A stretch of 53,828 bases of DNA, taken from contig JBHLLF010000007.1 of assembly GCA_048885865.1 (NCBI GenBank), positions 62,776 to 116,603 of the forward strand, read 5' to 3'. Shown piece after piece: positions 1 to 53,828 of the stretch (position 1 is its first letter; the number at the start of each line of letters is the position of its first letter). Origin of the DNA: Candidatus Hermodarchaeota archaeon. GTDB taxonomy: Archaea; Asgardarchaeota; Thorarchaeia; Thorarchaeales; Thorarchaeaceae. A program made the position numbers and the translations under genes. The notes under the pieces were generated by a model. The model saw only the letters and a program-made list of their open reading frames with translations. It was not told the DNA's origin and did not search any database.

Positions 1-830
1 AGATAAGGTATGTGAAGAAGTCGGTGCCCCAGAAGTTCGGATTTGGAGTGTAGGTGAAACTGCCATCCAGATTGAAATGCAAATCCCCATTTGTGGGCAA
101 TTCTAGCCAGTATGCCTCGAGTGCGTTTCCTTCTATGTCATAATCATTAGCAAGGACCCCTGTTGCGGAGTCGACAACAAGAACGTCATCTTCATCCACA
201 ACATACATGTCATCAACAGCTACAGGATAATCGTTCACTGAGTTCACTGTGATTGTTACCATGGCTGCATTGCTAGTGAAGACTCCATCAGAGAGATAGT
301 ATGTGAATGAGTCTATACCATAGAAGTTTGCTTCAGGAACATACAGAAAGTTCCCGTCCGGGTCAAAGGATATAGTGCCGTATACGGGATAATCCACCAG
401 TACGGCCTCCAGAGGGTCTCCATCTGCGTCATAGTCATTCGCCAGTACTCCCGCTATTCCAGCACCATAGGTGGATAGCGCAGTGTCTTCATCTATGGAA
501 TAGAAGTCATCCACAGCCACTGGCGCATCCTGCACTGCGTTGACAGTTATCGTGACTGTTGCAAATTCGCTTGCATCGATTCCATCATATACAAGGTATG
601 TGAATGAGTCAATTCCCCAAAAGTCAGGATTTGGAGTGTAGGTGAAACTGCCATCCAGATTGAAAATCAAATCTCCATTTGTGGGCAATTCTAACCAGTA
701 TGCCTCAAGAGCGTCTCCATCAACATCATAATCATTAGCAAGGACTCCTGTTGCAGAGTCGACAACAAGAACACCGTCCTCATCCATGACATACGTATCA
801 TCCAAAGCTACAGGATAATCATTGACCGGG
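1..830. repeat. Intragenic direct repeat (~1-240 vs ~589-828, offset 588 nt) in the Ig-repeat gene
   Basis: Near-identical stretches such as GGATTTGGAGTGTAGGTGAAACTGCCATCCAGATTGAAA and CTACAGGATAATC occur twice, 588 nt apart. Confidence 0.85.
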
Positions 831-2809
831 TTCACAGTGATCGTGACAATTCCAATGTCTGTCAATTCTCCATCTGATACCTCATAGCCGAATGAGTCCA
901 CCCCGTACCAGTCGGGATTCGGCGTATATATGAATGAGCCATCTGGATTCAACACAAGTAATCCATGTGAAGGTCCAGACACTAGTATTGCTGTTAGTGC
1001 ATCGCCATTTTCATCAGTATCATTGGCAAGAACACCGTCTACCACGTCAATATTGAGAATAAAGTCCTCATTTGTGGTGTAGAGATCATCAACGGCGACA
1101 GGAGGTCTATTCACCGGAATCACAGTGATAGTGACCGTCGCCGTATCCAACAACATCCCATCCATTACTTGGTAGACAAACGTGTCTACCCCGTACCAAT
1201 CCGGATTCGGCGTATAGGTAAATGAACCATCCACATTGAAATCCAATAATCCATGCGACGGATATGTTACAATCTGAGAAGCTAGTACATCATCATCAGG
1301 ATCAGTATCATTTACAAGAACACCTGATAACGCGTCAATAATCAGTGGAACATTCTCATCGGTAATATAGAAATCGTCTTGAGCTCTTGGCGCATCGCCA
1401 ACAGCACTCACTTCTATTGAAACAGTCACGATGTCGCTATAATCTGTACCATCGAACGCCTGATAGGTGAAGTAGTCTGTACCATACCAGTCCGCATCTG
1501 GGACATAGTTCAGAGACCCGTCTGCATTGAGAGCAACTGAGCCATGGAGAGGCGCATCTACTAGAACGGCTATGAGAGAGTCGCCATCAATATCAGAATC
1601 ATTTTCTAAAATGCCAGGCGCAACCAAGTCCAGCGGCGTGTCCTCATCGATGGCATAACTATCATCGACTCCCACTGGAGCATCATTGACTGGATTGACA
1701 GTAATGGTGACAGTAGCGATGTTGCTAACAGTGAATCCATCAGTCACACTGTAGGTGAAGGTGTCAACGCCGTTGGAGTCTGGAAATGACGTGTATTGGA
1801 AGGAGCCGTCACCGTAGAAAGATAGAGTGCCTGATGAAGGTCCTGATTCAAGAACAGCTGTTAGTCCATCACCAATGTCATTCAGTAGAACGCCAGGAGC
1901 GGCCACGGAAAGCATGACATCCTCATGAGCAGTAAAGCTATCATCCACAGCCTCAAGTGGCTCCTGAATGCCTCCATCCAGATAGCCTAGTCCAATCTTT
2001 CCACTCTGGAAATGCTGTTGAATGTAATCTTCTGATAGAAGTTCATCATATACAGCTACTTCATCTATCAAACCATTGAAGAATACAGACGAATGACCAG
2101 CCATCGGATTTTGACCATATCCTATGTTGAATCTTGAGTATGGTAGACCATTATACGGGTCGTTGATCATAATCGGAGTATCCCTCGTACCATTGACGTA
2201 GAAAGTAACCTGTTGCGTATACGGGTCCAGGAGTTCCATAAGTACAGCAACATGGTGCCACGTGCCCGCATTCACTCTCAAGCCAGACCGAGCCATATTT
2301 GCTGGACTTGTAGACCCATCGTATCGGTCGAAGTATGGGACTCCATCCTCAATTCCAAAGTGGTACATCTTGCTCATTATATCATTCCCATTCTGAACGA
2401 TAGGTCGTACACCTTGAGTGTCAGGAAGCATCACCCATGCTTCGATTGTGAGTAATTGCTGGATGGACAGCGAGGGATCACCTCCACACTCAACCAGAGC
2501 TTGAGGATATAGGTCCACCCCAGTTCCAGCTATTCCTGGAACCCATATTCCACCATACCAGAGAGTTCCATCATTTCGGCCAATACTATCGTGAGCAATC
2601 ATTCCACCCCCCTCATTGAACTCCCAGTATGAAACCATGCCTGGGGGAGGGGGTAGTTGTGCAAGGGAATGTGCAGATTCGGGTTGAGTCAGCTCGGTAT
2701 CTGAAAAACTAGTGACCGGTGTGTTGGCCCCCAATGTTGCACTTGACAACAGAAGAATGAAAAACGCGAATGACAAACCGATCAGGCATACCTTATGCTT
2801 CCTAAGCAT
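2..2809 (-). CDS. Large secreted/surface protein: signal peptide + LamG-like domain + at least 7 tandem ~95-aa Ig/cadherin-like (Big_9, tandem-95) repeats; runs off the left edge
   Basis: Not in ORF track. Manual translation from ATG 2809: MLRKHKVCLIGLSFAFFILLLSS...GMVSYWEFNEGGG..AHDSIGRNDG (LamG-like), then repeats of PVAVDDxYxxDED..GVLANDxDxDGD..DGSFTYTPNPxFxGxDxFTY. The frame at both ends is consistent. Confidence 0.9.
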   Translation of the reverse strand, partial: MLRKHKVCLIGLSFAFFILLLSSATLGANTPVTSFSDTELTQPESAHSLAQLPPPPGMVSYWEFNEGGGMIAHDSIGRNDGTLWYGGIWVPGIAGTGVDLYPQALVECGGDPSLSIQQLLTIEAWVMLPDTQGVRPIVQNGNDIMSKMYHFGIEDGVPYFDRYDGSTSPANMARSGLRVNAGTWHHVAVLMELLDPYTQQVTFYVNGTRDTPIMINDPYNGLPYSRFNIGYGQNPMAGHSSVFFNGLIDEVAVYDELLSEDYIQQHFQSGKIGLGYLDGGIQEPLEAVDDSFTAHEDVMLSVAAPGVLLNDIGDGLTAVLESGPSSGTLSFYGDGSFQYTSFPDSNGVDTFTYSVTDGFTVSNIATVTITVNPVNDAPVGVDDSYAIDEDTPLDLVAPGILENDSDIDGDSLIAVLVDAPLHGSVALNADGSLNYVPDADWYGTDYFTYQAFDGTDYSDIVTVSIEVSAVGDAPRAQDDFYITDENVPLIIDALSGVLVNDTDPDDDVLASQIVTYPSHGLLDFNVDGSFTYTPNPDWYGVDTFVYQVMDGMLLDTATVTITVIPVNRPPVAVDDLYTTNEDFILNIDVVDGVLANDTDENGDALTAILVSGPSHGLLVLNPDGSFIYTPNPDWYGVDSFGYEVSDGELTDIGIVTITVNPVNDYPVALDDTYVMDEDGVLVVDSATGVLANDYDVDGDALEAYWLELPTNGDLIFNLDGSFTYTPNPDFWGIDSFTYLVYDGIDASEFATVTITVNAVQDAPVAVDDFYSIDEDTALSTYGAGIAGVLANDYDADGDPLEAVLVDYPVYGTISFDPDGNFLYVPEANFYGIDSFTYYLSDGVFTSNAAMVTITVNSVNDYPVAVDDMYVVDEDDVLVVDSATGVLANDYDIEGNALEAYWLELPTNGDLHFNLDGSFTYTPNPNFWGTDFFTYLI

Positions 2810-3109
2810 ATCTCTCTCTCTCCGATGGTGCGATGAAAGCTATCAAGGTATACCGATATCGATTGAGTTGTTCAGGGCAAATGCGGTGTCGATGTGTCAA
2901 TTCTCCCTCGCAACGCGGCTCGCAGTATGTGAAAACTACTTATTAATCAGGCCCAATTTTCCGGATTTTTGCAATGTTTTCGGAAAATGACTCACATGGT
3001 CCATTTACCAGCCGCAGATTTTGAAAATAGAAACATCGTAGACTCATACAGGCATATTGATTAGGTCTCAACTGGATTTAATAGGCAGATAGCATATTAT
3101 GCGCGTAAT

Positions 3110-3436
3110 ATGCCGGGAGGTCAGAGTGTGTCCCATCCTAGAGATGATGTTTCAGATGTGAAGATGCTTCGGATTGGCAGAGCATACGGGAGATTTTTCC
3201 TTCTTGAGGAGGAAGAGGAGAGAGACCTCGCACTTATCCGAATTGCCAGAGCATATGGGGAGTACTTCAATAGTCCTCAGGGAAGAGGAATCATCATGAC
3301 TATGGCGGAGGGGGAAAAATTCACACTCAAGTTCGAGGAGGAGATACTCATAGTCACGAAGGTTGAGGGCAAAGCTGTTGTAGAGGCAATGAAGTTGGAT
3401 GGGCGTGAGAGTCTGTTCAAATACAGTCCGACTTAA
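3110..3436 (+). CDS. Hypothetical protein with internal duplicated motif (LRIGRAYG / IRIARAYG)
   Basis: ORF with coding-like composition and TTTAATA upstream (~3077); start uncertain. Confidence 0.7.
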   Translation: MPGGQSVSHPRDDVSDVKMLRIGRAYGRFFLLEEEEERDLALIRIARAYGEYFNSPQGRGIIMTMAEGEKFTLKFEEEILIVTKVEGKAVVEAMKLDGRESLFKYSPT

Positions 3437-3661
3437 TCAAAATGGATGCTCATAGAAAAGCATCCAGACACTGTTTGCTTCGCCTCAATTGTAGATTAGC
3501 AGTGAGGCCGGAATATTTAACTAAAAGGTCTTGCTAGCTCTTCCGACCTATTTGACTGCTTCAGCGTCATGAGTGCATAAGATGTGGGAGAACGCAAGCA
3601 GCAGAGGCCCCTTTCTTTCTTAGAAACCTAGGTCATGCAATATTAGGAGGAGAGATTAAGA

Positions 3662-6600
3662 TTGAGAGATAAGAAGATTGCATCAGTAGCCGTGTTTTTG
3701 ATCATGGCACTGATTGCAGTTCCAGTGCTGTCAACATTCAGTCTATCTATACTAGGACATCAGGATGAAGCCGTGATTGGCCCACAAGAGGACAGTGCAT
3801 ATACCAAAGCAGAATGCGCTGAAGTTCCCGAGGGTTTGGTTGGCTGGTGGCCTGGTGATGGAAATTCGATTGATATTCAGGGCCCAAATGATGGCGTATT
3901 AGTCGGCGATACCACATACGTAGATGGGAAAGTGGACCAAGCATTTTGCTTTGATGGCGATAATGATTATGTTGAGGTGCCAGACCATCCTTCATTAAAG
4001 CCAGGCATGTCTTCATTCTCCATAGATTTCTGGATGAGGACATCGGCATTAGGATTTCAGATATTCCTGTCCAAGGGTAGTAGCGAAGTGGGCAGCGGTG
4101 GTCTGATTAGATTTGATGTGTATGATGTGGGCGGGGATGGTAATGATAAAATCAGATATATACTTGGAGACGGTGACGGACATAATATTGCGACCACAGG
4201 TATCTCTTCAGGCGTCGTTAATGATGGACAGTTTCATTTTATTGCTATAACAGTCGATGGCCCAAATCAACTGTCCACCCTCTATGTAGATGGAGTAAAA
4301 GACTTCACGAGATCCATCGCAGGATTAAACTCCATAGACCCTGATGGTCCTCTTCTTTTTGGTGGAGGACTTGGAGTTGCAGACATGCAGGGTGAAATGG
4401 ATGAGATAGAATTCTTCGATAGAGAACTCTCTGAATCAGAAATTCAGGCCATTTACAACGCAGGTAGTGACGGAAAATACAAGCCAAGAAACATCGAAGT
4501 TTATCCCACAAGTCACGACTTTGGAGTAGTTGATGTGGGGGACTCGTCCTCAGAAATCGTCACAATAAGGAATGTGGGTGATGGGTATCTAGTAATCAAG
4601 GATGCTTCATTTGATGAGTTCTCATGTAGTGATTTCGAAGTGACCATGTTCTCTGATCAAGTGAATGATCCTTACACTGGATACACTGTAGGATCAGGCG
4701 AAGGAGGGAGTCTATATCAGAGCTTCATGGCGAACGCTAGTGGACTAGATGCGATAAGCCTCATTCTGACGAAAAAAGGAATATTTCCGAATACTGGATA
4801 TACAACTACAGTGAAGATTCGATCTGAAACGACAACGGGAGTGGTACTCGGAACATCTTCTGCGTTTGTTCCTGGACCTTATGTCCAAGGTCAGCAGGTT
4901 GAGGTCTTATTCAAGTTCTCAGGAACTCTGGCTACTATGATTGGAAACACCTACGTAATCGAATGGTTATATCCTGAAACACAGGCAATCCTAGATTGGA
5001 TGACGACTCCCTATGACTCGTATCCTGGTGGCAATTTCTTTTGGCATGATCACACTGCAGATGAAGACAGAGACGCGTACTTTGCCACCTATGTGCGAAG
5101 TCCTAGTGTGAGTGTGGATCAAATCAATGATGCTGAGTATGTTTCAACCATAGGTAGAGGAGTCGGATTAGGAGGGAGCTTGTTCCAGAGTTTCACGCCA
5201 TCTTCGACCACCTTGAATGCAGTGGTTCTTGATTTGGCAAAAGGAGGATCCTTCCCTGCAGATGGATTAGTGAACGAAATCAAGATTAGACAGGACGCAT
5301 ACGATGGGCTTGAAGTTGGCTATGCGGTAGCCTTCATACCTGGCTCCAGTGGCCCATACCCCCATATTCAGGTGCGTTATGACTTCCATTTGCCAGTCGC
5401 TTTAACACCTGGTGAAACATATGTCATTGAATGGATTTCACCATTACAAGGAGTGTCATACCTCAAGTGGAAGTATGCAGATGGTAATCCATATTCAGGC
5501 GGGATGATAATATTCGATGATGGTTCGTCACTACCAGACTGTGACTTTTTATTTGCTACATATGATTCTCCGATCTTACTCCCAAGAGGATTGTATTCTG
5601 ACCAAGTCTTGAAGACTATAGTGGAATATACCCCATCTTCAAAAGGAAGCTGTCTCGGTACGATGGAAATACAGAGCACCGATCCTGATGAGCCTATGGT
5701 AGAAGTCAAGTTCACCGGAGGACAGTCTGAGATAATCTACAGCAACTGGCGAGTCTATCCGTTCACTGTGGATGGAGAAATTACCACGGCTGAGGAATGG
5801 TCATTAGCTGTGCCCTATATGTTGCCGCTGCTGTTTCGAAGCGGGGGATGGGGAACACCTGACTACTTTGAAGAGCCAGCTGATGAACTGATGATAGTCC
5901 GTTTCATGAATGACGACGAATATCTGTATATGCTGTACCAAGTTCCTTGGCCGGGTCCATTGAGTCCCCCTGATTCAGCTGGAATATCTATGTGGGAATT
6001 CATCGGCCTTGGGCTGGTTGCGAGCGATGCTAGCTATACGGGAATGTTAGGGACATTCGACGCCTATGGCTGGAATGGTCAATATTGGTCTGTTGATGAG
6101 GCTGCAGGAGGGCAAAATAATGTGGAAGGAACTGGCTCCTTCGATGGCGAGTTCTATTGGTTCGAAACCCGCAAACCCCTAGACTCGGGGGATGGATATG
6201 ACTGGAGCCTCAGCCCTGGTGACCAGATTGGTGGAAGGGAATCTCCCAATAGTGGGTCCACTCTAGAGCTATCTCTCTGGGACGCAGATACGCAATCGCA
6301 ATACGGCTACTGGGCTACACTGCAGTTGAGCTCTGGAATTACGGAGTCGCTGACCTTAGCCGCAGATATTCAGGTGGAAACTGAATACGGCATTGTGGTG
6401 ACGGGTGAGAATATCTACATCGATGGTGCAGGTCACAAGATGAGCGGCAGCAGTGGCACAGGGATATTGGTCAGTGGAGGCGGCGGTATTACCATCATCA
6501 ACACTATCTTTGAAAACTTTGACACTGCGATACTGGTGGAGGAGAGTCATAGCCTTAACATATCAACGAATCATTTCTCGAACAACGGAATCGCGATATC

Positions 6601-7708
6601 TCTTGAGTCGAATTGCAGTGTGATTGGTCGTAATATCATCGCCAACAACATGGTTGGTATCCAAATTATCGAACAGGAGCAAATTGGTTATGGTGGATCA
6701 ATACAAGTTGCTTGGGGATACTGGAACTGGATCTTCCTGAATCTCTTCATTGATAATGCCGAGCAGATACAGGATGCAGGCATCAATACATGGTGCGATG
6801 GGTTGCTGGAGCGTGGCAACTTCTGGAGTAATTACTGGGGAAGTGATGATGGAAGTGGCGGCCGTGTAGCAGGCGATTTTGTCGGCGACACAGACCTTCC
6901 ACACGAGGGCGTTGATTGGTATCCATTGATGGACCCATCAATTCCAGAGCAATACGGGCCGCTGCTTTATGCAGATTGGTGGCTAGTATGGCGAGGCGAT
7001 TGGTCTTCTGTATATATCGAGGTCACGAACCCCGATGGTGAGTCAATCACAATTGATGTGAATGAGATTGGTCTCAATGCATTCTTTGTGGTTGACGAAG
7101 AGTGGGATCCAGAGAGTACCAAGATACTGGTGCTTATTGGTATCAATCCTGACTCAGACTTCTCAGGAGCATACACATTCACGATGCATGCTTTGGAGGA
7201 CCTGACATACTCCATGACATGGTTCGTCAGCGGACGAGGTGAAGTGTTACTCGAGAGGTCAGTGCAAGACGTACCACTCTTGAAGGATGACATCAAGCTT
7301 GTGGCTACGGAGATTGTGAAGAATCCCGATGGCACCATCGACCCAAATCCCTTGCCTCAGTATACCTTTGATGGCTTCTACAGACCTATCAAGAATGATG
7401 GCTCGAGCTGGTTCAAGAGAGGCATGCCAATATCAGTCAGATTCCGACTCTACGACGATGAGAGCATGCCTGTTGGTACCGCCCATGCCACTCTGCAATT
7501 TGCGAAGATAGTAAACGGATTGCCGAGCGACTTTCAGGATGCCACTAGCATCGGGTACTCAAATGATGCCAATATCTTCAGATACGATGTACTAAAGCAG
7601 CAATATGTGTACAATCTTGATACTAAATCACTCACAAAGGGTTCCTACGTATTAAGAGTCAGCCTTGATGATGGGCAACTATTCGACGTCATCATAACAC
7701 TACGATAA
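3662..7708 (+). CDS. Multidomain secreted protein: LamG + split choice-of-anchor-D/ASH-like Ig domain + two tandem jelly-roll repeats + DOMON-like + NosD/pectin-lyase beta-helix + C-terminal PxKF-like domain
   Basis: Signal peptide; GLVGWWPGDG..FDGDNDYVEV (LamG); PTSHDFGVV..VTIRNVG; NIIANNMVGI..GNFWSNY (NosD); FDGFYRPI..FKRGMPISVRF..YVYNLDT (PxKF). AGGAGG SD upstream. Confidence 0.88.
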   Translation: MRDKKIASVAVFLIMALIAVPVLSTFSLSILGHQDEAVIGPQEDSAYTKAECAEVPEGLVGWWPGDGNSIDIQGPNDGVLVGDTTYVDGKVDQAFCFDGDNDYVEVPDHPSLKPGMSSFSIDFWMRTSALGFQIFLSKGSSEVGSGGLIRFDVYDVGGDGNDKIRYILGDGDGHNIATTGISSGVVNDGQFHFIAITVDGPNQLSTLYVDGVKDFTRSIAGLNSIDPDGPLLFGGGLGVADMQGEMDEIEFFDRELSESEIQAIYNAGSDGKYKPRNIEVYPTSHDFGVVDVGDSSSEIVTIRNVGDGYLVIKDASFDEFSCSDFEVTMFSDQVNDPYTGYTVGSGEGGSLYQSFMANASGLDAISLILTKKGIFPNTGYTTTVKIRSETTTGVVLGTSSAFVPGPYVQGQQVEVLFKFSGTLATMIGNTYVIEWLYPETQAILDWMTTPYDSYPGGNFFWHDHTADEDRDAYFATYVRSPSVSVDQINDAEYVSTIGRGVGLGGSLFQSFTPSSTTLNAVVLDLAKGGSFPADGLVNEIKIRQDAYDGLEVGYAVAFIPGSSGPYPHIQVRYDFHLPVALTPGETYVIEWISPLQGVSYLKWKYADGNPYSGGMIIFDDGSSLPDCDFLFATYDSPILLPRGLYSDQVLKTIVEYTPSSKGSCLGTMEIQSTDPDEPMVEVKFTGGQSEIIYSNWRVYPFTVDGEITTAEEWSLAVPYMLPLLFRSGGWGTPDYFEEPADELMIVRFMNDDEYLYMLYQVPWPGPLSPPDSAGISMWEFIGLGLVASDASYTGMLGTFDAYGWNGQYWSVDEAAGGQNNVEGTGSFDGEFYWFETRKPLDSGDGYDWSLSPGDQIGGRESPNSGSTLELSLWDADTQSQYGYWATLQLSSGITESLTLAADIQVETEYGIVVTGENIYIDGAGHKMSGSSGTGILVSGGGGITIINTIFENFDTAILVEESHSLNISTNHFSNNGIAISLESNCSVIGRNIIANNMVGIQIIEQEQIGYGGSIQVAWGYWNWIFLNLFIDNAEQIQDAGINTWCDGLLERGNFWSNYWGSDDGSGGRVAGDFVGDTDLPHEGVDWYPLMDPSIPEQYGPLLYADWWLVWRGDWSSVYIEVTNPDGESITIDVNEIGLNAFFVVDEEWDPESTKILVLIGINPDSDFSGAYTFTMHALEDLTYSMTWFVSGRGEVLLERSVQDVPLLKDDIKLVATEIVKNPDGTIDPNPLPQYTFDGFYRPIKNDGSSWFKRGMPISVRFRLYDDESMPVGTAHATLQFAKIVNGLPSDFQDATSIGYSNDANIFRYDVLKQQYVYNLDTKSLTKGSYVLRVSLDDGQLFDVIITLR

Positions 7709-7718
7709 TCGTTGAAAT

Positions 7719-7756
7719 GAGTGCGTGCTCCTCCAATTCTGGAAGGACACGCGCTC
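7719..7756. terminator. Hairpin between convergent genes
   Basis: GAGTGCGTG...CACGCGCTC inverted repeat with inner TCCA/TGGA. Confidence 0.6.
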
Positions 7757-7812
7757 TCTTCAACTCGATGGCAATTTATTTGATAACAGGCACATATCGA
7801 ATGTTGACTGCG

Positions 7813-8991
7813 TTATTGTGAGTCCACTTTCTTCAATACAGCTAATGCTAGTCTAACCGCATCAACAAGAACTGAATCATCTATGTTCTCTGGTGTGTCA
7901 TCTAGGGTATGCCAGTTCTCAAGGAATCCTGCCTCTGAGATACCGACTATTGCAGTTGCACGAAGCCCAGCCTTGATGAAGTTGGATGAATCAGTGCCTC
8001 CGAACGGGGGAACTCCTGAAGCAACATCAAGTCCATATTCTTCTGCTGCATCGACTACTAAATCACATAGCTCCGGTGTCAAAGTCGTCAGATACATTGG
8101 CTCGGCAGTCAAGACATAGAGTGTTCCAGCACCCACCCCATCAAAGTTCAAGAGATATGCATCCTGAAGCTCCTCCCTATGTGACTCTGCAAAACGTTTC
8201 GAGCCTCGCATATTCTCTTCGCAGGCAAACGATACTAGCCAGACTTCCGTATGTTTGAGTGGGTTGTGATGCAGCCATTCACCCACTCCTAGGGTAACAG
8301 CCACTCCTGAGAGATTGTCATTAGCACCAAGGACTACTCTGTTTGAACGAAGACGAAAAGCAAAGGTCAGCATTGGAAATGCACTGATGAGGGGGATAAT
8401 GATCATCCAGTCAAACAAAGGAACAAGAGCAGGAATTAGCAAGAGAAAAAGGAACCTTACAATACTCAAAATGACGGTGACGAGTCCCAATCCGATTGTC
8501 AGAAGGATTAAGGTTGAGAATCGTCTTCCAAGTCGCTCATGTATAGGGAACTCATAGGCTGAATCATGATGTCCTGAAACAAGTACTATCTGCCTAGTGG
8601 ATTGGACAGGAGGAATCTTGCCATATACATTGGTCCCCGTTCTCTTGGGAAACAATGGGTCGACAATTTCTTTGAGGGCCATCATCTCTGCCACGAAGAG
8701 AAGAAGAGTGAGAGCTCCAAGAATCGCCGTGATTACTGGTAGTGTGAGATAGAATATCAGTCCTATCAAGTAAATCACAACAGAAACACGAACAACATCC
8801 AGGAACGCCGCAGGGTGACAAGAGAACTCCTCTTGAGCCGTAGTTTCACAGAATCGCGTGTACTCCTCTTCAATCCTCATGCCCGCCTCTCGCTCTTCAT
8901 CACTGGTTCCAAGACGCGGCCCAATGTCTTCACAAATCCTAGTTATGAACTCCTTTAGTCTAAGCCCCAATTCCAAGTCTAGTTCATTCAT
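7813..8991 (-). CDS. Membrane-bound M28-family aminopeptidase
   Basis: Zn-ligand motifs GHHDS, GANDNLSG, CEE, NFDG, WHTLDD; internal TM helices. Confidence 0.88.
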   Translation of the reverse strand: MNELDLELGLRLKEFITRICEDIGPRLGTSDEEREAGMRIEEEYTRFCETTAQEEFSCHPAAFLDVVRVSVVIYLIGLIFYLTLPVITAILGALTLLLFVAEMMALKEIVDPLFPKRTGTNVYGKIPPVQSTRQIVLVSGHHDSAYEFPIHERLGRRFSTLILLTIGLGLVTVILSIVRFLFLLLIPALVPLFDWMIIIPLISAFPMLTFAFRLRSNRVVLGANDNLSGVAVTLGVGEWLHHNPLKHTEVWLVSFACEENMRGSKRFAESHREELQDAYLLNFDGVGAGTLYVLTAEPMYLTTLTPELCDLVVDAAEEYGLDVASGVPPFGGTDSSNFIKAGLRATAIVGISEAGFLENWHTLDDTPENIDDSVLVDAVRLALAVLKKVDSQ

Positions 8992-9119
8992 GATTTACTT
9001 GCCAGCCTCGTCTTAGCGTGTGAAGCTGCTGGACGCAGCGCAACCTAAATCCTTGTTTGTGCATCAATGTAACCAGTTTTGATGAGGAGGAAGCATATGT
9101 GGACATTGCAGCTGAGATT

Positions 9120-10889
9120 CTATTGCCGGCGACGATATGTAATATGGGTGACAGCAACCCCTGCCACAAAAGAACCGACACCTACACCAGCCAGCAGAAT
9201 CAGATCAATTCCTGGGGCCGGAGGCGGATTGTATTCTTCGTCATACATGAACACCATTGTTTCTGGAGCAATTGTGGTGAACGAGCCTCCTGGCTTCTGG
9301 CTGAAGTTTGTCCATTCAGCCCTTATTGCATGAGTGTCATCTGAGATGTATAGTGGAATATATGGCATGTTCTCTGTTGCAGCTTTCTGAACTGCTCTTG
9401 CTGCTTCTAGAAACTCAGAACGTGTTGCAGACTTGTAATCATCCAGAATTTCATCGAGGGTGGTATTTATGCAACCATATGGATTCAGGCCGTTATCAAC
9501 ATACTCATCGGAATGCATAGACCACAATGGATGATTCGGGACTGCATGGATTTGAGAATATAGGACACAGGTTTCGAAGGTCCTTGGAACCATGTAGATG
9601 CCTTGGGTGAATACTAGATAAGCAAGTGGAACAACGTTGACCTCGATTCCAATCTTTTCAAGCTGAGGTTTTATTCCTATTCCCGTGCTTACTCCTATAG
9701 GATCTGATGATTCAACACACAGATCGTAAGAAAGCTCCACTCCGGCTCCGTTGTCCCTCACGCCATTCATATCGGTGTCTATCCATCCAGCAGCATCAAG
9801 AGTTTGCATTGCAATGGTAATGTTGTGTACAGGGAAGTTTCCATCAATATGATAAAGTTCAGAATAGAATGCGTCTGGGATTATACTCATAGTAGCTGTA
9901 CCAAATCCAAGCCTAGCCCTGTTGATCAGATCCTGGCGGTCGATGGCATAGGCGATCGCTCGCCTGACCTCGATGTCATCAAGGCCGGGCAAGACGGTGT
10001 TCATCCCTAGGGTATACCACCAAACAGTAGGCGTGCCAGTAATCAGCTTCAGCTCAGGTGCATCCAGAACTGTGTTGACGAAAGCTCCTTGGACCTCATA
10101 AAGCTCAGTGTCAACGTCGCCATTTATCATGGCCAGGATTCTTGCTTCTTGAGTACGAACCACATCGATTCTGAGTCTCTCAATATTGGGCAGTTGACCC
10201 ACATGGGGATTTTCTGGGCCCCACCAATCATCAAACCTTTCGAGTGCCGTATAGTCACCTGGGACACGCATAACATACTTGAACATACCTGAACCAATGT
10301 GAGCAGTAGTGTTTGTGTGATCCTCCCAAATAGCAGCGTCTTGTGCAACACCCTCACGAATGTGTTTAGGTAAAATAGGCACGTTTCCCAAAACGTCTAC
10401 AGCCCAGTTGACTACTTCATCAAAGTTGACAACGATATCTCGACCATTCACAGTAACATCCGATATATGTTGAGTGATATGATGAAACCTGATGCCGGTT
10501 GGACCATCTCTTGCGTATTCAAATGTAAACTTCACATCCTCAGGGGTAACTGGTTGGCCATCATGCCATTTTGCACCCTCTCTTAGCGTGAAGGTCACTC
10601 TGAATCCATCTGAACTCACATCATAATATTCAGCCAGCCAAGGTATAAGGTTGAGATTATCATCATATGACAATAGGGAGTCGTATACACACATAAAGTA
10701 CCACTGCGACCGTCCCTTCAACCCAAATAAAGGATTGAGATTCTCAAAGTCCTGATAATACGCCATGACGAACTCCATGACATCTTCTTGAGCACTCGCT
10801 GATGGTGTGTATATGATAACTGGAAAGAAAAGGAACAGTGCAAGCACAATCAACGCACTTGATTGCTTCTTCAGTACTCTCTCCTCCAA
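9120..10889 (-). CDS. ABC peptide/nickel substrate-binding protein (family 5, DppA/OppA-like) with C-terminal TM anchor
   Basis: VYDSLL..IPWLAE..TFTLREGAKWHDGQPVTPEDVKFTF, VRRAIAYAIDR, PYIPLY. Confidence 0.92.
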   Translation of the reverse strand: MEERVLKKQSSALIVLALFLFFPVIIYTPSASAQEDVMEFVMAYYQDFENLNPLFGLKGRSQWYFMCVYDSLLSYDDNLNLIPWLAEYYDVSSDGFRVTFTLREGAKWHDGQPVTPEDVKFTFEYARDGPTGIRFHHITQHISDVTVNGRDIVVNFDEVVNWAVDVLGNVPILPKHIREGVAQDAAIWEDHTNTTAHIGSGMFKYVMRVPGDYTALERFDDWWGPENPHVGQLPNIERLRIDVVRTQEARILAMINGDVDTELYEVQGAFVNTVLDAPELKLITGTPTVWWYTLGMNTVLPGLDDIEVRRAIAYAIDRQDLINRARLGFGTATMSIIPDAFYSELYHIDGNFPVHNITIAMQTLDAAGWIDTDMNGVRDNGAGVELSYDLCVESSDPIGVSTGIGIKPQLEKIGIEVNVVPLAYLVFTQGIYMVPRTFETCVLYSQIHAVPNHPLWSMHSDEYVDNGLNPYGCINTTLDEILDDYKSATRSEFLEAARAVQKAATENMPYIPLYISDDTHAIRAEWTNFSQKPGGSFTTIAPETMVFMYDEEYNPPPAPGIDLILLAGVGVGSFVAGVAVTHITYRRRQ

Positions 10890-11181
10890 GATTGAATACG
10901 AGGCTTTCTGAGCAGAAATAGTGGCGGTTTCGGATTAATGTCGATCAGATGTGGTCATGAGATAGATAGTTTATGAAGACACCTCGTAAACTCTGACTCC
11001 AATGATTCCACTAGCTTTGTATTGAATGTTCTTCTCTAAGAAAATCGTAGGAGTTTGCAGAACAGATTCAGGCAGGAATCACTGTGTTGATGACAACTGA
11101 TAAATCAAAACTTTGTCTATTGTTTTAGGCAAGAATTCGTGTGGTGGCGTGCAGGCATAACTTCACTACCGCATAAAGCAG

Positions 11182-12114
11182 ATGGGAGTCACATTGGATA
11201 AAATAGACAAAGATATCCTTCGCGATCTCTTCAGGTTTAACTGCAGAGCTAGCTATAGATCTTTGGCCAGAAAGTTCGGTCTCAGCCCTAACGCTGTCAA
11301 GAATCGAGTTACAAAGATGATTGACCAGGGTGTCATCCGCAAGTTCCAGGTTTCTTTGAATCATGAGATGACTGGTATGGAATTAGTCTTCGGACTTGTC
11401 TTCACTGACGGGACTGAAAACAGCGTGGAATTTGTTTCAAAAGTTGGTGGCAATCCTATCATTTCCAATGTGTTGACATTGACAGCTCTAGAGGGGGGTG
11501 CATACTTCATCGATGGTCACTGTAGTGGACCTAACAAACTGGCCGAATTAGGAACCATGCTCAGAGGATTTGATCAAGTGCGGCAAGTCGAGCTGCACAT
11601 GGCATTCCGTCCTTGGAAAGGCCGCAAGGTTGAGTTCTCAAAAGCACAGCTGAAGGTCATTCGTTGTCTACAGCAAGATGCTCGTATGAGAATTGAGGAA
11701 ATTGCTCAAAGAACCGGGATGGCTTCAAAGACTGTCCGCAGGATACTCCGAGAGATAGAGCCCGGAAATGGACTCTATTATCACTGCAGAGTAGATTATT
11801 CTGCAGGAGGCGTTGTAGACGCCACTCTTCGCATTGAATGGGATGGCAAGACGACATCGCTTGAGGAAATGTTTGACTGGATTAGACTTGAATACAAGGA
11901 TGATTTGTGGATAGTGTACATGTCGTCAACTGAGCCTGTTATGTATGCATGCTTCATGCTGGATAGCATTCTGGACTTTGGGCTCATATCGAACCGAATC
12001 AGGGAGCAACCATTTGTCAAGTCTACTACGCCTTTAATCGCCATTGCAGCAGACTCTTTCGAAAGCCCGGGTGAGGCCATGCTCAGAGAAATGCTGGACA
12101 AAGCAGGTGTGTGA
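11182..12114 (+). CDS. Tandem double Lrp/AsnC winged-helix transcriptional regulator
   Basis: LDKIDKDIL..NCRASYRSLARKFGLSPNAVKNRV and a second HTH, LQQDARMRIEEIAQRTGMASKTVRR. Confidence 0.88.
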   Translation: MGVTLDKIDKDILRDLFRFNCRASYRSLARKFGLSPNAVKNRVTKMIDQGVIRKFQVSLNHEMTGMELVFGLVFTDGTENSVEFVSKVGGNPIISNVLTLTALEGGAYFIDGHCSGPNKLAELGTMLRGFDQVRQVELHMAFRPWKGRKVEFSKAQLKVIRCLQQDARMRIEEIAQRTGMASKTVRRILREIEPGNGLYYHCRVDYSAGGVVDATLRIEWDGKTTSLEEMFDWIRLEYKDDLWIVYMSSTEPVMYACFMLDSILDFGLISNRIREQPFVKSTTPLIAIAADSFESPGEAMLREMLDKAGV

Positions 12115-12301
12115 AACCCTTCCAAAGAAACTCAGCAGGGAGTCCACCCGATTTGTGAACTTATAGCTGCACTTTTCGTGCCGCTAAGAGCACTCCAAAG
12201 CCAATCTGTGCAGGCTTATTCTAACGCGCATTGATATTCAGAGAAGGCCATGTATCCCCTGAGGATGACTATGTAGTCGAAAACGACTGATGTCTTCCAC
12301 A

Positions 12302-12325
12302 TCTGAGGGCCTTCAGGTCCTCAGA
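12302..12325. other. Stem-loop upstream of small membrane gene
   Basis: TCTGAGGGCC-TTCA-GGTCCTCAGA: 10-bp stem with one G-U pair. Confidence 0.5.
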
Positions 12326-12347
12326 AACACGTTTTGGAGATGGAACT

Positions 12348-12686
12348 ATGTCAAATCAGAGGATACTAGGTCAGATGGTAGGCAGAATCGTACTCTGCTG
12401 GGTTTTACTCCTGGCATTATATTTCATTCATGAAATGGGGCATCTCGTTCTGTACAATATGTTCTCCAACACAACTGATGGGAAAATTCTATTCGATGGA
12501 GCAAGGTATGCTATGTACCATCCAGCAGTACTTGATCCCTTTGCGGATAGAATGATACGTGCCGGGGGATTAATAGCGACACTTCCAGCAGTCATTCTTG
12601 TCAGGAAAAAGACTCCATTGCTTGGAATGGTAGCTCTTTTCTGGATAGTATATGGGATATACGAGGCATTCTTCCTAGTACGTTGA
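12348..12686 (+). CDS. Small membrane protein with HExxH motif (M50-like/zincin-like)
   Basis: FIHEMGH after a TM helix; IRAGGL; three hydrophobic segments. Confidence 0.7.
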   Translation: MSNQRILGQMVGRIVLCWVLLLALYFIHEMGHLVLYNMFSNTTDGKILFDGARYAMYHPAVLDPFADRMIRAGGLIATLPAVILVRKKTPLLGMVALFWIVYGIYEAFFLVR

Positions 12687-12766
12687 GCGAAACAGCAGTA
12701 AGTTTGCTATTCAAATACGATTAGCAAGATTTCATTTGGAGATGACTTTCTCGACAGAGTCACTCA

Positions 12767-12928
12767 TTAGAGTTTCTGAAGATTCTGCTGGGTAAATACA
12801 CAGGACTGTCGTCTTTCAACAGCATAGTATCTGCGGCTCGCGCAAGCCCGCACCTCTTTCCCATTGGGGCCAAGAGTAATCCCGCCGTATTTGCCTTCGC
12901 CGGGGGAAATATCTTGCTAGACTACCAT
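12767..12928 (-). pseudogene. Degenerate partial duplicate of the C-terminus of the 13261-13833 gene
   Basis: MVV*QDISPGEGKYGG...SRRYYAVERRQSCVFTQQNLQKL*. SRRYYAVERRQSCVFTQQNLQK vs [22 protein letters not shown]: 11/22 aa and 47/66 nt identical (hand count). Confidence 0.55.
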
Positions 12929-12997
12929 GACTAAGCATTATAATAATCCCAAATTTAATTCGGAGCGCTATAATTGCTTTAAATTTGACGAGATAAG

Positions 12998-13004
12998 TTT
13001 ATAT
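12998..13004 (+). promoter_or_regulatory. TATA box for the micropeptide transcript
   Basis: TTTATAT preceded by purine-rich BRE-like GAGATAAG. Confidence 0.55.
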
Positions 13005-13134
13005 CCCATTAAAACGGAAATTAAGGGCGAGGTTCTTTTTGTACAGACAACTCACGAAACCGGACTCTATTAAGAGAAGGTCCAATGGCTGTCCGAGGCA
13101 TGAGCAACCTACATGGTCATGCGAGGTGAAAGTG

Positions 13135-13188
13135 ATGGCCAAAGACAAGAACCAGAAACCAAAAGCAAAACCGAAGCCAAAGAAGTAG
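13135..13188 (+). CDS. 17-aa Lys/Pro-rich micropeptide MAKDKNQKPKAKPKPKK
   Basis: Strong SD GAGGTGA (13123-13129) 5 nt before ATG; upstream TATA; downstream hairpins. Confidence 0.65.
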   Translation: MAKDKNQKPKAKPKPKK

Positions 13189-13232
13189 CGGCCTGATGAC
13201 CGCTATGTCTCTTTGACCTAGCAAAGCACCCC

Positions 13233-13258
13233 CAGGAGGATTTCAAAAAATCCTCCTG
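13233..13258. terminator. Perfect 11-bp hairpin between convergent genes
   Basis: CAGGAGGATTT-CAAA-AAATCCTCCTG. Confidence 0.7.
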
Positions 13259-13260
13259 AA

Positions 13261-13833
13261 CTATTTCTCGTATTCGCCTTTCCTGAAATTGTGCTGAGCA
13301 AATGCACGAAATTGAGATCCTTCAACAACATAGTATGTTCGGCTTTGGTAGCCCCCATAACTGGTTAGACTGCGTTCGAATATAACGCCATCCTCAAATC
13401 GATGAGCATGAGGAGATTCACGGGTGAACTTGCGGTCCAGCCCCCATCTGTCATGGAAACCTGCAACTCTGGCAATTCGTACATCCATGATATCATCACT
13501 GTCACGTCTTTTTGACAGAGTATCGTGTAGGACCTCTTCAGTGATTTCAAAGCCCCCGCGTTTCAGAAGATATTCAATGATTTCTTGCTGCAGCTGATTC
13601 TCTGCAACTTCTCTATCAGCATCTTCGGTTTCTCCATCAAGTATTCTACTTCCTATGACTTTGACTCCAGGAGTTAGCGACCTCTCTCCCCTCCGCCTTG
13701 CGATAATACTGCTCTCTCTTACTCTCTTAGCTTTCAGTCTGGCTTTTTCCTTCTTATGCTCCAATCCTTTTTCTCGCTTATTCCCTGTGTCTGGCAGTCC
13801 TAATGCCTCCGAGATATGTATGTAAGACTTCAC
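13261..13833 (-). CDS. Hypothetical protein with basic N-terminus, translationally coupled to yjbQ
   Basis: 190-aa ORF; GTG start overlaps the yjbQ TGA. Confidence 0.7.
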
Positions 13834-14249
13834 TCGCCTATAATCTTGACCAGAACACGCTTGGACCTGCGACCATCAAACTCTCCGTAGAAGATAGCCT
13901 CCCAAGGTCCAAGATCGAGTTTCCCATTTGTGATAGCTATTACTACTTCCCGGCCCATGATCTGACGTTTGTGATGAGCGTCTCCGTTATCCTCACCTGT
14001 ACGGTTGTGTTTGTATCGGCTAATCGGCTCATGGGGTGCTAGCTCTTCCAGCCAACGCTTATAGTCGTCATGCAATCCGCTCTCATTGTCATTGATGAAG
14101 ACGCTAGCTGTGATGTGCATGGCATTGACGAGGCATAGACCTTCTTGGACTCCGCTCGCTGAAACTTCCTCTTGTACTTGGCGAGTAATATGAACGAAGT
14201 CCATTCTTGCGGGTACATTGAAGGTAAGGTATTTAGTATGGCTTTTCAT
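13830..14249 (-). CDS. yjbQ: YjbQ family (secondary thiamine-phosphate synthase-like, UPF0047)
   Basis: [42 protein letters not shown]; likely ATG at 14249. Confidence 0.92.
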
Positions 14250-14356
14250 GGCATCTGTTCCATCAAAGGGCTCGTGTAAAAACATTGCCAAGTAGAGGCA
14301 AATGTCCGAGGCATACTTAGCCCACGGCTATCAACAGACTCAAATCGCCGGACCTT

Positions 14357-14399
14357 GTTTGTCAAGAGAATTTGACAAACCGGTTTTGGTCTTGTCAAA
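14357..14399. promoter_or_regulatory. Overlapping TTGTCAA/TTGACAA palindromic operator
   Basis: GTTTGTCAA-N6-TTGACAAAC (14357-14380) and TTTGACAA...TTGTCAAA (14371-14399), between divergent yjbQ and the wHTH gene. Confidence 0.55.
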
Positions 14400-14457
14400 A
14401 AAGTTAGTGAAAATCGGTTATTAATCTAGAATTCCAAGTAATTCATGGTAATGACAA

Positions 14458-14595
14458 ATGACCAGCGAATCTGAAGACGTGTTGAAAGCTCTGTCCAGTT
14501 CAACGCGTAGAACAATCATGAGACAGATCTCTGAGAGAGGTAGTGCTACTTACACAGAGATAATGCAAGTGCTAGATCTCGACCCATCCGTCTGA
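14458..14595 (+). pseudogene. Truncated ArsR/HTH_20-type winged-helix regulator (45 aa)
   Basis: Not in ORF track. MTSESEDVLKALSSSTRRTIMRQISERGSATYTEIMQVLDLDPSV* stops just before the expected recognition helix. Confidence 0.7.
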
Positions 14596-14835
14596 AAGCG
14601 CATATTCCTTAATCGTCCTATTCAACTCCAGCTGCTCAAAAGATTCAGCTCGCGTCAAGTAGAGATGAGGCGTGACCCAATCATGGTTGAGCGCGGGAAT
14701 AGAAGGAACACATTCACGTTTGACCTGCTCCAATACTGCTGAGATTGCAGCATCTTCTGATACCTCTATGGTCCATCGATGCGATTCTACAAATGATTCA
14801 TTTGAACGTGTTCCAGTCGATATTATCAGCTTCAC
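14572..14835 (-). CDS. Ubiquitin-like (beta-grasp) protein, C-terminus apparently truncated, no diglycine
   Basis: TIEVSEDAAISAVLEQV and QLELNRTIKEYALSDG resemble ubiquitin TLEVEPSDTIENVKAKI and QLEDGRTLSDYNIQKE. GTG start after AGGTG SD (ORF track extends to 14889). Confidence 0.6.
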   Translation of the reverse strand: MKLIISTGTRSNESFVESHRWTIEVSEDAAISAVLEQVKRECVPSIPALNHDWVTPHLYLTRAESFEQLELNRTIKEYALSDGWVEI

Positions 14836-14979
14836 GGGAGAGCACCTGAAATCAGCGACAACAAAGCTGCTTCCATCTATTATGGGCATGATGTTTCAGC
14901 AATGGAAACCACGAACTCTTTAATCCAAATAATCCATCGGAAATGCCGTCTACCTTTTGCATAGTTGGATTGATGAAAC

Positions 14980-15297
14980 ATGGCTAAAGTAAGTCCCTTT
15001 GTGAAATTGCTGAGAGGCGAGTATGAGCTCACTGTTATTCTCCTACTTACAAGACTGAAAGGCAAGTCAAGAGCTGATGAGATCATCAAGGCAGGCTTGA
15101 AGACCAAGACGCTGCCAGCCCTCAATGGGGCAAGAGTGGCTGCGGCAAGGAAGTTCCTGCTGAAGAATGAACTCATCACAATTGAGAAAGAAGGCAAGGA
15201 GATTATTCATATCCTCACCAAGAAAGGAGCCAAGCTTGGCAGGCTACTCAATTCCATTGCGGATTTCATTGTAAAGGACCTGAACTGGAAGCGCTAG
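14980..15297 (+). CDS. Small basic winged-helix DNA-binding protein
   Basis: LLKNELITIEKEGKEIIHILTKKG wing signature. Confidence 0.72.
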   Translation: MAKVSPFVKLLRGEYELTVILLLTRLKGKSRADEIIKAGLKTKTLPALNGARVAAARKFLLKNELITIEKEGKEIIHILTKKGAKLGRLLNSIADFIVKDLNWKR

Positions 15298-15301
15298 AAG
15301 G

Positions 15302-18256
15302 TCACCATTGGTATCTTCTGGAGGAACGCTGTCTGAGGTAATTCGCCACCACCATGATAATGATGATTGTAAATCCACCTGAGAACACTAGAAGAACTAG
15401 GTTCAGAATGTCAGGATCGAATGGATTTGGTGTTGTGGTGGGAGTGGGTGTAGTAATGGTGGGAGATGTGCCATTCCCGGTCGACAGCAATATCGTAAAG
15501 GACTCCACGTTACTCCACTGACTAGCAGCATCATGGTCATCGACAGCCCTCACACGGATGTAGTAGACCCCATTAGATAGTCCCGTGAGTTCTTTGTCTG
15601 TTTCAGTCACGTTCCATTCTGCTATTATAAGACTGAAGTCATTGCTAGCGCTCAACTGTAGCTGATAGTGGTCGATTGCGTTCTCCAAGTCATATGCGCC
15701 GGTCCAGTTTATGACTAAGTGGTCAGTAGAGATAGTTGTTCCAGGGTCAATTAGTATTGGAGCTAGTGGGACCTGATTGTTTATTGTGTACATGTAGATC
15801 GATGTCGTTGCATCATTGTATTGCGTAGAGTTGTCATACGCCACGATGTAGTATTCGACCACATTATCAACATAGAAGACACCAAGGCCACCACTATACT
15901 CATCACCAACTCCCTTTGTCAATGCTACAGATATCCAAGCACCTGAATCAACCCGATAGTAGCAGGTCGCATTCTTGATGCCTCTTGGGTCCGTTATGTC
16001 AGCACTTACGGTCACGGAGTCCCCGTGCACAGGCGCAGTAGGTGAAAGGACCGGGGTCGAGATTGTTGGTCCTATCAGATCCTGTACGATTACAACAACG
16101 AGAGATTGAGGGAAGCACCAGAATCCATTGGTACCATCATTGTCTACTGCACGGACTCTGAAGTAGTAGGTGTCATTGTCGAACACCATCATCATGTATT
16201 CATCCGTGAACACAGATATCTGGTCCAGAATATTTGTGAACCAGCTGTTATCACTCACTTGAATCTCATAGTGGTCAATGTATCCATCAGGGTCTGTAGA
16301 TGCTGTCCAGTTGAGGAGGAACACTCCATCATCATCAGTTGTCCCCGGATCCGGTAAGCCCGGTGTGGATGGGAAGTAATTGATTCCATTAAGAGAGACG
16401 ACTGATGACACTGATTCCATCACATCTGAGGAGCTATCGAATGTGCGAACATAGTAGTCCTTCTCTGCGGAGGCATTGAAGTTTCCAATATCTGCAGAGT
16501 AGAGGTCGCCACCCACTGGAGTCATTGACACACTCTGCCAGGTGCCAAGATTATCGCGATAGTAACAGGTGATGTTGCTCAGCCCGTCTGAATCAGTCGC
16601 TGTTACATTGACAGTCATCGGGTCTCCATGGTTTGGAGCCGAGGGTGCGTGGGTAAGACCCGAAAGCATTGGAGCATCATTTGGAGGTGCAACATCTGCC
16701 AACCAATGAATTGTATTAACGAGCAGGACATCATTGTCGCTGTCAAAATAATCAATGACACCATCATTGTCCTGGTCCTCATCAAGGGGATAAGAAGTGC
16801 AATCCATGAAGTTACCATCCAGAACCACTGACACCTTGCCAGCGCCATATGTTGAAACTGCCATTAGCGTGATGCCATCTGCCCCTAGATAGTCATCCCA
16901 CCAGCCTCCTGCTCCCCAGCAGCTTGTCATATCCCAGTCAGTCACTATTATACGCTCTGCGTTCGCTGGGAGTGTTGTGAATCCATCACTGGCATAGAAC
17001 TCCACCCTTGATACATTGTATGTTATTTGATGAGAGAGAATACTGTTTCCAGTATATGCGATTCCGCTCGGGTAGTACCAAATCATTGCATCGTCTGTAT
17101 CATAAAGAGTATCCCGAGCCCAATCATATCCAAAATTGTTCGCAAGTGCTCTTATGTCATCGCCGTAAGTAGTGTGTTCAGACTGAATGAAGATTGAACC
17201 TCCGTTTGCCACATAGTCATTGAGTATGGCTATCTCGGCAGTGTTATAATCGTAAGTAGGGGAGTATGGGAGGGGGCAAATGACCACATCACTAGCATTG
17301 AGGAAGGCTGCATCCAATGCGTCCATCCGTGACACAGCAAACCCGGCCTCCACCAAATCCTCCACAAATGCGATTGCTGGATGGTCGTCAGTGTAATATT
17401 GATCTTGCCGTTCGTTTAACCAAGTATATTCGCTATGTTGTGAGTAATCGAAGACCACATGATTGGGTAGCCGGATTGCGTTACCCACTATCTGTTCATA
17501 GTAAGGACCAGGATCTGAAAGGTCAAAGCCGAGGAAGACAACATGCCCTCGACCCATTGTCTTGTGGACACATACTGGACTATCTGTATCATAGTCGGCA
17601 AAAGCATTAGTCCCATCTGTCGTAGCGACTGCAAAGGTGTGGTTTCGGGGGACCCAGCGATACTTGACCTGTCTACCTAGTGCATCACCGAACGTAATAC
17701 GGTTCATCTCCATAAGGGCTGCACTGGGATATTGACCCAAGACTGGACCAAACTGCATGAGACTTGACTCGTTGTAGATATGCAGGCCAAGTCCTGGGGC
17801 TGATGCATTTCCGAAATCAAGAAGCACAACCACGCCGCCATTGTTCACAAAGTCAGTGAGTGTGGATGCCCATGCCTGACCAACTGTCTTCATTTTGGTA
17901 ATATTTGCATTTTCTTGCTCTGGAATTAGGAGGATGTCATTACCTGGAAGCTCTGCATCTAGATATGTGTAGTTGATGAGGTTGGAGTACATATAGTTAG
18001 TACCGTATGTGTTGTTGATTGCAGTCATCGTGTTCTCGAGTTCTTCCCCGGGATTTTGGTCAGCAAACTCAGTATAAACAAGAATTGAAAGAGGAGCCAA
18101 TGACAGACCTTCAGCAGTCACTGTGGTCTGCAAGGGTGAAGCCAGATTGGTGACTGAATCTTCACCTGCGATTAACGGATTGGCTACAAGTGCAGGACTA
18201 AATAGAATCACTAGAAGGAGTATGGAGAGGGGTTTCTTAGACATCATCAGAGTCAC
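15302..18256 (-). CDS. Surface protein: two GATase-like/DUF4350 (GIFT-like) domains + Ig/FN3 domains + Thr/Pro linker + TM anchor
   Basis: DFVNNGGVVV and VVFDYSQHSE..DYVANGGSIFI; LNWTASTDPDG..YYFRVRAVD (FN3, twice); TPTPTTTP; C-terminal TM followed by RQRSSRR. Confidence 0.82.
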   Translation of the reverse strand: MTLMMSKKPLSILLLVILFSPALVANPLIAGEDSVTNLASPLQTTVTAEGLSLAPLSILVYTEFADQNPGEELENTMTAINNTYGTNYMYSNLINYTYLDAELPGNDILLIPEQENANITKMKTVGQAWASTLTDFVNNGGVVVLLDFGNASAPGLGLHIYNESSLMQFGPVLGQYPSAALMEMNRITFGDALGRQVKYRWVPRNHTFAVATTDGTNAFADYDTDSPVCVHKTMGRGHVVFLGFDLSDPGPYYEQIVGNAIRLPNHVVFDYSQHSEYTWLNERQDQYYTDDHPAIAFVEDLVEAGFAVSRMDALDAAFLNASDVVICPLPYSPTYDYNTAEIAILNDYVANGGSIFIQSEHTTYGDDIRALANNFGYDWARDTLYDTDDAMIWYYPSGIAYTGNSILSHQITYNVSRVEFYASDGFTTLPANAERIIVTDWDMTSCWGAGGWWDDYLGADGITLMAVSTYGAGKVSVVLDGNFMDCTSYPLDEDQDNDGVIDYFDSDNDVLLVNTIHWLADVAPPNDAPMLSGLTHAPSAPNHGDPMTVNVTATDSDGLSNITCYYRDNLGTWQSVSMTPVGGDLYSADIGNFNASAEKDYYVRTFDSSSDVMESVSSVVSLNGINYFPSTPGLPDPGTTDDDGVFLLNWTASTDPDGYIDHYEIQVSDNSWFTNILDQISVFTDEYMMMVFDNDTYYFRVRAVDNDGTNGFWCFPQSLVVVIVQDLIGPTISTPVLSPTAPVHGDSVTVSADITDPRGIKNATCYYRVDSGAWISVALTKGVGDEYSGGLGVFYVDNVVEYYIVAYDNSTQYNDATTSIYMYTINNQVPLAPILIDPGTTISTDHLVINWTGAYDLENAIDHYQLQLSASNDFSLIIAEWNVTETDKELTGLSNGVYYIRVRAVDDHDAASQWSNVESFTILLSTGNGTSPTITTPTPTTTPNPFDPDILNLVLLVFSGGFTIIIIMVVANYLRQRSSRRYQW

Positions 18257-18427
18257 CGCGCGGCATCAATTCAAACCACAAGTTTTGGATTTTCAATAAC
18301 TGTAGGAATTCGTTTTGAGGGCATAAAAGTCAATGTCGTGCAATGTTGGTAGGAATTAACTATCTGAAAACGAGTTCAGTTTCAATCATTCGTGAAGCCA
18401 GTAACTCCCTGAGCAGGCGTATTTGGC

Positions 18428-18652
18428 TTAGGTGAATCTAGAGAGAATAGTTCCAAGGCGCCCCTTGAAGCCCTCACCATCTTCTTGAAGCCGCTTCCGA
18501 ATCATCTTCCATGTAGCCGCACAGTTCTTGTAATCAACACTCAAGTAGTCGTGAAGAGCCTCATTGATAGCATCCGCGTTCTCCTTTGTCACAGTGACTC
18601 CAAGCTCAGCGAAAAGGTCAATCATCCTTGAGTTCTTGAAATAGCATGTCAT
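18428..18652 (-). CDS. Conserved small protein (MTCYF family), paralog 1
   Basis: Clear paralog of 34762-34971. Confidence 0.8.
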   Translation of the reverse strand: MTCYFKNSRMIDLFAELGVTVTKENADAINEALHDYLSVDYKNCAATWKMIRKRLQEDGEGFKGRLGTILSRFT

Positions 18653-18767
18653 CGGTATTTTCTGATTCTAATTGAATCTAAAATACTTGGTGCGTGACAT
18701 ATCACCGATTTGTTTGCTTTCAGGAGTCTCTTTATTTTCTTGCCATTCATGCTCAGATCGATTGGAA

Positions 18768-19325
18768 ATGAAGAGCTATGTCCTCCTTTACGACGGCTTC
18801 GTCCAGTTCGAGATTATTTTGTCCCTACTTCTCCTCAAGGACAAATCAGAGATTCACACCTTTACGGTTGATGAGAGAGTCGTTCCTAGTCATGAGAGAA
18901 TCAAGGCGATGGCGGATTTGACACTGGATGATGTCAAGCCAGATGATGTTGATCTCCTGATTATTCCTGGGGGTGAACCTGGAATCTACAAGGATTGTAA
19001 AGCAATCAACAACCTACTTCGGGAGATTCACAAGCGGAGAAAGCCCATCGCAGCAATATGCGGAGGACCGGAATTCCTGGCGAATGCAGGCATACTCAAG
19101 GACAAGAGAATCACTCATGGGCATGATCCGGAATATGCACTGAAGGTCTTCACGGACTGCACAATCGTAGATGATGATGTAGTCGTTGATGGAAATATCA
19201 TCACCGCTCGTGGCCAAGCATATGCTGAGTTTGCCATAGAGATTTGTAGACAGCTAAGTCTCTTTGAAAATGAGAAAGAAGCCGAAGAAACACTGAGCTG
19301 GTTTAAGAACACCTCGTGGCAATAA
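18768..19325 (+). CDS. DJ-1/PfpI family protein
   Basis: DLLIIPGG, IAAICGGP, DGNIITARG; likely ATG at 18768. Confidence 0.9.
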   Translation: MKSYVLLYDGFVQFEIILSLLLLKDKSEIHTFTVDERVVPSHERIKAMADLTLDDVKPDDVDLLIIPGGEPGIYKDCKAINNLLREIHKRRKPIAAICGGPEFLANAGILKDKRITHGHDPEYALKVFTDCTIVDDDVVVDGNIITARGQAYAEFAIEICRQLSLFENEKEAEETLSWFKNTSWQ

Positions 19326-19396
19326 GACCACGGTTCAAACTTCGTATATTTGCCAGTTGACAAGTGATATATCTCAAAAATCATCTTTCAGGGAAA

Positions 19397-20221
19397 ATGA
19401 GTATTGATATTGACAGTGCAACAATAGAAGAATTCCAGAACAGGGTAATGACCTGGTGGAGGGAGAATGCAAGAAACCTCCCGTGGAGAGAGAACGCTTC
19501 CCCCTACAATGTACTGGTGTCAGAGGTCATGCTCCAGCAGACACAGGTCAGTCGCGTGATTCCAAAGTATCTCGAGTTCCTAGAAGCATTCCCAAACATG
19601 GAAAGCCTTGCCGGAGCTGAAACCAAACGATTGTTGCAGGTATGGAGCGGACTTGGTTACAATAGAAGGGCTATATGGCTGAGAGAAGCTGCAAGAGAGA
19701 TTGCGAACAGGGGATCATTCCCCAGGACTGCGAAGGAATTGTGTTCGCTCAAGGGAATAGGACCCTATACATCACGGTCGATTCTGATTTTTGCTTTCAA
19801 TGAAGATTTAGCAGCCATTGACACCAACATTCGCAGAGTGTTGATCGCTAGTGGTTTTGCGACTGAAGAGATGTCTGAATGCAAACTGCAAACGGTAGCG
19901 AATCGGTTGCTGCTCCAGGGTCGTTCTAGTGATTGGCACAATGCCCTGATGGACTATGGGTCGGAGGTCCTGACGTCAAATGCAACTGGTATATCTTCAA
20001 CATCGAGCCAGCCCAGTTTCGTAGGATCCAGTCGGCAAGTGCGCGGTGCGATTGTCAGACATCTTACCTGTACCGACTCTCTCAGTCTTCAAGAGATTCT
20101 AGAAGTGCTGAGCCAAGAGGGCATTGACATCGGTTTTCCCGAGAAGACGCTTGAACAACTTATCGAAGAAGGATTCATAGAACGAACAGATAATGACAAG
20201 TTCAGGATAACTGAATGCTAG
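19397..20221 (+). CDS. MutY-like HhH-GPD DNA glycosylase lacking Fe-S cysteines, with C-terminal wHTH
   Basis: RNLPWR, VSEVMLQQTQV, WSGLGYNRRA, LKGIGPYT, DTNIRRV, ALMDYG. Confidence 0.88.
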   Translation: MSIDIDSATIEEFQNRVMTWWRENARNLPWRENASPYNVLVSEVMLQQTQVSRVIPKYLEFLEAFPNMESLAGAETKRLLQVWSGLGYNRRAIWLREAAREIANRGSFPRTAKELCSLKGIGPYTSRSILIFAFNEDLAAIDTNIRRVLIASGFATEEMSECKLQTVANRLLLQGRSSDWHNALMDYGSEVLTSNATGISSTSSQPSFVGSSRQVRGAIVRHLTCTDSLSLQEILEVLSQEGIDIGFPEKTLEQLIEEGFIERTDNDKFRITEC

Positions 20222-20279
20222 CTCGTTTTTGTCATCTTCTATCCCATTTCTGCATCGCTTACGTCTATGATTAACTTAA

Positions 20280-20315
20280 TATACTCAAGTAAAATAGATT
20301 ATACTTGAGTAAAAT
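20280..20315. promoter_or_regulatory. Tandem TetR-type operator
   Basis: TATACTCAAGTAAAAT and TATACTTGAGTAAAAT, 20 bp apart; cores TACTCAAGTA and TACTTGAGTA are reverse complements; directly upstream of the TetR gene. Confidence 0.75.
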
Positions 20316-20318
20316 CTG

Positions 20319-21017
20319 GTGGTTCACATGGGTCGACAAGACAGGATTGATAGCACCAAGCAAAAGAGATTGGAGCGTGAACGTTTGTTGCGTCGAAATG
20401 CAATAATCGACGTTGCTGAAGATTTCTTCATCCGCGAGGGCTATGAACGCACAATGGTGGATAAGATTGCACTTGAGGCAGGATACACCAAAGCTACAAT
20501 CTACAACTACTTCGACTCAAAAGACGACCTTTACATGGCAGTAGCATCAAGAGCCTTTGAACACATGCACAGAATCATGAAAGGGACTCTCTCACGCCCT
20601 GAGACAACATATGAGCTGCGCGCCCTAGGAGATGCCTATCTTGCCTTTGTAGACCAATATCCAGACCATGCGGTGATTATGGACTCGGGTCAACTGAGTG
20701 TCGCATTCAACGTAATTGTCAGGAAGGAGAAGGCAAAGAAGCCCTTGACGGAAAGTGAAACTGAGCTTCGACAGCATCAGATGACTATTGAGAAGCTTAT
20801 GATTGATGTCGTGACTCAGACCATGGAGAATTCTGGAGTCCAAAGAAAGGCGGATCCTTTTGCTGTAGTCTATGCCCTGAGCACCTTGGGACTTGCAATC
20901 AGAGAGCTTGTGATGCGTGGAAAGACAGGTGACCTACCAGAGGAACAGACCAGAGAGTATCTCTCGGTCTTATTCAATATAATAGATCAAGGATTGAAGC
21001 ATTACGATGCAGAGTAA
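20319..21017 (+). CDS. TetR/AcrR family transcriptional regulator
   Basis: IIDVAEDFF..GYERTMVDKIALEAGYTKATIYNYFDSKDDL. Confidence 0.93.
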   Translation: MVHMGRQDRIDSTKQKRLERERLLRRNAIIDVAEDFFIREGYERTMVDKIALEAGYTKATIYNYFDSKDDLYMAVASRAFEHMHRIMKGTLSRPETTYELRALGDAYLAFVDQYPDHAVIMDSGQLSVAFNVIVRKEKAKKPLTESETELRQHQMTIEKLMIDVVTQTMENSGVQRKADPFAVVYALSTLGLAIRELVMRGKTGDLPEEQTREYLSVLFNIIDQGLKHYDAE

Positions 21018-21474
21018 ATTACAGGAATTAGAAGTAATCAACAATCGGAAAAGCGCCACCACTTCCAAAGTTGTGGGATTTGTAAGGATTATCGGAATGG
21101 CCCTAATCTGGGCGTTCATTATTGCTGCCGTTGTAGGATGCGCAGCTGCCGCTCTTTGGACAGTGATACCTACCGAGATGCTTGAATGGGGTGCAAGCAG
21201 ACCTAACCTTCTGGGATATGTTTCTCACTGTTCCTTTGTTCCAATCAGTACAGGAATTCTTTCTGTCGTTTCATTACTAGGGATTCTAATAGCTTGGAAA
21301 TTGAAAAGCGGTAGAGAAATTGCCAGCGGCGTCTTCATTGGTACTGCAGGGGGACTCCTTGTGGGGATGCTTGGAGGATTTGACATAGCCATGTTCATGG
21401 GTATGGGAGCCGGTATTGGAGTCGGGTTAGTCCTAGGTATTCTCATTGGACTTTTCAGGAGACCCGTGCAATGA
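21007..21474 (+). CDS. Gly-rich membrane protein
   Basis: About four TM segments; overlaps both neighbours (operon). Confidence 0.75.
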   Translation: MQSKLQELEVINNRKSATTSKVVGFVRIIGMALIWAFIIAAVVGCAAAALWTVIPTEMLEWGASRPNLLGYVSHCSFVPISTGILSVVSLLGILIAWKLKSGREIASGVFIGTAGGLLVGMLGGFDIAMFMGMGAGIGVGLVLGILIGLFRRPVQ

Positions 21475-21974
21475 AGAAAGCGCTTGTATTGTATCATTCT
21501 CTTTATGGAAACACGAGAGCTGTTGCCATGAGTCTTGCCGAGGGCATTAGAGAAGGTGGTATTGAAACAGACTGTCTGAGTATTAATGAGGTTGATTTCC
21601 AAGAGATACCCGGCTATGATTTTATTGCCATTGGTGGGCCAACACACATAATTCGTACTTCAAAAGAAATGAAAGACTTCCTCCAGAGACTCAAGTCCCA
21701 TGATTTGAGGGGACACACTGGATTCGCTTTTGATACGAGGAATATTTCTCGAATGAACAGTAAGAGTTGGTTGGTACTCGAAAACAGCGCGGCAAGAAGA
21801 ATCGAAGGTTCGATGAAGAGATTGAAGATCAAGATTCTTGCGCCACGTGCATCTGCCATAGTTGAGGGACGTGAAGGCCCCTTGGATGTAGGAGTTGAAG
21901 ATAGGTTCGTTGAAATCGGGAGGGAGCTTGGCAGAGCTATTGCTCTCCAGACCCCTCTTCCAAGATCCCAATGA
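21471..21974 (+). CDS. Flavodoxin-family protein
   Basis: YHSLYGNT, IAIGGPT, AFDTR. Confidence 0.9.
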   Translation: MKKALVLYHSLYGNTRAVAMSLAEGIREGGIETDCLSINEVDFQEIPGYDFIAIGGPTHIIRTSKEMKDFLQRLKSHDLRGHTGFAFDTRNISRMNSKSWLVLENSAARRIEGSMKRLKIKILAPRASAIVEGREGPLDVGVEDRFVEIGRELGRAIALQTPLPRSQ

Positions 21975-22063
21975 GCAATGCTATTCGCATTCTTGAATTG
22001 CTCCTGCTCCAGACTTCGCAGGTTGTGCAAAATCTATATCGACCTCTAGGAAATGGTGACTCA

Positions 22064-22699
22064 ATGACTCCAGAAAGAAATCCAGAATTCTTCGACCGAT
22101 GGGCAGCTGACTATGACTGGTTTGTTGAAGGCTGGGCAAACAGCTTTCCATTTGAAGGCTATGACAAGCTTTTGGATAGGATAGTCGAGCTAGCAGATCC
22201 GCAACCGGGCATGAAGATTCTAGATATGGGAATAGGGACCGGAAACCTTGCAGAACGATTCATCGGCACGGGCTGTGAGATGTGGGGCATTGACTTCTCC
22301 GGAAATATGCTAGAAGAGGCAAGGAGAAAAATGCCCTCTGCCCATCTACTGCAGGCCGACATCCTCGCTGAATGGCCTTCAGAACTAAAGACTGGATTTG
22401 ATAGGATAGTTTCAGCATATGTCTTCCATCATTTCAATCTGGAAACGAAACTCAAGGTCATTGAAAGAATTCTGAATGAGCTGCTTCGAGATAACGGGAG
22501 AATAATTATCGGTGACACGTCGTATCCATCTTTTGCCGCTAGAGCGAATGCACGGAAGGAATTGATAGACGTGTGGGATGACACAGAATTCTATTGGGCT
22601 GCTGACGAGATCAAGCTCATGTCATGGGGGAATAGTGCGCATATTGTCTATGAGCAAATCTCGTCATGCGGTGGTGTATATCTCATCGTGCCTGCATAG
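22064..22699 (+). CDS. Class I SAM-dependent methyltransferase
   Basis: FDRWAADYD, ILDMGIGTGNL, GIDFS, FDRIVSAYVFHH; GGTGA SD before ATG 22064. Confidence 0.9.
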   Translation: MTPERNPEFFDRWAADYDWFVEGWANSFPFEGYDKLLDRIVELADPQPGMKILDMGIGTGNLAERFIGTGCEMWGIDFSGNMLEEARRKMPSAHLLQADILAEWPSELKTGFDRIVSAYVFHHFNLETKLKVIERILNELLRDNGRIIIGDTSYPSFAARANARKELIDVWDDTEFYWAADEIKLMSWGNSAHIVYEQISSCGGVYLIVPA

Positions 22700-22723
22700 A
22701 TAGTATCAAGCCAGATGACAGGA

Positions 22724-22948
22724 TTAGATGCTCATACAGGTCTCTGTTCTTGTAACTCCATCTGACTCATGGAATTTATCGACGAGGCGTCTGAATCCTG
22801 AACGCTCTGGTAGCTCCGCGATGGCGATGACATCATACGGGCCAGTTACCATGTAGGCCTTCTGAACTTCTTCAATTTCCTCAGCAACAGCACAGACTTC
22901 TGCCGCTTTTCCGGGTCTTACTTGAATGAGTACAATGACCGCGACCAT
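22724..22948 (-). CDS. Stand-alone Lrp/AsnC ligand-binding (RAM) domain protein
   Basis: VLIQVRPGK..VTGPYDVIA..GVTRTET. Confidence 0.88.
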   Translation of the reverse strand: MVAVIVLIQVRPGKAAEVCAVAEEIEEVQKAYMVTGPYDVIAIAELPERSGFRRLVDKFHESDGVTRTETCMSI

Positions 22949-23042
22949 AACACTACCTTCCTTGGATGCGAGCGAACAGCCTACAATACGAACCCATTCC
23001 AGAAAAGGATAGCTCTCCGCCGCTTCTCGGGAATAGGCAAAA

Positions 23043-23092
23043 TTTATATACAAATTTGTATTACGTAATACGTAATTGCTATACGCAATACG
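23043..23092 (+). promoter_or_regulatory. TATA box plus ATACG heptad-repeat operator, site A
   Basis: TTTATATA followed by TATTACGTAATACGTAA..TATACGCAATACG. Confidence 0.6.
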
Positions 23093-23113
23093 CGAATAAC
23101 AAGGTGATGATGA

Positions 23114-23641
23114 TTGAGCGGGACTGAAGGTATTCGGGCCATAGCGAACGAGATTCTTAGAGGATCAGTGCTTAGCATAGCAGAACCTATAGTACACCCG
23201 GGACTAGCAATTATTCCCATCATTAGGAATAATGGGCATGACCGAGACATCTCTCGAATTACGCGGTCCACTCGCAAAGCCATCATAATGGGTCTTCCTC
23301 AACATGCATGCGGAGCAATCATCCTCAACTCTGAAGGAGAAGTTGTAGCGTTCAAGCTCCATCGTGGTATTAGGGCATTCTGGGCACGACTCGGATTCAT
23401 TCAAAAGCTCGTGGTAAGCCTCTACGAAAAAGAGAGCCAGCCAATTGGCAAAGCAACAGCTCTTGCCAAAGCAGTCGTATTCCTAGCGCGATTGAGAGAC
23501 TCAGGCCCTGAGGGGATTATGAACAACTCAAGATTCGATTACTTTGCAATCGGATTCACAGACATTCCCACGCAACAGGAGGCATTCTCGAACTCCTTGG
23601 GGTCCACAGCCCACATTCTATACAGCGCTGTAGCTGGATAG
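23114..23641 (+). CDS. Hypothetical protein, possibly a shortened ARPP-1/DUF6569-like domain
   Basis: AGGTGA SD; LSIAEPIVHPGLAIIPII N-terminus and GAII..GEVVAF..QKLVVSLY C-terminal part; family call tentative. Confidence 0.6.
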   Translation: MSGTEGIRAIANEILRGSVLSIAEPIVHPGLAIIPIIRNNGHDRDISRITRSTRKAIIMGLPQHACGAIILNSEGEVVAFKLHRGIRAFWARLGFIQKLVVSLYEKESQPIGKATALAKAVVFLARLRDSGPEGIMNNSRFDYFAIGFTDIPTQQEAFSNSLGSTAHILYSAVAG

Positions 23642-23695
23642 GCGGGAATAGAGTATGTTATTCTCTTCATCATGACATGATAATTGATTCAGATC

Positions 23696-23728
23696 TGGGG
23701 AGGGGGGAGGCCCCTCTCATTTCTCTTT
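23696..23728 (+). terminator. GC hairpin plus pyrimidine tract
   Basis: GAGGGG..CCCCTC followed by TCATTTCTCTTT. Confidence 0.5.
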
Positions 23729-23899
23729 AGAAATGGACCGTTTTCCGGTGAAGACATGTTGCACGTACGATGAGGGCTACTGTTTCTACAAGAAAAATCC
23801 AAAGCAGAGAAACGTCTTGTGAGTCGACTTCCATCCGCTCTGAATTATTCTGAATCAGTCATGCTTGGAATGATAAAGAATATCGCTGCGAGCACAGAG

Positions 23900-24445
23900 T
23901 CAAGCTTCTTGTATCAGGCGGTCCAACTCCGTTATCCGATCGGTGATTATCTTCCGTATTGGTCGAACGCCCAAAGAGTCTGTGATACCCAAAGCATGCT
24001 GTAGTGTTTCACGTGCATCCCGGACTCGACCTTGATTCTCATAGAGATCCGACCTGATGAGTGCGGCCTGCATTGCAATACCATGGAGACATCGAGTTTC
24101 CGCATGGGTTTCAAGTCTGGAAAGCCACCTTCCTGGCATGCCGCTCCAATCTGAAGGTCTAGAACAATCGTCGACAACCTCTGCACGCGCCAGAGCCAGT
24201 AATGACCAATTCTGAAGCATAACGTGATTGATCTTCTCAAAGATCTCAAATGCTTGTTCAAGAGTGCTTAGAGCGGTTGAAGTGTCCCCTTTTGCCAGTT
24301 CAAGTAATCCAGAAGCATGATAGTATCGTCCTAGCCATAGTTCCCTACCGGTTCTCACTATCTGTGAATGTGCGACGCGCAGGTATTCATCCGCCTCATC
24401 CACTCGGCCCAGCAGTATCAAGACATTGGCCTTTGCAAAGTACAA
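23900..24445 (-). pseudogene. 5'-truncated TPR-like protein fragment
   Basis: TPR-like helices (YFAKANVLILLGRVDEA, ASGLLELAKGDTSTALSTLEQAFEI); starts mid-repeat at a TTG with no SD. Confidence 0.6.
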
Positions 24446-24498
24446 GCTTAGCCAAGCTTTGCGATGAATCTTTCGAACCAGTGATGAATGGAGACAAG

Positions 24499-24545
24499 AT
24501 ATATATACAAGTATCGTTTATACTTTATACACGATACGCGATACG
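24499..24545 (+). promoter_or_regulatory. TATA box plus ATACG heptad operator, site B
   Basis: ATATATACAA..TATACACGATACG-CGATACG (24526-24545). Confidence 0.6.
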
Positions 24546-24580
24546 TAAAACATGTGTCGCGGAAAAAGTAGGTGATTGTC

Positions 24581-24970
24581 ATGGAGAAAACTATTGGATC
24601 CGAAAGAACCAGAATTGGCTTTGGAGGATTAGACGAGAACTATATAGAAGAACACAAAGAAACCGCTCCGCCAATCAGGACCGAAACTGGCTCCTTTGAA
24701 GCTGCGCGTATATATGCAAAGCCCCTAGGCGGAATAGCAGCAGCCTTTGCCCTTCTAGCATTGCCAGCGCTGACTCTGCCAGGATTGGCGATCTTCGTTC
24801 TGATTGGAGAGATCTATCTCATTGACTGGACATACTCCATGTTCTCTGAAGCTAGGTCTGCAGGTGCCAAGTTGACTGATACCAGGGCTCTGGAGAAGGA
24901 TGCTCGTCCTGAGGATGAGATTGACAAGTTTGCTGCGCGGACAGGACCAAAGGATCAGTTTACAAGGTAG
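24581..24970 (+). CDS. Small two-TM membrane protein
   Basis: AGGTGA SD; hydrophobic hairpin in the middle. Confidence 0.75.
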   Translation: MEKTIGSERTRIGFGGLDENYIEEHKETAPPIRTETGSFEAARIYAKPLGGIAAAFALLALPALTLPGLAIFVLIGEIYLIDWTYSMFSEARSAGAKLTDTRALEKDARPEDEIDKFAARTGPKDQFTR

Positions 24971-25001
24971 ACGCCACTTGAGGGTAATCAGACGTAAGTC
25001 G

Positions 25002-25040
25002 TATACACGATACGGAAGTTTATATAGCTCGTATCGATAC
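25002..25040 (+). promoter_or_regulatory. ATACG operator site C flanking the TATA box of the RHH gene
   Basis: TATACACGATACG (25002-25014), TTTATATA (25019-25026), palindrome GTATCGATAC (25031-25040). Confidence 0.62.
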
Positions 25041-25060
25041 AGAAACATGGGTTGAGCAAA

Positions 25061-25396
25061 ATGGCAAAGAAGAATGAAGAGACACCCACCATAGCACGCC
25101 CCGGCTTACGTGAGAAGCTCCTGAGTAAATTGGCTGCGGACGGTTTTGGGGAAGAAGAGAGGGACGTTCCCGTTGTTGCACGAATGAATAAGAAAGTCGT
25201 CGCAACACTCGACTCACTTGTTTCACTTGGTATATTCAAGAGCCGATCTGAGGCTGCTGCTGCGTTGGTAGAAGCAGCTATCTCATCCAGGGAAGACCTC
25301 TTCAATGAAATCAAGGCGCAGGCTGCCAGTCTAAGTCGTACACAAGATGAAGCCATGAAAGAAGCTCAGGATGCAGTGCTAGAGAGATTGGGGTAA
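25061..25396 (+). CDS. Ribbon-helix-helix (CopG/Arc/MetJ-like) regulator with coiled-coil tail
   Basis: VVARMNKKVVATLDSLVSLGIFKSRSEAAAALV. Confidence 0.8.
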   Translation: MAKKNEETPTIARPGLREKLLSKLAADGFGEEERDVPVVARMNKKVVATLDSLVSLGIFKSRSEAAAALVEAAISSREDLFNEIKAQAASLSRTQDEAMKEAQDAVLERLG

Positions 25397-25405
25397 GTCA
25401 CTCAC

Positions 25406-25966
25406 TCAAACTGCGGCCTCATAGGCCTGCTTTAGCCATGCAAGCAACTCAGCATCAACTTCCTTTTCATCTGTTAGTCTGACTCTGTGGCTGCACATGG
25501 AGTTCCAGCTGCCAGACGCTTCCATGCGGGCTGTTGGTTTCTCACCCTTCAGAATTATCCCAACATCAATCCTGGTCTTTGTTGAAGGCTGGACAATCGC
25601 AAATTGCTTCTTTCTTCTCAGACTGACATAGCCTTTCTTAGGTGCGATCTCAACGTCAGTTCCGAACTTCTCTACAGCCTTCCGGATGCTCTCATAGATT
25701 GGTTTCAGGTTTGATTTTGCTCCTGCGTATTGAGCCTCCACCAACTCTTCATCGGTCTGTCTGCCTTCTGTGATGTCTCGAATGACATGAGCTAATGTGT
25801 TTGCATACCCATATGTGAGCCCATGTTCATCTTTCAGGAAGGTACGAATCTGGCCGTGCTTTACAAGCTTCTTCGACTGTACGATCTTTACCCATTGATC
25901 AACTGTCTTTCCAGTTTCTTCAGCTACCTTCTCCATCATCTTGGCTGTCATTTCATCTCGGTTCAT
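25406..25966 (-). CDS. DUF4287/DUF5655 domain protein
   Basis: TGKTVDQW..HGQI..LKDEHGLTYGYAN; APKKGYVSLRRKKQFA..WLKQAY. Confidence 0.85.
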   Translation of the reverse strand: MNRDEMTAKMMEKVAEETGKTVDQWVKIVQSKKLVKHGQIRTFLKDEHGLTYGYANTLAHVIRDITEGRQTDEELVEAQYAGAKSNLKPIYESIRKAVEKFGTDVEIAPKKGYVSLRRKKQFAIVQPSTKTRIDVGIILKGEKPTARMEASGSWNSMCSHRVRLTDEKEVDAELLAWLKQAYEAAV

Positions 25967-26073
25967 CGTCAATGAATCTCCCTCCGGATCGGTAATATTT
26001 ACTATTGTTAATTTTATGAGTCTTCTGAAATGACAAAATAGACACTATTCACACTCACTGTCAGATGAAAGAC

Positions 26074-27519
26074 CTATTCAGAGAGGGGGAGTGTGATTCG
26101 AAATGTAGCCCCAGCTTCCGTACTATCGAGATCAATGGTGCCCCCGCATGCAATTATGATCTGTTTAGTCAGATATAGACCCAGACCCTTGTCTCCATGC
26201 GGATCACTTCTAATGAAAAGTGTCCTACGCACTGCTTCAGGAATGCCCGGTCCATTATCAGCAACGACTATTACTAGGTTCTCATTCTCGACTAGAACAC
26301 GAATGTTGACTTCTGCGTCACTTCCCGCATGTTCTGCCGCATTACGAAGGAGATTGTCCATTGCAATGGGAAGCAATGACCCTGCAGGACTCCTTAGATG
26401 GATTGCACCAGAATCGACATACACCTGAACTTTCAGTCCCATGCTCACTTGTTCTGCTTGACTGGCGACTTCCTTGAGCATTGGCACAATATCAATGCTC
26501 GAGGGTGTAACATCGCTCTTGAAGGTCTTGATCAGATTGGTCATTCGAAGAGCTGCCGCCTGTGCTGATTCAAGCATTTCAGTTGCTTTTGCCTTATCCT
26601 TCTTGAACAGCAGCAGAGAGCTTTCGACATAACCAAGTACAGCTTGAAGATCGTTGCCTATGTCGTGGCTCATTAGTGATGCATAGAGGTCTATGACGCG
26701 CCTCTGTTGTTCACGCTCTTCAGCAGTTCTTCGCCTCATTGTAACGTCTGAAACCACAACTATATGACCGGTGATGCGGCCATCCCGTTCTCGACTACTT
26801 ACAAAAGACACGGCCAGGTATGTCTTTGACCCATCATCCTGCTCCAGAGCCACATCGAATTCCACAGGAACATCTGAGCTGGTGCCATTGTCCTCCAAGA
26901 TTGACTTAACATCCGTTAGCAGAAGGTCTGACATCATCGCACCCTGTAACTGACTACCGTCTAGCTGAAGTATCTGAGACAGGCCTTGGTTGTATATAGT
27001 GACTCGGCCTTCTGCATCTAACATCGCGACTCCAACTGGCATAGCTGCAACTAGAGAGTGGAATCTCCTTTCTCTCTCGGCAACATCTACAACCCAATTG
27101 TATATCCCAATGACTGAGATGACGACTCCAGCTCCCAGGAACAGAGTGAGGTTGTCCTGATAGAACTGAATCAATGTATCAAGAATTTCCGAACCGAATG
27201 GATAGGATAGGTCAACAAGGTTGATGAGGCCTGAATGGACTGCGGTATAGAAGAAGAAGGCCCATCCCAATTGAAGGGGTATTCGAGCAGTGCGCTTCTC
27301 TATTGATCTTTCGAATATCAGAATCAGAAAGAAGATGACTCCAGAAATTGTGAACATAATGAATACATCATTGAATTCCGGAGGCTCTCGCGGCTGATAA
27401 ACGGAATAGTAGGCGATGGCCTGTATTGATGCCATGAATATGAGAAGCAGTGAAACAATAACATGCCTAGAGATGCTTCTCAATCCCATGCTATTGCCAA
27501 GACCCATAGAGTTCCTCAC
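26074..27519 (-). CDS. Membrane PAS-domain sensor histidine kinase (no adjacent response regulator)
   Basis: N-terminal TMs, PAS, SHDIGNDL (H-box), NLLRNA, DNGPG, GLGL. Confidence 0.9.
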   Translation of the reverse strand: MRNSMGLGNSMGLRSISRHVIVSLLLIFMASIQAIAYYSVYQPREPPEFNDVFIMFTISGVIFFLILIFERSIEKRTARIPLQLGWAFFFYTAVHSGLINLVDLSYPFGSEILDTLIQFYQDNLTLFLGAGVVISVIGIYNWVVDVAERERRFHSLVAAMPVGVAMLDAEGRVTIYNQGLSQILQLDGSQLQGAMMSDLLLTDVKSILEDNGTSSDVPVEFDVALEQDDGSKTYLAVSFVSSRERDGRITGHIVVVSDVTMRRRTAEEREQQRRVIDLYASLMSHDIGNDLQAVLGYVESSLLLFKKDKAKATEMLESAQAAALRMTNLIKTFKSDVTPSSIDIVPMLKEVASQAEQVSMGLKVQVYVDSGAIHLRSPAGSLLPIAMDNLLRNAAEHAGSDAEVNIRVLVENENLVIVVADNGPGIPEAVRRTLFIRSDPHGDKGLGLYLTKQIIIACGGTIDLDSTEAGATFRITLPLSE

Positions 27520-27637
27520 ATCCTAGAAGGCCACTTGACTTCTAAATATCCCTGCAATTATCTTTGTTGCGTACAGTGTAAGAACCCTCAGACCCTTATA
27601 TGAGTCTGCAGATATACATGAATGCTGTTATAGGGAG

Positions 27638-28504
27638 TTGATTCCAATTTCTGAAGAAAATCTCCGTTTGAATCGAGAATTCATTGGGAAGATGTACAGT
27701 GCCGGCCCCATACTTGTCGATGCAGACAGTATTCGTCACTATGCTCTAGCCACCAATGAGAGGAATTCGCTATACACTGAGGAACAAGAGGACAAAGAAT
27801 TGATTGCACCACCAATATACCCAGTTGTATTCATTCCGCCTCTCCTTGAACAGCTCGTGGAAGAGGGAGAGGCAATGGGTCTTGATATTTTGAGGGTGGT
27901 TCATGCTGAACAAGAGATGACTTGGAATAGCGTAATTCGCCCCGGGGATGAAATCTATTCATCAGCTAAGATTGTAGAAATGAAGAAGCTGGGAGTGAAT
28001 GAGATGCTTGAGTTGGAGATTCTCTGCATGCGCCAAGACGAGCTTGTGGTGAAGATGCAATATCGCTTGATGCTCAGAGGAGAAAGCAAAAGTGAGCCAA
28101 AAAAAGCGAAACCTGTTGAGGTTCAGGACAGGGGAAGGAAGATTGCTGAGCAGAAAGTGTTTGTCACAGAGGACCAAGGCATAAGATATGCAGAAGCCTC
28201 TGGCGACCACAATCCAATTCACACTAGTGATGAGGTTGCGAAACTCGCAGGTCTCCCAAAGTCCATACTTCAGGGGCTGTGCACAATGGCCATTGCATCA
28301 CAGGCAATAGTAGATGAACTGCTGAATGGAGACCCATCTCGTTTAAAGATCATGAGGGTACGCTTCTCGAAACCAGTCTTAATGGGACAGGAATTGACCA
28401 CGGAGATATATGAAGCTGAACCAAAGGCACGCACTGTTCACTTTGAAACCAAGGATTCGAACGGAATCCCCGTCTTGACTCGTGGTACTGCAGAATATGT
28501 TTAG
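27638..28504 (+). CDS. Double hot-dog MaoC-family dehydratase
   Basis: VVHAEQE; YAEASGDHNPIH..GLPKSILQGL..RFSKPV. Confidence 0.9.
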   Translation: MIPISEENLRLNREFIGKMYSAGPILVDADSIRHYALATNERNSLYTEEQEDKELIAPPIYPVVFIPPLLEQLVEEGEAMGLDILRVVHAEQEMTWNSVIRPGDEIYSSAKIVEMKKLGVNEMLELEILCMRQDELVVKMQYRLMLRGESKSEPKKAKPVEVQDRGRKIAEQKVFVTEDQGIRYAEASGDHNPIHTSDEVAKLAGLPKSILQGLCTMAIASQAIVDELLNGDPSRLKIMRVRFSKPVLMGQELTTEIYEAEPKARTVHFETKDSNGIPVLTRGTAEYV

Positions 28505-28962
28505 CCAAGGAATGTATCTTGACTTACACGCACAGTATATACCTCTCCAGTCGCACACTTGTCCTCCCCAGAATATAGCGAGCATGAAACAGTAATCTTT
28601 GACCCATCGATCTTTGTAACTCGTGCCCTGAGTGTCACGGGCTTGTCAATCGGTGTTGGTCGTAGAAACCGAATCGACAGTCCTGATGTCACATACATGA
28701 AATGATCCTCACCACTCCCTTCAGCCTTGTGCGCAATGGCATTCGCAGTCCCTGTCCCATGACAGTCAATGATTGTAGCTATGATGCCACCATTGAGAAT
28801 GCCGGGAAAAGCCAGATGATGTGCTTTTGGCTCCCATACTGCTACAGTCTCTTCATCTTCCCAGTAGCTCTTTAGTTGAAGGCCGTGTTCATTGTTCTTC
28901 CCACACCCATAGCAGAGTGTGCCTTCGTACGGCCAGTAGTCCTGGATTGCTTCTTTTAACAT
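28501..28962 (-). CDS. PaaI-family thioesterase
   Basis: CYGCGKNNEHGL, GILNGGIIATIIDCH, FLRPTP. Confidence 0.9.
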   Translation of the reverse strand: MLKEAIQDYWPYEGTLCYGCGKNNEHGLQLKSYWEDEETVAVWEPKAHHLAFPGILNGGIIATIIDCHGTGTANAIAHKAEGSGEDHFMYVTSGLSIRFLRPTPIDKPVTLRARVTKIDGSKITVSCSLYSGEDKCATGEVYTVRVSQDTFLG

Positions 28963-29050
28963 GTCAGTCCCACCCGGGAGTTCAATTCTTGGAACAACTC
29001 ACATAGAATAAGCATATTGCTAGGTGCTGTTACTGCTTCTCAAAGTGGAA

Positions 29051-29998
29051 ATGATAGAATTCGAAATTGAAGGAATCAAGGAAATCGACATTGATGAAAT
29101 CAGTCAGTTAATACTCGACGTGAAGAGATCTAAGGGAGAATGGAGTGACAACGTGGACCTGGAAAGAGTGAAGCAGGTCTTTCTACGAAACTTCGAAGAT
29201 ACTGAAGATTCAGCTCTATTGGCAAGGGAGCAAGGGAAGCTCATCGGTCTCATTGTGATTCATTTTGATGATAAAAAAACGATTGAGATGAACCCGTGGT
29301 TTCTAGGCGGACATCCGCTTGTGTACCACAAGATTGGTGTGCCCAAATTAGGCTCAAGCATGATTCAGAGAATCAAGGAATATGCTGAGTCAATAAACAC
29401 CGTGAGAGTGAATGTTCATTTCATGAAAGATGACTCGCCTCTACCAAGAATGTATGAGGAGCTGGGGATGACACTTTTTGAAGAGGTGACTCATCTTAGA
29501 GCAACATTATCAGACTTAGAAACTATTCCAGTTTCATCTTCTGAGGTAGACATAATCCCCCTTCACGATGCGCCAATGAAGAACCTCTATGCTTGCTGGT
29601 ATGCTTCTTTTCAGAGCGGCCAGGACCGGAGCTTCTTCACAAGAACAGAGGAACAGAATCGAACCCACTTCGAAGAGATGTTCGATATGGATGACTATGA
29701 CAATCGAGCATCCATAGCTCTGATGAATAGTGAACAGGTAGTAGGCTTTGCCTTGGTCAAACAGACGCATGGAGAAAATAACGGTCACATATGGGAACTT
29801 GGAGTCCATCCTGACTTCAAGCGGAGGGGATATGCCAAGTTGATGTTGACGGCCGTGAAGGACAGACTTCTCGAAGAAGGGAAGGAAACAATAAGCCTGA
29901 ACTGTGATACATCAAATGAACCAGCAATGAGATTATATTATGGCTATAATTTCGAGGAAATCTGGACGCAAATTGGATACACATGGATTCTTGAATAG
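29051..29998 (+). CDS. Tandem GNAT N-acetyltransferase
   Basis: ELGVHPDFKRRGYA..NEPAMRLY; N-terminal GNAT-like half. Confidence 0.88.
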   Translation: MIEFEIEGIKEIDIDEISQLILDVKRSKGEWSDNVDLERVKQVFLRNFEDTEDSALLAREQGKLIGLIVIHFDDKKTIEMNPWFLGGHPLVYHKIGVPKLGSSMIQRIKEYAESINTVRVNVHFMKDDSPLPRMYEELGMTLFEEVTHLRATLSDLETIPVSSSEVDIIPLHDAPMKNLYACWYASFQSGQDRSFFTRTEEQNRTHFEEMFDMDDYDNRASIALMNSEQVVGFALVKQTHGENNGHIWELGVHPDFKRRGYAKLMLTAVKDRLLEEGKETISLNCDTSNEPAMRLYYGYNFEEIWTQIGYTWILE

Positions 29999-30052
29999 CA
30001 GAATAACATCCTCTTTCGAAGAGGTTTTTTACTAATTTTCACAATCGTTATC

Positions 30053-30460
30053 ATGGTAGAAATGGTAGAGAAATCAGAAGAGGAATGGAAACTGACGCTC
30101 AGTCCCGAACAGTTCAAAGTCCTCAGACAGTGTGGAACGGAACCCCCATTCAGTGGGAAATATGTGTATCACAAAGAGGACGGTGTCTACGTTTGCGCTG
30201 GATGCGGAAACGAACTCTTCTCATCAGAAACGAAGTTTGAATCAGGGAGTGGATGGCCCAGCTTTTGGGAGAAACTCTCTGAGGAGAGTGTGGACCTCAA
30301 GCCAGACAATAGCTATGGAATGAGGAGGACTGAGGTGGTCTGTAAGAATTGCGGAGGCCACCTAGGACATGTGTTTGATGATGGTCCCAATCCAACAGGA
30401 CTTAGATATTGTATTAACTCATTATCCTTGGGCTTTAAGGAGGCTGATTCCTCGGATTAA
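30053..30460 (+). CDS. msrB: Peptide-methionine (R)-S-oxide reductase MsrB (Cys, Zn-binding)
   Basis: [40 protein letters not shown]. Confidence 0.97.
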
Positions 30461-30517
30461 GCCCTGGTTTCAATGAAACTTATAGCAAACCATTGATTCA
30501 CCGCAATTGGTGAAGAT

Positions 30518-31351
30518 ATGGCACGATGGGAGAAACAGAAGATTGTAGTTGAAGAAACACCAACACCCATCACAAAGGACCATATTGCCCAAGATTTGAC
30601 TCGAATAGGCCTCCACTCAGGAGATGTGGTTGTCGTTCATAGCTCTCTGAGTAGAATAGGGTGGGTTGTTGGAGGGCCAGTGACAGTCATCAACGCTCTA
30701 ATGGAAGTAGTCTCGGATGAAGGCACGATTGTCATGCCCACGCACTCGTCCGGGAATAGTGAACCCTCTCATTGGGTGGCCCCGCCAGTACCTGAAGAAT
30801 GGTGGCCAATCATTCGCAATGAGATGCCAGCCTATCAATCATCAATTACGCCCGCTGATAGCGTTGGAATAATACCAGAGGTGTTCCGTGGGTTCCCAGC
30901 TGTATTTCGCAGCATGCATCCTCAGGCATCCGTTGCAGCATGGGGAAGGCATGCTGAAGAAGTCGTGAAGACACACAGATTGGATGTGGCATTTGGAGAA
31001 GATAGTCCTTGGGGCAAGCTCTATGATCTTCATGCAAAGGTTTTACTTCTTGGTGCAGGTCATGACTCGAACACGGCACTCCACCTTGCTGAAGTTAAAG
31101 CAGCACTGCCTAATCATCCCACAGAACTGCAGGGTGCTGCTGTGATTGAAAATGGAAGACGCGAATGGAAAGCATGGACTGAAATCCAGTACTACTTTGA
31201 AGACTTCAAGCAGATTGGTCAGGCATTCGAAGAATCTATTGGGTACCAGCCAGACAAGATTGGCCAAGCAGAGAGTCGACTTCTCTCGATGCGGGCCATG
31301 GTGGATTTTGCTGTCAATTGGCTTCATGCGAACAGGAAATATCATCCCTAG
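30518..31351 (+). CDS. AAC(3)/YokD-family N-acetyltransferase
   Basis: VVHSSLSRIGWVVGG, GTIVMPTH, RSMHP, NTALHLAE. Confidence 0.92.
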   Translation: MARWEKQKIVVEETPTPITKDHIAQDLTRIGLHSGDVVVVHSSLSRIGWVVGGPVTVINALMEVVSDEGTIVMPTHSSGNSEPSHWVAPPVPEEWWPIIRNEMPAYQSSITPADSVGIIPEVFRGFPAVFRSMHPQASVAAWGRHAEEVVKTHRLDVAFGEDSPWGKLYDLHAKVLLLGAGHDSNTALHLAEVKAALPNHPTELQGAAVIENGRREWKAWTEIQYYFEDFKQIGQAFEESIGYQPDKIGQAESRLLSMRAMVDFAVNWLHANRKYHP

Positions 31352-31360
31352 TTCCTGTAG

Positions 31361-32044
31361 CTATTCCTTCTTGTAGTTGTAGAATGGCCCGTCGTGGCCA
31401 GGTATGATGAAATCAGCTATGTCGATTATTCTCTGAAAAGAGGCCTTTAGCTCAACAATATGCTTTTCCATTCGTTGATTTGGGAAAAAAGTTTCAGTGT
31501 GGTAGTACATCTTGGAAACAATTGAGTCTCCGGCAGCCACAAACACTTTCTTCTTGTGATTGATCAGGACCGAGTGGTCGTGATCGGAATGGCCTGCTGT
31601 ATCAATGATGGATATCCCTGAATGCCAGTCGTCCCCCTCCTTGAGTCGCATGGTCTCGTTGTCTGCAGATATAGTTGCCATTCTGTCCCTTATGTCCTGA
31701 GGTTGACAACCGGCGAAGACAATACGTGCTTGAGGGAAAAGAGGAATATTGAGAAAGTGGTCGGCGTGCCAGTGAGTGATGAATATCTCATCGATATCCT
31801 TGGGTGTGAGACCGTAGTATTGCAGTTCTAGGATAAGTCGGTTGATTTCTGCTTCCAATGGCTCCCATCCAGTATCGATTAGGATATTCAATCCATCAGT
31901 CCTAACAAGAGTCACTGTAGCAAGGCTGAAGGTTCCTAGCAACTGCTCCCAGCTGCGATGCTTGTCATCATCATATTGATAATGCCAGGCCTCAGGATCA
32001 CGAAGCGTAGTCCCGGACCTCAGAATCTTGATTTCATCCACCAT
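31361..32044 (-). CDS. Metallo-beta-lactamase-fold hydrolase
   Basis: LIDTG, THWHADH, AGHS, AGD, IIPGHD. Confidence 0.9.
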   Translation of the reverse strand: MVDEIKILRSGTTLRDPEAWHYQYDDDKHRSWEQLLGTFSLATVTLVRTDGLNILIDTGWEPLEAEINRLILELQYYGLTPKDIDEIFITHWHADHFLNIPLFPQARIVFAGCQPQDIRDRMATISADNETMRLKEGDDWHSGISIIDTAGHSDHDHSVLINHKKKVFVAAGDSIVSKMYYHTETFFPNQRMEKHIVELKASFQRIIDIADFIIPGHDGPFYNYKKE

Positions 32045-32128
32045 GGCATTCAATGCGATGCACCGAGCTATGCTAGAGCATCATGCCTATCAAGTCTTAC
32101 CTAAACGCAGCGAACAATCGTCGTGTCT

Positions 32129-33136
32129 TTATGAGTCGCTTCTGTATCGAAGTCGTTCTCTGACCTCTTTATCCAGGACTACAATTGGTACATCCTGTGC
32201 CATTTCCTTCATATCATCCAGAATCTCTAGGTCGAGCTCATACTCTTTGGCAAATTCTTCAGCAAAGGACCCATCTTGAATCTCTTCAAGTGACTTCTGC
32301 ATCTGCTCGCGGAGCTCGGGATTGGCATAACGAATCCCTCTAGACATGCTTCCATACTGACTCGTTGGAGAGTGAAGTTCCAGCTGCTTTAGAGTGCCCA
32401 TCTTAGCTATCTTTTCCATTGTATAAGCAAGTTCACCGGACATGTAAAGCTCAACGAGAACAGCTTCAGGGGGATATCCAGCTTCAACTGCAACATCCAC
32501 TGCTGTTGTAAGAACTTGGCCAAAAGCGGGACCAAAACACTGCTCATTGAATAAGTCAAGCTCGGTTTCCTGCCTGAAGCCAACCTCTAGAATAGCTCCA
32601 CCCGACTTTGTGGCTCCAATCCCTTTAGAGAGGGCAAGGGCGTACTGCTTCGCCTTTCCGGAAAAATCACTATGAACGCCAATGAAGACGTGAAAGCCCC
32701 TGTCATTCTCAAAGGCGTTCCTAACTCCAGCTCCAATCATGCGTGGTGCAACCAGAATGACATCATTCTCAGCAGGCAGTGTGATTCGTTCAAAGGTGAC
32801 ATTATAGCCCGAAGCAAAACATAGAATCTTGTCGGGAGTCATTTCAGGAAGAATCTCAGCCTCGAAGATACTTGGTTGTGCTTCATCTGGAATGAGAAGC
32901 ATGATGAAACGTGCTCGTTTGACTGCTTCCTTTATCTCAAGGACTTCGAACCCATCTGATTTGGCGGTCTCCCAGTAGTCATCACGGATGTTGCCCACAA
33001 CTACATCCATGCCCGAGTCCCTGAGGTTTTGTGCCTGAGCCCTCCCTTGGTTTCCGTATCCTATGATCGCTATGACGCCATCCAGGAGTGAGATATCAGC
33101 ATCCTCGTCAAAGAAGACTGGTGTTGCATCTGTCAT
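32129..33136 (-). CDS. ilvC: Ketol-acid reductoisomerase
   Basis: IIGYGNQGRAQAQNLRDSG, LLIPDE, VAPRMIG, ETELDLFNEQ, SPTSQYG. Confidence 0.9.
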   Translation of the reverse strand: MTDATPVFFDEDADISLLDGVIAIIGYGNQGRAQAQNLRDSGMDVVVGNIRDDYWETAKSDGFEVLEIKEAVKRARFIMLLIPDEAQPSIFEAEILPEMTPDKILCFASGYNVTFERITLPAENDVILVAPRMIGAGVRNAFENDRGFHVFIGVHSDFSGKAKQYALALSKGIGATKSGGAILEVGFRQETELDLFNEQCFGPAFGQVLTTAVDVAVEAGYPPEAVLVELYMSGELAYTMEKIAKMGTLKQLELHSPTSQYGSMSRGIRYANPELREQMQKSLEEIQDGSFAEEFAKEYELDLEILDDMKEMAQDVPIVVLDKEVRERLRYRSDS

Positions 33137-33184
33137 ATTGAGCACGAGGTAAGATTTGAGAAGCGGGATATCACTGTACCGGAT

Positions 33185-34684
33185 TCATCGCCCTTGATTC
33201 TCAAGTAAGGTCTTCAGTTCAGATCTCGCTTTCTCGTTCTCCTTGTCATAACGAAGAGCTGTCAGAAAGGCATACTCTGCATCCTCGTGTTGGCCTAATA
33301 GAACTAAGGACTTTCCAAGACCATACCAAGAGTCAGAGTTGTCTTCTCTTTGCTTTATAGATGTTCGAAACGCCTTTTCGGCCTCCTTAGGTGCTCCCAT
33401 CTCGGTCAGGACATGGCCCAACTCAGCCCAGCCACCCGCATCATGGGGTTCAAGACGAACAACTGTCTGGGCAGCTTCATGGGCTTCCTTTGTCTGACCC
33501 AATTCCTTCAAGACGGCAGCAAGATTTCGCCAAGCATCCATGAGTGTTGGATCGTACATAGTTGCCTTTTGGTATGCTTCCGCGGACTCCTCCAATGTCC
33601 CGAGTTCTCTCAATAGCATCCCAAGCTCCATCCACGTGACGGCACTAGTTTCTTGAAGGTCTGCAGCTTTATGCACAGCTTTCGTGGCTTCTTCTGTCTT
33701 GCCGAGGTCCCGCAATACTTCCCCAAGAGCCACCCAGCTTTTAGTCATGGAAGGATCAATTTCGAGTGTCTTTCGCAAAGCAACTTCTGCATCATCCAAT
33801 TTGCCTTCCATTCGCAGAAGGGCAGCAAGATTGCTCCATGCCAATGAATAGTCAGATCGCAATTCCAGAGCTTGCCTCAATGATTTTTCACCCTCCTCAA
33901 GCTTGTCCATCCTTATGAGAGCCGCACCTAGGTTGCACCAAGACTCTGGATTCTTGGGAGCCTTGTTTGTGGCTTCGCGAAAAGCATTCTCTGATTCCTT
34001 GGTGCGCCCAAGACTAAGCAATACTGAGCCTAATCTATACCATGTCCTGCCATTTTGACTGTCAAGGGAAATCGATTGTCTTAATGCGTCAAGAGCATTT
34101 TCAAAACGGCCCGTTTTCGCCAACAGACGGCCATATTCGGACCAAGCTTCAGCGCTCTCTCGATCTCGTTCGATAGCCTTCTTCATCGACTCTTCCGCTT
34201 CATCAAACCGCTCCATGTCTACAAGGGCTTCGCCAATCCTAAGCCATGTTTCATGTGATTCCGACCCTAGCTTGATTGCCTCCTGTAGGGCTAACTTGCT
34301 GTCTGCCAGACTTCCTTTCTGCTGATGGATTATTGCAAGCTGTATCCATGCATTCACGTTTTCGGGATCGAGTGTGAGGGCTTTTCTGATGATATTCTCT
34401 GAACCCTCAATGTCCTCTTTTTCTTGGAGAAGCTCACTCAGTCTGCACCATGCTTCGATATAGTCAGGACTAGCACTGATGGCGTTCCTTGATGCGCTCT
34501 CTGCCTCTTCTAGAGCTCCACGTTCAATGAGAAGACCCGATAGATGATGCCAACCAGAAGTGGAATTTGGATCAAGTTCGACAGCTTTGCGAAACGCGTC
34601 TTCAGCAGATTTGTAATCGGAGTCACGAACAAAGGATTCGCCCTTCCTGAGCCAAAAAGCAGAGTCTTGATTCTCATCAGTCAT
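33185..34684 (-). CDS. Tetratricopeptide repeat protein (about 14 TPRs)
   Basis: Regular 34-aa AW.xLG..L...G..EEA..A...A repeats. Confidence 0.92.
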   Translation of the reverse strand: MTDENQDSAFWLRKGESFVRDSDYKSAEDAFRKAVELDPNSTSGWHHLSGLLIERGALEEAESASRNAISASPDYIEAWCRLSELLQEKEDIEGSENIIRKALTLDPENVNAWIQLAIIHQQKGSLADSKLALQEAIKLGSESHETWLRIGEALVDMERFDEAEESMKKAIERDRESAEAWSEYGRLLAKTGRFENALDALRQSISLDSQNGRTWYRLGSVLLSLGRTKESENAFREATNKAPKNPESWCNLGAALIRMDKLEEGEKSLRQALELRSDYSLAWSNLAALLRMEGKLDDAEVALRKTLEIDPSMTKSWVALGEVLRDLGKTEEATKAVHKAADLQETSAVTWMELGMLLRELGTLEESAEAYQKATMYDPTLMDAWRNLAAVLKELGQTKEAHEAAQTVVRLEPHDAGGWAELGHVLTEMGAPKEAEKAFRTSIKQREDNSDSWYGLGKSLVLLGQHEDAEYAFLTALRYDKENEKARSELKTLLENQGR

Positions 34685-34761
34685 TCAATACACCCTCATG
34701 ACTAAAGCCCAGCTAGGCATTCACGAAAGCGATTCTTAGGTTTTTGGGCGGCCTTGAATGT

Positions 34762-34971
34762 TCAAGAGAGCCGGCCGCGCAGGCTATTGATGAATGCCTC
34801 TTCGTCCTCAGCGAGATTCTTCTTGACTCTTCTCCAAGTACTGGAGCAATCCTTGTAATCCACACCCATCATCTCGTGGATCACTTTGTCAATGTCACGC
34901 TTGTTCTCTTTAGTGACTTCTATACCAATCTCCCCAAAGATGCGACTCATGTGTCTAAAATAGCATGTCAT
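34762..34971 (-). CDS. Conserved small protein (MTCYF family), paralog 2
   Basis: MTCYFRHM..GIEVTKEN..IH..VDYKDCSSTW. Confidence 0.8.
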   Translation of the reverse strand: MTCYFRHMSRIFGEIGIEVTKENKRDIDKVIHEMMGVDYKDCSSTWRRVKKNLAEDEEAFINSLRGRLS

Positions 34972-34982
34972 TCTAATCACTC

Positions 34983-35168
34983 TCATGAAGGTGCGTAGTA
35001 GCATCGTTTTGGCGAAATCAACTTTCCTTCTTTTTGCAGCAACTTGATAATCTTAGAAACCTCCGGCTTGTCAATTCCTGTGATTTCAGCAACATCGCCA
35101 GCTCTGAGTGGCTTATCAGCTTCTTTGAACGCTTTGAATACCTTTTTTGAATCAGCTATCTGGGCCAC
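34983..35168 (-). CDS. Small (~60 aa) winged-helix DNA-binding protein
   Basis: KPLRAGDVAEITGIDKPEVSKIIKLLQKEGKLISPKRCYY; start is GTG 35168 or ATA 35159. Confidence 0.82.
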   Translation of the reverse strand: MAQIADSKKVFKAFKEADKPLRAGDVAEITGIDKPEVSKIIKLLQKEGKLISPKRCYYAPS

Positions 35169-35232
35169 CTCAACTTTGCAAAGTTCACCCGACATATAAG
35201 GCGAGTGCACCATAACCACTCGGTGATTTTCT

Positions 35233-35631
35233 TTGGGCAAGGCGATAGGTATTGGTGGCGCATTCTTTAGGGCAAAGAACCCCAAGAAGCTCCAAGCATG
35301 GTATGAAGAACATCTTGGATTTGAGCCCGACAAAGAGGGGTATATCTACTTTAGATGGCCCAAGCAGGCGGGGTTGAATCCAAATGCGTATACACTATGG
35401 GGACCATTTCAAGAAGATACGAAATACTTTGGGTCAGAGGATCAGCATTTCATGATCAACTTCGTGGTTGATGACCTAGATGCAATACTAGGCAAGCTGA
35501 GAGATAAGGGAGTAGAGGTAGACGATCACATAGAGGAACACAATGAGGGTAGATTTGGATGGTTTATTGACCCTGAGGGCAATCGGATGGAGCTATGGGA
35601 GCCGCCAAAGACTTCTTCGAAGGCGGAATAG
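35233..35631 (+). CDS. VOC/glyoxalase family protein
   Basis: GIGGAFF, MINFVVDDLD, GRFGWFIDPEGNRMELW. Confidence 0.92.
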   Translation: MGKAIGIGGAFFRAKNPKKLQAWYEEHLGFEPDKEGYIYFRWPKQAGLNPNAYTLWGPFQEDTKYFGSEDQHFMINFVVDDLDAILGKLRDKGVEVDDHIEEHNEGRFGWFIDPEGNRMELWEPPKTSSKAE

Positions 35632-35691
35632 GCTCATTCAGCAATAAATTTAATATAGTTAAGTCACACCGATGTGTAAGGAGGATGTAAC

Positions 35692-36690
35692 TTGTATTAT
35701 CGAAGAGTAGGCAAGAGTGGCCTAAAGATTAGTGAAGTATCTCTTGGCTCATGGCTGACTTACGGTGGAAGTGTAGAGAAGCAAATCGCCAAGGAATGCA
35801 TGGATACTGCTCTTGAACACGGAATCAACTTCATTGATACAGCTGAGGCGTATGCAGATGGGAAAGCAGAATCAGTGATTGGAGAATGGTTGGTTGAAGA
35901 GAACATTGACAGAACGAACTTGGTGATTTCGAGCAAGGTCTTCTGGCCAACCAGTGATGTGGTCACCGACTGGGGGAACAGTCGCAAAAATATCATGAAT
36001 GCCATCGATGGAACGCTAGAGCGTCTGGGCACAGACCACCTAGACATCTACTTCCTGCACAGGTTTGATACAACAACTCCAATCAAAGAGACCATAGAAA
36101 CTATGGATGACCTTATTCACTCAGGGAAGGTGCGATATTGGGGGACATCAGTATGGACAGCAGCTCAATTGGAGCGTGCCCACGCCATTGCAAAGGAACA
36201 TGGGCTTCAGCGACCAATTGTGGAGCAGCCATTGTATAACATGCTCTTTAGACATATCGAGCTCGAGATCATGCCAGTAGCTAAGAGTCATGGTATGGGA
36301 TTCACAGTTTTCAGTCCGTTGTATCAGGGAATTCTCACTGGTAAATACAATGACGGAATCCCGGAAGATAGCCGCGGAAAGCAGATGAATGGTTTTCTCA
36401 AGTATCTGACTAAAGAAGTTCAACAGAAGATCATCAAGATGACTGCAATCGCGGAGTCGATGGACATCTCAATGACTCAGCTGGCGCTGGCTTGGATACT
36501 CAGACGAAAGGAGATCTCTGCTGTGTTGGTGGGTGCGACAAAACCGGGACAGGTTGTTGAGAATGCGAAGGCATCTGATGTCACTCTTTCCAACACAACA
36601 CTTGATGAGATAGAAGCAATCCTAGATAATGCACCCGAATGGCCTAGGACTTACAGGCCCAATCTGTTCTACGAGGAGAACATGAGATAG
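35692..36690 (+). CDS. Aldo/keto reductase (Kv-beta-like subfamily)
   Basis: GKSGLKISEVSLGSW, DTAEAY, LHRFD, GKVRYWGTS, QLALAW, GAT. Confidence 0.93.
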   Translation: MYYRRVGKSGLKISEVSLGSWLTYGGSVEKQIAKECMDTALEHGINFIDTAEAYADGKAESVIGEWLVEENIDRTNLVISSKVFWPTSDVVTDWGNSRKNIMNAIDGTLERLGTDHLDIYFLHRFDTTTPIKETIETMDDLIHSGKVRYWGTSVWTAAQLERAHAIAKEHGLQRPIVEQPLYNMLFRHIELEIMPVAKSHGMGFTVFSPLYQGILTGKYNDGIPEDSRGKQMNGFLKYLTKEVQQKIIKMTAIAESMDISMTQLALAWILRRKEISAVLVGATKPGQVVENAKASDVTLSNTTLDEIEAILDNAPEWPRTYRPNLFYEENMR

Positions 36691-36817
36691 AAGCAGCAAT
36701 GGAAATCCCCACAGACAATTATGCGAAGATAAGCAGCCCTACCAACGCAATGGTTGAAGAAATGCACCCTAAGCCTCATATTTGACTCAGTAGCTATCGG
36801 TTTCTTTAGGTGAACTC

Positions 36818-38713
36818 ATGGATAGGAGGACAATCCAGAGAAACATCGTTGTACTGGGCCTAGTCATTGCTATAGCTGGGTTCGCATTGCATTTCTCAGT
36901 GCCTGGGACAACTCGAAGTGGATTCAATGTGATAGTTGAGGGCTCAAGCAGTGCTGTTGATCATATCTCGATGGAGCTTGGTGATGCGTACTACGAATTT
37001 GGAATAGAGATGCTACCACCAGAGCAAAGCATAGCTGAGAACACCACTGGATACTTGCTAACGGAAACAGAATATGAGAGGTATATATCAGGCACCCCAA
37101 TTCAAGATGTAGAAGTCCTCCTTGAGTTTGGGAGTGGAGAGAGAACAAGCTATAAGACCTCACTCACGACAGAGCTAGACCTGTATATTGTGTTCTTCAA
37201 CTATGGTCAAGATTCAGCCTCATGGACCTACTACTATGTCATTCTTCCTTCTGGATTCTATCAGTCATTCACGCTGGGATTTTTGGGGCTGTTCATTGCT
37301 ATAGTCGGGGCGGGTTGGATTCTAGATGGATGGAAGAGATACTTTGTGATTGGAATAAGCATCAACCTGGTACTTTTCTTCATCCGCACATTCACCCTTG
37401 CATCCTACAGCCTTGGGCTTCCTGATATCTTCGAGGAATTGATTCATGTTGAGTTGTATAACGACTATCAGTTCTTCTACCTCTCATGGGTGCCGTCGCT
37501 TAGAGAGGGAGCGTGGGCATACTCGAGCGACCTTGCAATCTATCTCTACCCGCCTTTATGGATCCATACGATATCCATCCTTGGTAGCGTTCCCTCTTGG
37601 TTGCCAGGTGTACCGCTCTTCCTCTTCAACGTTGGAACAGGCTATTTTGTATATAGAATTGCGGACTCACTGACAAATGATGAGAGGTATCCAATCTATG
37701 CAATGATGTTATTTCTCCTCAACCCATTTACTCTGTTCTATGGTAGTTTCATGTGGCTGAATCCGACGCCTTATGTCTTCTTCACAATGGCTTCGTTCTT
37801 TCTGGCGCTATCTGAGAAAGAAGAGCTGTCAATTGCAGCAATAGCTGTGGCCACCTTATACAAGCAGTTGGCAGTGGTATTCTTCCCAATCCTCTCCATT
37901 GTCTTGCTGAAGAAACGGTCAGGAAGAAGAATTCTCGAGCATGCTCGTGGATTCATCAAGCATATTGCAATCTACGCAGGTATTGTCCTTCTTGTTTCAG
38001 TACCTTTCCTCATTGTGAGTCCAGAGCTGTACCTAAACCAGGTGCTTCTTTGGAATACGGGACGCTATGAAACTCTCCGTACATTTATTCCAGAGCTCTG
38101 GATGACAGTGCATCTCAACACGTTCTTCCTGTGGCTCGGGATGCCTACATGGTTCACAGATGCTATTGCTTTTCTACTGGCCAACTATGTGTTCCTGATA
38201 ATATGCGGGATTGTGGTCTATGGGACATTTGCCGCCTTTAAACCTCGATTCACCAGTGATGAGAACCAGGTAAGACGGGTTCAGGAGCTTGTCATCCAGG
38301 CGCTTACATGGGGATTTGTTGTAGTGATGTGCGTTCAGCTCTTCTATCCTCGTGGAGCCTACAAGTTCTATCTGCTCGCGCTTGCACCTTTTATCTCAGT
38401 GCTATACGACTACCGCAATCTCGAACTCAATCGAGATCCATCCAGCTTTGAAAAACATCACCTGGTTCCATTGCTCCTCTCGTGGATTGTATTCGTATGC
38501 TATCGATTCGTCTACTTCTGGGTCCTAGGGGCTTGGCTCATCCTTCGCCTATGGAAGAGTGGTAACCTCTCTAGAATTGCTGGAATACTCAAGGTGCTTG
38601 TGCGTCCTCAGTACAAAGAGAGCACCAGTATGTCAGTCTACGAGGAAATCTACGGTGATAGTGATGACCTGGATGAATTCGAAACGCTATCGCAAAGTGA
38701 AAGGGATGAATAG
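36818..38713 (+). CDS. Polytopic GT-C glycosyltransferase (GT87/PIG-M-like) with N-terminal extracellular domain
   Basis: More than 10 TMs; NDYQFFY, YLYPPL, LLNPF, TLYKQ motifs. Confidence 0.68.
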   Translation: MDRRTIQRNIVVLGLVIAIAGFALHFSVPGTTRSGFNVIVEGSSSAVDHISMELGDAYYEFGIEMLPPEQSIAENTTGYLLTETEYERYISGTPIQDVEVLLEFGSGERTSYKTSLTTELDLYIVFFNYGQDSASWTYYYVILPSGFYQSFTLGFLGLFIAIVGAGWILDGWKRYFVIGISINLVLFFIRTFTLASYSLGLPDIFEELIHVELYNDYQFFYLSWVPSLREGAWAYSSDLAIYLYPPLWIHTISILGSVPSWLPGVPLFLFNVGTGYFVYRIADSLTNDERYPIYAMMLFLLNPFTLFYGSFMWLNPTPYVFFTMASFFLALSEKEELSIAAIAVATLYKQLAVVFFPILSIVLLKKRSGRRILEHARGFIKHIAIYAGIVLLVSVPFLIVSPELYLNQVLLWNTGRYETLRTFIPELWMTVHLNTFFLWLGMPTWFTDAIAFLLANYVFLIICGIVVYGTFAAFKPRFTSDENQVRRVQELVIQALTWGFVVVMCVQLFYPRGAYKFYLLALAPFISVLYDYRNLELNRDPSSFEKHHLVPLLLSWIVFVCYRFVYFWVLGAWLILRLWKSGNLSRIAGILKVLVRPQYKESTSMSVYEEIYGDSDDLDEFETLSQSERDE

Positions 38714-38716
38714 GAG

Positions 38717-39625
38717 CTACTCCTTAACGACCTCTTGAATCATTTCATTCAATCGACGACTTCTTGGACCTCCGAATCCATCATGATACGACGCAACTAT
38801 CACCTTCACACGGTCGACAAAGTCCTGCTGACGTATCTCCCTCGCCTTGGAGTTCATCTCATTCAGGTCCTCGGCTGTAAAGAGACAGAAGATAGCTGGC
38901 TCTGAAACGGAGATGTACCACTCCCAGAGTGAATCAGGATACCTACTCATGAGCCATTCAATGACAGCATTGTAATCCGCAATCCGCTCGTTCCATGTCA
39001 CTCTTGCTAGAAAGGGTATGCTCCCGGCCTCCCCAAGTTCGAGATTAGCAGTGAATATGACACTCTCGCCTTCAACAAGCTCGCTAACAAGTCGCCTCAC
39101 GCGTCTTGCGGTCATGCCTGATTCCCGAGCAAGATCGACAATGCTCATCCTAGGATTATCTCGAAGATAGTATAGGACCTTGAGATGGTTTGTGGTCAAT
39201 TCGGTCTTTGTGCCTCTGGCTGTCACCAGTGTATGAAGCTCAACATCCTCAACTCCCTCAAGTGTTCTCAGATGCGAACCCAACTCCATAAGCTCGACAG
39301 TGTTGACGTACTCTGCAAGAAGAGCGTAATGGCCATCACTATATGCAGCGGCTGCAACCATGGATGGACTCTCGCCTATTTTATTCACGAAAGCCTCCTC
39401 ATCCTGAGACCCATCAGTCCGAAGCAAACCAAAGAGAAACTGGGCATCCAGCATTGCAAGTGATAGTCGGATTGAATAGCGCTGAATGACACCCGACTCC
39501 TCCAGTTTTTGGACCCTTTTTTTGACTGCATTAGCTGAGATCCCGTGATTTCGAGAGAGTTCCTCGTAGGTGATTCTGCAGTTGTCCAGCAAATCACCCA
39601 GAATGCCTTTGTCTATTAGGTCCAA
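38717..39625 (-). CDS. Tandem double Lrp/AsnC winged-helix regulator
   Basis: LDLIDKGIL..NCRITYEELSRNHGISANAVKKRV plus second HTH; GGTGA SD before TTG 39625; paralog of 11182-12114. Confidence 0.88.
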   Translation of the reverse strand: MDLIDKGILGDLLDNCRITYEELSRNHGISANAVKKRVQKLEESGVIQRYSIRLSLAMLDAQFLFGLLRTDGSQDEEAFVNKIGESPSMVAAAAYSDGHYALLAEYVNTVELMELGSHLRTLEGVEDVELHTLVTARGTKTELTTNHLKVLYYLRDNPRMSIVDLARESGMTARRVRRLVSELVEGESVIFTANLELGEAGSIPFLARVTWNERIADYNAVIEWLMSRYPDSLWEWYISVSEPAIFCLFTAEDLNEMNSKAREIRQQDFVDRVKVIVASYHDGFGGPRSRRLNEMIQEVVKE

Positions 39626-39766
39626 GATATTCACCGAAAGGAAATGCGATGCCTCTCGACTACAGAAGCTCACAAAAAGAGTTGTCTCTCAGCATATGTA
39701 GTTCTTTTGGATTTTCGCTAATTGTTGAGAACGTTGATTAGGCGGTTGGCTTTGGATTCGCATGTA

Positions 39767-40507
39767 ATGACAACTCTCGATATGGTCAAAGGAATCATTT
39801 TCGATCTTGATGACACACTCTATCGTTCTGACATATGGGTGTCCAATCTGACACGTAAATGGCTCGAAGAGCTCGGTTTCGATGAAATTGCATCCTGTTC
39901 GAACGAAAAACTGGAACAGGCGTTTGTAACTGCGAGAACTTGGATGAATGAATACATGATTTCGGAGGGAGTTCATTCAAAATGGTATCCGTCCCATGAG
40001 CTATGGGTGGAGTACGGAAAGAGAATGCTGAGTTCCCTTGGAGTGTCCACCGAACTCGATAGGTTAGCCAATGAGATAACTGAGAAATGGGAGGCGACAG
40101 TGGTACCGTGGCAATCCAGTCTCATTCCAGGATGTAAAGAAGTCTTGGAGGAACTTCATTCAAGAGGATACAAGTTGGGTCTAGCATCAAATCGCTGGGA
40201 AGATCCTTCGGGAATTCTGAAGCGGGACTCCATATTTGGCCTCTTTGAAGCTGTGGAACACTCAATGGTTCCAGGCTATAAGAAGCCGTCACCCTATATG
40301 CTACTGAAGATATCAAGACACATGGGTATTAATCCCATGAGATGCGCATTCATTGGAGACTTCGTAGAACTGGATGTTGAGGCTGCACACAGGGCTCAGA
40401 TGACTCCAATTCTGATAACTTGGGAGAGAAAAGGGGAGGCAACGAAGGCGCCTGCAGGACTATTGACCATTGATCACATCAGGACTCTTCTTAATCTCTT
40501 CAAATAG
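39767..40507 (+). CDS. HAD-superfamily hydrolase
   Basis: IIFDLDDTL, LASN, KKPSP, FIGD..LDV. Confidence 0.9.
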   Translation: MTTLDMVKGIIFDLDDTLYRSDIWVSNLTRKWLEELGFDEIASCSNEKLEQAFVTARTWMNEYMISEGVHSKWYPSHELWVEYGKRMLSSLGVSTELDRLANEITEKWEATVVPWQSSLIPGCKEVLEELHSRGYKLGLASNRWEDPSGILKRDSIFGLFEAVEHSMVPGYKKPSPYMLLKISRHMGINPMRCAFIGDFVELDVEAAHRAQMTPILITWERKGEATKAPAGLLTIDHIRTLLNLFK

Positions 40508-40519
40508 TGCGATTTGACG

Positions 40520-40760
40520 GCAAAGAAGAGAAAATGCGCAGATATTCCTCCTTTTTTAGGAATATGCCTATGATATTTGCGTGACCGTCCACGGTTCAAA
40601 GACGGTCCTGATAGCAAAAAGGCGCATTATTATCACCATTCCGAAATCTTCCTCCTTCTGATTCCGGATAAAAGGACTCTCCTTTCGAACCGTGGATTGG
40701 GTCACCCTGTGTATGACACAGCTCCTTTTGATGTTGTTGTTTTGTCTTTTTTTGATTGCT
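40520..40760 (-). ncRNA. Candidate structured ncRNA or structured small-peptide mRNA (unknown family)
   Basis: Nested helices found by hand; G-U pairs favour the minus strand; 3' hairpin plus U-rich tail. See findings. Confidence 0.5.
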
Positions 40761-40810
40761 ACACCAAAGATATGATTAAGGGAATTTCAAATCCATTGAC
40801 CAAGTGAAAT

Positions 40811-41263
40811 ATGGTGGAAGCACTCGAAGAGATCAAGTCTTGGTTATGGATTCCAAAATACTGGATTGTTGTGTATGCATCCCTTTTGATTGTCACAATA
40901 CTTGTAGGGGAATCCCATTATTGGTCCGTTTACCTCATGGGCGTCCCACTTGCCATAATCCCAATAACCTATCGGAATCTAGTCGGTGGTGGATGTAGTC
41001 TCAGATTCCAAATATGCGCATTGGTTAAGGGAATGTCGGCAGGAGTCATTTTCATGGTTCTTACATCAGCTGTGGACATGCTCGTTTGGAGCAGTCTGGT
41101 AGTGAATCTTGGCTGGAATCCATTGGCAAACATGACTTATGCCTCCTTAATCTATCAGATCTGGTTTCTGAGCGGTATTGTTGGAGGATTTGCAGCCAGA
41201 ATTGTGGAAGTAAGAAGCTTTTCAGACCCCCAGAGCTCAATCACAATTTCAGGTTTTGAATAA
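40811..41263 (+). CDS. Hypothetical membrane protein
   Basis: About four TMs; GGGCSLRFQICA loop. Confidence 0.78.
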   Translation: MVEALEEIKSWLWIPKYWIVVYASLLIVTILVGESHYWSVYLMGVPLAIIPITYRNLVGGGCSLRFQICALVKGMSAGVIFMVLTSAVDMLVWSSLVVNLGWNPLANMTYASLIYQIWFLSGIVGGFAARIVEVRSFSDPQSSITISGFE

Positions 41264-41353
41264 TGGAGAATGTATAGCTGAGATATGTATGCTGGCGGAC
41301 CTTGAAAGCCTACATATCTATTTATAGCCGCGATGCAAATGATGGGTATCCAT

Positions 41354-41587
41354 ATGGAGATGAATCTTATGGGCAAAGGAATGGCACTTCTTGGATTGAT
41401 CCTGATAATATTCGGGCTTCTACCAATAATCTTTCAACTAATTGGGTTCAGTTATCCAATGATTACTGACCTATTCACTATGCTCAATCTCTACTCGATT
41501 GAGCTTGCAGGATATGTTTTCACAGAGATTATGTTGATCCTGATAGTATTGGGCGTCCTACTCCTAATCATTGGTGCTACCAGATAG
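41354..41587 (+). CDS. Small two-TM membrane protein
   Basis: TTTATA at ~41321; hydrophobic ORF; downstream hairpin. Confidence 0.72.
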   Translation: MEMNLMGKGMALLGLILIIFGLLPIIFQLIGFSYPMITDLFTMLNLYSIELAGYVFTEIMLILIVLGVLLLIIGATR

Positions 41588-41613
41588 CACAGATACATCA
41601 AGGTCAAAGCAGA

Positions 41614-41644
41614 CCCGTTTACGACTAGAGACGCCGTAAACGGG
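41614..41644 (+). terminator. Perfect 10-bp hairpin
   Basis: CCCGTTTACG...CGTAAACGGG. Confidence 0.6.
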
Positions 41645-41758
41645 CGCTATAGGCCATATGGACAGAGGACTTTATCATTAATCGGTTTCTCATTTCACCG
41701 TCTTTCGCAGTCTGATTCATATACAGCAATAGTGGCATGATACAGAGGGGGTCTTCCT

Positions 41759-42943
41759 TTGAAGCAATTGTCAGTGGAACAGATCCGTCTGAATCATTTG
41801 AGAAAACAGCATGCCTTTGATAGGGAGCGCCCGGATTTCTATGAAATTGCAGGAACTCAATTGGGCTTGCATTCTACAGATTATTGGACCCCATATCTGT
41901 CTGTCTGGGCAAGAATAGGAGATTATGATGCAGAGGCCATATTCAGGTCTTTGAATAGCGGTGACCGCCTGTTAAGGCTCAATGCTTTCAGAGCAACGGT
42001 TCATGTTGTACACTCTGACAATCTCTCGCTTGTGATACTTGCCACCAAATCTGCATTCTACAAAAAGATGCGGCAGCACCCAGACATCAAGCAACTTAGT
42101 GATAAGGAGATCAATTCATTGATGGAAGTCGTCCTTGCCACTCTGAAGGACGGGCCAAAGACAATGCGGGAAATCAAGAAATCGGTATCCCAATACGCGA
42201 AACAGATACGCCCTCTATTTCATTTAGCAGCGACATCTGGCAGAGTAGTCCGGGCCACTGCCAGTCATGCACGGAGTTCCACAACAGCCTACGCACTTCT
42301 GGAGAAATGGGTCAAAGGATTTAGACTGGAGGACATGCCAGAAGACAAGGCAGTCAACCTGATGATTCAAAGATACATCGACAGATTTGGCCCGGTGTCA
42401 GTCGATGACATTTCATGGTGGCTCTCAATTACAAAGACAAGAGCTAGGACTGCAGTTGAAGCCCTCAAGAATGAAGTTGTGGAAGTAGATGTGGGAGGAG
42501 CACATAAGATGATGACATCAGACGACCTCGAGTTTGCTGCCTCGCTTGAAGCCCCATCAGATCCAGTCATATGGCTGCTTCCTTATGAGGATCATCTGCC
42601 AAAATCATCCATTGAGCGTTCATGGTATCTCAGTGAGCAGATGAAGTCCTACGTCTTTCCAAAGCTGAGGGAGCATTATTGGCCGCCAGAGTGCCTTCCT
42701 CCACCTTCCGATGTGAAGGTGACTGGGGCTACAAATGCATCAGGCGAAATCAGACCAACTATATGGGTCAATGGAGAGGTCGTGGGCCGCTGGGAGTTTG
42801 AAAGTGAGAAGGAAAATTACGTCGTCAGCTACCGAATTTTGGAAAAAGTCCATGCTAAGTATGATAATATAATTTCAGAACGAGCGAGAGAGCTGGAAGA
42901 CTTTGTGAACGCACGATTGGTCCCGATATCAAGAGCGAAGTAA
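41759..42943 (+). CDS. AlkZ/YcaQ-like (HTH_42) winged-helix DNA glycosylase
   Basis: GLHSTD..PYLSVWARI, RATVHVV, YIDRFGPVSVDDISWW, LLPYED, PTIWVNGEVVGRW. Confidence 0.85.
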   Translation: MKQLSVEQIRLNHLRKQHAFDRERPDFYEIAGTQLGLHSTDYWTPYLSVWARIGDYDAEAIFRSLNSGDRLLRLNAFRATVHVVHSDNLSLVILATKSAFYKKMRQHPDIKQLSDKEINSLMEVVLATLKDGPKTMREIKKSVSQYAKQIRPLFHLAATSGRVVRATASHARSSTTAYALLEKWVKGFRLEDMPEDKAVNLMIQRYIDRFGPVSVDDISWWLSITKTRARTAVEALKNEVVEVDVGGAHKMMTSDDLEFAASLEAPSDPVIWLLPYEDHLPKSSIERSWYLSEQMKSYVFPKLREHYWPPECLPPPSDVKVTGATNASGEIRPTIWVNGEVVGRWEFESEKENYVVSYRILEKVHAKYDNIISERARELEDFVNARLVPISRAK

Positions 42944-43002
42944 TCGCAACCGTGTGCAAAGTCAGAGGTTAGCACGTCAATATCCACTCTCTCGAGGCGA
43001 AC

Positions 43003-46000
43003 GTGATGAGGAAAGGCAAGCATGCAGTCATCGGACTTCTTGTGATATTATTGATAGGCCTACTTGGGACTGTCAATAAAGGTATAATGCCAAAGGCAGG
43101 AAGTGATTCTCTGTTCGTTTCACCGTCAAATGAAGCTCAACAAGGCCTCACGAGAACGGACCAGACAGAGAGAATGGAACGAATCGATGCGTTCACGATT
43201 TCGGCAACTCCTAATGAAGGAGTGCTTGATCCTATTAGAATTAAGCAATCAGGCTATCAAACCACTGAGGGAAAGAGAGGGAGAACTGATACCGGTTCAA
43301 ATACACAAAGCAATATCGCTATTGATGATGCAAATGGCTGGTTTATGAATTCAACTAGTATCGATGTCTGGAACCTCCAACGGCTATATGGACTCAATGG
43401 AACATTCGATGCTGGAACCGATCCGTGGACTAATTATACTCTGGGTGGTGGAGGCTCATCCATACAACTCGCTTCCTACAATTCTACTGGAAAATACATT
43501 GAATGTACAGACGTAGCGGAGTGGGGTAATCATCCTCCCTATGGCCAAACCTACAAGCATTTTCCCGGAGAGATTGGATTTAGTCAGGTGATTTACAATG
43601 TACCATCTGTTTCTGATTTCAAGTTAGAATTCGATTATCGTTATGCTGCGGGACCCCTCGATCCACAAGACAATGATTCATTGAGTGATATTGGAGTCTT
43701 TTGGCAATTGGAAAAAGATCTGGCTATCGTTGAGGCATGGTATACTCAAATACAATTACTGGATTCACACGACGGATGGTATCATATATCACATGTGTTC
43801 GATCCAATTGATCCAGGATGGAGTGATTTCGCTATTTCTCTGGGATTATATTTTCCCAGCAATGTCATCGTTGACAACGCAACGGATTATGACGACGACT
43901 CTGCAGGAGACTACGATGGCTTGGAGAACATGCAAAATGTCACTCTGCAGTTAGACAACATTGTGTTCACAAGTATTGCAGCCCCTACTCCAGAGGAGGT
44001 CGAACTGACATTCCATGCCGGTTCATTCTCTTCTCCGATTTCAAATGGGGGAACAGCATCAATTTCCAATCCAAGCTTTTGGACTACAAATCCTTTGCAG
44101 GTGGAGGTGACCTCGAATACAAGTGTCATCTTTTCCTACACCGTCACTTCATTCTTTCACAGGTATATCAACTCTTCATGGACCACTGACCTATCAGAGC
44201 AAGGTGTTCAATATTCAGTAGCAGCAGGACAGAGTTCAGATTTGTCGCTCTTCACGTATATGACAGGGTCAGTGGAGTATGACGGGGCCACAGTAGACTT
44301 GTTATATCCCACTGATTGGGAGAACGTGACCATCCTGGACCCACTGACCAATGATATCACGAGTCTGTGTAGTGTTTCACCTGGAATTATCCATATACCA
44401 ACCAGCGAAACCGATAGAAGTGGATGGTGGGAAATCAATCTTCAGGCACCCAACTATGCCCAGAATGTATCAATTCAAGTTCAGGATGGAGGCACAGGAC
44501 AGTGGTCTGAGAGTTCTCTGTTTAAGCCAGGGAACACCACGAGGGCCCAGGTTGAGATTGGCACGGCTGCAGGAAGTCCCACAGATGGTAGTCCCGTTAA
44601 CATCACATGGATACTCCCCAACTCCACTCAGTGGGCGTATGATTCAGTCAACACCATGATCAATGGATTTGTCAACAGCTCGCATTGGACATTGGGAGGA
44701 GCCAATACATCAGCAGGTCAATGGGAAGTCACTGCATTATGGTCAAATGGCACAGAGGTTGCTTATGATTATGCAGTCTTCGATATGTATCACACTGCAA
44801 GCCTTACTCCTCGGGAAACCTTGGTGAACACCGATACAGGTTTGCTAATCACCAATATGCTATATTATATGGATGATGACACATCCGATTTCATTCTTGA
44901 CGCGTCCGCACTGGTGGTAGGAAACTGGTCAAGTATGTTCGTAAACTTCCTTGCCAATCCAGTATTCAATTGGTGGCAAGCAGACTTTGACACGAATCTT
45001 GTGGGTGCCGGCGAGTTTGTTGTGATAGTAAATGCCTCCAGGCCATACTACGATGATGTAAGCTGTCAATTCACAATAGTATCAACACTTCGAACCAATT
45101 TCGAATTGACCTCGGTCGGGCCACTGCCTACTGAAGTGGGTCTCTATCAGGAATTTTCTGTGGAGATGCGCTATGAGCTAAAGTCTGGTGCGGGCGTCGA
45201 TGGAGCCACAATCCAGATGAACTATACAGGTCCACAGGGAGGCCTTCAGCTACTTGGGCAAAGTACTACTGGACCTGGAGACTATTCAATTAATATCACA
45301 AGCTCGAAATCAGGTACATATACAGTAATCATTACAGCATCGAAGGCTTTCCACTATAGCAATTCGGACTCATTCACCCTCATAGTTGGAGAGGTTGGTA
45401 CTATCTTAATCTCTCTGAACGGCACCTCCGATGTATCACAGATGGGAGAGCCGTATAGACTGGTTGTTCAATACCGAAACAGTACCGGCTACGGCCTTGC
45501 CGGAGCAAATGTCAGTGTGACAAGCATAAATCCTGCTTCGGGCTTGAATGCCGGACTCTCTACCGACGAGGGGAATGGCTACTACTCAATCGTTCTGACC
45601 TCATCAACAGCACGAACATATACTCTCTTCATCAATGCAAACATGACAAATCATGTTTCCCGAATCATAGCATTCACAATAACGGTGATTGAGATTCCTA
45701 CCGTACTTACAGCAGATAGTGCAGGCACTACATTGTCTGTCGGAGATAGCCAATCAGTGGAGCTTTCATTCAGGGATGAGAGCTCTACAGGCATACCCGG
45801 GGCTACTATCAGTGTGCTGAATCCACCCGCAGGATTATCCTTCCAGATAGCGGAGCTATCTGGCGGTCTATACAATGTTACTATCACTCCACTTGCACCT
45901 GGGACATATCAGATAGCTCTCAAGGCAAGTAAGACTAACTACCTCAATTCAACCCTAGGCTATACTATAATCGTGAGAGGGTTTGCCACTGTCCTGGTTT

Positions 46001-48747
46001 CTATGAACGGCACCTCTGATGTATCACAATTAGGAGCGCCCTATAGATACGTTGTTCAGTACCGAAATGGTACCGGTTATGGCCTTGCTGGGGCAAATGT
46101 CAGCGTGATAGGCATAAATCCCTCTTCGGGCCTGATTGCTGGACTGTTTTTCGATGAAGGAAGCGGCTACTACTCAGTCGTTCTCACGTCGTCAGCAGCT
46201 CAAACCTACACAATCTTCATCAACGCGAATATGACAGATCATGTTACGCAAACCACAGCATTCACAATAACGGTAAATGAGATTCCTACCATACTTACAG
46301 CAGATAGTGCAGGCGCTACGTTGTCTGTGGGTGACAGTCAATCGATAGAGCTGTCATTCAGAGACGAGAGCTCTACAGGGATAGTTGGAGCATCCATTAG
46401 TGTGCTGATTCCGCCTGCGGGGTTATTCTTCGAGATTTCAGAGCTGTCTGGCGGTCTCTACAATGTGACTATTACTGCTATAACACCTGGAACCTATCAG
46501 ATGGCCTTCAAGGCAAGCAAGACAAACTATCTCAATTCAACCCTAGGCTATACAGTAATCGTGAGAGGGTTTGGATCCAATCTGATTAGGCTCAATGGGA
46601 CCGCTGATTTCGCCTATTTTGGCGACACCTACAGATTAGTAGTTCAGTTCACTAATACAACCGGTTTCGGATTGGGTGGGGCAAGTGTTTCGGTCATTGA
46701 TGTGGTCCCTGCTGCCGGACTAGGAATCGCAGACGCAGTCGATGAAGGGTCAGGATTTTACTCAATTGATATCACTGCATCATCAGCGGGGATTTTCACC
46801 ATTCTACTCAGAGCGAATCTTACAGACTATGACACACAGTTTGCATCCTTTGGACTCACCGTGCGGGAGATACCCACCATTCTGACGCTCGACACCTCTG
46901 GGGCGACCATTTCAGTTGATCAGAGCCATGATGTTCAAGTCACATTCAGAGATGATGCATTGAATGGACTGATAGGTGCGACAATACTGGTACTGCATCC
47001 TCCATCTGGATTAGCTAATGTAGTTGTCGAGGGTTCTGGTGGACAATACACAATCACACTAACACCCTCAGTCATCGGGACTTATGAGTTTGCTATTCGT
47101 GCCACACTTCTCAACTACCTGAATTCAACAGTAGGTTTCACTCTTGTTGTAAGATCAGTCCCCACCGAACTGAGAATTGTTGAGGAACTTGAATCAGACT
47201 CAATCTACTTCACTGATGAATACAACCTCACACTACTCTACGTCAGAACTGATACAGGGCAAAATGTGAGTTCTGCAGACCTTACAATTACCACGTTGCC
47301 CGCAGAAGGTCTGACCGTGTTGGTGTCACAAATAGGGGACCTATACTTCCTTGGATTTGAGGCCCAATCAATTGGCAAATGGCAGGTATTCTTCACAGCA
47401 AACAAAACAGACCATGTTATTGGATTCATCGAGTTTGAGCTAGAGGTGCTTCCTGTAGCCATAGAGATTGATATATTCAGAGGACTGAGTGCAGTCGAAG
47501 GATCACAGATCACGCTGAGTCTTTGGCTCACTGAGTCCGTCACAGGTGATCCTGTTACTGGTGCAACTGTCGAATATCAGCTCATTAGCGAAACAGGACC
47601 TGGGGAGATACAGCCTATGAGTGAAACAGAACCAGGCCTCTACTCAGCTTCATTCCAGATGCCTAGTTACGAGTCCACCACATATGTGAGAATCTATGTC
47701 GCTATTGAGAACTATGAAATTGATGCAGATTACTATGAAGCCCAACTTGAGCCGCTACTTAGTGAGATTGAAGCCTTGAATAGGACCATCACCCGATACT
47801 CACCCTTTATTGCAATCATGGGAGTTGTAGCCATCGGTGTAGCAGGCCGGAGAGCGTATACAAGAAGGCAGCGGAGGCGCTACATAGAAGCGATGGTGGT
47901 CAAGCGCCGATTCGATGATGTCAAGAGCCTCCTCGGTGTCATTGTACTACACAAGAACACTGGAATTCCCATTTACTCAAAGATGCTGAAGGAAGGACTT
48001 GACGAGCTACTCTTGTCAGGTTTTGTGAGTGCCATTAGCACTTTTAGGAATGAGTTCAACGTTAGCCAAGAGAATTGGGTTGTAACACCAATCTCTGATA
48101 TCATAAGGACTGTTGCTACTGAAAATCTACTGTGTGCCTTCATATCTTTAGCACCACCCTCAAAGGGGCAGGAGCTAAGAATGGTGGAGTTTGCAGAGGC
48201 CATAGGATTCGTCTTTGATCATATGTATCCCGAGGTCCCATTGACGGTTCTTGAACCCGAAACAGAAGCGCAGTTTAATGCGTTCTTTGATGACATCATG
48301 GATGGACGCTTTCTTCGTGACTACACAGTTTCGGAGGGCAAGACATTCCCACGAAAGACCAAGTGCATAGAGGAACGCATTCATCGGATTGATGATGAGG
48401 ACGGCTTTGACCTTGAGGAACTTGCCAAAGAAATGACCTCTTGTGGTTTCGAAGAGGCCCGTGTCTATACAATAATCATGGATGCCATCGAAATGGGAAA
48501 TCTTGCCTTGGCATCGATTGATGAAGTCAGAGCTGATGCTACGCCTCCTCCTGCAGAAGAACCAAAGATGGAGGAAGTGGAACCTGATATAGTGGAAGCG
48601 GATCCAGAGCCTGAAGTCGTCGAACCGCCAACCATTAAGGTGGTAAGAATCGACGAGCCAGTTTCTGAAAAGTCTGATGAAGAAAAATTCTTGGAAGATG
48701 TAGAGAGCCTTCTGAGTAAGGAGAACGAAGAAGAGAAAGAGGAATAG
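43003..48747 (+). CDS. Giant single-pass surface protein: Ig-like repeats, TM, cytoplasmic longin-like domain, acidic tail
   Basis: Signal peptide; many NxS/T sequons; GxYxxxxxA Ig repeats; TM followed by RRAYTRRQRRR; VIVLHKNTGIPIY..LLSGFVSAISTF. Confidence 0.85.
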   Translation: MMRKGKHAVIGLLVILLIGLLGTVNKGIMPKAGSDSLFVSPSNEAQQGLTRTDQTERMERIDAFTISATPNEGVLDPIRIKQSGYQTTEGKRGRTDTGSNTQSNIAIDDANGWFMNSTSIDVWNLQRLYGLNGTFDAGTDPWTNYTLGGGGSSIQLASYNSTGKYIECTDVAEWGNHPPYGQTYKHFPGEIGFSQVIYNVPSVSDFKLEFDYRYAAGPLDPQDNDSLSDIGVFWQLEKDLAIVEAWYTQIQLLDSHDGWYHISHVFDPIDPGWSDFAISLGLYFPSNVIVDNATDYDDDSAGDYDGLENMQNVTLQLDNIVFTSIAAPTPEEVELTFHAGSFSSPISNGGTASISNPSFWTTNPLQVEVTSNTSVIFSYTVTSFFHRYINSSWTTDLSEQGVQYSVAAGQSSDLSLFTYMTGSVEYDGATVDLLYPTDWENVTILDPLTNDITSLCSVSPGIIHIPTSETDRSGWWEINLQAPNYAQNVSIQVQDGGTGQWSESSLFKPGNTTRAQVEIGTAAGSPTDGSPVNITWILPNSTQWAYDSVNTMINGFVNSSHWTLGGANTSAGQWEVTALWSNGTEVAYDYAVFDMYHTASLTPRETLVNTDTGLLITNMLYYMDDDTSDFILDASALVVGNWSSMFVNFLANPVFNWWQADFDTNLVGAGEFVVIVNASRPYYDDVSCQFTIVSTLRTNFELTSVGPLPTEVGLYQEFSVEMRYELKSGAGVDGATIQMNYTGPQGGLQLLGQSTTGPGDYSINITSSKSGTYTVIITASKAFHYSNSDSFTLIVGEVGTILISLNGTSDVSQMGEPYRLVVQYRNSTGYGLAGANVSVTSINPASGLNAGLSTDEGNGYYSIVLTSSTARTYTLFINANMTNHVSRIIAFTITVIEIPTVLTADSAGTTLSVGDSQSVELSFRDESSTGIPGATISVLNPPAGLSFQIAELSGGLYNVTITPLAPGTYQIALKASKTNYLNSTLGYTIIVRGFATVLVSMNGTSDVSQLGAPYRYVVQYRNGTGYGLAGANVSVIGINPSSGLIAGLFFDEGSGYYSVVLTSSAAQTYTIFINANMTDHVTQTTAFTITVNEIPTILTADSAGATLSVGDSQSIELSFRDESSTGIVGASISVLIPPAGLFFEISELSGGLYNVTITAITPGTYQMAFKASKTNYLNSTLGYTVIVRGFGSNLIRLNGTADFAYFGDTYRLVVQFTNTTGFGLGGASVSVIDVVPAAGLGIADAVDEGSGFYSIDITASSAGIFTILLRANLTDYDTQFASFGLTVREIPTILTLDTSGATISVDQSHDVQVTFRDDALNGLIGATILVLHPPSGLANVVVEGSGGQYTITLTPSVIGTYEFAIRATLLNYLNSTVGFTLVVRSVPTELRIVEELESDSIYFTDEYNLTLLYVRTDTGQNVSSADLTITTLPAEGLTVLVSQIGDLYFLGFEAQSIGKWQVFFTANKTDHVIGFIEFELEVLPVAIEIDIFRGLSAVEGSQITLSLWLTESVTGDPVTGATVEYQLISETGPGEIQPMSETEPGLYSASFQMPSYESTTYVRIYVAIENYEIDADYYEAQLEPLLSEIEALNRTITRYSPFIAIMGVVAIGVAGRRAYTRRQRRRYIEAMVVKRRFDDVKSLLGVIVLHKNTGIPIYSKMLKEGLDELLLSGFVSAISTFRNEFNVSQENWVVTPISDIIRTVATENLLCAFISLAPPSKGQELRMVEFAEAIGFVFDHMYPEVPLTVLEPETEAQFNAFFDDIMDGRFLRDYTVSEGKTFPRKTKCIEERIHRIDDEDGFDLEELAKEMTSCGFEEARVYTIIMDAIEMGNLALASIDEVRADATPPPAEEPKMEEVEPDIVEADPEPEVVEPPTIKVVRIDEPVSEKSDEEKFLEDVESLLSKENEEEKEE
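45410..47170 (+). repeat. Three tandem 588-nt (196-aa, two Ig domain) intragenic units
   Basis: NGTSDVSQ / NGTSDVSQ / NGTADFAY, with the Gly codon at 45421, 46009 and 46597; units 1 and 2 are highly similar at nucleotide level. Confidence 0.85.
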
Positions 48748-48755
48748 ATGACTCC

Positions 48756-49040
48756 CTACACTTCTTCCTTGCGAATAAGTTCAAAGACAACCACATTATG
48801 TGGGTCAGGACATGCCACAAAGGCACGTTCGGGATCTGGCTCCCAAGGTAGAGCGCCACCGAACTCTAACACTGCAATGAAGGGCAACATTGAGTTATAG
48901 GCCCACCTGCAGATTTTAGCTCTTTCTTCAGGTTTATCCAAATCAAACTCGGTTCCAAGCTGGTATAGACTGCATGCGTTTCCTGAAGGTTCGCTTCGGA
49001 GTTCGGAAACTTTCGCAACAATTCGGTATCGTTTTGTCAT
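48756..49040 (-). CDS. TIGR04076-family protein
   Basis: C..Y..G.EF..ICRWAY..LP..GG..PW..CPDP..VVFEL. Confidence 0.8.
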   Translation of the reverse strand: MTKRYRIVAKVSELRSEPSGNACSLYQLGTEFDLDKPEERAKICRWAYNSMLPFIAVLEFGGALPWEPDPERAFVACPDPHNVVVFELIRKEEV

Positions 49041-49090
49041 CGTTTTCGCTCTCACTACAGATGCTGCTCCCCTACCTCAAAAAGGAATTG

Positions 49091-49125
49091 TCTCACCCAG
49101 CGCCAAGTGCTGATGCTGGGTGAGA
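49091..49125 (-). terminator. Hairpin downstream of mscL
   Basis: TCTCACCCAGC...GCTGGGTGAGA, followed by a U-tract on the minus strand. Confidence 0.7.
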
Positions 49126-49136
49126 TAGAGATCCAA

Positions 49137-49499
49137 TTACTTTATTCCAATCCTGGAAGCAACCTTTACGATGAAGAAGATCACAATCGCCACAATAATG
49201 AATGTGATTAGACTGTCCATAATAGGCCCAGCTGACAATATGTACGTATCACCGGTTGGGTCAATAGGTGCATAAACTATTTTGACGATCGGCATGATGA
49301 GACTGTTCACAAGAGCCTGCACAACATTGCCGATATAGATACCCAAGATGAACGCAACTGCAAGTCCCAGCACCTTGTATTGTGAAATGAAATTGACAAA
49401 CTCATTCACCAGACCCTTAGGAGGCTCTGGTGGCGGGGCTGGTGTCAGCAATTTTCGTATCTCTCTAAGTTCTTCTAACATTTGATCATTAGTTGACAT
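49137..49499 (-). CDS. mscL: Large-conductance mechanosensitive channel MscL (permuted form)
   Basis: EFVNFI..KVLGLAVAFILG..VQALVNSLIMP..ITFIIVAIVIFFIVK. Confidence 0.88.
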   Translation of the reverse strand: MSTNDQMLEELREIRKLLTPAPPPEPPKGLVNEFVNFISQYKVLGLAVAFILGIYIGNVVQALVNSLIMPIVKIVYAPIDPTGDTYILSAGPIMDSLITFIIVAIVIFFIVKVASRIGIK

Positions 49500-49690
49500 T
49501 CCCTCACCTCTTTGAAGTGGCTACGAGATTGGTTCCACTGTAATTTAAATATAGTTAATGAGGCGGGTAAAGGTCGAGTTTCTTTACATGCTGGACCATT
49601 TCAAGGGCGAGATTCGAACTCGCATTGCAGATTTCCTGCAACTCTATGCTAATTAGTGCAGGAATACTGGATTCATTGTATACGGTGAAC

Positions 49691-50485
49691 ATGGTGTTTG
49701 TGTCTTGTTCAATTCTCGGAGGAATGCGTTCAGCCTCCTCAGATGACAAGCTACTACAGGGTCTGATACATACACTCGCGAGAATAAAGGATGCAGGATA
49801 TGAGAGTATCGAGGTCTGGATGGATGATAGGCCCGAATGGCTCAGAAAGACATTCCAGCATGCAATAGAGGACTATGGGCTGAATCCGTATTCGATTCAT
49901 CTGCCGAAATTCCTTGTTGCCTTTGATGACGATGATTTCATGAGATCCACAGAAGTGGTCTTTCCCTTTATTCAGGAGCTTGGAGTAGCAGTCGCTGTCT
50001 TTCATCCACCAGACAGAGAGATGATGGATGAGAGCGATGAGTGGAAGGCTAGACTTGATAGACTGCTAGACCTTGCAGAGGAATCCGGTTGTACCTTGAC
50101 CATTGAAAACGTGCCATATCTGCCAAATGTGGACCAGTTCATTTTGGACCTCATTGCTGCAAATGGTGGAAGACCTTTTGGAGTCACCATCGATCTAGAA
50201 TTTGTGCACATCAATAAGACTGACATCAACCAGATGGTCAGAGAGTACAAAGACCTGATTTTCAATGTTCATTTTCGAGACAGTGATGGAAGTCTTGTGG
50301 ATGAAGAGTCAAATCGGAGATATCTTGTTCCAGGATGCGGCGATATCGATCTTCCACGAGCAGTCCAAATTCTTCATTCAGGGGGATATGATAAAGCATT
50401 GACCATTGAGGTTTCTCATAGAAATCCAAGCAATATTATCGAAGCAAAGATCTATGCTGACTCATGCCTAGCCAAGCTCAAGTGA
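49691..50485 (+). CDS. Sugar phosphate isomerase/epimerase (xylose isomerase-like TIM barrel)
   Basis: AGYESIE, SIHLP, IEN, IDLE, VHFRD, PGCGDID, TIE; GGTGA SD. Confidence 0.88.
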   Translation: MVFVSCSILGGMRSASSDDKLLQGLIHTLARIKDAGYESIEVWMDDRPEWLRKTFQHAIEDYGLNPYSIHLPKFLVAFDDDDFMRSTEVVFPFIQELGVAVAVFHPPDREMMDESDEWKARLDRLLDLAEESGCTLTIENVPYLPNVDQFILDLIAANGGRPFGVTIDLEFVHINKTDINQMVREYKDLIFNVHFRDSDGSLVDEESNRRYLVPGCGDIDLPRAVQILHSGGYDKALTIEVSHRNPSNIIEAKIYADSCLAKLK

Positions 50486-50487
50486 TT

Positions 50488-50520
50488 AAAAAGAAAGGTG
50501 GAGCGGGGATTTCCCGCTCC
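50488..50520 (-). terminator. GC hairpin plus U-tract
   Basis: GGAGCGGG-GATTT-CCCGCTCC, then CTTTCTTTTT on the minus strand. Confidence 0.72.
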
Positions 50521-52334
50521 TAGAAAGACTTCCGTTCATTGTTGACGCGTACGCAGACCACCGCGATGGCTACAACTCCCACTGCGCCAATCAGTATTGC
50601 TGAGTTCGTGATTAGCCCGATGAGAGTGCTGATTGGACCTGGCGCTGAGAGTGGAAATACAGTAAAGATTGGGTCGTGCGTGATGGCGTGCCCGTCCCAC
50701 TCAGCATAGCAGGATGCGTAGTAGTAGGTCTGCGTATACCACATATCAGCTCCAAAGGCAAGGTCTGGCGCGGGGGCGCCTTGCTCCATGAAGGGTAGAA
50801 TGTAGAAATACGTAGGAATGATTGCGGTTCCTACATCGTAGGTCCCGCCGTCCTTACCCCAGAGGTAAGTCCCTCCGAACTCTACGATGGTACGAGTGTT
50901 GGTTTCTCCCGCGACTTCCTCCTCGAATCTGATTGTACCTTCAGGTGCTACTTCGGTTTCTGGCATGCTAGCAGAAAGATCGGTTCCATCATAGAGTGCT
51001 CCACTAATCGTGTAGCTAGAGAAGGAACTCCAATACTTTGCTGCCAGACTAAGACCCTGCACCTCAGGCAAAATGATTCCGGTTTCTGGATTTGTAAAGT
51101 CTCCAAAGTGCTGGTCAACCTTGAGAACTGCAGCTTCATCTGTCACCTCAAAACGGTAGACCATCTCCAATCGGTCGACAGCTGTAGGAACGGCTATTGG
51201 TTCCGCGAAATCTTCTGGTGGCGCATCCTCAGGCCCGCAGAAGCACCAGATTGGATCAGGGTATGGATATGCAGTCATGAGATTGCCCTCTATATCGACT
51301 ACCTCGGCACTCCATTCGATCTGGTTATTGTCATTGAGTTGGGGGAGAAGGACATTGCCGAGTTCAGCTGACTCCGCGTAGAAGTCATAGACTAGCTCAG
51401 ATGCGGTTTCATTCATCTCATAATAGACCCAATCGACAATGCCATCCTCGTTATAGTCCACCTCAATCGGATCATATACTATGTCCATGATTCCATTCCT
51501 ATTCGTATCATTGAATGCGGAAAGACCCGAGAAGTAGTGATCCATCCACTGTGATGTTTCGCCGTCAGTAAACATCTCGCTGATGTCAAAGCCATAGCCT
51601 GTGAAAGAATCCTCATAGTCGTACTCATATGATTCATTCATCCAAGCAGCCCAGGAATATTCTTCCTTAAGGTTTGGAATGATATCATTTGCGTCAACTG
51701 GATTCATGTTGTCATCAAACCAAGTATAGTTGGCACTATAGAAGTAGCTTGAGTTATACTCTGAGAGATAGAAAGTAGAATAGATGAACACCTCATCTCC
51801 TGTCAATGCTTCAGGCTCCGGATACCACATCAACCCCCATATGTCAGTAGCTGTGGGCTCAACGAACCATCTGACTCCTGACAGCCAAGACATGTAAGAT
51901 GCATCCGGATCAAGGACCACTACAACAAGGAGGTTGGAGAAGGACCAATTATAGGAGTAGTCATAGATATAGTCCTCCTGAATCCAGTAGACGTTGTTGT
52001 CAACATCCTCAACATAGATGTACGGCATATATGGGGGAAGAGGTTCGGGGTCGGTTTCGTTCCATACAATGGTACCCATATCACCGGGTTCCGTCTCGCC
52101 CGGTTCAGCTGGATATGTAGGATAGAGTTCCTCTCCCCAGTCTTGACCACTGTCGTTCCACCATTCATATGCGACATATACGCCGGGCAGCATCTCTTCG
52201 AATGGTGCTACAACTTGAGATGGCCCAAAGGGGAGAGCTGTCGTCATCACAGGGAGAACTCCAACAAGCAGAATGCTGAGAAGGGCTCCCGTGGCAAGTA
52301 GTTTCATTGTGGCGCTCATTATGCTGTGCCTCAA
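50520..52334 (-). CDS. Acidic, Tyr/Trp-rich surface protein with signal peptide and C-terminal TM
   Basis: FNDTNRNGIMD and DYNEDGIVD Ca-loop-like motifs; ITHDP; TM anchor. Confidence 0.8.
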   Translation of the reverse strand: MRHSIMSATMKLLATGALLSILLVGVLPVMTTALPFGPSQVVAPFEEMLPGVYVAYEWWNDSGQDWGEELYPTYPAEPGETEPGDMGTIVWNETDPEPLPPYMPYIYVEDVDNNVYWIQEDYIYDYSYNWSFSNLLVVVVLDPDASYMSWLSGVRWFVEPTATDIWGLMWYPEPEALTGDEVFIYSTFYLSEYNSSYFYSANYTWFDDNMNPVDANDIIPNLKEEYSWAAWMNESYEYDYEDSFTGYGFDISEMFTDGETSQWMDHYFSGLSAFNDTNRNGIMDIVYDPIEVDYNEDGIVDWVYYEMNETASELVYDFYAESAELGNVLLPQLNDNNQIEWSAEVVDIEGNLMTAYPYPDPIWCFCGPEDAPPEDFAEPIAVPTAVDRLEMVYRFEVTDEAAVLKVDQHFGDFTNPETGIILPEVQGLSLAAKYWSSFSSYTISGALYDGTDLSASMPETEVAPEGTIRFEEEVAGETNTRTIVEFGGTYLWGKDGGTYDVGTAIIPTYFYILPFMEQGAPAPDLAFGADMWYTQTYYYASCYAEWDGHAITHDPIFTVFPLSAPGPISTLIGLITNSAILIGAVGVVAIAVVCVRVNNERKSF

Positions 52335-52382
52335 AGATTGCTAGGTCAAAAGTAATCCCAAGTAATAATAGAGGTTTTCAGT

Positions 52383-52464
52383 GAACTGTTCAATAAAGGT
52401 TGTAATTCCACTGTTATTTACCCCTAAAACAGCAAAATAGGCTTGATAGAGCTCTGAACAGTTC
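52383..52464. promoter_or_regulatory. Pair of GAAC-W-GTTC palindromic operators
   Basis: GAACTGTTC at 52383-52391 and GAACAGTTC at 52456-52464. Confidence 0.5.
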
Positions 52465-52479
52465 CAAAAGCGTTAAGAG

Positions 52480-52974
52480 TCAACGTGCAACTTTTCTACT
52501 CAGGCGGACAATCTTCGTTCTTCCACTTGTTTCTCGAGTCACTAACGACTTTCTCTCAAGACCGGAGAGGGTCACACTAAGTGTGGATTTACTAAGACCG
52601 GTAACTCGCCTCAGCTCATCCTGAGCCATGAAACCATCGTTTTCCTCCAGTCTATTGATTATTCGTCGTTCTGTGTTGGAGAGGGTCACTACAACTACTG
52701 GCTCTTCCGAAGCTGGTTCTGCATTCTCAGGGATGGCTGCAATTGCATCTTCTAGTTGAGATACTCGACGTTGTAGTCTGAGCACAATAAGGACTGCGGC
52801 ATTGAGAACAAGGATAAGTGATATCACTAAGGCAATCGTGGTCGCGAGGATCACTGTTTCCCGGGAAATTGGAAGTGCGATAATCCAAATCCAGAGCGCT
52901 GCAGAGAGAATTATGATAGATAATAGGACAAGAACCACGTCGATGCGTTTGCCAAAGCTGTCGGCGCGGCTCAT
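52480..52974 (-). CDS. Membrane-anchored winged-helix (MarR-like) regulator
   Basis: Two N-terminal TMs; LSNTERRII..QDELRRVTGLSKSTLSVTLSGLERKSLVTRETSGRTKIV. Confidence 0.85.
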   Translation of the reverse strand: MSRADSFGKRIDVVLVLLSIIILSAALWIWIIALPISRETVILATTIALVISLILVLNAAVLIVLRLQRRVSQLEDAIAAIPENAEPASEEPVVVVTLSNTERRIINRLEENDGFMAQDELRRVTGLSKSTLSVTLSGLERKSLVTRETSGRTKIVRLSRKVAR

Positions 52975-53015
52975 TGGTTCAACCCAACCTGGTTTTGCTG
53001 ATATTCCTTAAGAAG

Positions 53016-53510
53016 TCATTTCATGGCTTTTTTCGCCAATTCTTGCACAATCGTGTTTAGATGTCCGTTGTGATGGCCCAAATGAACGAATGTGTTAGCT
53101 ATTAGATCGATGACACGCATTCCTCTGAAGGGTGCCGGCATGTCATGCTCAGGCACTAAAACTAGCTGTTCATCGGTAGCATCCCCCACATATGCCAGGA
53201 GGTCTTCCTCACTTGAGGTGTAGTAGTCCTCAATGTCCTTCAAAGACACTCCTGTCCAATCCCCATCTGTTCCAGGAGTGTGCGTTTTGAACAAATCAGG
53301 ATTCTTAGGAGAGCCACCCTTGATTAGTACATTGAGGGAATAATCATACACTGCAGCTTGGTGAGCTAATAGCCACCCAAAAGATGACATACCTGAGTCT
53401 GGACGATAGCCCAGGTCATCGCTGCCAAATTTCTGATAGCCCCTGATGGCACGCTCACGCCAAATTCGAGTCCGTTGCGTCATGCTGCGCACTAGTTCTA
53501 CAACTTCCAA
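53016..53510 (-). CDS. DinB-family protein
   Basis: SFGWLLAH, HLGHHNGHL. Confidence 0.82.
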   Translation of the reverse strand: MEVVELVRSMTQRTRIWRERAIRGYQKFGSDDLGYRPDSGMSSFGWLLAHQAAVYDYSLNVLIKGGSPKNPDLFKTHTPGTDGDWTGVSLKDIEDYYTSSEEDLLAYVGDATDEQLVLVPEHDMPAPFRGMRVIDLIANTFVHLGHHNGHLNTIVQELAKKAMK

Positions 53511-53592
53511 GGTTATCAGGAAAGCCTATGACCCCAGCTGATTTATCTGTTGGTGCCCCAGAACAAAGAATGAATCGGAGAGGCCTGTGTCC

Positions 53593-53828
53593 ATGCTGAA
53601 GGAAGTATTTGTCATTGATAGCGGCATCTTGCTTCTTCACTATAGCGAGGACCAGACTGCAAGTGAGAGCGATCAAGCGCTACTTTCATCCGGTTTCATG
53701 ACTGCGATACGAGACTTCAGCAAAGAAACTAGAGCAGAAGTTGTCGATTCACTCTCGACAGAAACAGAGTACATCTTATTCGTTTCTAATCCCGAATCGG
53801 GCCTAGTCACAGTAGGGGTTTTCGATAG
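53593..53828 (+). CDS. Longin-like domain protein (partial, runs off the right edge)
   Basis: Not in ORF track. MLKEVFVIDSGILLLHY..LLSSGFMTAIRDFSKE. Confidence 0.75.
   Translation, partial: MLKEVFVIDSGILLLHYSEDQTASESDQALLSSGFMTAIRDFSKETRAEVVDSLSTETEYILFVSNPESGLVTVGVFD

Follow-up and report, generated by a model that had tools for sequence, protein, structure and literature searches.

A truncated gene copy in a rare family of predicted ubiquitin-fold proteins from Thor- and Hodarchaeota

We analysed a stretch of archaeal DNA of 53,828 nucleotides (referred to as the window) and find that its minus strand carries, at positions 14572-14835, what is best read as the copy of a stand-alone beta-grasp ubiquitin-like protein (Ubl) gene that has lost its 3' end and is probably inactive. 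The family to which it belongs would not be conjugated and would act non-covalently; we estimate the probability of this combined reading at roughly three in four. The Ubl family is a new and still unnamed sequence family, even though the fold itself is very well known.

The open frame on the minus strand terminates at 14572, and the longest ORF that can be called mechanically (14572-14889, with an ATG at 14889; P0001) comprises 105 aa. A start codon 18 codons further downstream is kept in position, either as ATG or as GTG, in four related loci (L001-L004). In L001 an in-frame stop lies within the stretch matching the 18-codon extension, so the upstream part at 14836-14889 is non-coding. Given both the conserved start of the orthologues and the stop in L001, the real start is the GTG at 14835, giving 87 codons followed by a TAG stop; the first-pass annotation, which placed a Ubl gene at 14572-14835, thus had its coordinates exactly right. 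The DNA of the region 14836-14889 (minus strand) is conserved across L001-L003 and contains AGGTG at 14843-14847 as well as a TATA-like ATAATAGAT at 14875-14883, both upstream of the GTG, and we infer that it forms a 5' leader with promoter and SD. Within the gene, positions 14588-14835 (minus strand) are homologous to the rest of the family according to blastn and the family alignment: they encode residues 1-83, running from beta1 through beta2, alpha1, beta3 and beta4 up to ...YALSDG. The last part (14572-14587, minus strand) encodes a foreign tail W-V-E-I plus stop, which is antisense to the neighbouring HTH gene and stands in place of SILHLMSAVR.

A word-indexed search returned two close homologues, and HMMER, run exhaustively over 1.84 billion representatives, added three more at 40-43% identity. 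Profile searching enlarged the family to 30 proteins (the one in the window included). Overall we count about 35 homologues at 41-90% identity, all stand-alone and nearly all 93-94 aa long; the family set used below comprises 29 sequences and another 5 copies from genomes. The source records label the members only as 'hypothetical protein', assigned to Candidatus Thorarchaeota and in one case to Hodarchaeota. A six-frame scan of Asgard species genomes detected the family in 6 out of 400, namely in 5 of the 86 genomes of the window's own taxonomic family (f1) and in 1 of the 22 genomes of another family. The Ubl gene is accessory and rare, and its known members come exclusively from Thor- and Hodarchaeota. 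No relative was seen in the viral contigs scanned. Searches of genome contigs with back-translated peptides and, separately, with a degenerate C-terminal DNA pattern yielded no matches and missed known carriers as well, so that their outcome is uninformative on distribution.

Three candidate relatives from the exhaustive scan were set aside as unlikely, being repeat-derived ORFs: for P0007 the sole region reported is residues 8-24, within the non-coding N-terminal extension, while the matches to P0009 and P0010 consist of four short stretches that are repeated. The search for fused or longer forms returned a single protein, P0039 (227 aa), from an ENA contig of 952 nt. Its N-terminus resembles a signal peptide and its C-terminal part is a Ubl domain ending ...DGSILRLFTSIR; the family may have a longer form here, or the start may have been called too far upstream.

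The state of the window copy becomes clear from a genome of the same genus (G015, locus L004). There the Ubl gene is intact and is followed by a convergent small ORF and then by a gene for an HTH-membrane protein of 264 aa. With blastn, positions 1502-1746 of L004 correspond to 14834-14590 of the window (92.7% identity) and positions 2597-3279 to 14588-13906; about 850 bp of the G015 sequence (L004 1747-2596) is missing at the junction 14587..14588. The break falls between 14588 and 14587 (...TTTCAGACGG|ATGGGTCGAGATC...), with approximately 1 nt of microhomology. The 850-bp deletion joins codon 83 of the Ubl to the antisense strand of the HTH gene, resulting in the tail WVEI and a stop. It took out beta5 (the central strand of the fold), the conserved tail, the small ORF and residues 46-264 of the HTH-membrane regulator. 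G015, with its HTH gene intact, has the frame ...ERWVEI* on the strand opposite that gene (ORF L004 2446-2613). The window copy accordingly does not keep all strands: WVEI takes the place of residues 84-93, which hold beta5 and the tail, and where close orthologues end in ...SILHLMSAVR (...SDGSILHLMSAVR) the window copy ends in ...SDG-WVEI. The earlier observation that the final strand and Gly-Gly are missing is therefore true of this copy, and the loss of the strand is caused by the 850-bp deletion.

The other side of the junction is found on the plus strand at 14458-14595, where 45 codons are left of the 264-aa ArsR/DUF7347 gene (a wHTH domain plus membrane part). This stump has sub-threshold matches to HTH_20 and HTH_5 that stop at the end of the ORF, and it is cut just before the recognition helix; its intact orthologue in G015 (P0012) matches DUF7347 at 9.5e-10. 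The remnant overlaps the Ubl ORF by 24 nt, an overlap that is itself a product of the deletion. Two ways of reading through the stops were tried and rejected. Continuing the HTH frame through its TGA leads into Ubl antisense, unlike the intact orthologue, and continuing the Ubl through its TAG (for example with pyrrolysine) leads to 'HLHYLCVSS', which by comparison with G015 is antisense of the HTH gene.

The deleted state is derived, since a metagenome contig (L001) combines the upstream arrangement of the window with an intact Ubl 3' end. It might be argued that the organism carries an intact gene and that the truncation arose in assembly, for example through a collapsed or chimeric join. 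The genome is indeed a draft assembled from a metagenome (117 contigs, completeness 87%, contamination 5.3%), and an imperfect repeat lies beside both breakpoints. Nonetheless, the junction recurs in Logan assemblies of two other runs (L036 and L037), 100% identical over flanks of 4.7 kb and 1.9 kb, which argues against a one-off misassembly. It also lies 15 kb into the window, within a contig of more than 116 kb. We consider an artefact highly improbable. The repeat is a direct one of about 28 bp (about 19 of 28 positions identical), located just 3' of both breakpoints with an offset of 6 nt, at approximately 1747-1775 and 2603-2631 of L004 and at approximately 14554-14581 of the window; it may have promoted the deletion.

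The small ORF lost from the window encodes 54-72 aa between the Ubl and the HTH-membrane gene (L001:1726-1890 and L004:1779-1997, both minus strand). It has no Pfam match, and its N-terminus (..DDVLEILTNPLNRYILSVL..) is similar to the start of the HTH protein.

Damage at the 3' end of the Ubl gene is not confined to the window. In a close relative, represented by two differing assemblies (L002:426-692 and L003:457-723), a 2-nt insertion (AT) after ...KDY causes a +2 frameshift, and the old frame can still be read as ALLEGSILHLMSAVR, i.e. the conserved end. This frameshift is independent of the deletion in the window. Two of the four close lineages are thus damaged at the Ubl 3' end. That the gene was hit twice, separately, at one and the same end, and that its distribution is patchy, fits a dispensable gene undergoing loss. 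Over the 83 shared codons, the window and G015 differ by 8 synonymous and 11 non-synonymous changes, which points to moderate constraint and gives no power to show decay. The locus offers a clean example of gene decay: a single deletion shortens both of two convergent genes, and in a related lineage the Ubl has its own frameshift. As the central strand beta5 and the tail are gone, the window copy is presumably inactive. Some residual role may survive: the ORF is open, the start and promoter region are kept, and W-V-E-I is beta-strand-like, so that residual folding is conceivable.

The fold of the intact family was predicted with AF2 for the ortholog P0003. From the single sequence the model is poor (pLDDT 56), whereas with the 29-sequence alignment (A5) it reaches pLDDT 94 and pTM 0.84. 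The model has strands at residues 2-10, 15-24, 58-62 and 84-90 and a helix at 31-41, in the order beta-beta-alpha-beta-beta; beta5 comprises residues 84-90 and only 3 residues lie beyond it. Comparison with the PDB using Foldseek, a check proposed in the first-pass annotation, gave a top 50 consisting entirely of ubiquitin, ubiquitin mutants or variants and NEDD8, with Caldiarchaeum ubiquitin among them (E 1.6e-6 to 2e-5, target-normalised TM 0.82-0.88, identity 22-24%). The Foldseek-independent VIA-align found ubiquitin, the UBLs of Dsk2 and Rad23, Hub1, ISG15, SUMO, talin F0, the EccD Ubl and a bacterial Ubl, at Z 11.3-9.9 and an rmsd of 1.7-2.0 A over 72-74 residues (best value: Z 11.3, 1.8 A over 74 residues). 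The predicted fold is clear as a beta-grasp, but its sub-type is not separated by Z alone. A ubiquitin-type beta-grasp fold is thus predicted with confidence for the intact members.

Sequence comparisons point in the same direction at a much lower level of significance. In a Pfam scan of the 29 members all recurrent matches were to ubiquitin-clan families, each at sub-threshold level: DUF2604 (27 of 29, best E 4.7e-5), YukD (22 of 29, 2.6e-4), ubiquitin (15 of 29, 2.8e-3) and Rad60-SLD (8 of 29). No member exceeded the curated gathering cut-off for PF00240, PF08817, PF10790 or PF11976 (for YukD this is 27 bits, for DUF2604 25 bits), and ThiS (PF02597) gave no match at E <= 1 in any of the 29. 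When the family profile was run against PDB sequences with HMMER, almost only Ub and NEDD8 were returned, all in one register, with a best single-domain E of 0.047; the far lower values for polyubiquitin chains are sums over the repeats. In this register, profile positions 67-93 correspond to residues 48-74 of Ub/NEDD8 and position 23 to Ub 15, and the core matches (family versus Ub) are L69/L50, Y78/Y59, L80/I61, L86/L67, L88/L69 and R93/R74. The two ubiquitin alignments made earlier by eye fall in this same register. The earlier judgement that the protein is closer to Ub/YukD than to ThiS/MoaD/SAMP agrees with the profile results as well. The outcome named in the first-pass annotation as its refutation, neither a predicted beta-grasp nor any ubiquitin-clan profile match, did not occur. 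An hhalign comparison of the family with four Asgard ubiquitins of the phylum recovered the expected register and was not significant (E 0.029, probability 1.7%). As no sequence method is significant, a claim of homology with ubiquitin itself, going beyond a common fold, would rest on the predicted structure.

The window protein on its own has no match in Pfam and none among PDB sequences. One could take this, together with the overlapping plus-strand HTH ORF, to mean that the Ubl ORF is not a gene, that its likeness to ubiquitin is chance and that the HTH frame is the sole coding sequence. The chance of this is negligible in our view: length, hydrophobic pattern and end are conserved among the roughly 35 homologues, the fold is predicted with confidence, and the overlap amounts to just 24 nt created by the deletion.

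All intact members (the 29 sequences and the 5 genome copies) end in a ...DGSILRLMSxVR-like sequence, that is [LV]RLM[SCT]x[VI]R directly followed by the stop; nowhere else is the protein as well conserved as at this C-terminus. The first-pass annotation had asked whether intact orthologues end in Gly-Gly or are fused to another domain; the answer is neither. None of the approximately 35 members has a Gly or Gly-Gly C-terminus, and no fusion is found in the family apart from the doubtful P0039. In the HMMER register the last residue equals R74 of ubiquitin, so the proteins stop two residues before the end of Ub. Since all intact members stop at this position, Gly-Gly is absent from the whole family and was not lost by the window copy. 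A Gly-Gly end is required for activation by E1.

The genes for conjugation are lacking too. None of the 9 loci examined has E1, E2 or JAMM genes near the Ubl, and neither these nor RING genes were found in the window or at L001, L004, L012-L017 and L023-L028, which bears out the earlier remark on their absence nearby. No match to PF00240 or PF00179 was found in the genome (87% complete) from which the window comes, and its two ThiF-type E1-like genes are located on contigs other than that of the Ubl. Phylum-wide, E2 is present in 297 and ubiquitin in 289 of 400 genomes, and most other Asgard families have both; in the taxonomic family of the window, ubiquitin is seen in 0 of 85 genomes and E2 in 1 of 85 (a weak match). 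This agrees with the literature as regards ubiquitin: Thorarchaeota 'seemingly lack true ubiquitin homologues' and are the one major Asgard group without it (PMC9192718). The Ubl had been described as an orphan outside the usual Asgard ubiquitin operon. The orphan status holds, but the lineage has no such operon to be outside of. A few Thorarchaeota genomes do contain a ubiquitin-shaped protein, one that is rare, ends without Gly-Gly and has no partners for conjugation; it is not the 'missing ubiquitin' of Thorarchaeota.

These data bear directly on the possibility that the family is a conjugated modifier with a non-canonical C-terminus, its Arg being activated by a ThiF-type enzyme or another ligase, which would replace the missing ubiquitin. 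The strong conservation of the C-terminus with a stop always exactly at [VI]R, the ubiquitin and NEDD8 proteins at the top of both structural and profile matches, and the two ThiF-family genes in the genome would fit such a role, and a strictly conserved C-terminal residue could equally signal chemistry at the carboxyl end. Against this, not a single Gly end occurs, the model leaves just the 3 residues past beta5, no E1, E2, E3 or JAMM gene adjoins the Ubl at any locus and the lineage is without E2. Moreover, a protein present in 5 of 86 genomes of the family is no general replacement for ubiquitin, and the damage in two of the four close lineages strikes exactly this end. We therefore regard conjugation as quite improbable.

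Several known systems are close to the family. Ubiquitin and NEDD8 (PF00240, including the Asgard and Caldiarchaeum proteins) share the predicted beta-grasp and the small stand-alone format and give the best structural matches. The family differs from them by the absence of Gly-Gly, by the greater length of both the beta1-beta2 hairpin and the alpha1-beta3 loop, by the lack of E1/E2/E3/DUB partners in locus or lineage, and by a sequence similarity that stays below threshold. Hub1/UBL5 is likewise free-standing without a terminal Gly-Gly and gives a structural match at Z 10.8 (4pyu_A). Hub1 works by non-covalent binding and is a eukaryotic protein tied to splicing. No sequence search connects Hub1 with the family; the two proteins are about 11% identical when aligned by structure, and their C-terminal motifs differ.

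Prokaryotic counterparts are found in YukD/EsaB (PF08817) and the Ubl of EccD, which have an unconjugated ubiquitin fold; the EccD Ubl is matched at Z 10.4 and the YukD profile, as given above, in 22 of 29 members. Here the difference lies in the scores, all under the 27-bit cut-off, and in the gene context: no type VII or WXG100 secretion genes occur among the Pfam-annotated neighbours in the Ubl loci. DUF2604 (PF10790) is the commonest profile match, with none of its 27 scores over 25 bits. To our knowledge DUF2604 has no known function, and no mention of it was found in the literature searched. The small archaeal proteins of the ThiS/MoaD/SAMP/Urm1 type share the beta-grasp superfamily, but their C-terminus is Gly-Gly and they have an E1-like partner enzyme. 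They give no profile match to the family and are absent among the top 50 structural matches.

Like Hub1 and YukD, the family most likely acts by non-covalent binding. The conserved tail, together with the face around Y59 and M89 (equivalent to the I44/V70 patch of ubiquitin), would then form the contact surface. The small protein should be easily expressed, and it lends itself to asking what a ubiquitin fold does in an archaeon without conjugation machinery.

The only recurring neighbours of the Ubl are a hotdog (4HBT) thioesterase and MsrB. In the window their orthologues are located at 28501-28962 (minus strand) and at 30050-30454 (plus strand; SelR), respectively; the window thioesterase has an N-terminal CWGCGKNN motif. 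In other Thorarchaeota the thioesterase adjoins the Ubl or lies at most 15 kb away: it is on the same strand at a distance of about 12-60 nt in three arrangements (L014/L015, L023 and L028), and 5.5-15 kb off in G352, L012/L013, G015 and the window. MsrB directly adjoins the Ubl in L012/L013 and L028. Within f1 the thioesterase is present in 42 of 86 genomes, among them all five Ubl carriers, though these genomes are related and the count is not phylogenetically independent. We treat the co-occurrence as a lead, without taking it to show that the genes are functionally linked.

Small beta-grasp subunits such as TmoB act inside enzyme complexes. In a similar manner the Ubl might be an accessory subunit or regulator in thioester or redox metabolism, working with the thioesterase and/or MsrB. 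The recurring linkage described above would suit such a role, as would language-model features that place the Ubl near clusters of TmoB, YukD and phenol-hydroxylase P4 (scores 0.89-0.90). The linkage may be inherited synteny, however, and distances range from 0 to 15 kb. In 37 genomes the thioesterase occurs while the Ubl is absent, the sole genome on the Hodarchaeota side (G098) has the two on separate contigs, and no monooxygenase genes are found nearby. We rate this option as unlikely.

With as little weight we consider the family to be a Thor- and Hodarchaeota-specific descendant of Asgard ubiquitin, one that has outlived the loss of E1/E2/E3 or was re-purposed after it and acts through the invariant ...LMSxVR end. 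That end might then be a tightly bound ligand of a partner (possibly the thioesterase or MsrB), or serve a Gly-independent attachment chemistry.

Finally, the other flank of the Ubl gene shows changes of its own. A 105-aa gene at 14980-15297 (plus strand) is divergent from the Ubl gene and conserved in L001 and G015; it has no Pfam match and a winged-helix look by eye. In G015 a nitroreductase gene (PF00881; L004:612-1501) lies between this neighbour and the Ubl gene. As it is absent at this spot in both the window and L001, the Ubl locus has been rearranged more than once.

Follow-up and report, generated by a model that had tools for sequence, protein, structure and literature searches.

The DNA analyzed here (the window) is a 53,828-nt stretch of contig C7 of a Candidatus Hermodarchaeota genome (G000; 3.58 Mb, 87% complete). 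Within it, a 303-nt intergenic gap (40508–40810) lies between two plus-strand genes. The first (39722–40507) encodes a HAD-family hydrolase (Pfam HAD_2, E=4.8e-21) and converges on the 3' end of the RNA described below; the second (40811–41263) encodes a hydrophobic protein of 150 aa with no Pfam match, which is widespread in Thorarchaeota, present in 57 of the 86 family genomes, and was used as a synteny anchor. The 150-aa gene is preceded by a plus-strand BRE/TATA promoter block (40758–40782), whose motif recurs at nearly every Thorarchaeota locus inspected, irrespective of whether the element is there. This block is conserved across Thorarchaeota although the upstream neighbors change, and it is a good reference promoter for the group. 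The immediate neighbors across loci encode an Lrp-type regulator, HAD and phosphatase proteins, membrane proteins and AlkZ. At most homologous loci, a histidine-phosphatase gene is retained between the HAD gene and the element; it is missing in G000 and G015 (window 40508–40535) and in G013 and L196, about 110 nt of it are left in G010, and the neighbor-gene tree indicates about three independent losses.

The sequence-only reading had described the gap as holding an unannotated structured RNA of no known family, and this description was borne out. On the minus strand, the sequence folds at -72.5 kcal/mol with a z-score of -4.42, far from zero, and none of 200 shuffled sequences folded as well. 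Folding alone does not reveal the strand, because the z-score of the plus strand (-4.60) is as good. A scan with the Rfam covariance models over 39500–42000 gave no match at E<=10, and the same search on a 300-nt stretch returned two matches only, both at E=5.5 and 13 bits, well short of the respective cut-offs (90 and 48). No credible match was obtained with the most distant homologue in Rfam 15 either. Together with the strong purifying selection described below, these data demonstrate a real, conserved and clade-restricted folded RNA element of about 180–220 bases that lies outside any Rfam family.

The proposed search for homologues was productive. A DNA search detected the element in five further genomes of the genus to which G000 belongs, and a pattern search combined with synteny look-ups via the 150-aa protein raised the total to 17 homologous loci, 15 of which were aligned (A6) for all counts of conservation, pairing and folding given below. 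All 17 occupy the equivalent genomic place, next to a neighbor protein at least 65% identical to that of G000, and the element is single-copy in every genome that carries it; a search for extra copies within the G000 genome found none. The element is absent from 24 loci at which the neighbor protein is at most 61% identical, five of them in the same genus. At the equivalent locus of two element-less genomes of this genus, G007 (L047:959–1075) and G012 (L058:1282–1398), we observed a conserved plus-strand ORF of 38 codons with a hydrophobic N-terminus and a C-terminal CxxC (CxxCH in G012). Beyond the subclade, two covariance models run over 86–87 genomes gave chance matches only, and a 20-nt pattern run over 400 Asgard genomes, together with a pattern for the 3' motif, hit only coding DNA by chance or ordinary RBSs. 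When a 17-nt pattern was compared with viral contigs and genomes of all species, true matches occurred in Thorarchaeota only, and the named records that carry the element are Thorarchaeota. Within the genomes searched, the element is thus confined to a single subclade within one genus of Thorarchaeota.

The 175-nt core of the element showed a mean identity of 87%, versus 53% at the four-fold degenerate sites of the neighboring gene, and it exceeded those sites in all 105 pairs compared. Even the most distant homologue, L206, was 70% identical in the core, versus 26% at four-fold sites, which is near saturation. In the comparison with a nearby control intergenic region (62–86% identity), core identity was 84–98% (66% in L206), and in most comparisons the core was more conserved than codon positions 1+2 of the neighboring gene, with loops and stems equally conserved. 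The A/C-rich leader (40706–40754) reached 58–89% identity, about equal to the control, so that the selected unit extends over approximately 40535–40705 and excludes the leader. The invariant blocks comprise GUGAC, CCACGG, UGCGCCU, a 20-nt run across the 5' arm and loop of P3 that is identical in all 15 sequences, the greater part of the 3' arm of P1 and, likewise in all 15, the 3' motif GGAAUAUCURCGCA. The P3 loop is invariant even where the four-fold identity of the neighbor gene is 0.26.

Every motif and helix listed in the sequence-only reading was found in place on the minus strand. At the 5' side lies the leader, which is unstructured, weakly conserved and about 35 nt shorter in L206. The core domain (40581–40705) follows, with helices P1a (40700–40705/40581–40586), P1b (40685–40696/40588–40599) and P2 (40674–40677/40605–40608; rebuilt from different letters in L206) closing a junction. 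The long closing helix proposed earlier corresponds to P1, with GUGACC (40700–40705) and UCCACGGUUCGAA (40684–40696) facing 40588–40600 and 40581–40586. Inside this three-way junction, the P3 hairpin (40640–40668; arms 40660–40668/40640–40648) presents an 11-nt loop (40649–40659) with an invariant SD-like AGGAGG; we refer to this fold as state A. An alternative helix, P3' (40610–40648; 40634–40643/40615–40624, extended by 40646–40648/40610–40612), excludes P3 and defines state B, and its region includes the invariant UGCGCCU (40620–40626). The 3' module (40535–40565) contains a weak P6 hairpin (40558–40565/40542–40549), a second loop of the AGGWGG type and the 3' motif. Straight after this motif, a TTTT run at 16 of the 17 loci opens a U/C-rich tract (40522–40534), a candidate archaeal terminator; in L206, a hairpin is inserted at the 3' end and the U tract follows it.

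Several details of the earlier description did not hold up. The hairpin at 40707–40721 is present here and is private to this genome, being absent in the homologues. The UGAUA/UAUCA hairpin sits where it was placed, at a pairing probability of 0.03 and with A-C mismatches in many homologues. The final hairpin and U-rich tail exist, although the P6 stem register is lost in L066, L193 and L206. A kissing interaction between GAAGG and CCUUU is possible (-6.6 kcal/mol), but it amounts to three contiguous pairs and -3.6 kcal/mol in L206, and it shows no covariation. All four AAGGAG motifs (40548, 40652, 40679 and 40722) are present, where about 0.07 would be expected in the 180-nt core after base shuffling; two of them are conserved across homologues, and the one at 40722 is not. 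A 5'-3' closing helix suggested by RNAalifold was rejected, because its 5' strand falls in the promoter of the 150-aa gene and its pairing is incomplete in L193 and L206. Also discarded was a local hairpin within the 3' arm of P1, which costs +18.9 kcal/mol and is unpopulated.

In the 15 homologues, P1a, P1b, P2 and P3 are paired in 97–99% of cells and P6 in 91%; P3 of L206 retains six pairs in a shifted register. The core helices vary only by one-sided G-U/G-C/A-U changes, and it is these changes, along with the helices kept in L206, that support the fold. The compensatory substitutions that had been proposed as a check did not appear: column-wise analysis of the 15-homologue alignment revealed no pair in which both sides had changed, and covariation scored the same as in the shuffled control.

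The RNA had also been called switchable, through a hairpin GACCGUC/GACGGUC (40601–40607/40583–40589) competing with the closing helix. That hairpin costs 12.7 kcal/mol, has a probability of 0.00 and is broken in G013, L196, L193 and L206, and it was abandoned. The notion of a switch gained some support from P3 and P3' instead. In P3', the 3' arm of P3 pairs with the CCUUU segment, and the freed 5' arm can fold back on AGGAGG. In constrained folds, the two states lie within 3 kcal/mol of each other in 10 of the 15 homologues, and state B is the lowest in four homologues; in L206, L201 and L203 it is weak (+7 to +8 kcal/mol). Among the variable columns of P3', two are G-U/G-C swaps and one gains an A-U pair in four sequences, while two others break pairs, and P3' shows no covariation in the alignment. 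Near-isoenergetic folds are common, which counts against a switch. From these modeled energies, we hold the evidence evenly balanced on whether a P3/P3' switch may alternately expose and mask the AGGAGG loop.

We next consider the strand. The MFE is lower on the minus strand in 14 of 15 homologues, with a consensus of -44.7 versus -32.6 on the plus strand. Majority-state G-U pairs occur on the minus strand only, in P3, in P1b (as a G-U/A-U/G-C series) and in P3'. The earlier argument from G-U pairs therefore holds on balance across the family, with counter-examples: plus-favoring changes were found in P1b of L206 (two C-A) and as single cases in G010, L200 and L193, and L206 folds better on the plus strand. 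The U tract at 40522–40534 resembles tracts behind the tRNA genes of G000. Fold energies, G-U pairs and the conserved U tract thus all favor the minus strand, a stand-alone minus-strand RNA being the most likely reading, and the sequence evidence indicates that the RNA is probably transcribed from that strand.

As for the promoter, a TATA-like box lies 72–77 nt upstream of P1 (40 nt in L206). The TTAAT box of 40758–40782 can also be read as a minus-strand TATA, resembling the boxes upstream of the tRNA-Met and tRNA-Sec genes of G000, with a predicted start at about 40754. At nearly every Thorarchaeota locus inspected, this box serves the 150-aa gene; it is a candidate promoter of the minus-strand RNA, for which it would have to be used in both directions. 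No conserved plus-strand promoter was seen, and the upstream gene differs among genomes. The roughly three losses of the phosphatase gene, each leaving the element intact, argue against a dedicated plus-strand promoter.

A seeming 5' domain in the sister genome G014 proved to be a mobile insertion and not part of the RNA. It separates the TATA box from the RNA, and conservation of the element is undiminished, a point against the minus-strand reading. The insertion (L012:about 1298–1502; G014:C41) is a non-coding stretch of about 205 nt between promoter and element. Matching sequences, frequently in many copies, were seen in 52 of the 86 Thorarchaeota genomes, and the insertion was not found in G000. 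GGG (here TGGG) precedes each copy, AACGG closes it, and the 3' 80 nt are the best conserved part. A TGGG motif and a CGG end are features of IS607-type elements with omega-RNA (bioRxiv 10.1101/2023.11.20.567912), and the insertion fits a putative non-autonomous IS607-type element with an omega-RNA-like right end.

If the plus strand were transcribed instead, the element would be a structured 3' UTR, or a 3'-UTR-derived sRNA, of the HAD/phosphatase operon, and its CCUCCU anti-SD loops would repress mRNAs by masking their RBSs, in the manner of sRNA154 and sRNA41 of Methanosarcina. The similar folding z-scores of the two strands agree with this, as do the position of the element, 7–28 nt after the upstream stop codon at most loci, and the A/C leader, which reads as a U/G-rich terminator on the plus strand. 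Under this reading the insertion in G014 would be neutral, and the exact 11-nt complement of the plus loop occurs in two real start regions of G000 (C1:40923 and C10:38490), which would be putative targets. On that strand, however, the invariant or majority G-U pairs turn into A-C mismatches, the consensus energy is 12 kcal/mol weaker and the variation in P3' is no longer compatible with pairing; the varying upstream gene and the lack of a conserved promoter noted above also speak against it. We consider a plus-strand RNA doubtful.

On the minus strand, a peptide-coding function is the other alternative of comparable standing: the RNA would be a structured mRNA encoding a very small hydrophobic peptide, its translation gated by an SD switch as in a type I toxin or a leader-peptide switch. 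A small internal ORF (40568–40636, minus strand) runs for 22 codons from a GTG at 40636. In all 15 homologues, an ATG or GTG, in frame with a near-invariant ATG-CGC-CT, follows GGAGG by 14–15 nt; the GTG start is replaced by ATG only, state B masks SD and start alike, and nine of the 15 carry GGTGA 5 nt ahead of the second ATG, the spacing favored in G000. The peptides have GRAVY values of 0.7–1.3. Nevertheless, the ORF is frameshifted in L193, L206 and L201, its length ranges from 11 to 37 aa, and 8 of 27 changes are synonymous versus 24% expected, which is no synonymous excess. The second ATG is CTG in L066, GGTGA is altered in five homologues, the GGAGG spacing falls outside the 7–10-nt peak, charged residues occur mid-chain, and no antitoxin promoter was seen. 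The ORF is probably not the selected function, and an mRNA of this kind is unlikely. Type I toxin mRNAs such as aapA3 (PMC6733600) and timP (PMC13000454) are likewise compact and highly folded, and their alternative structures conceal or reveal an SD ahead of a short ORF, as the possible P3/P3' switch would, whereas the ORF found here is unconserved in frame and length and without a clear transmembrane helix, and an antitoxin RNA is not evident. CreT RNA toxins (PMC8501985) share with the element an SD, a GUG/AUG, two AUA codons (in 14 of 15 homologues) and then structure. This identity was rejected, since AUA is not rare in G000 (17.4 per 1000 codons, 24% of Ile codons), the tandem AUA is absent in L206, and neither CRISPR-Cas nor creA occurs among the immediate neighbors of the locus. 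A plus-strand ORF of 76 aa (40577–40807) was also dismissed, as it contains stops in G014, G013 and L066.

The SD-like motifs might also be incidental, the element being an orphan RNA that binds a protein, as a GGA-rich sponge, or senses a ligand. Sponges of the CsrB/RsmZ type carry many GGA/AGGA motifs, some of them in loops. The element is likewise GGA/AGGA-rich, with nine GGA triplets in 180 nt versus 3.3 expected (P=0.0004), a count that is not independent of the SD motifs, and its invariance exceeds the needs of pairing, for example in the 3' motif and the P1 3' arm. Yet CsrA (PF02599) was not found in G000, which is 87% complete, most GGA triplets lie within stems, and just two motifs are conserved in loops. 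The earlier suggestion of a ribozyme or riboswitch found no support; no minus-strand gene lies downstream, and no Rfam ribozyme or riboswitch resembles the element. A protein- or ligand-binding RNA is therefore quite unlikely. Very improbable is a DNA-level feature or mobile-element remnant (cruciform, MITE). In favor of it, the element is a long inverted repeat with a mixed strand signal, and other members of the genus and family lack it at the equivalent locus, which implies a single appearance within a subclade. Against it, the element is single-copy everywhere, has no transposase nearby, and is conserved above neighbor codon positions 1+2 in most comparisons with loops as conserved as stems.

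Known structured RNAs were also compared. Archaeal SRP RNA (RF01857) and RNase P RNA (RF00373) resemble the element in a long closing helix capped by a multi-way junction. RNase P was rejected because its true gene lies at C4:63429–63766 (162.6 bits, RF00373), and SRP because RF01857 has no match at the element. SRP RNA is missing from the G000 assembly and is found full-length elsewhere in four of five element-bearing sister genomes (E about 1e-20); hence, the element replaces neither RNA. An Asgard SECIS, which lies in the 3' UTR of a selenoprotein gene and has a GA/GA quartet core (PMC11227280), was rejected as well, since the upstream HAD and histidine-phosphatase frames are ordinary and no conserved GA/GA core was visible by eye.

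The putative stand-alone minus-strand RNA is conserved, non-coding, intergenic and stably folded, as expected of an archaeal trans-acting sRNA. The 3' end of the G000 16S rRNA is GAUCACCUCCU, and its CCUCCU is complementary to the AGGAGG loop; against this end, both conserved purine stretches are SD mimics without a properly spaced start. The spacing from GGAGG to ATG in G000 peaks at 7–10 nt, where the element has no start codon. Since conserved SD-like motifs lack a start at the usual spacing, they would most likely act as bait. We therefore propose the following model. A non-coding sRNA of about 220 nt would be transcribed from the minus strand, sharing its TATA back-to-back with the 150-aa gene, and would end at 40534–40522. 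Its long irregular helix P1a-P1b-P2 would support a head with two folds of nearly equal energy: state A would display AGGAGG in the 11-nt loop, and state B would partly mask AGGAGG and lock CCUUU in P3', with a second SD-like stretch in the 3' module. These motifs would pair with and titrate a C-rich anti-SD RNA, either the 16S 3' end or sRNAs with anti-SD loops, and the fold switch would set the availability of the bait. Guide-type complementarity was sought in 19 tRNAs, RNase P, SRP and a 16S 3' fragment, and the only matches were of a length judged, rather than computed, to be chance; the G000 assembly lacks the 16S body and the 23S. The loop complementarity found is generic 6-bp SD/anti-SD pairing, and no specific partner was identified; we therefore keep the sRNA with SD mimics, acting as a decoy for a C-rich anti-SD RNA, as a tentative proposal from sequence. 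Its most specific form, a conformationally gated SD-mimic RNA of Asgard archaea that would titrate 30S subunits or an anti-SD sRNA family, serving as a sponge or ribosome decoy turned on and off by its own fold, appears improbable.

Intergenic hairpins exposing loops of the CCUCC/UCCUCC type were observed in G000 at C39:5989, C15:12707, C10:28157 and C61:1776; a CGUCC(C)UCCC-like motif is common to the first three, which may form a candidate anti-SD sRNA family and would be possible partners of the decoy. Among known systems, sRNA154 and sRNA41 of Methanosarcina mazei (PMC5867862) are similarly archaeal, intergenic, lineage-restricted and stably folded, with conserved loops tied to SD pairing. 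They show anti-RBS loops that pair with mRNAs, whereas the element shows the SD itself on its favored strand and has no sequence or Rfam similarity to them. The full-text literature, at incomplete coverage, contained no description of regulatory small RNAs in Thorarchaeota; the element itself is apparently undescribed, and its general kind, the orphan archaeal sRNA, is familiar. If the element is an SD-mimic decoy that bears a switch, this would be a mode of translational control without an archaeal precedent known to us. The narrow distribution, the absent covariation and the uncultured host limit the impact for now. The element is a well-bounded, strongly selected candidate sRNA, and, having arisen within one genus, it provides an example of recent sRNA birth beside an old promoter.

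Two tRNA calls by ARAGORN were observed in passing. One, at 50759–50849 of the window, is a 91-nt tRNA-His with the unusual anticodon ATG, possibly a false call, an intron-containing tRNA or a degenerate one; a normal tRNA-His(GTG) lies on C24. The other is a tRNA-Sec gene at C4:15723–15813 of G000, consistent with the use of selenocysteine in Thorarchaeota.
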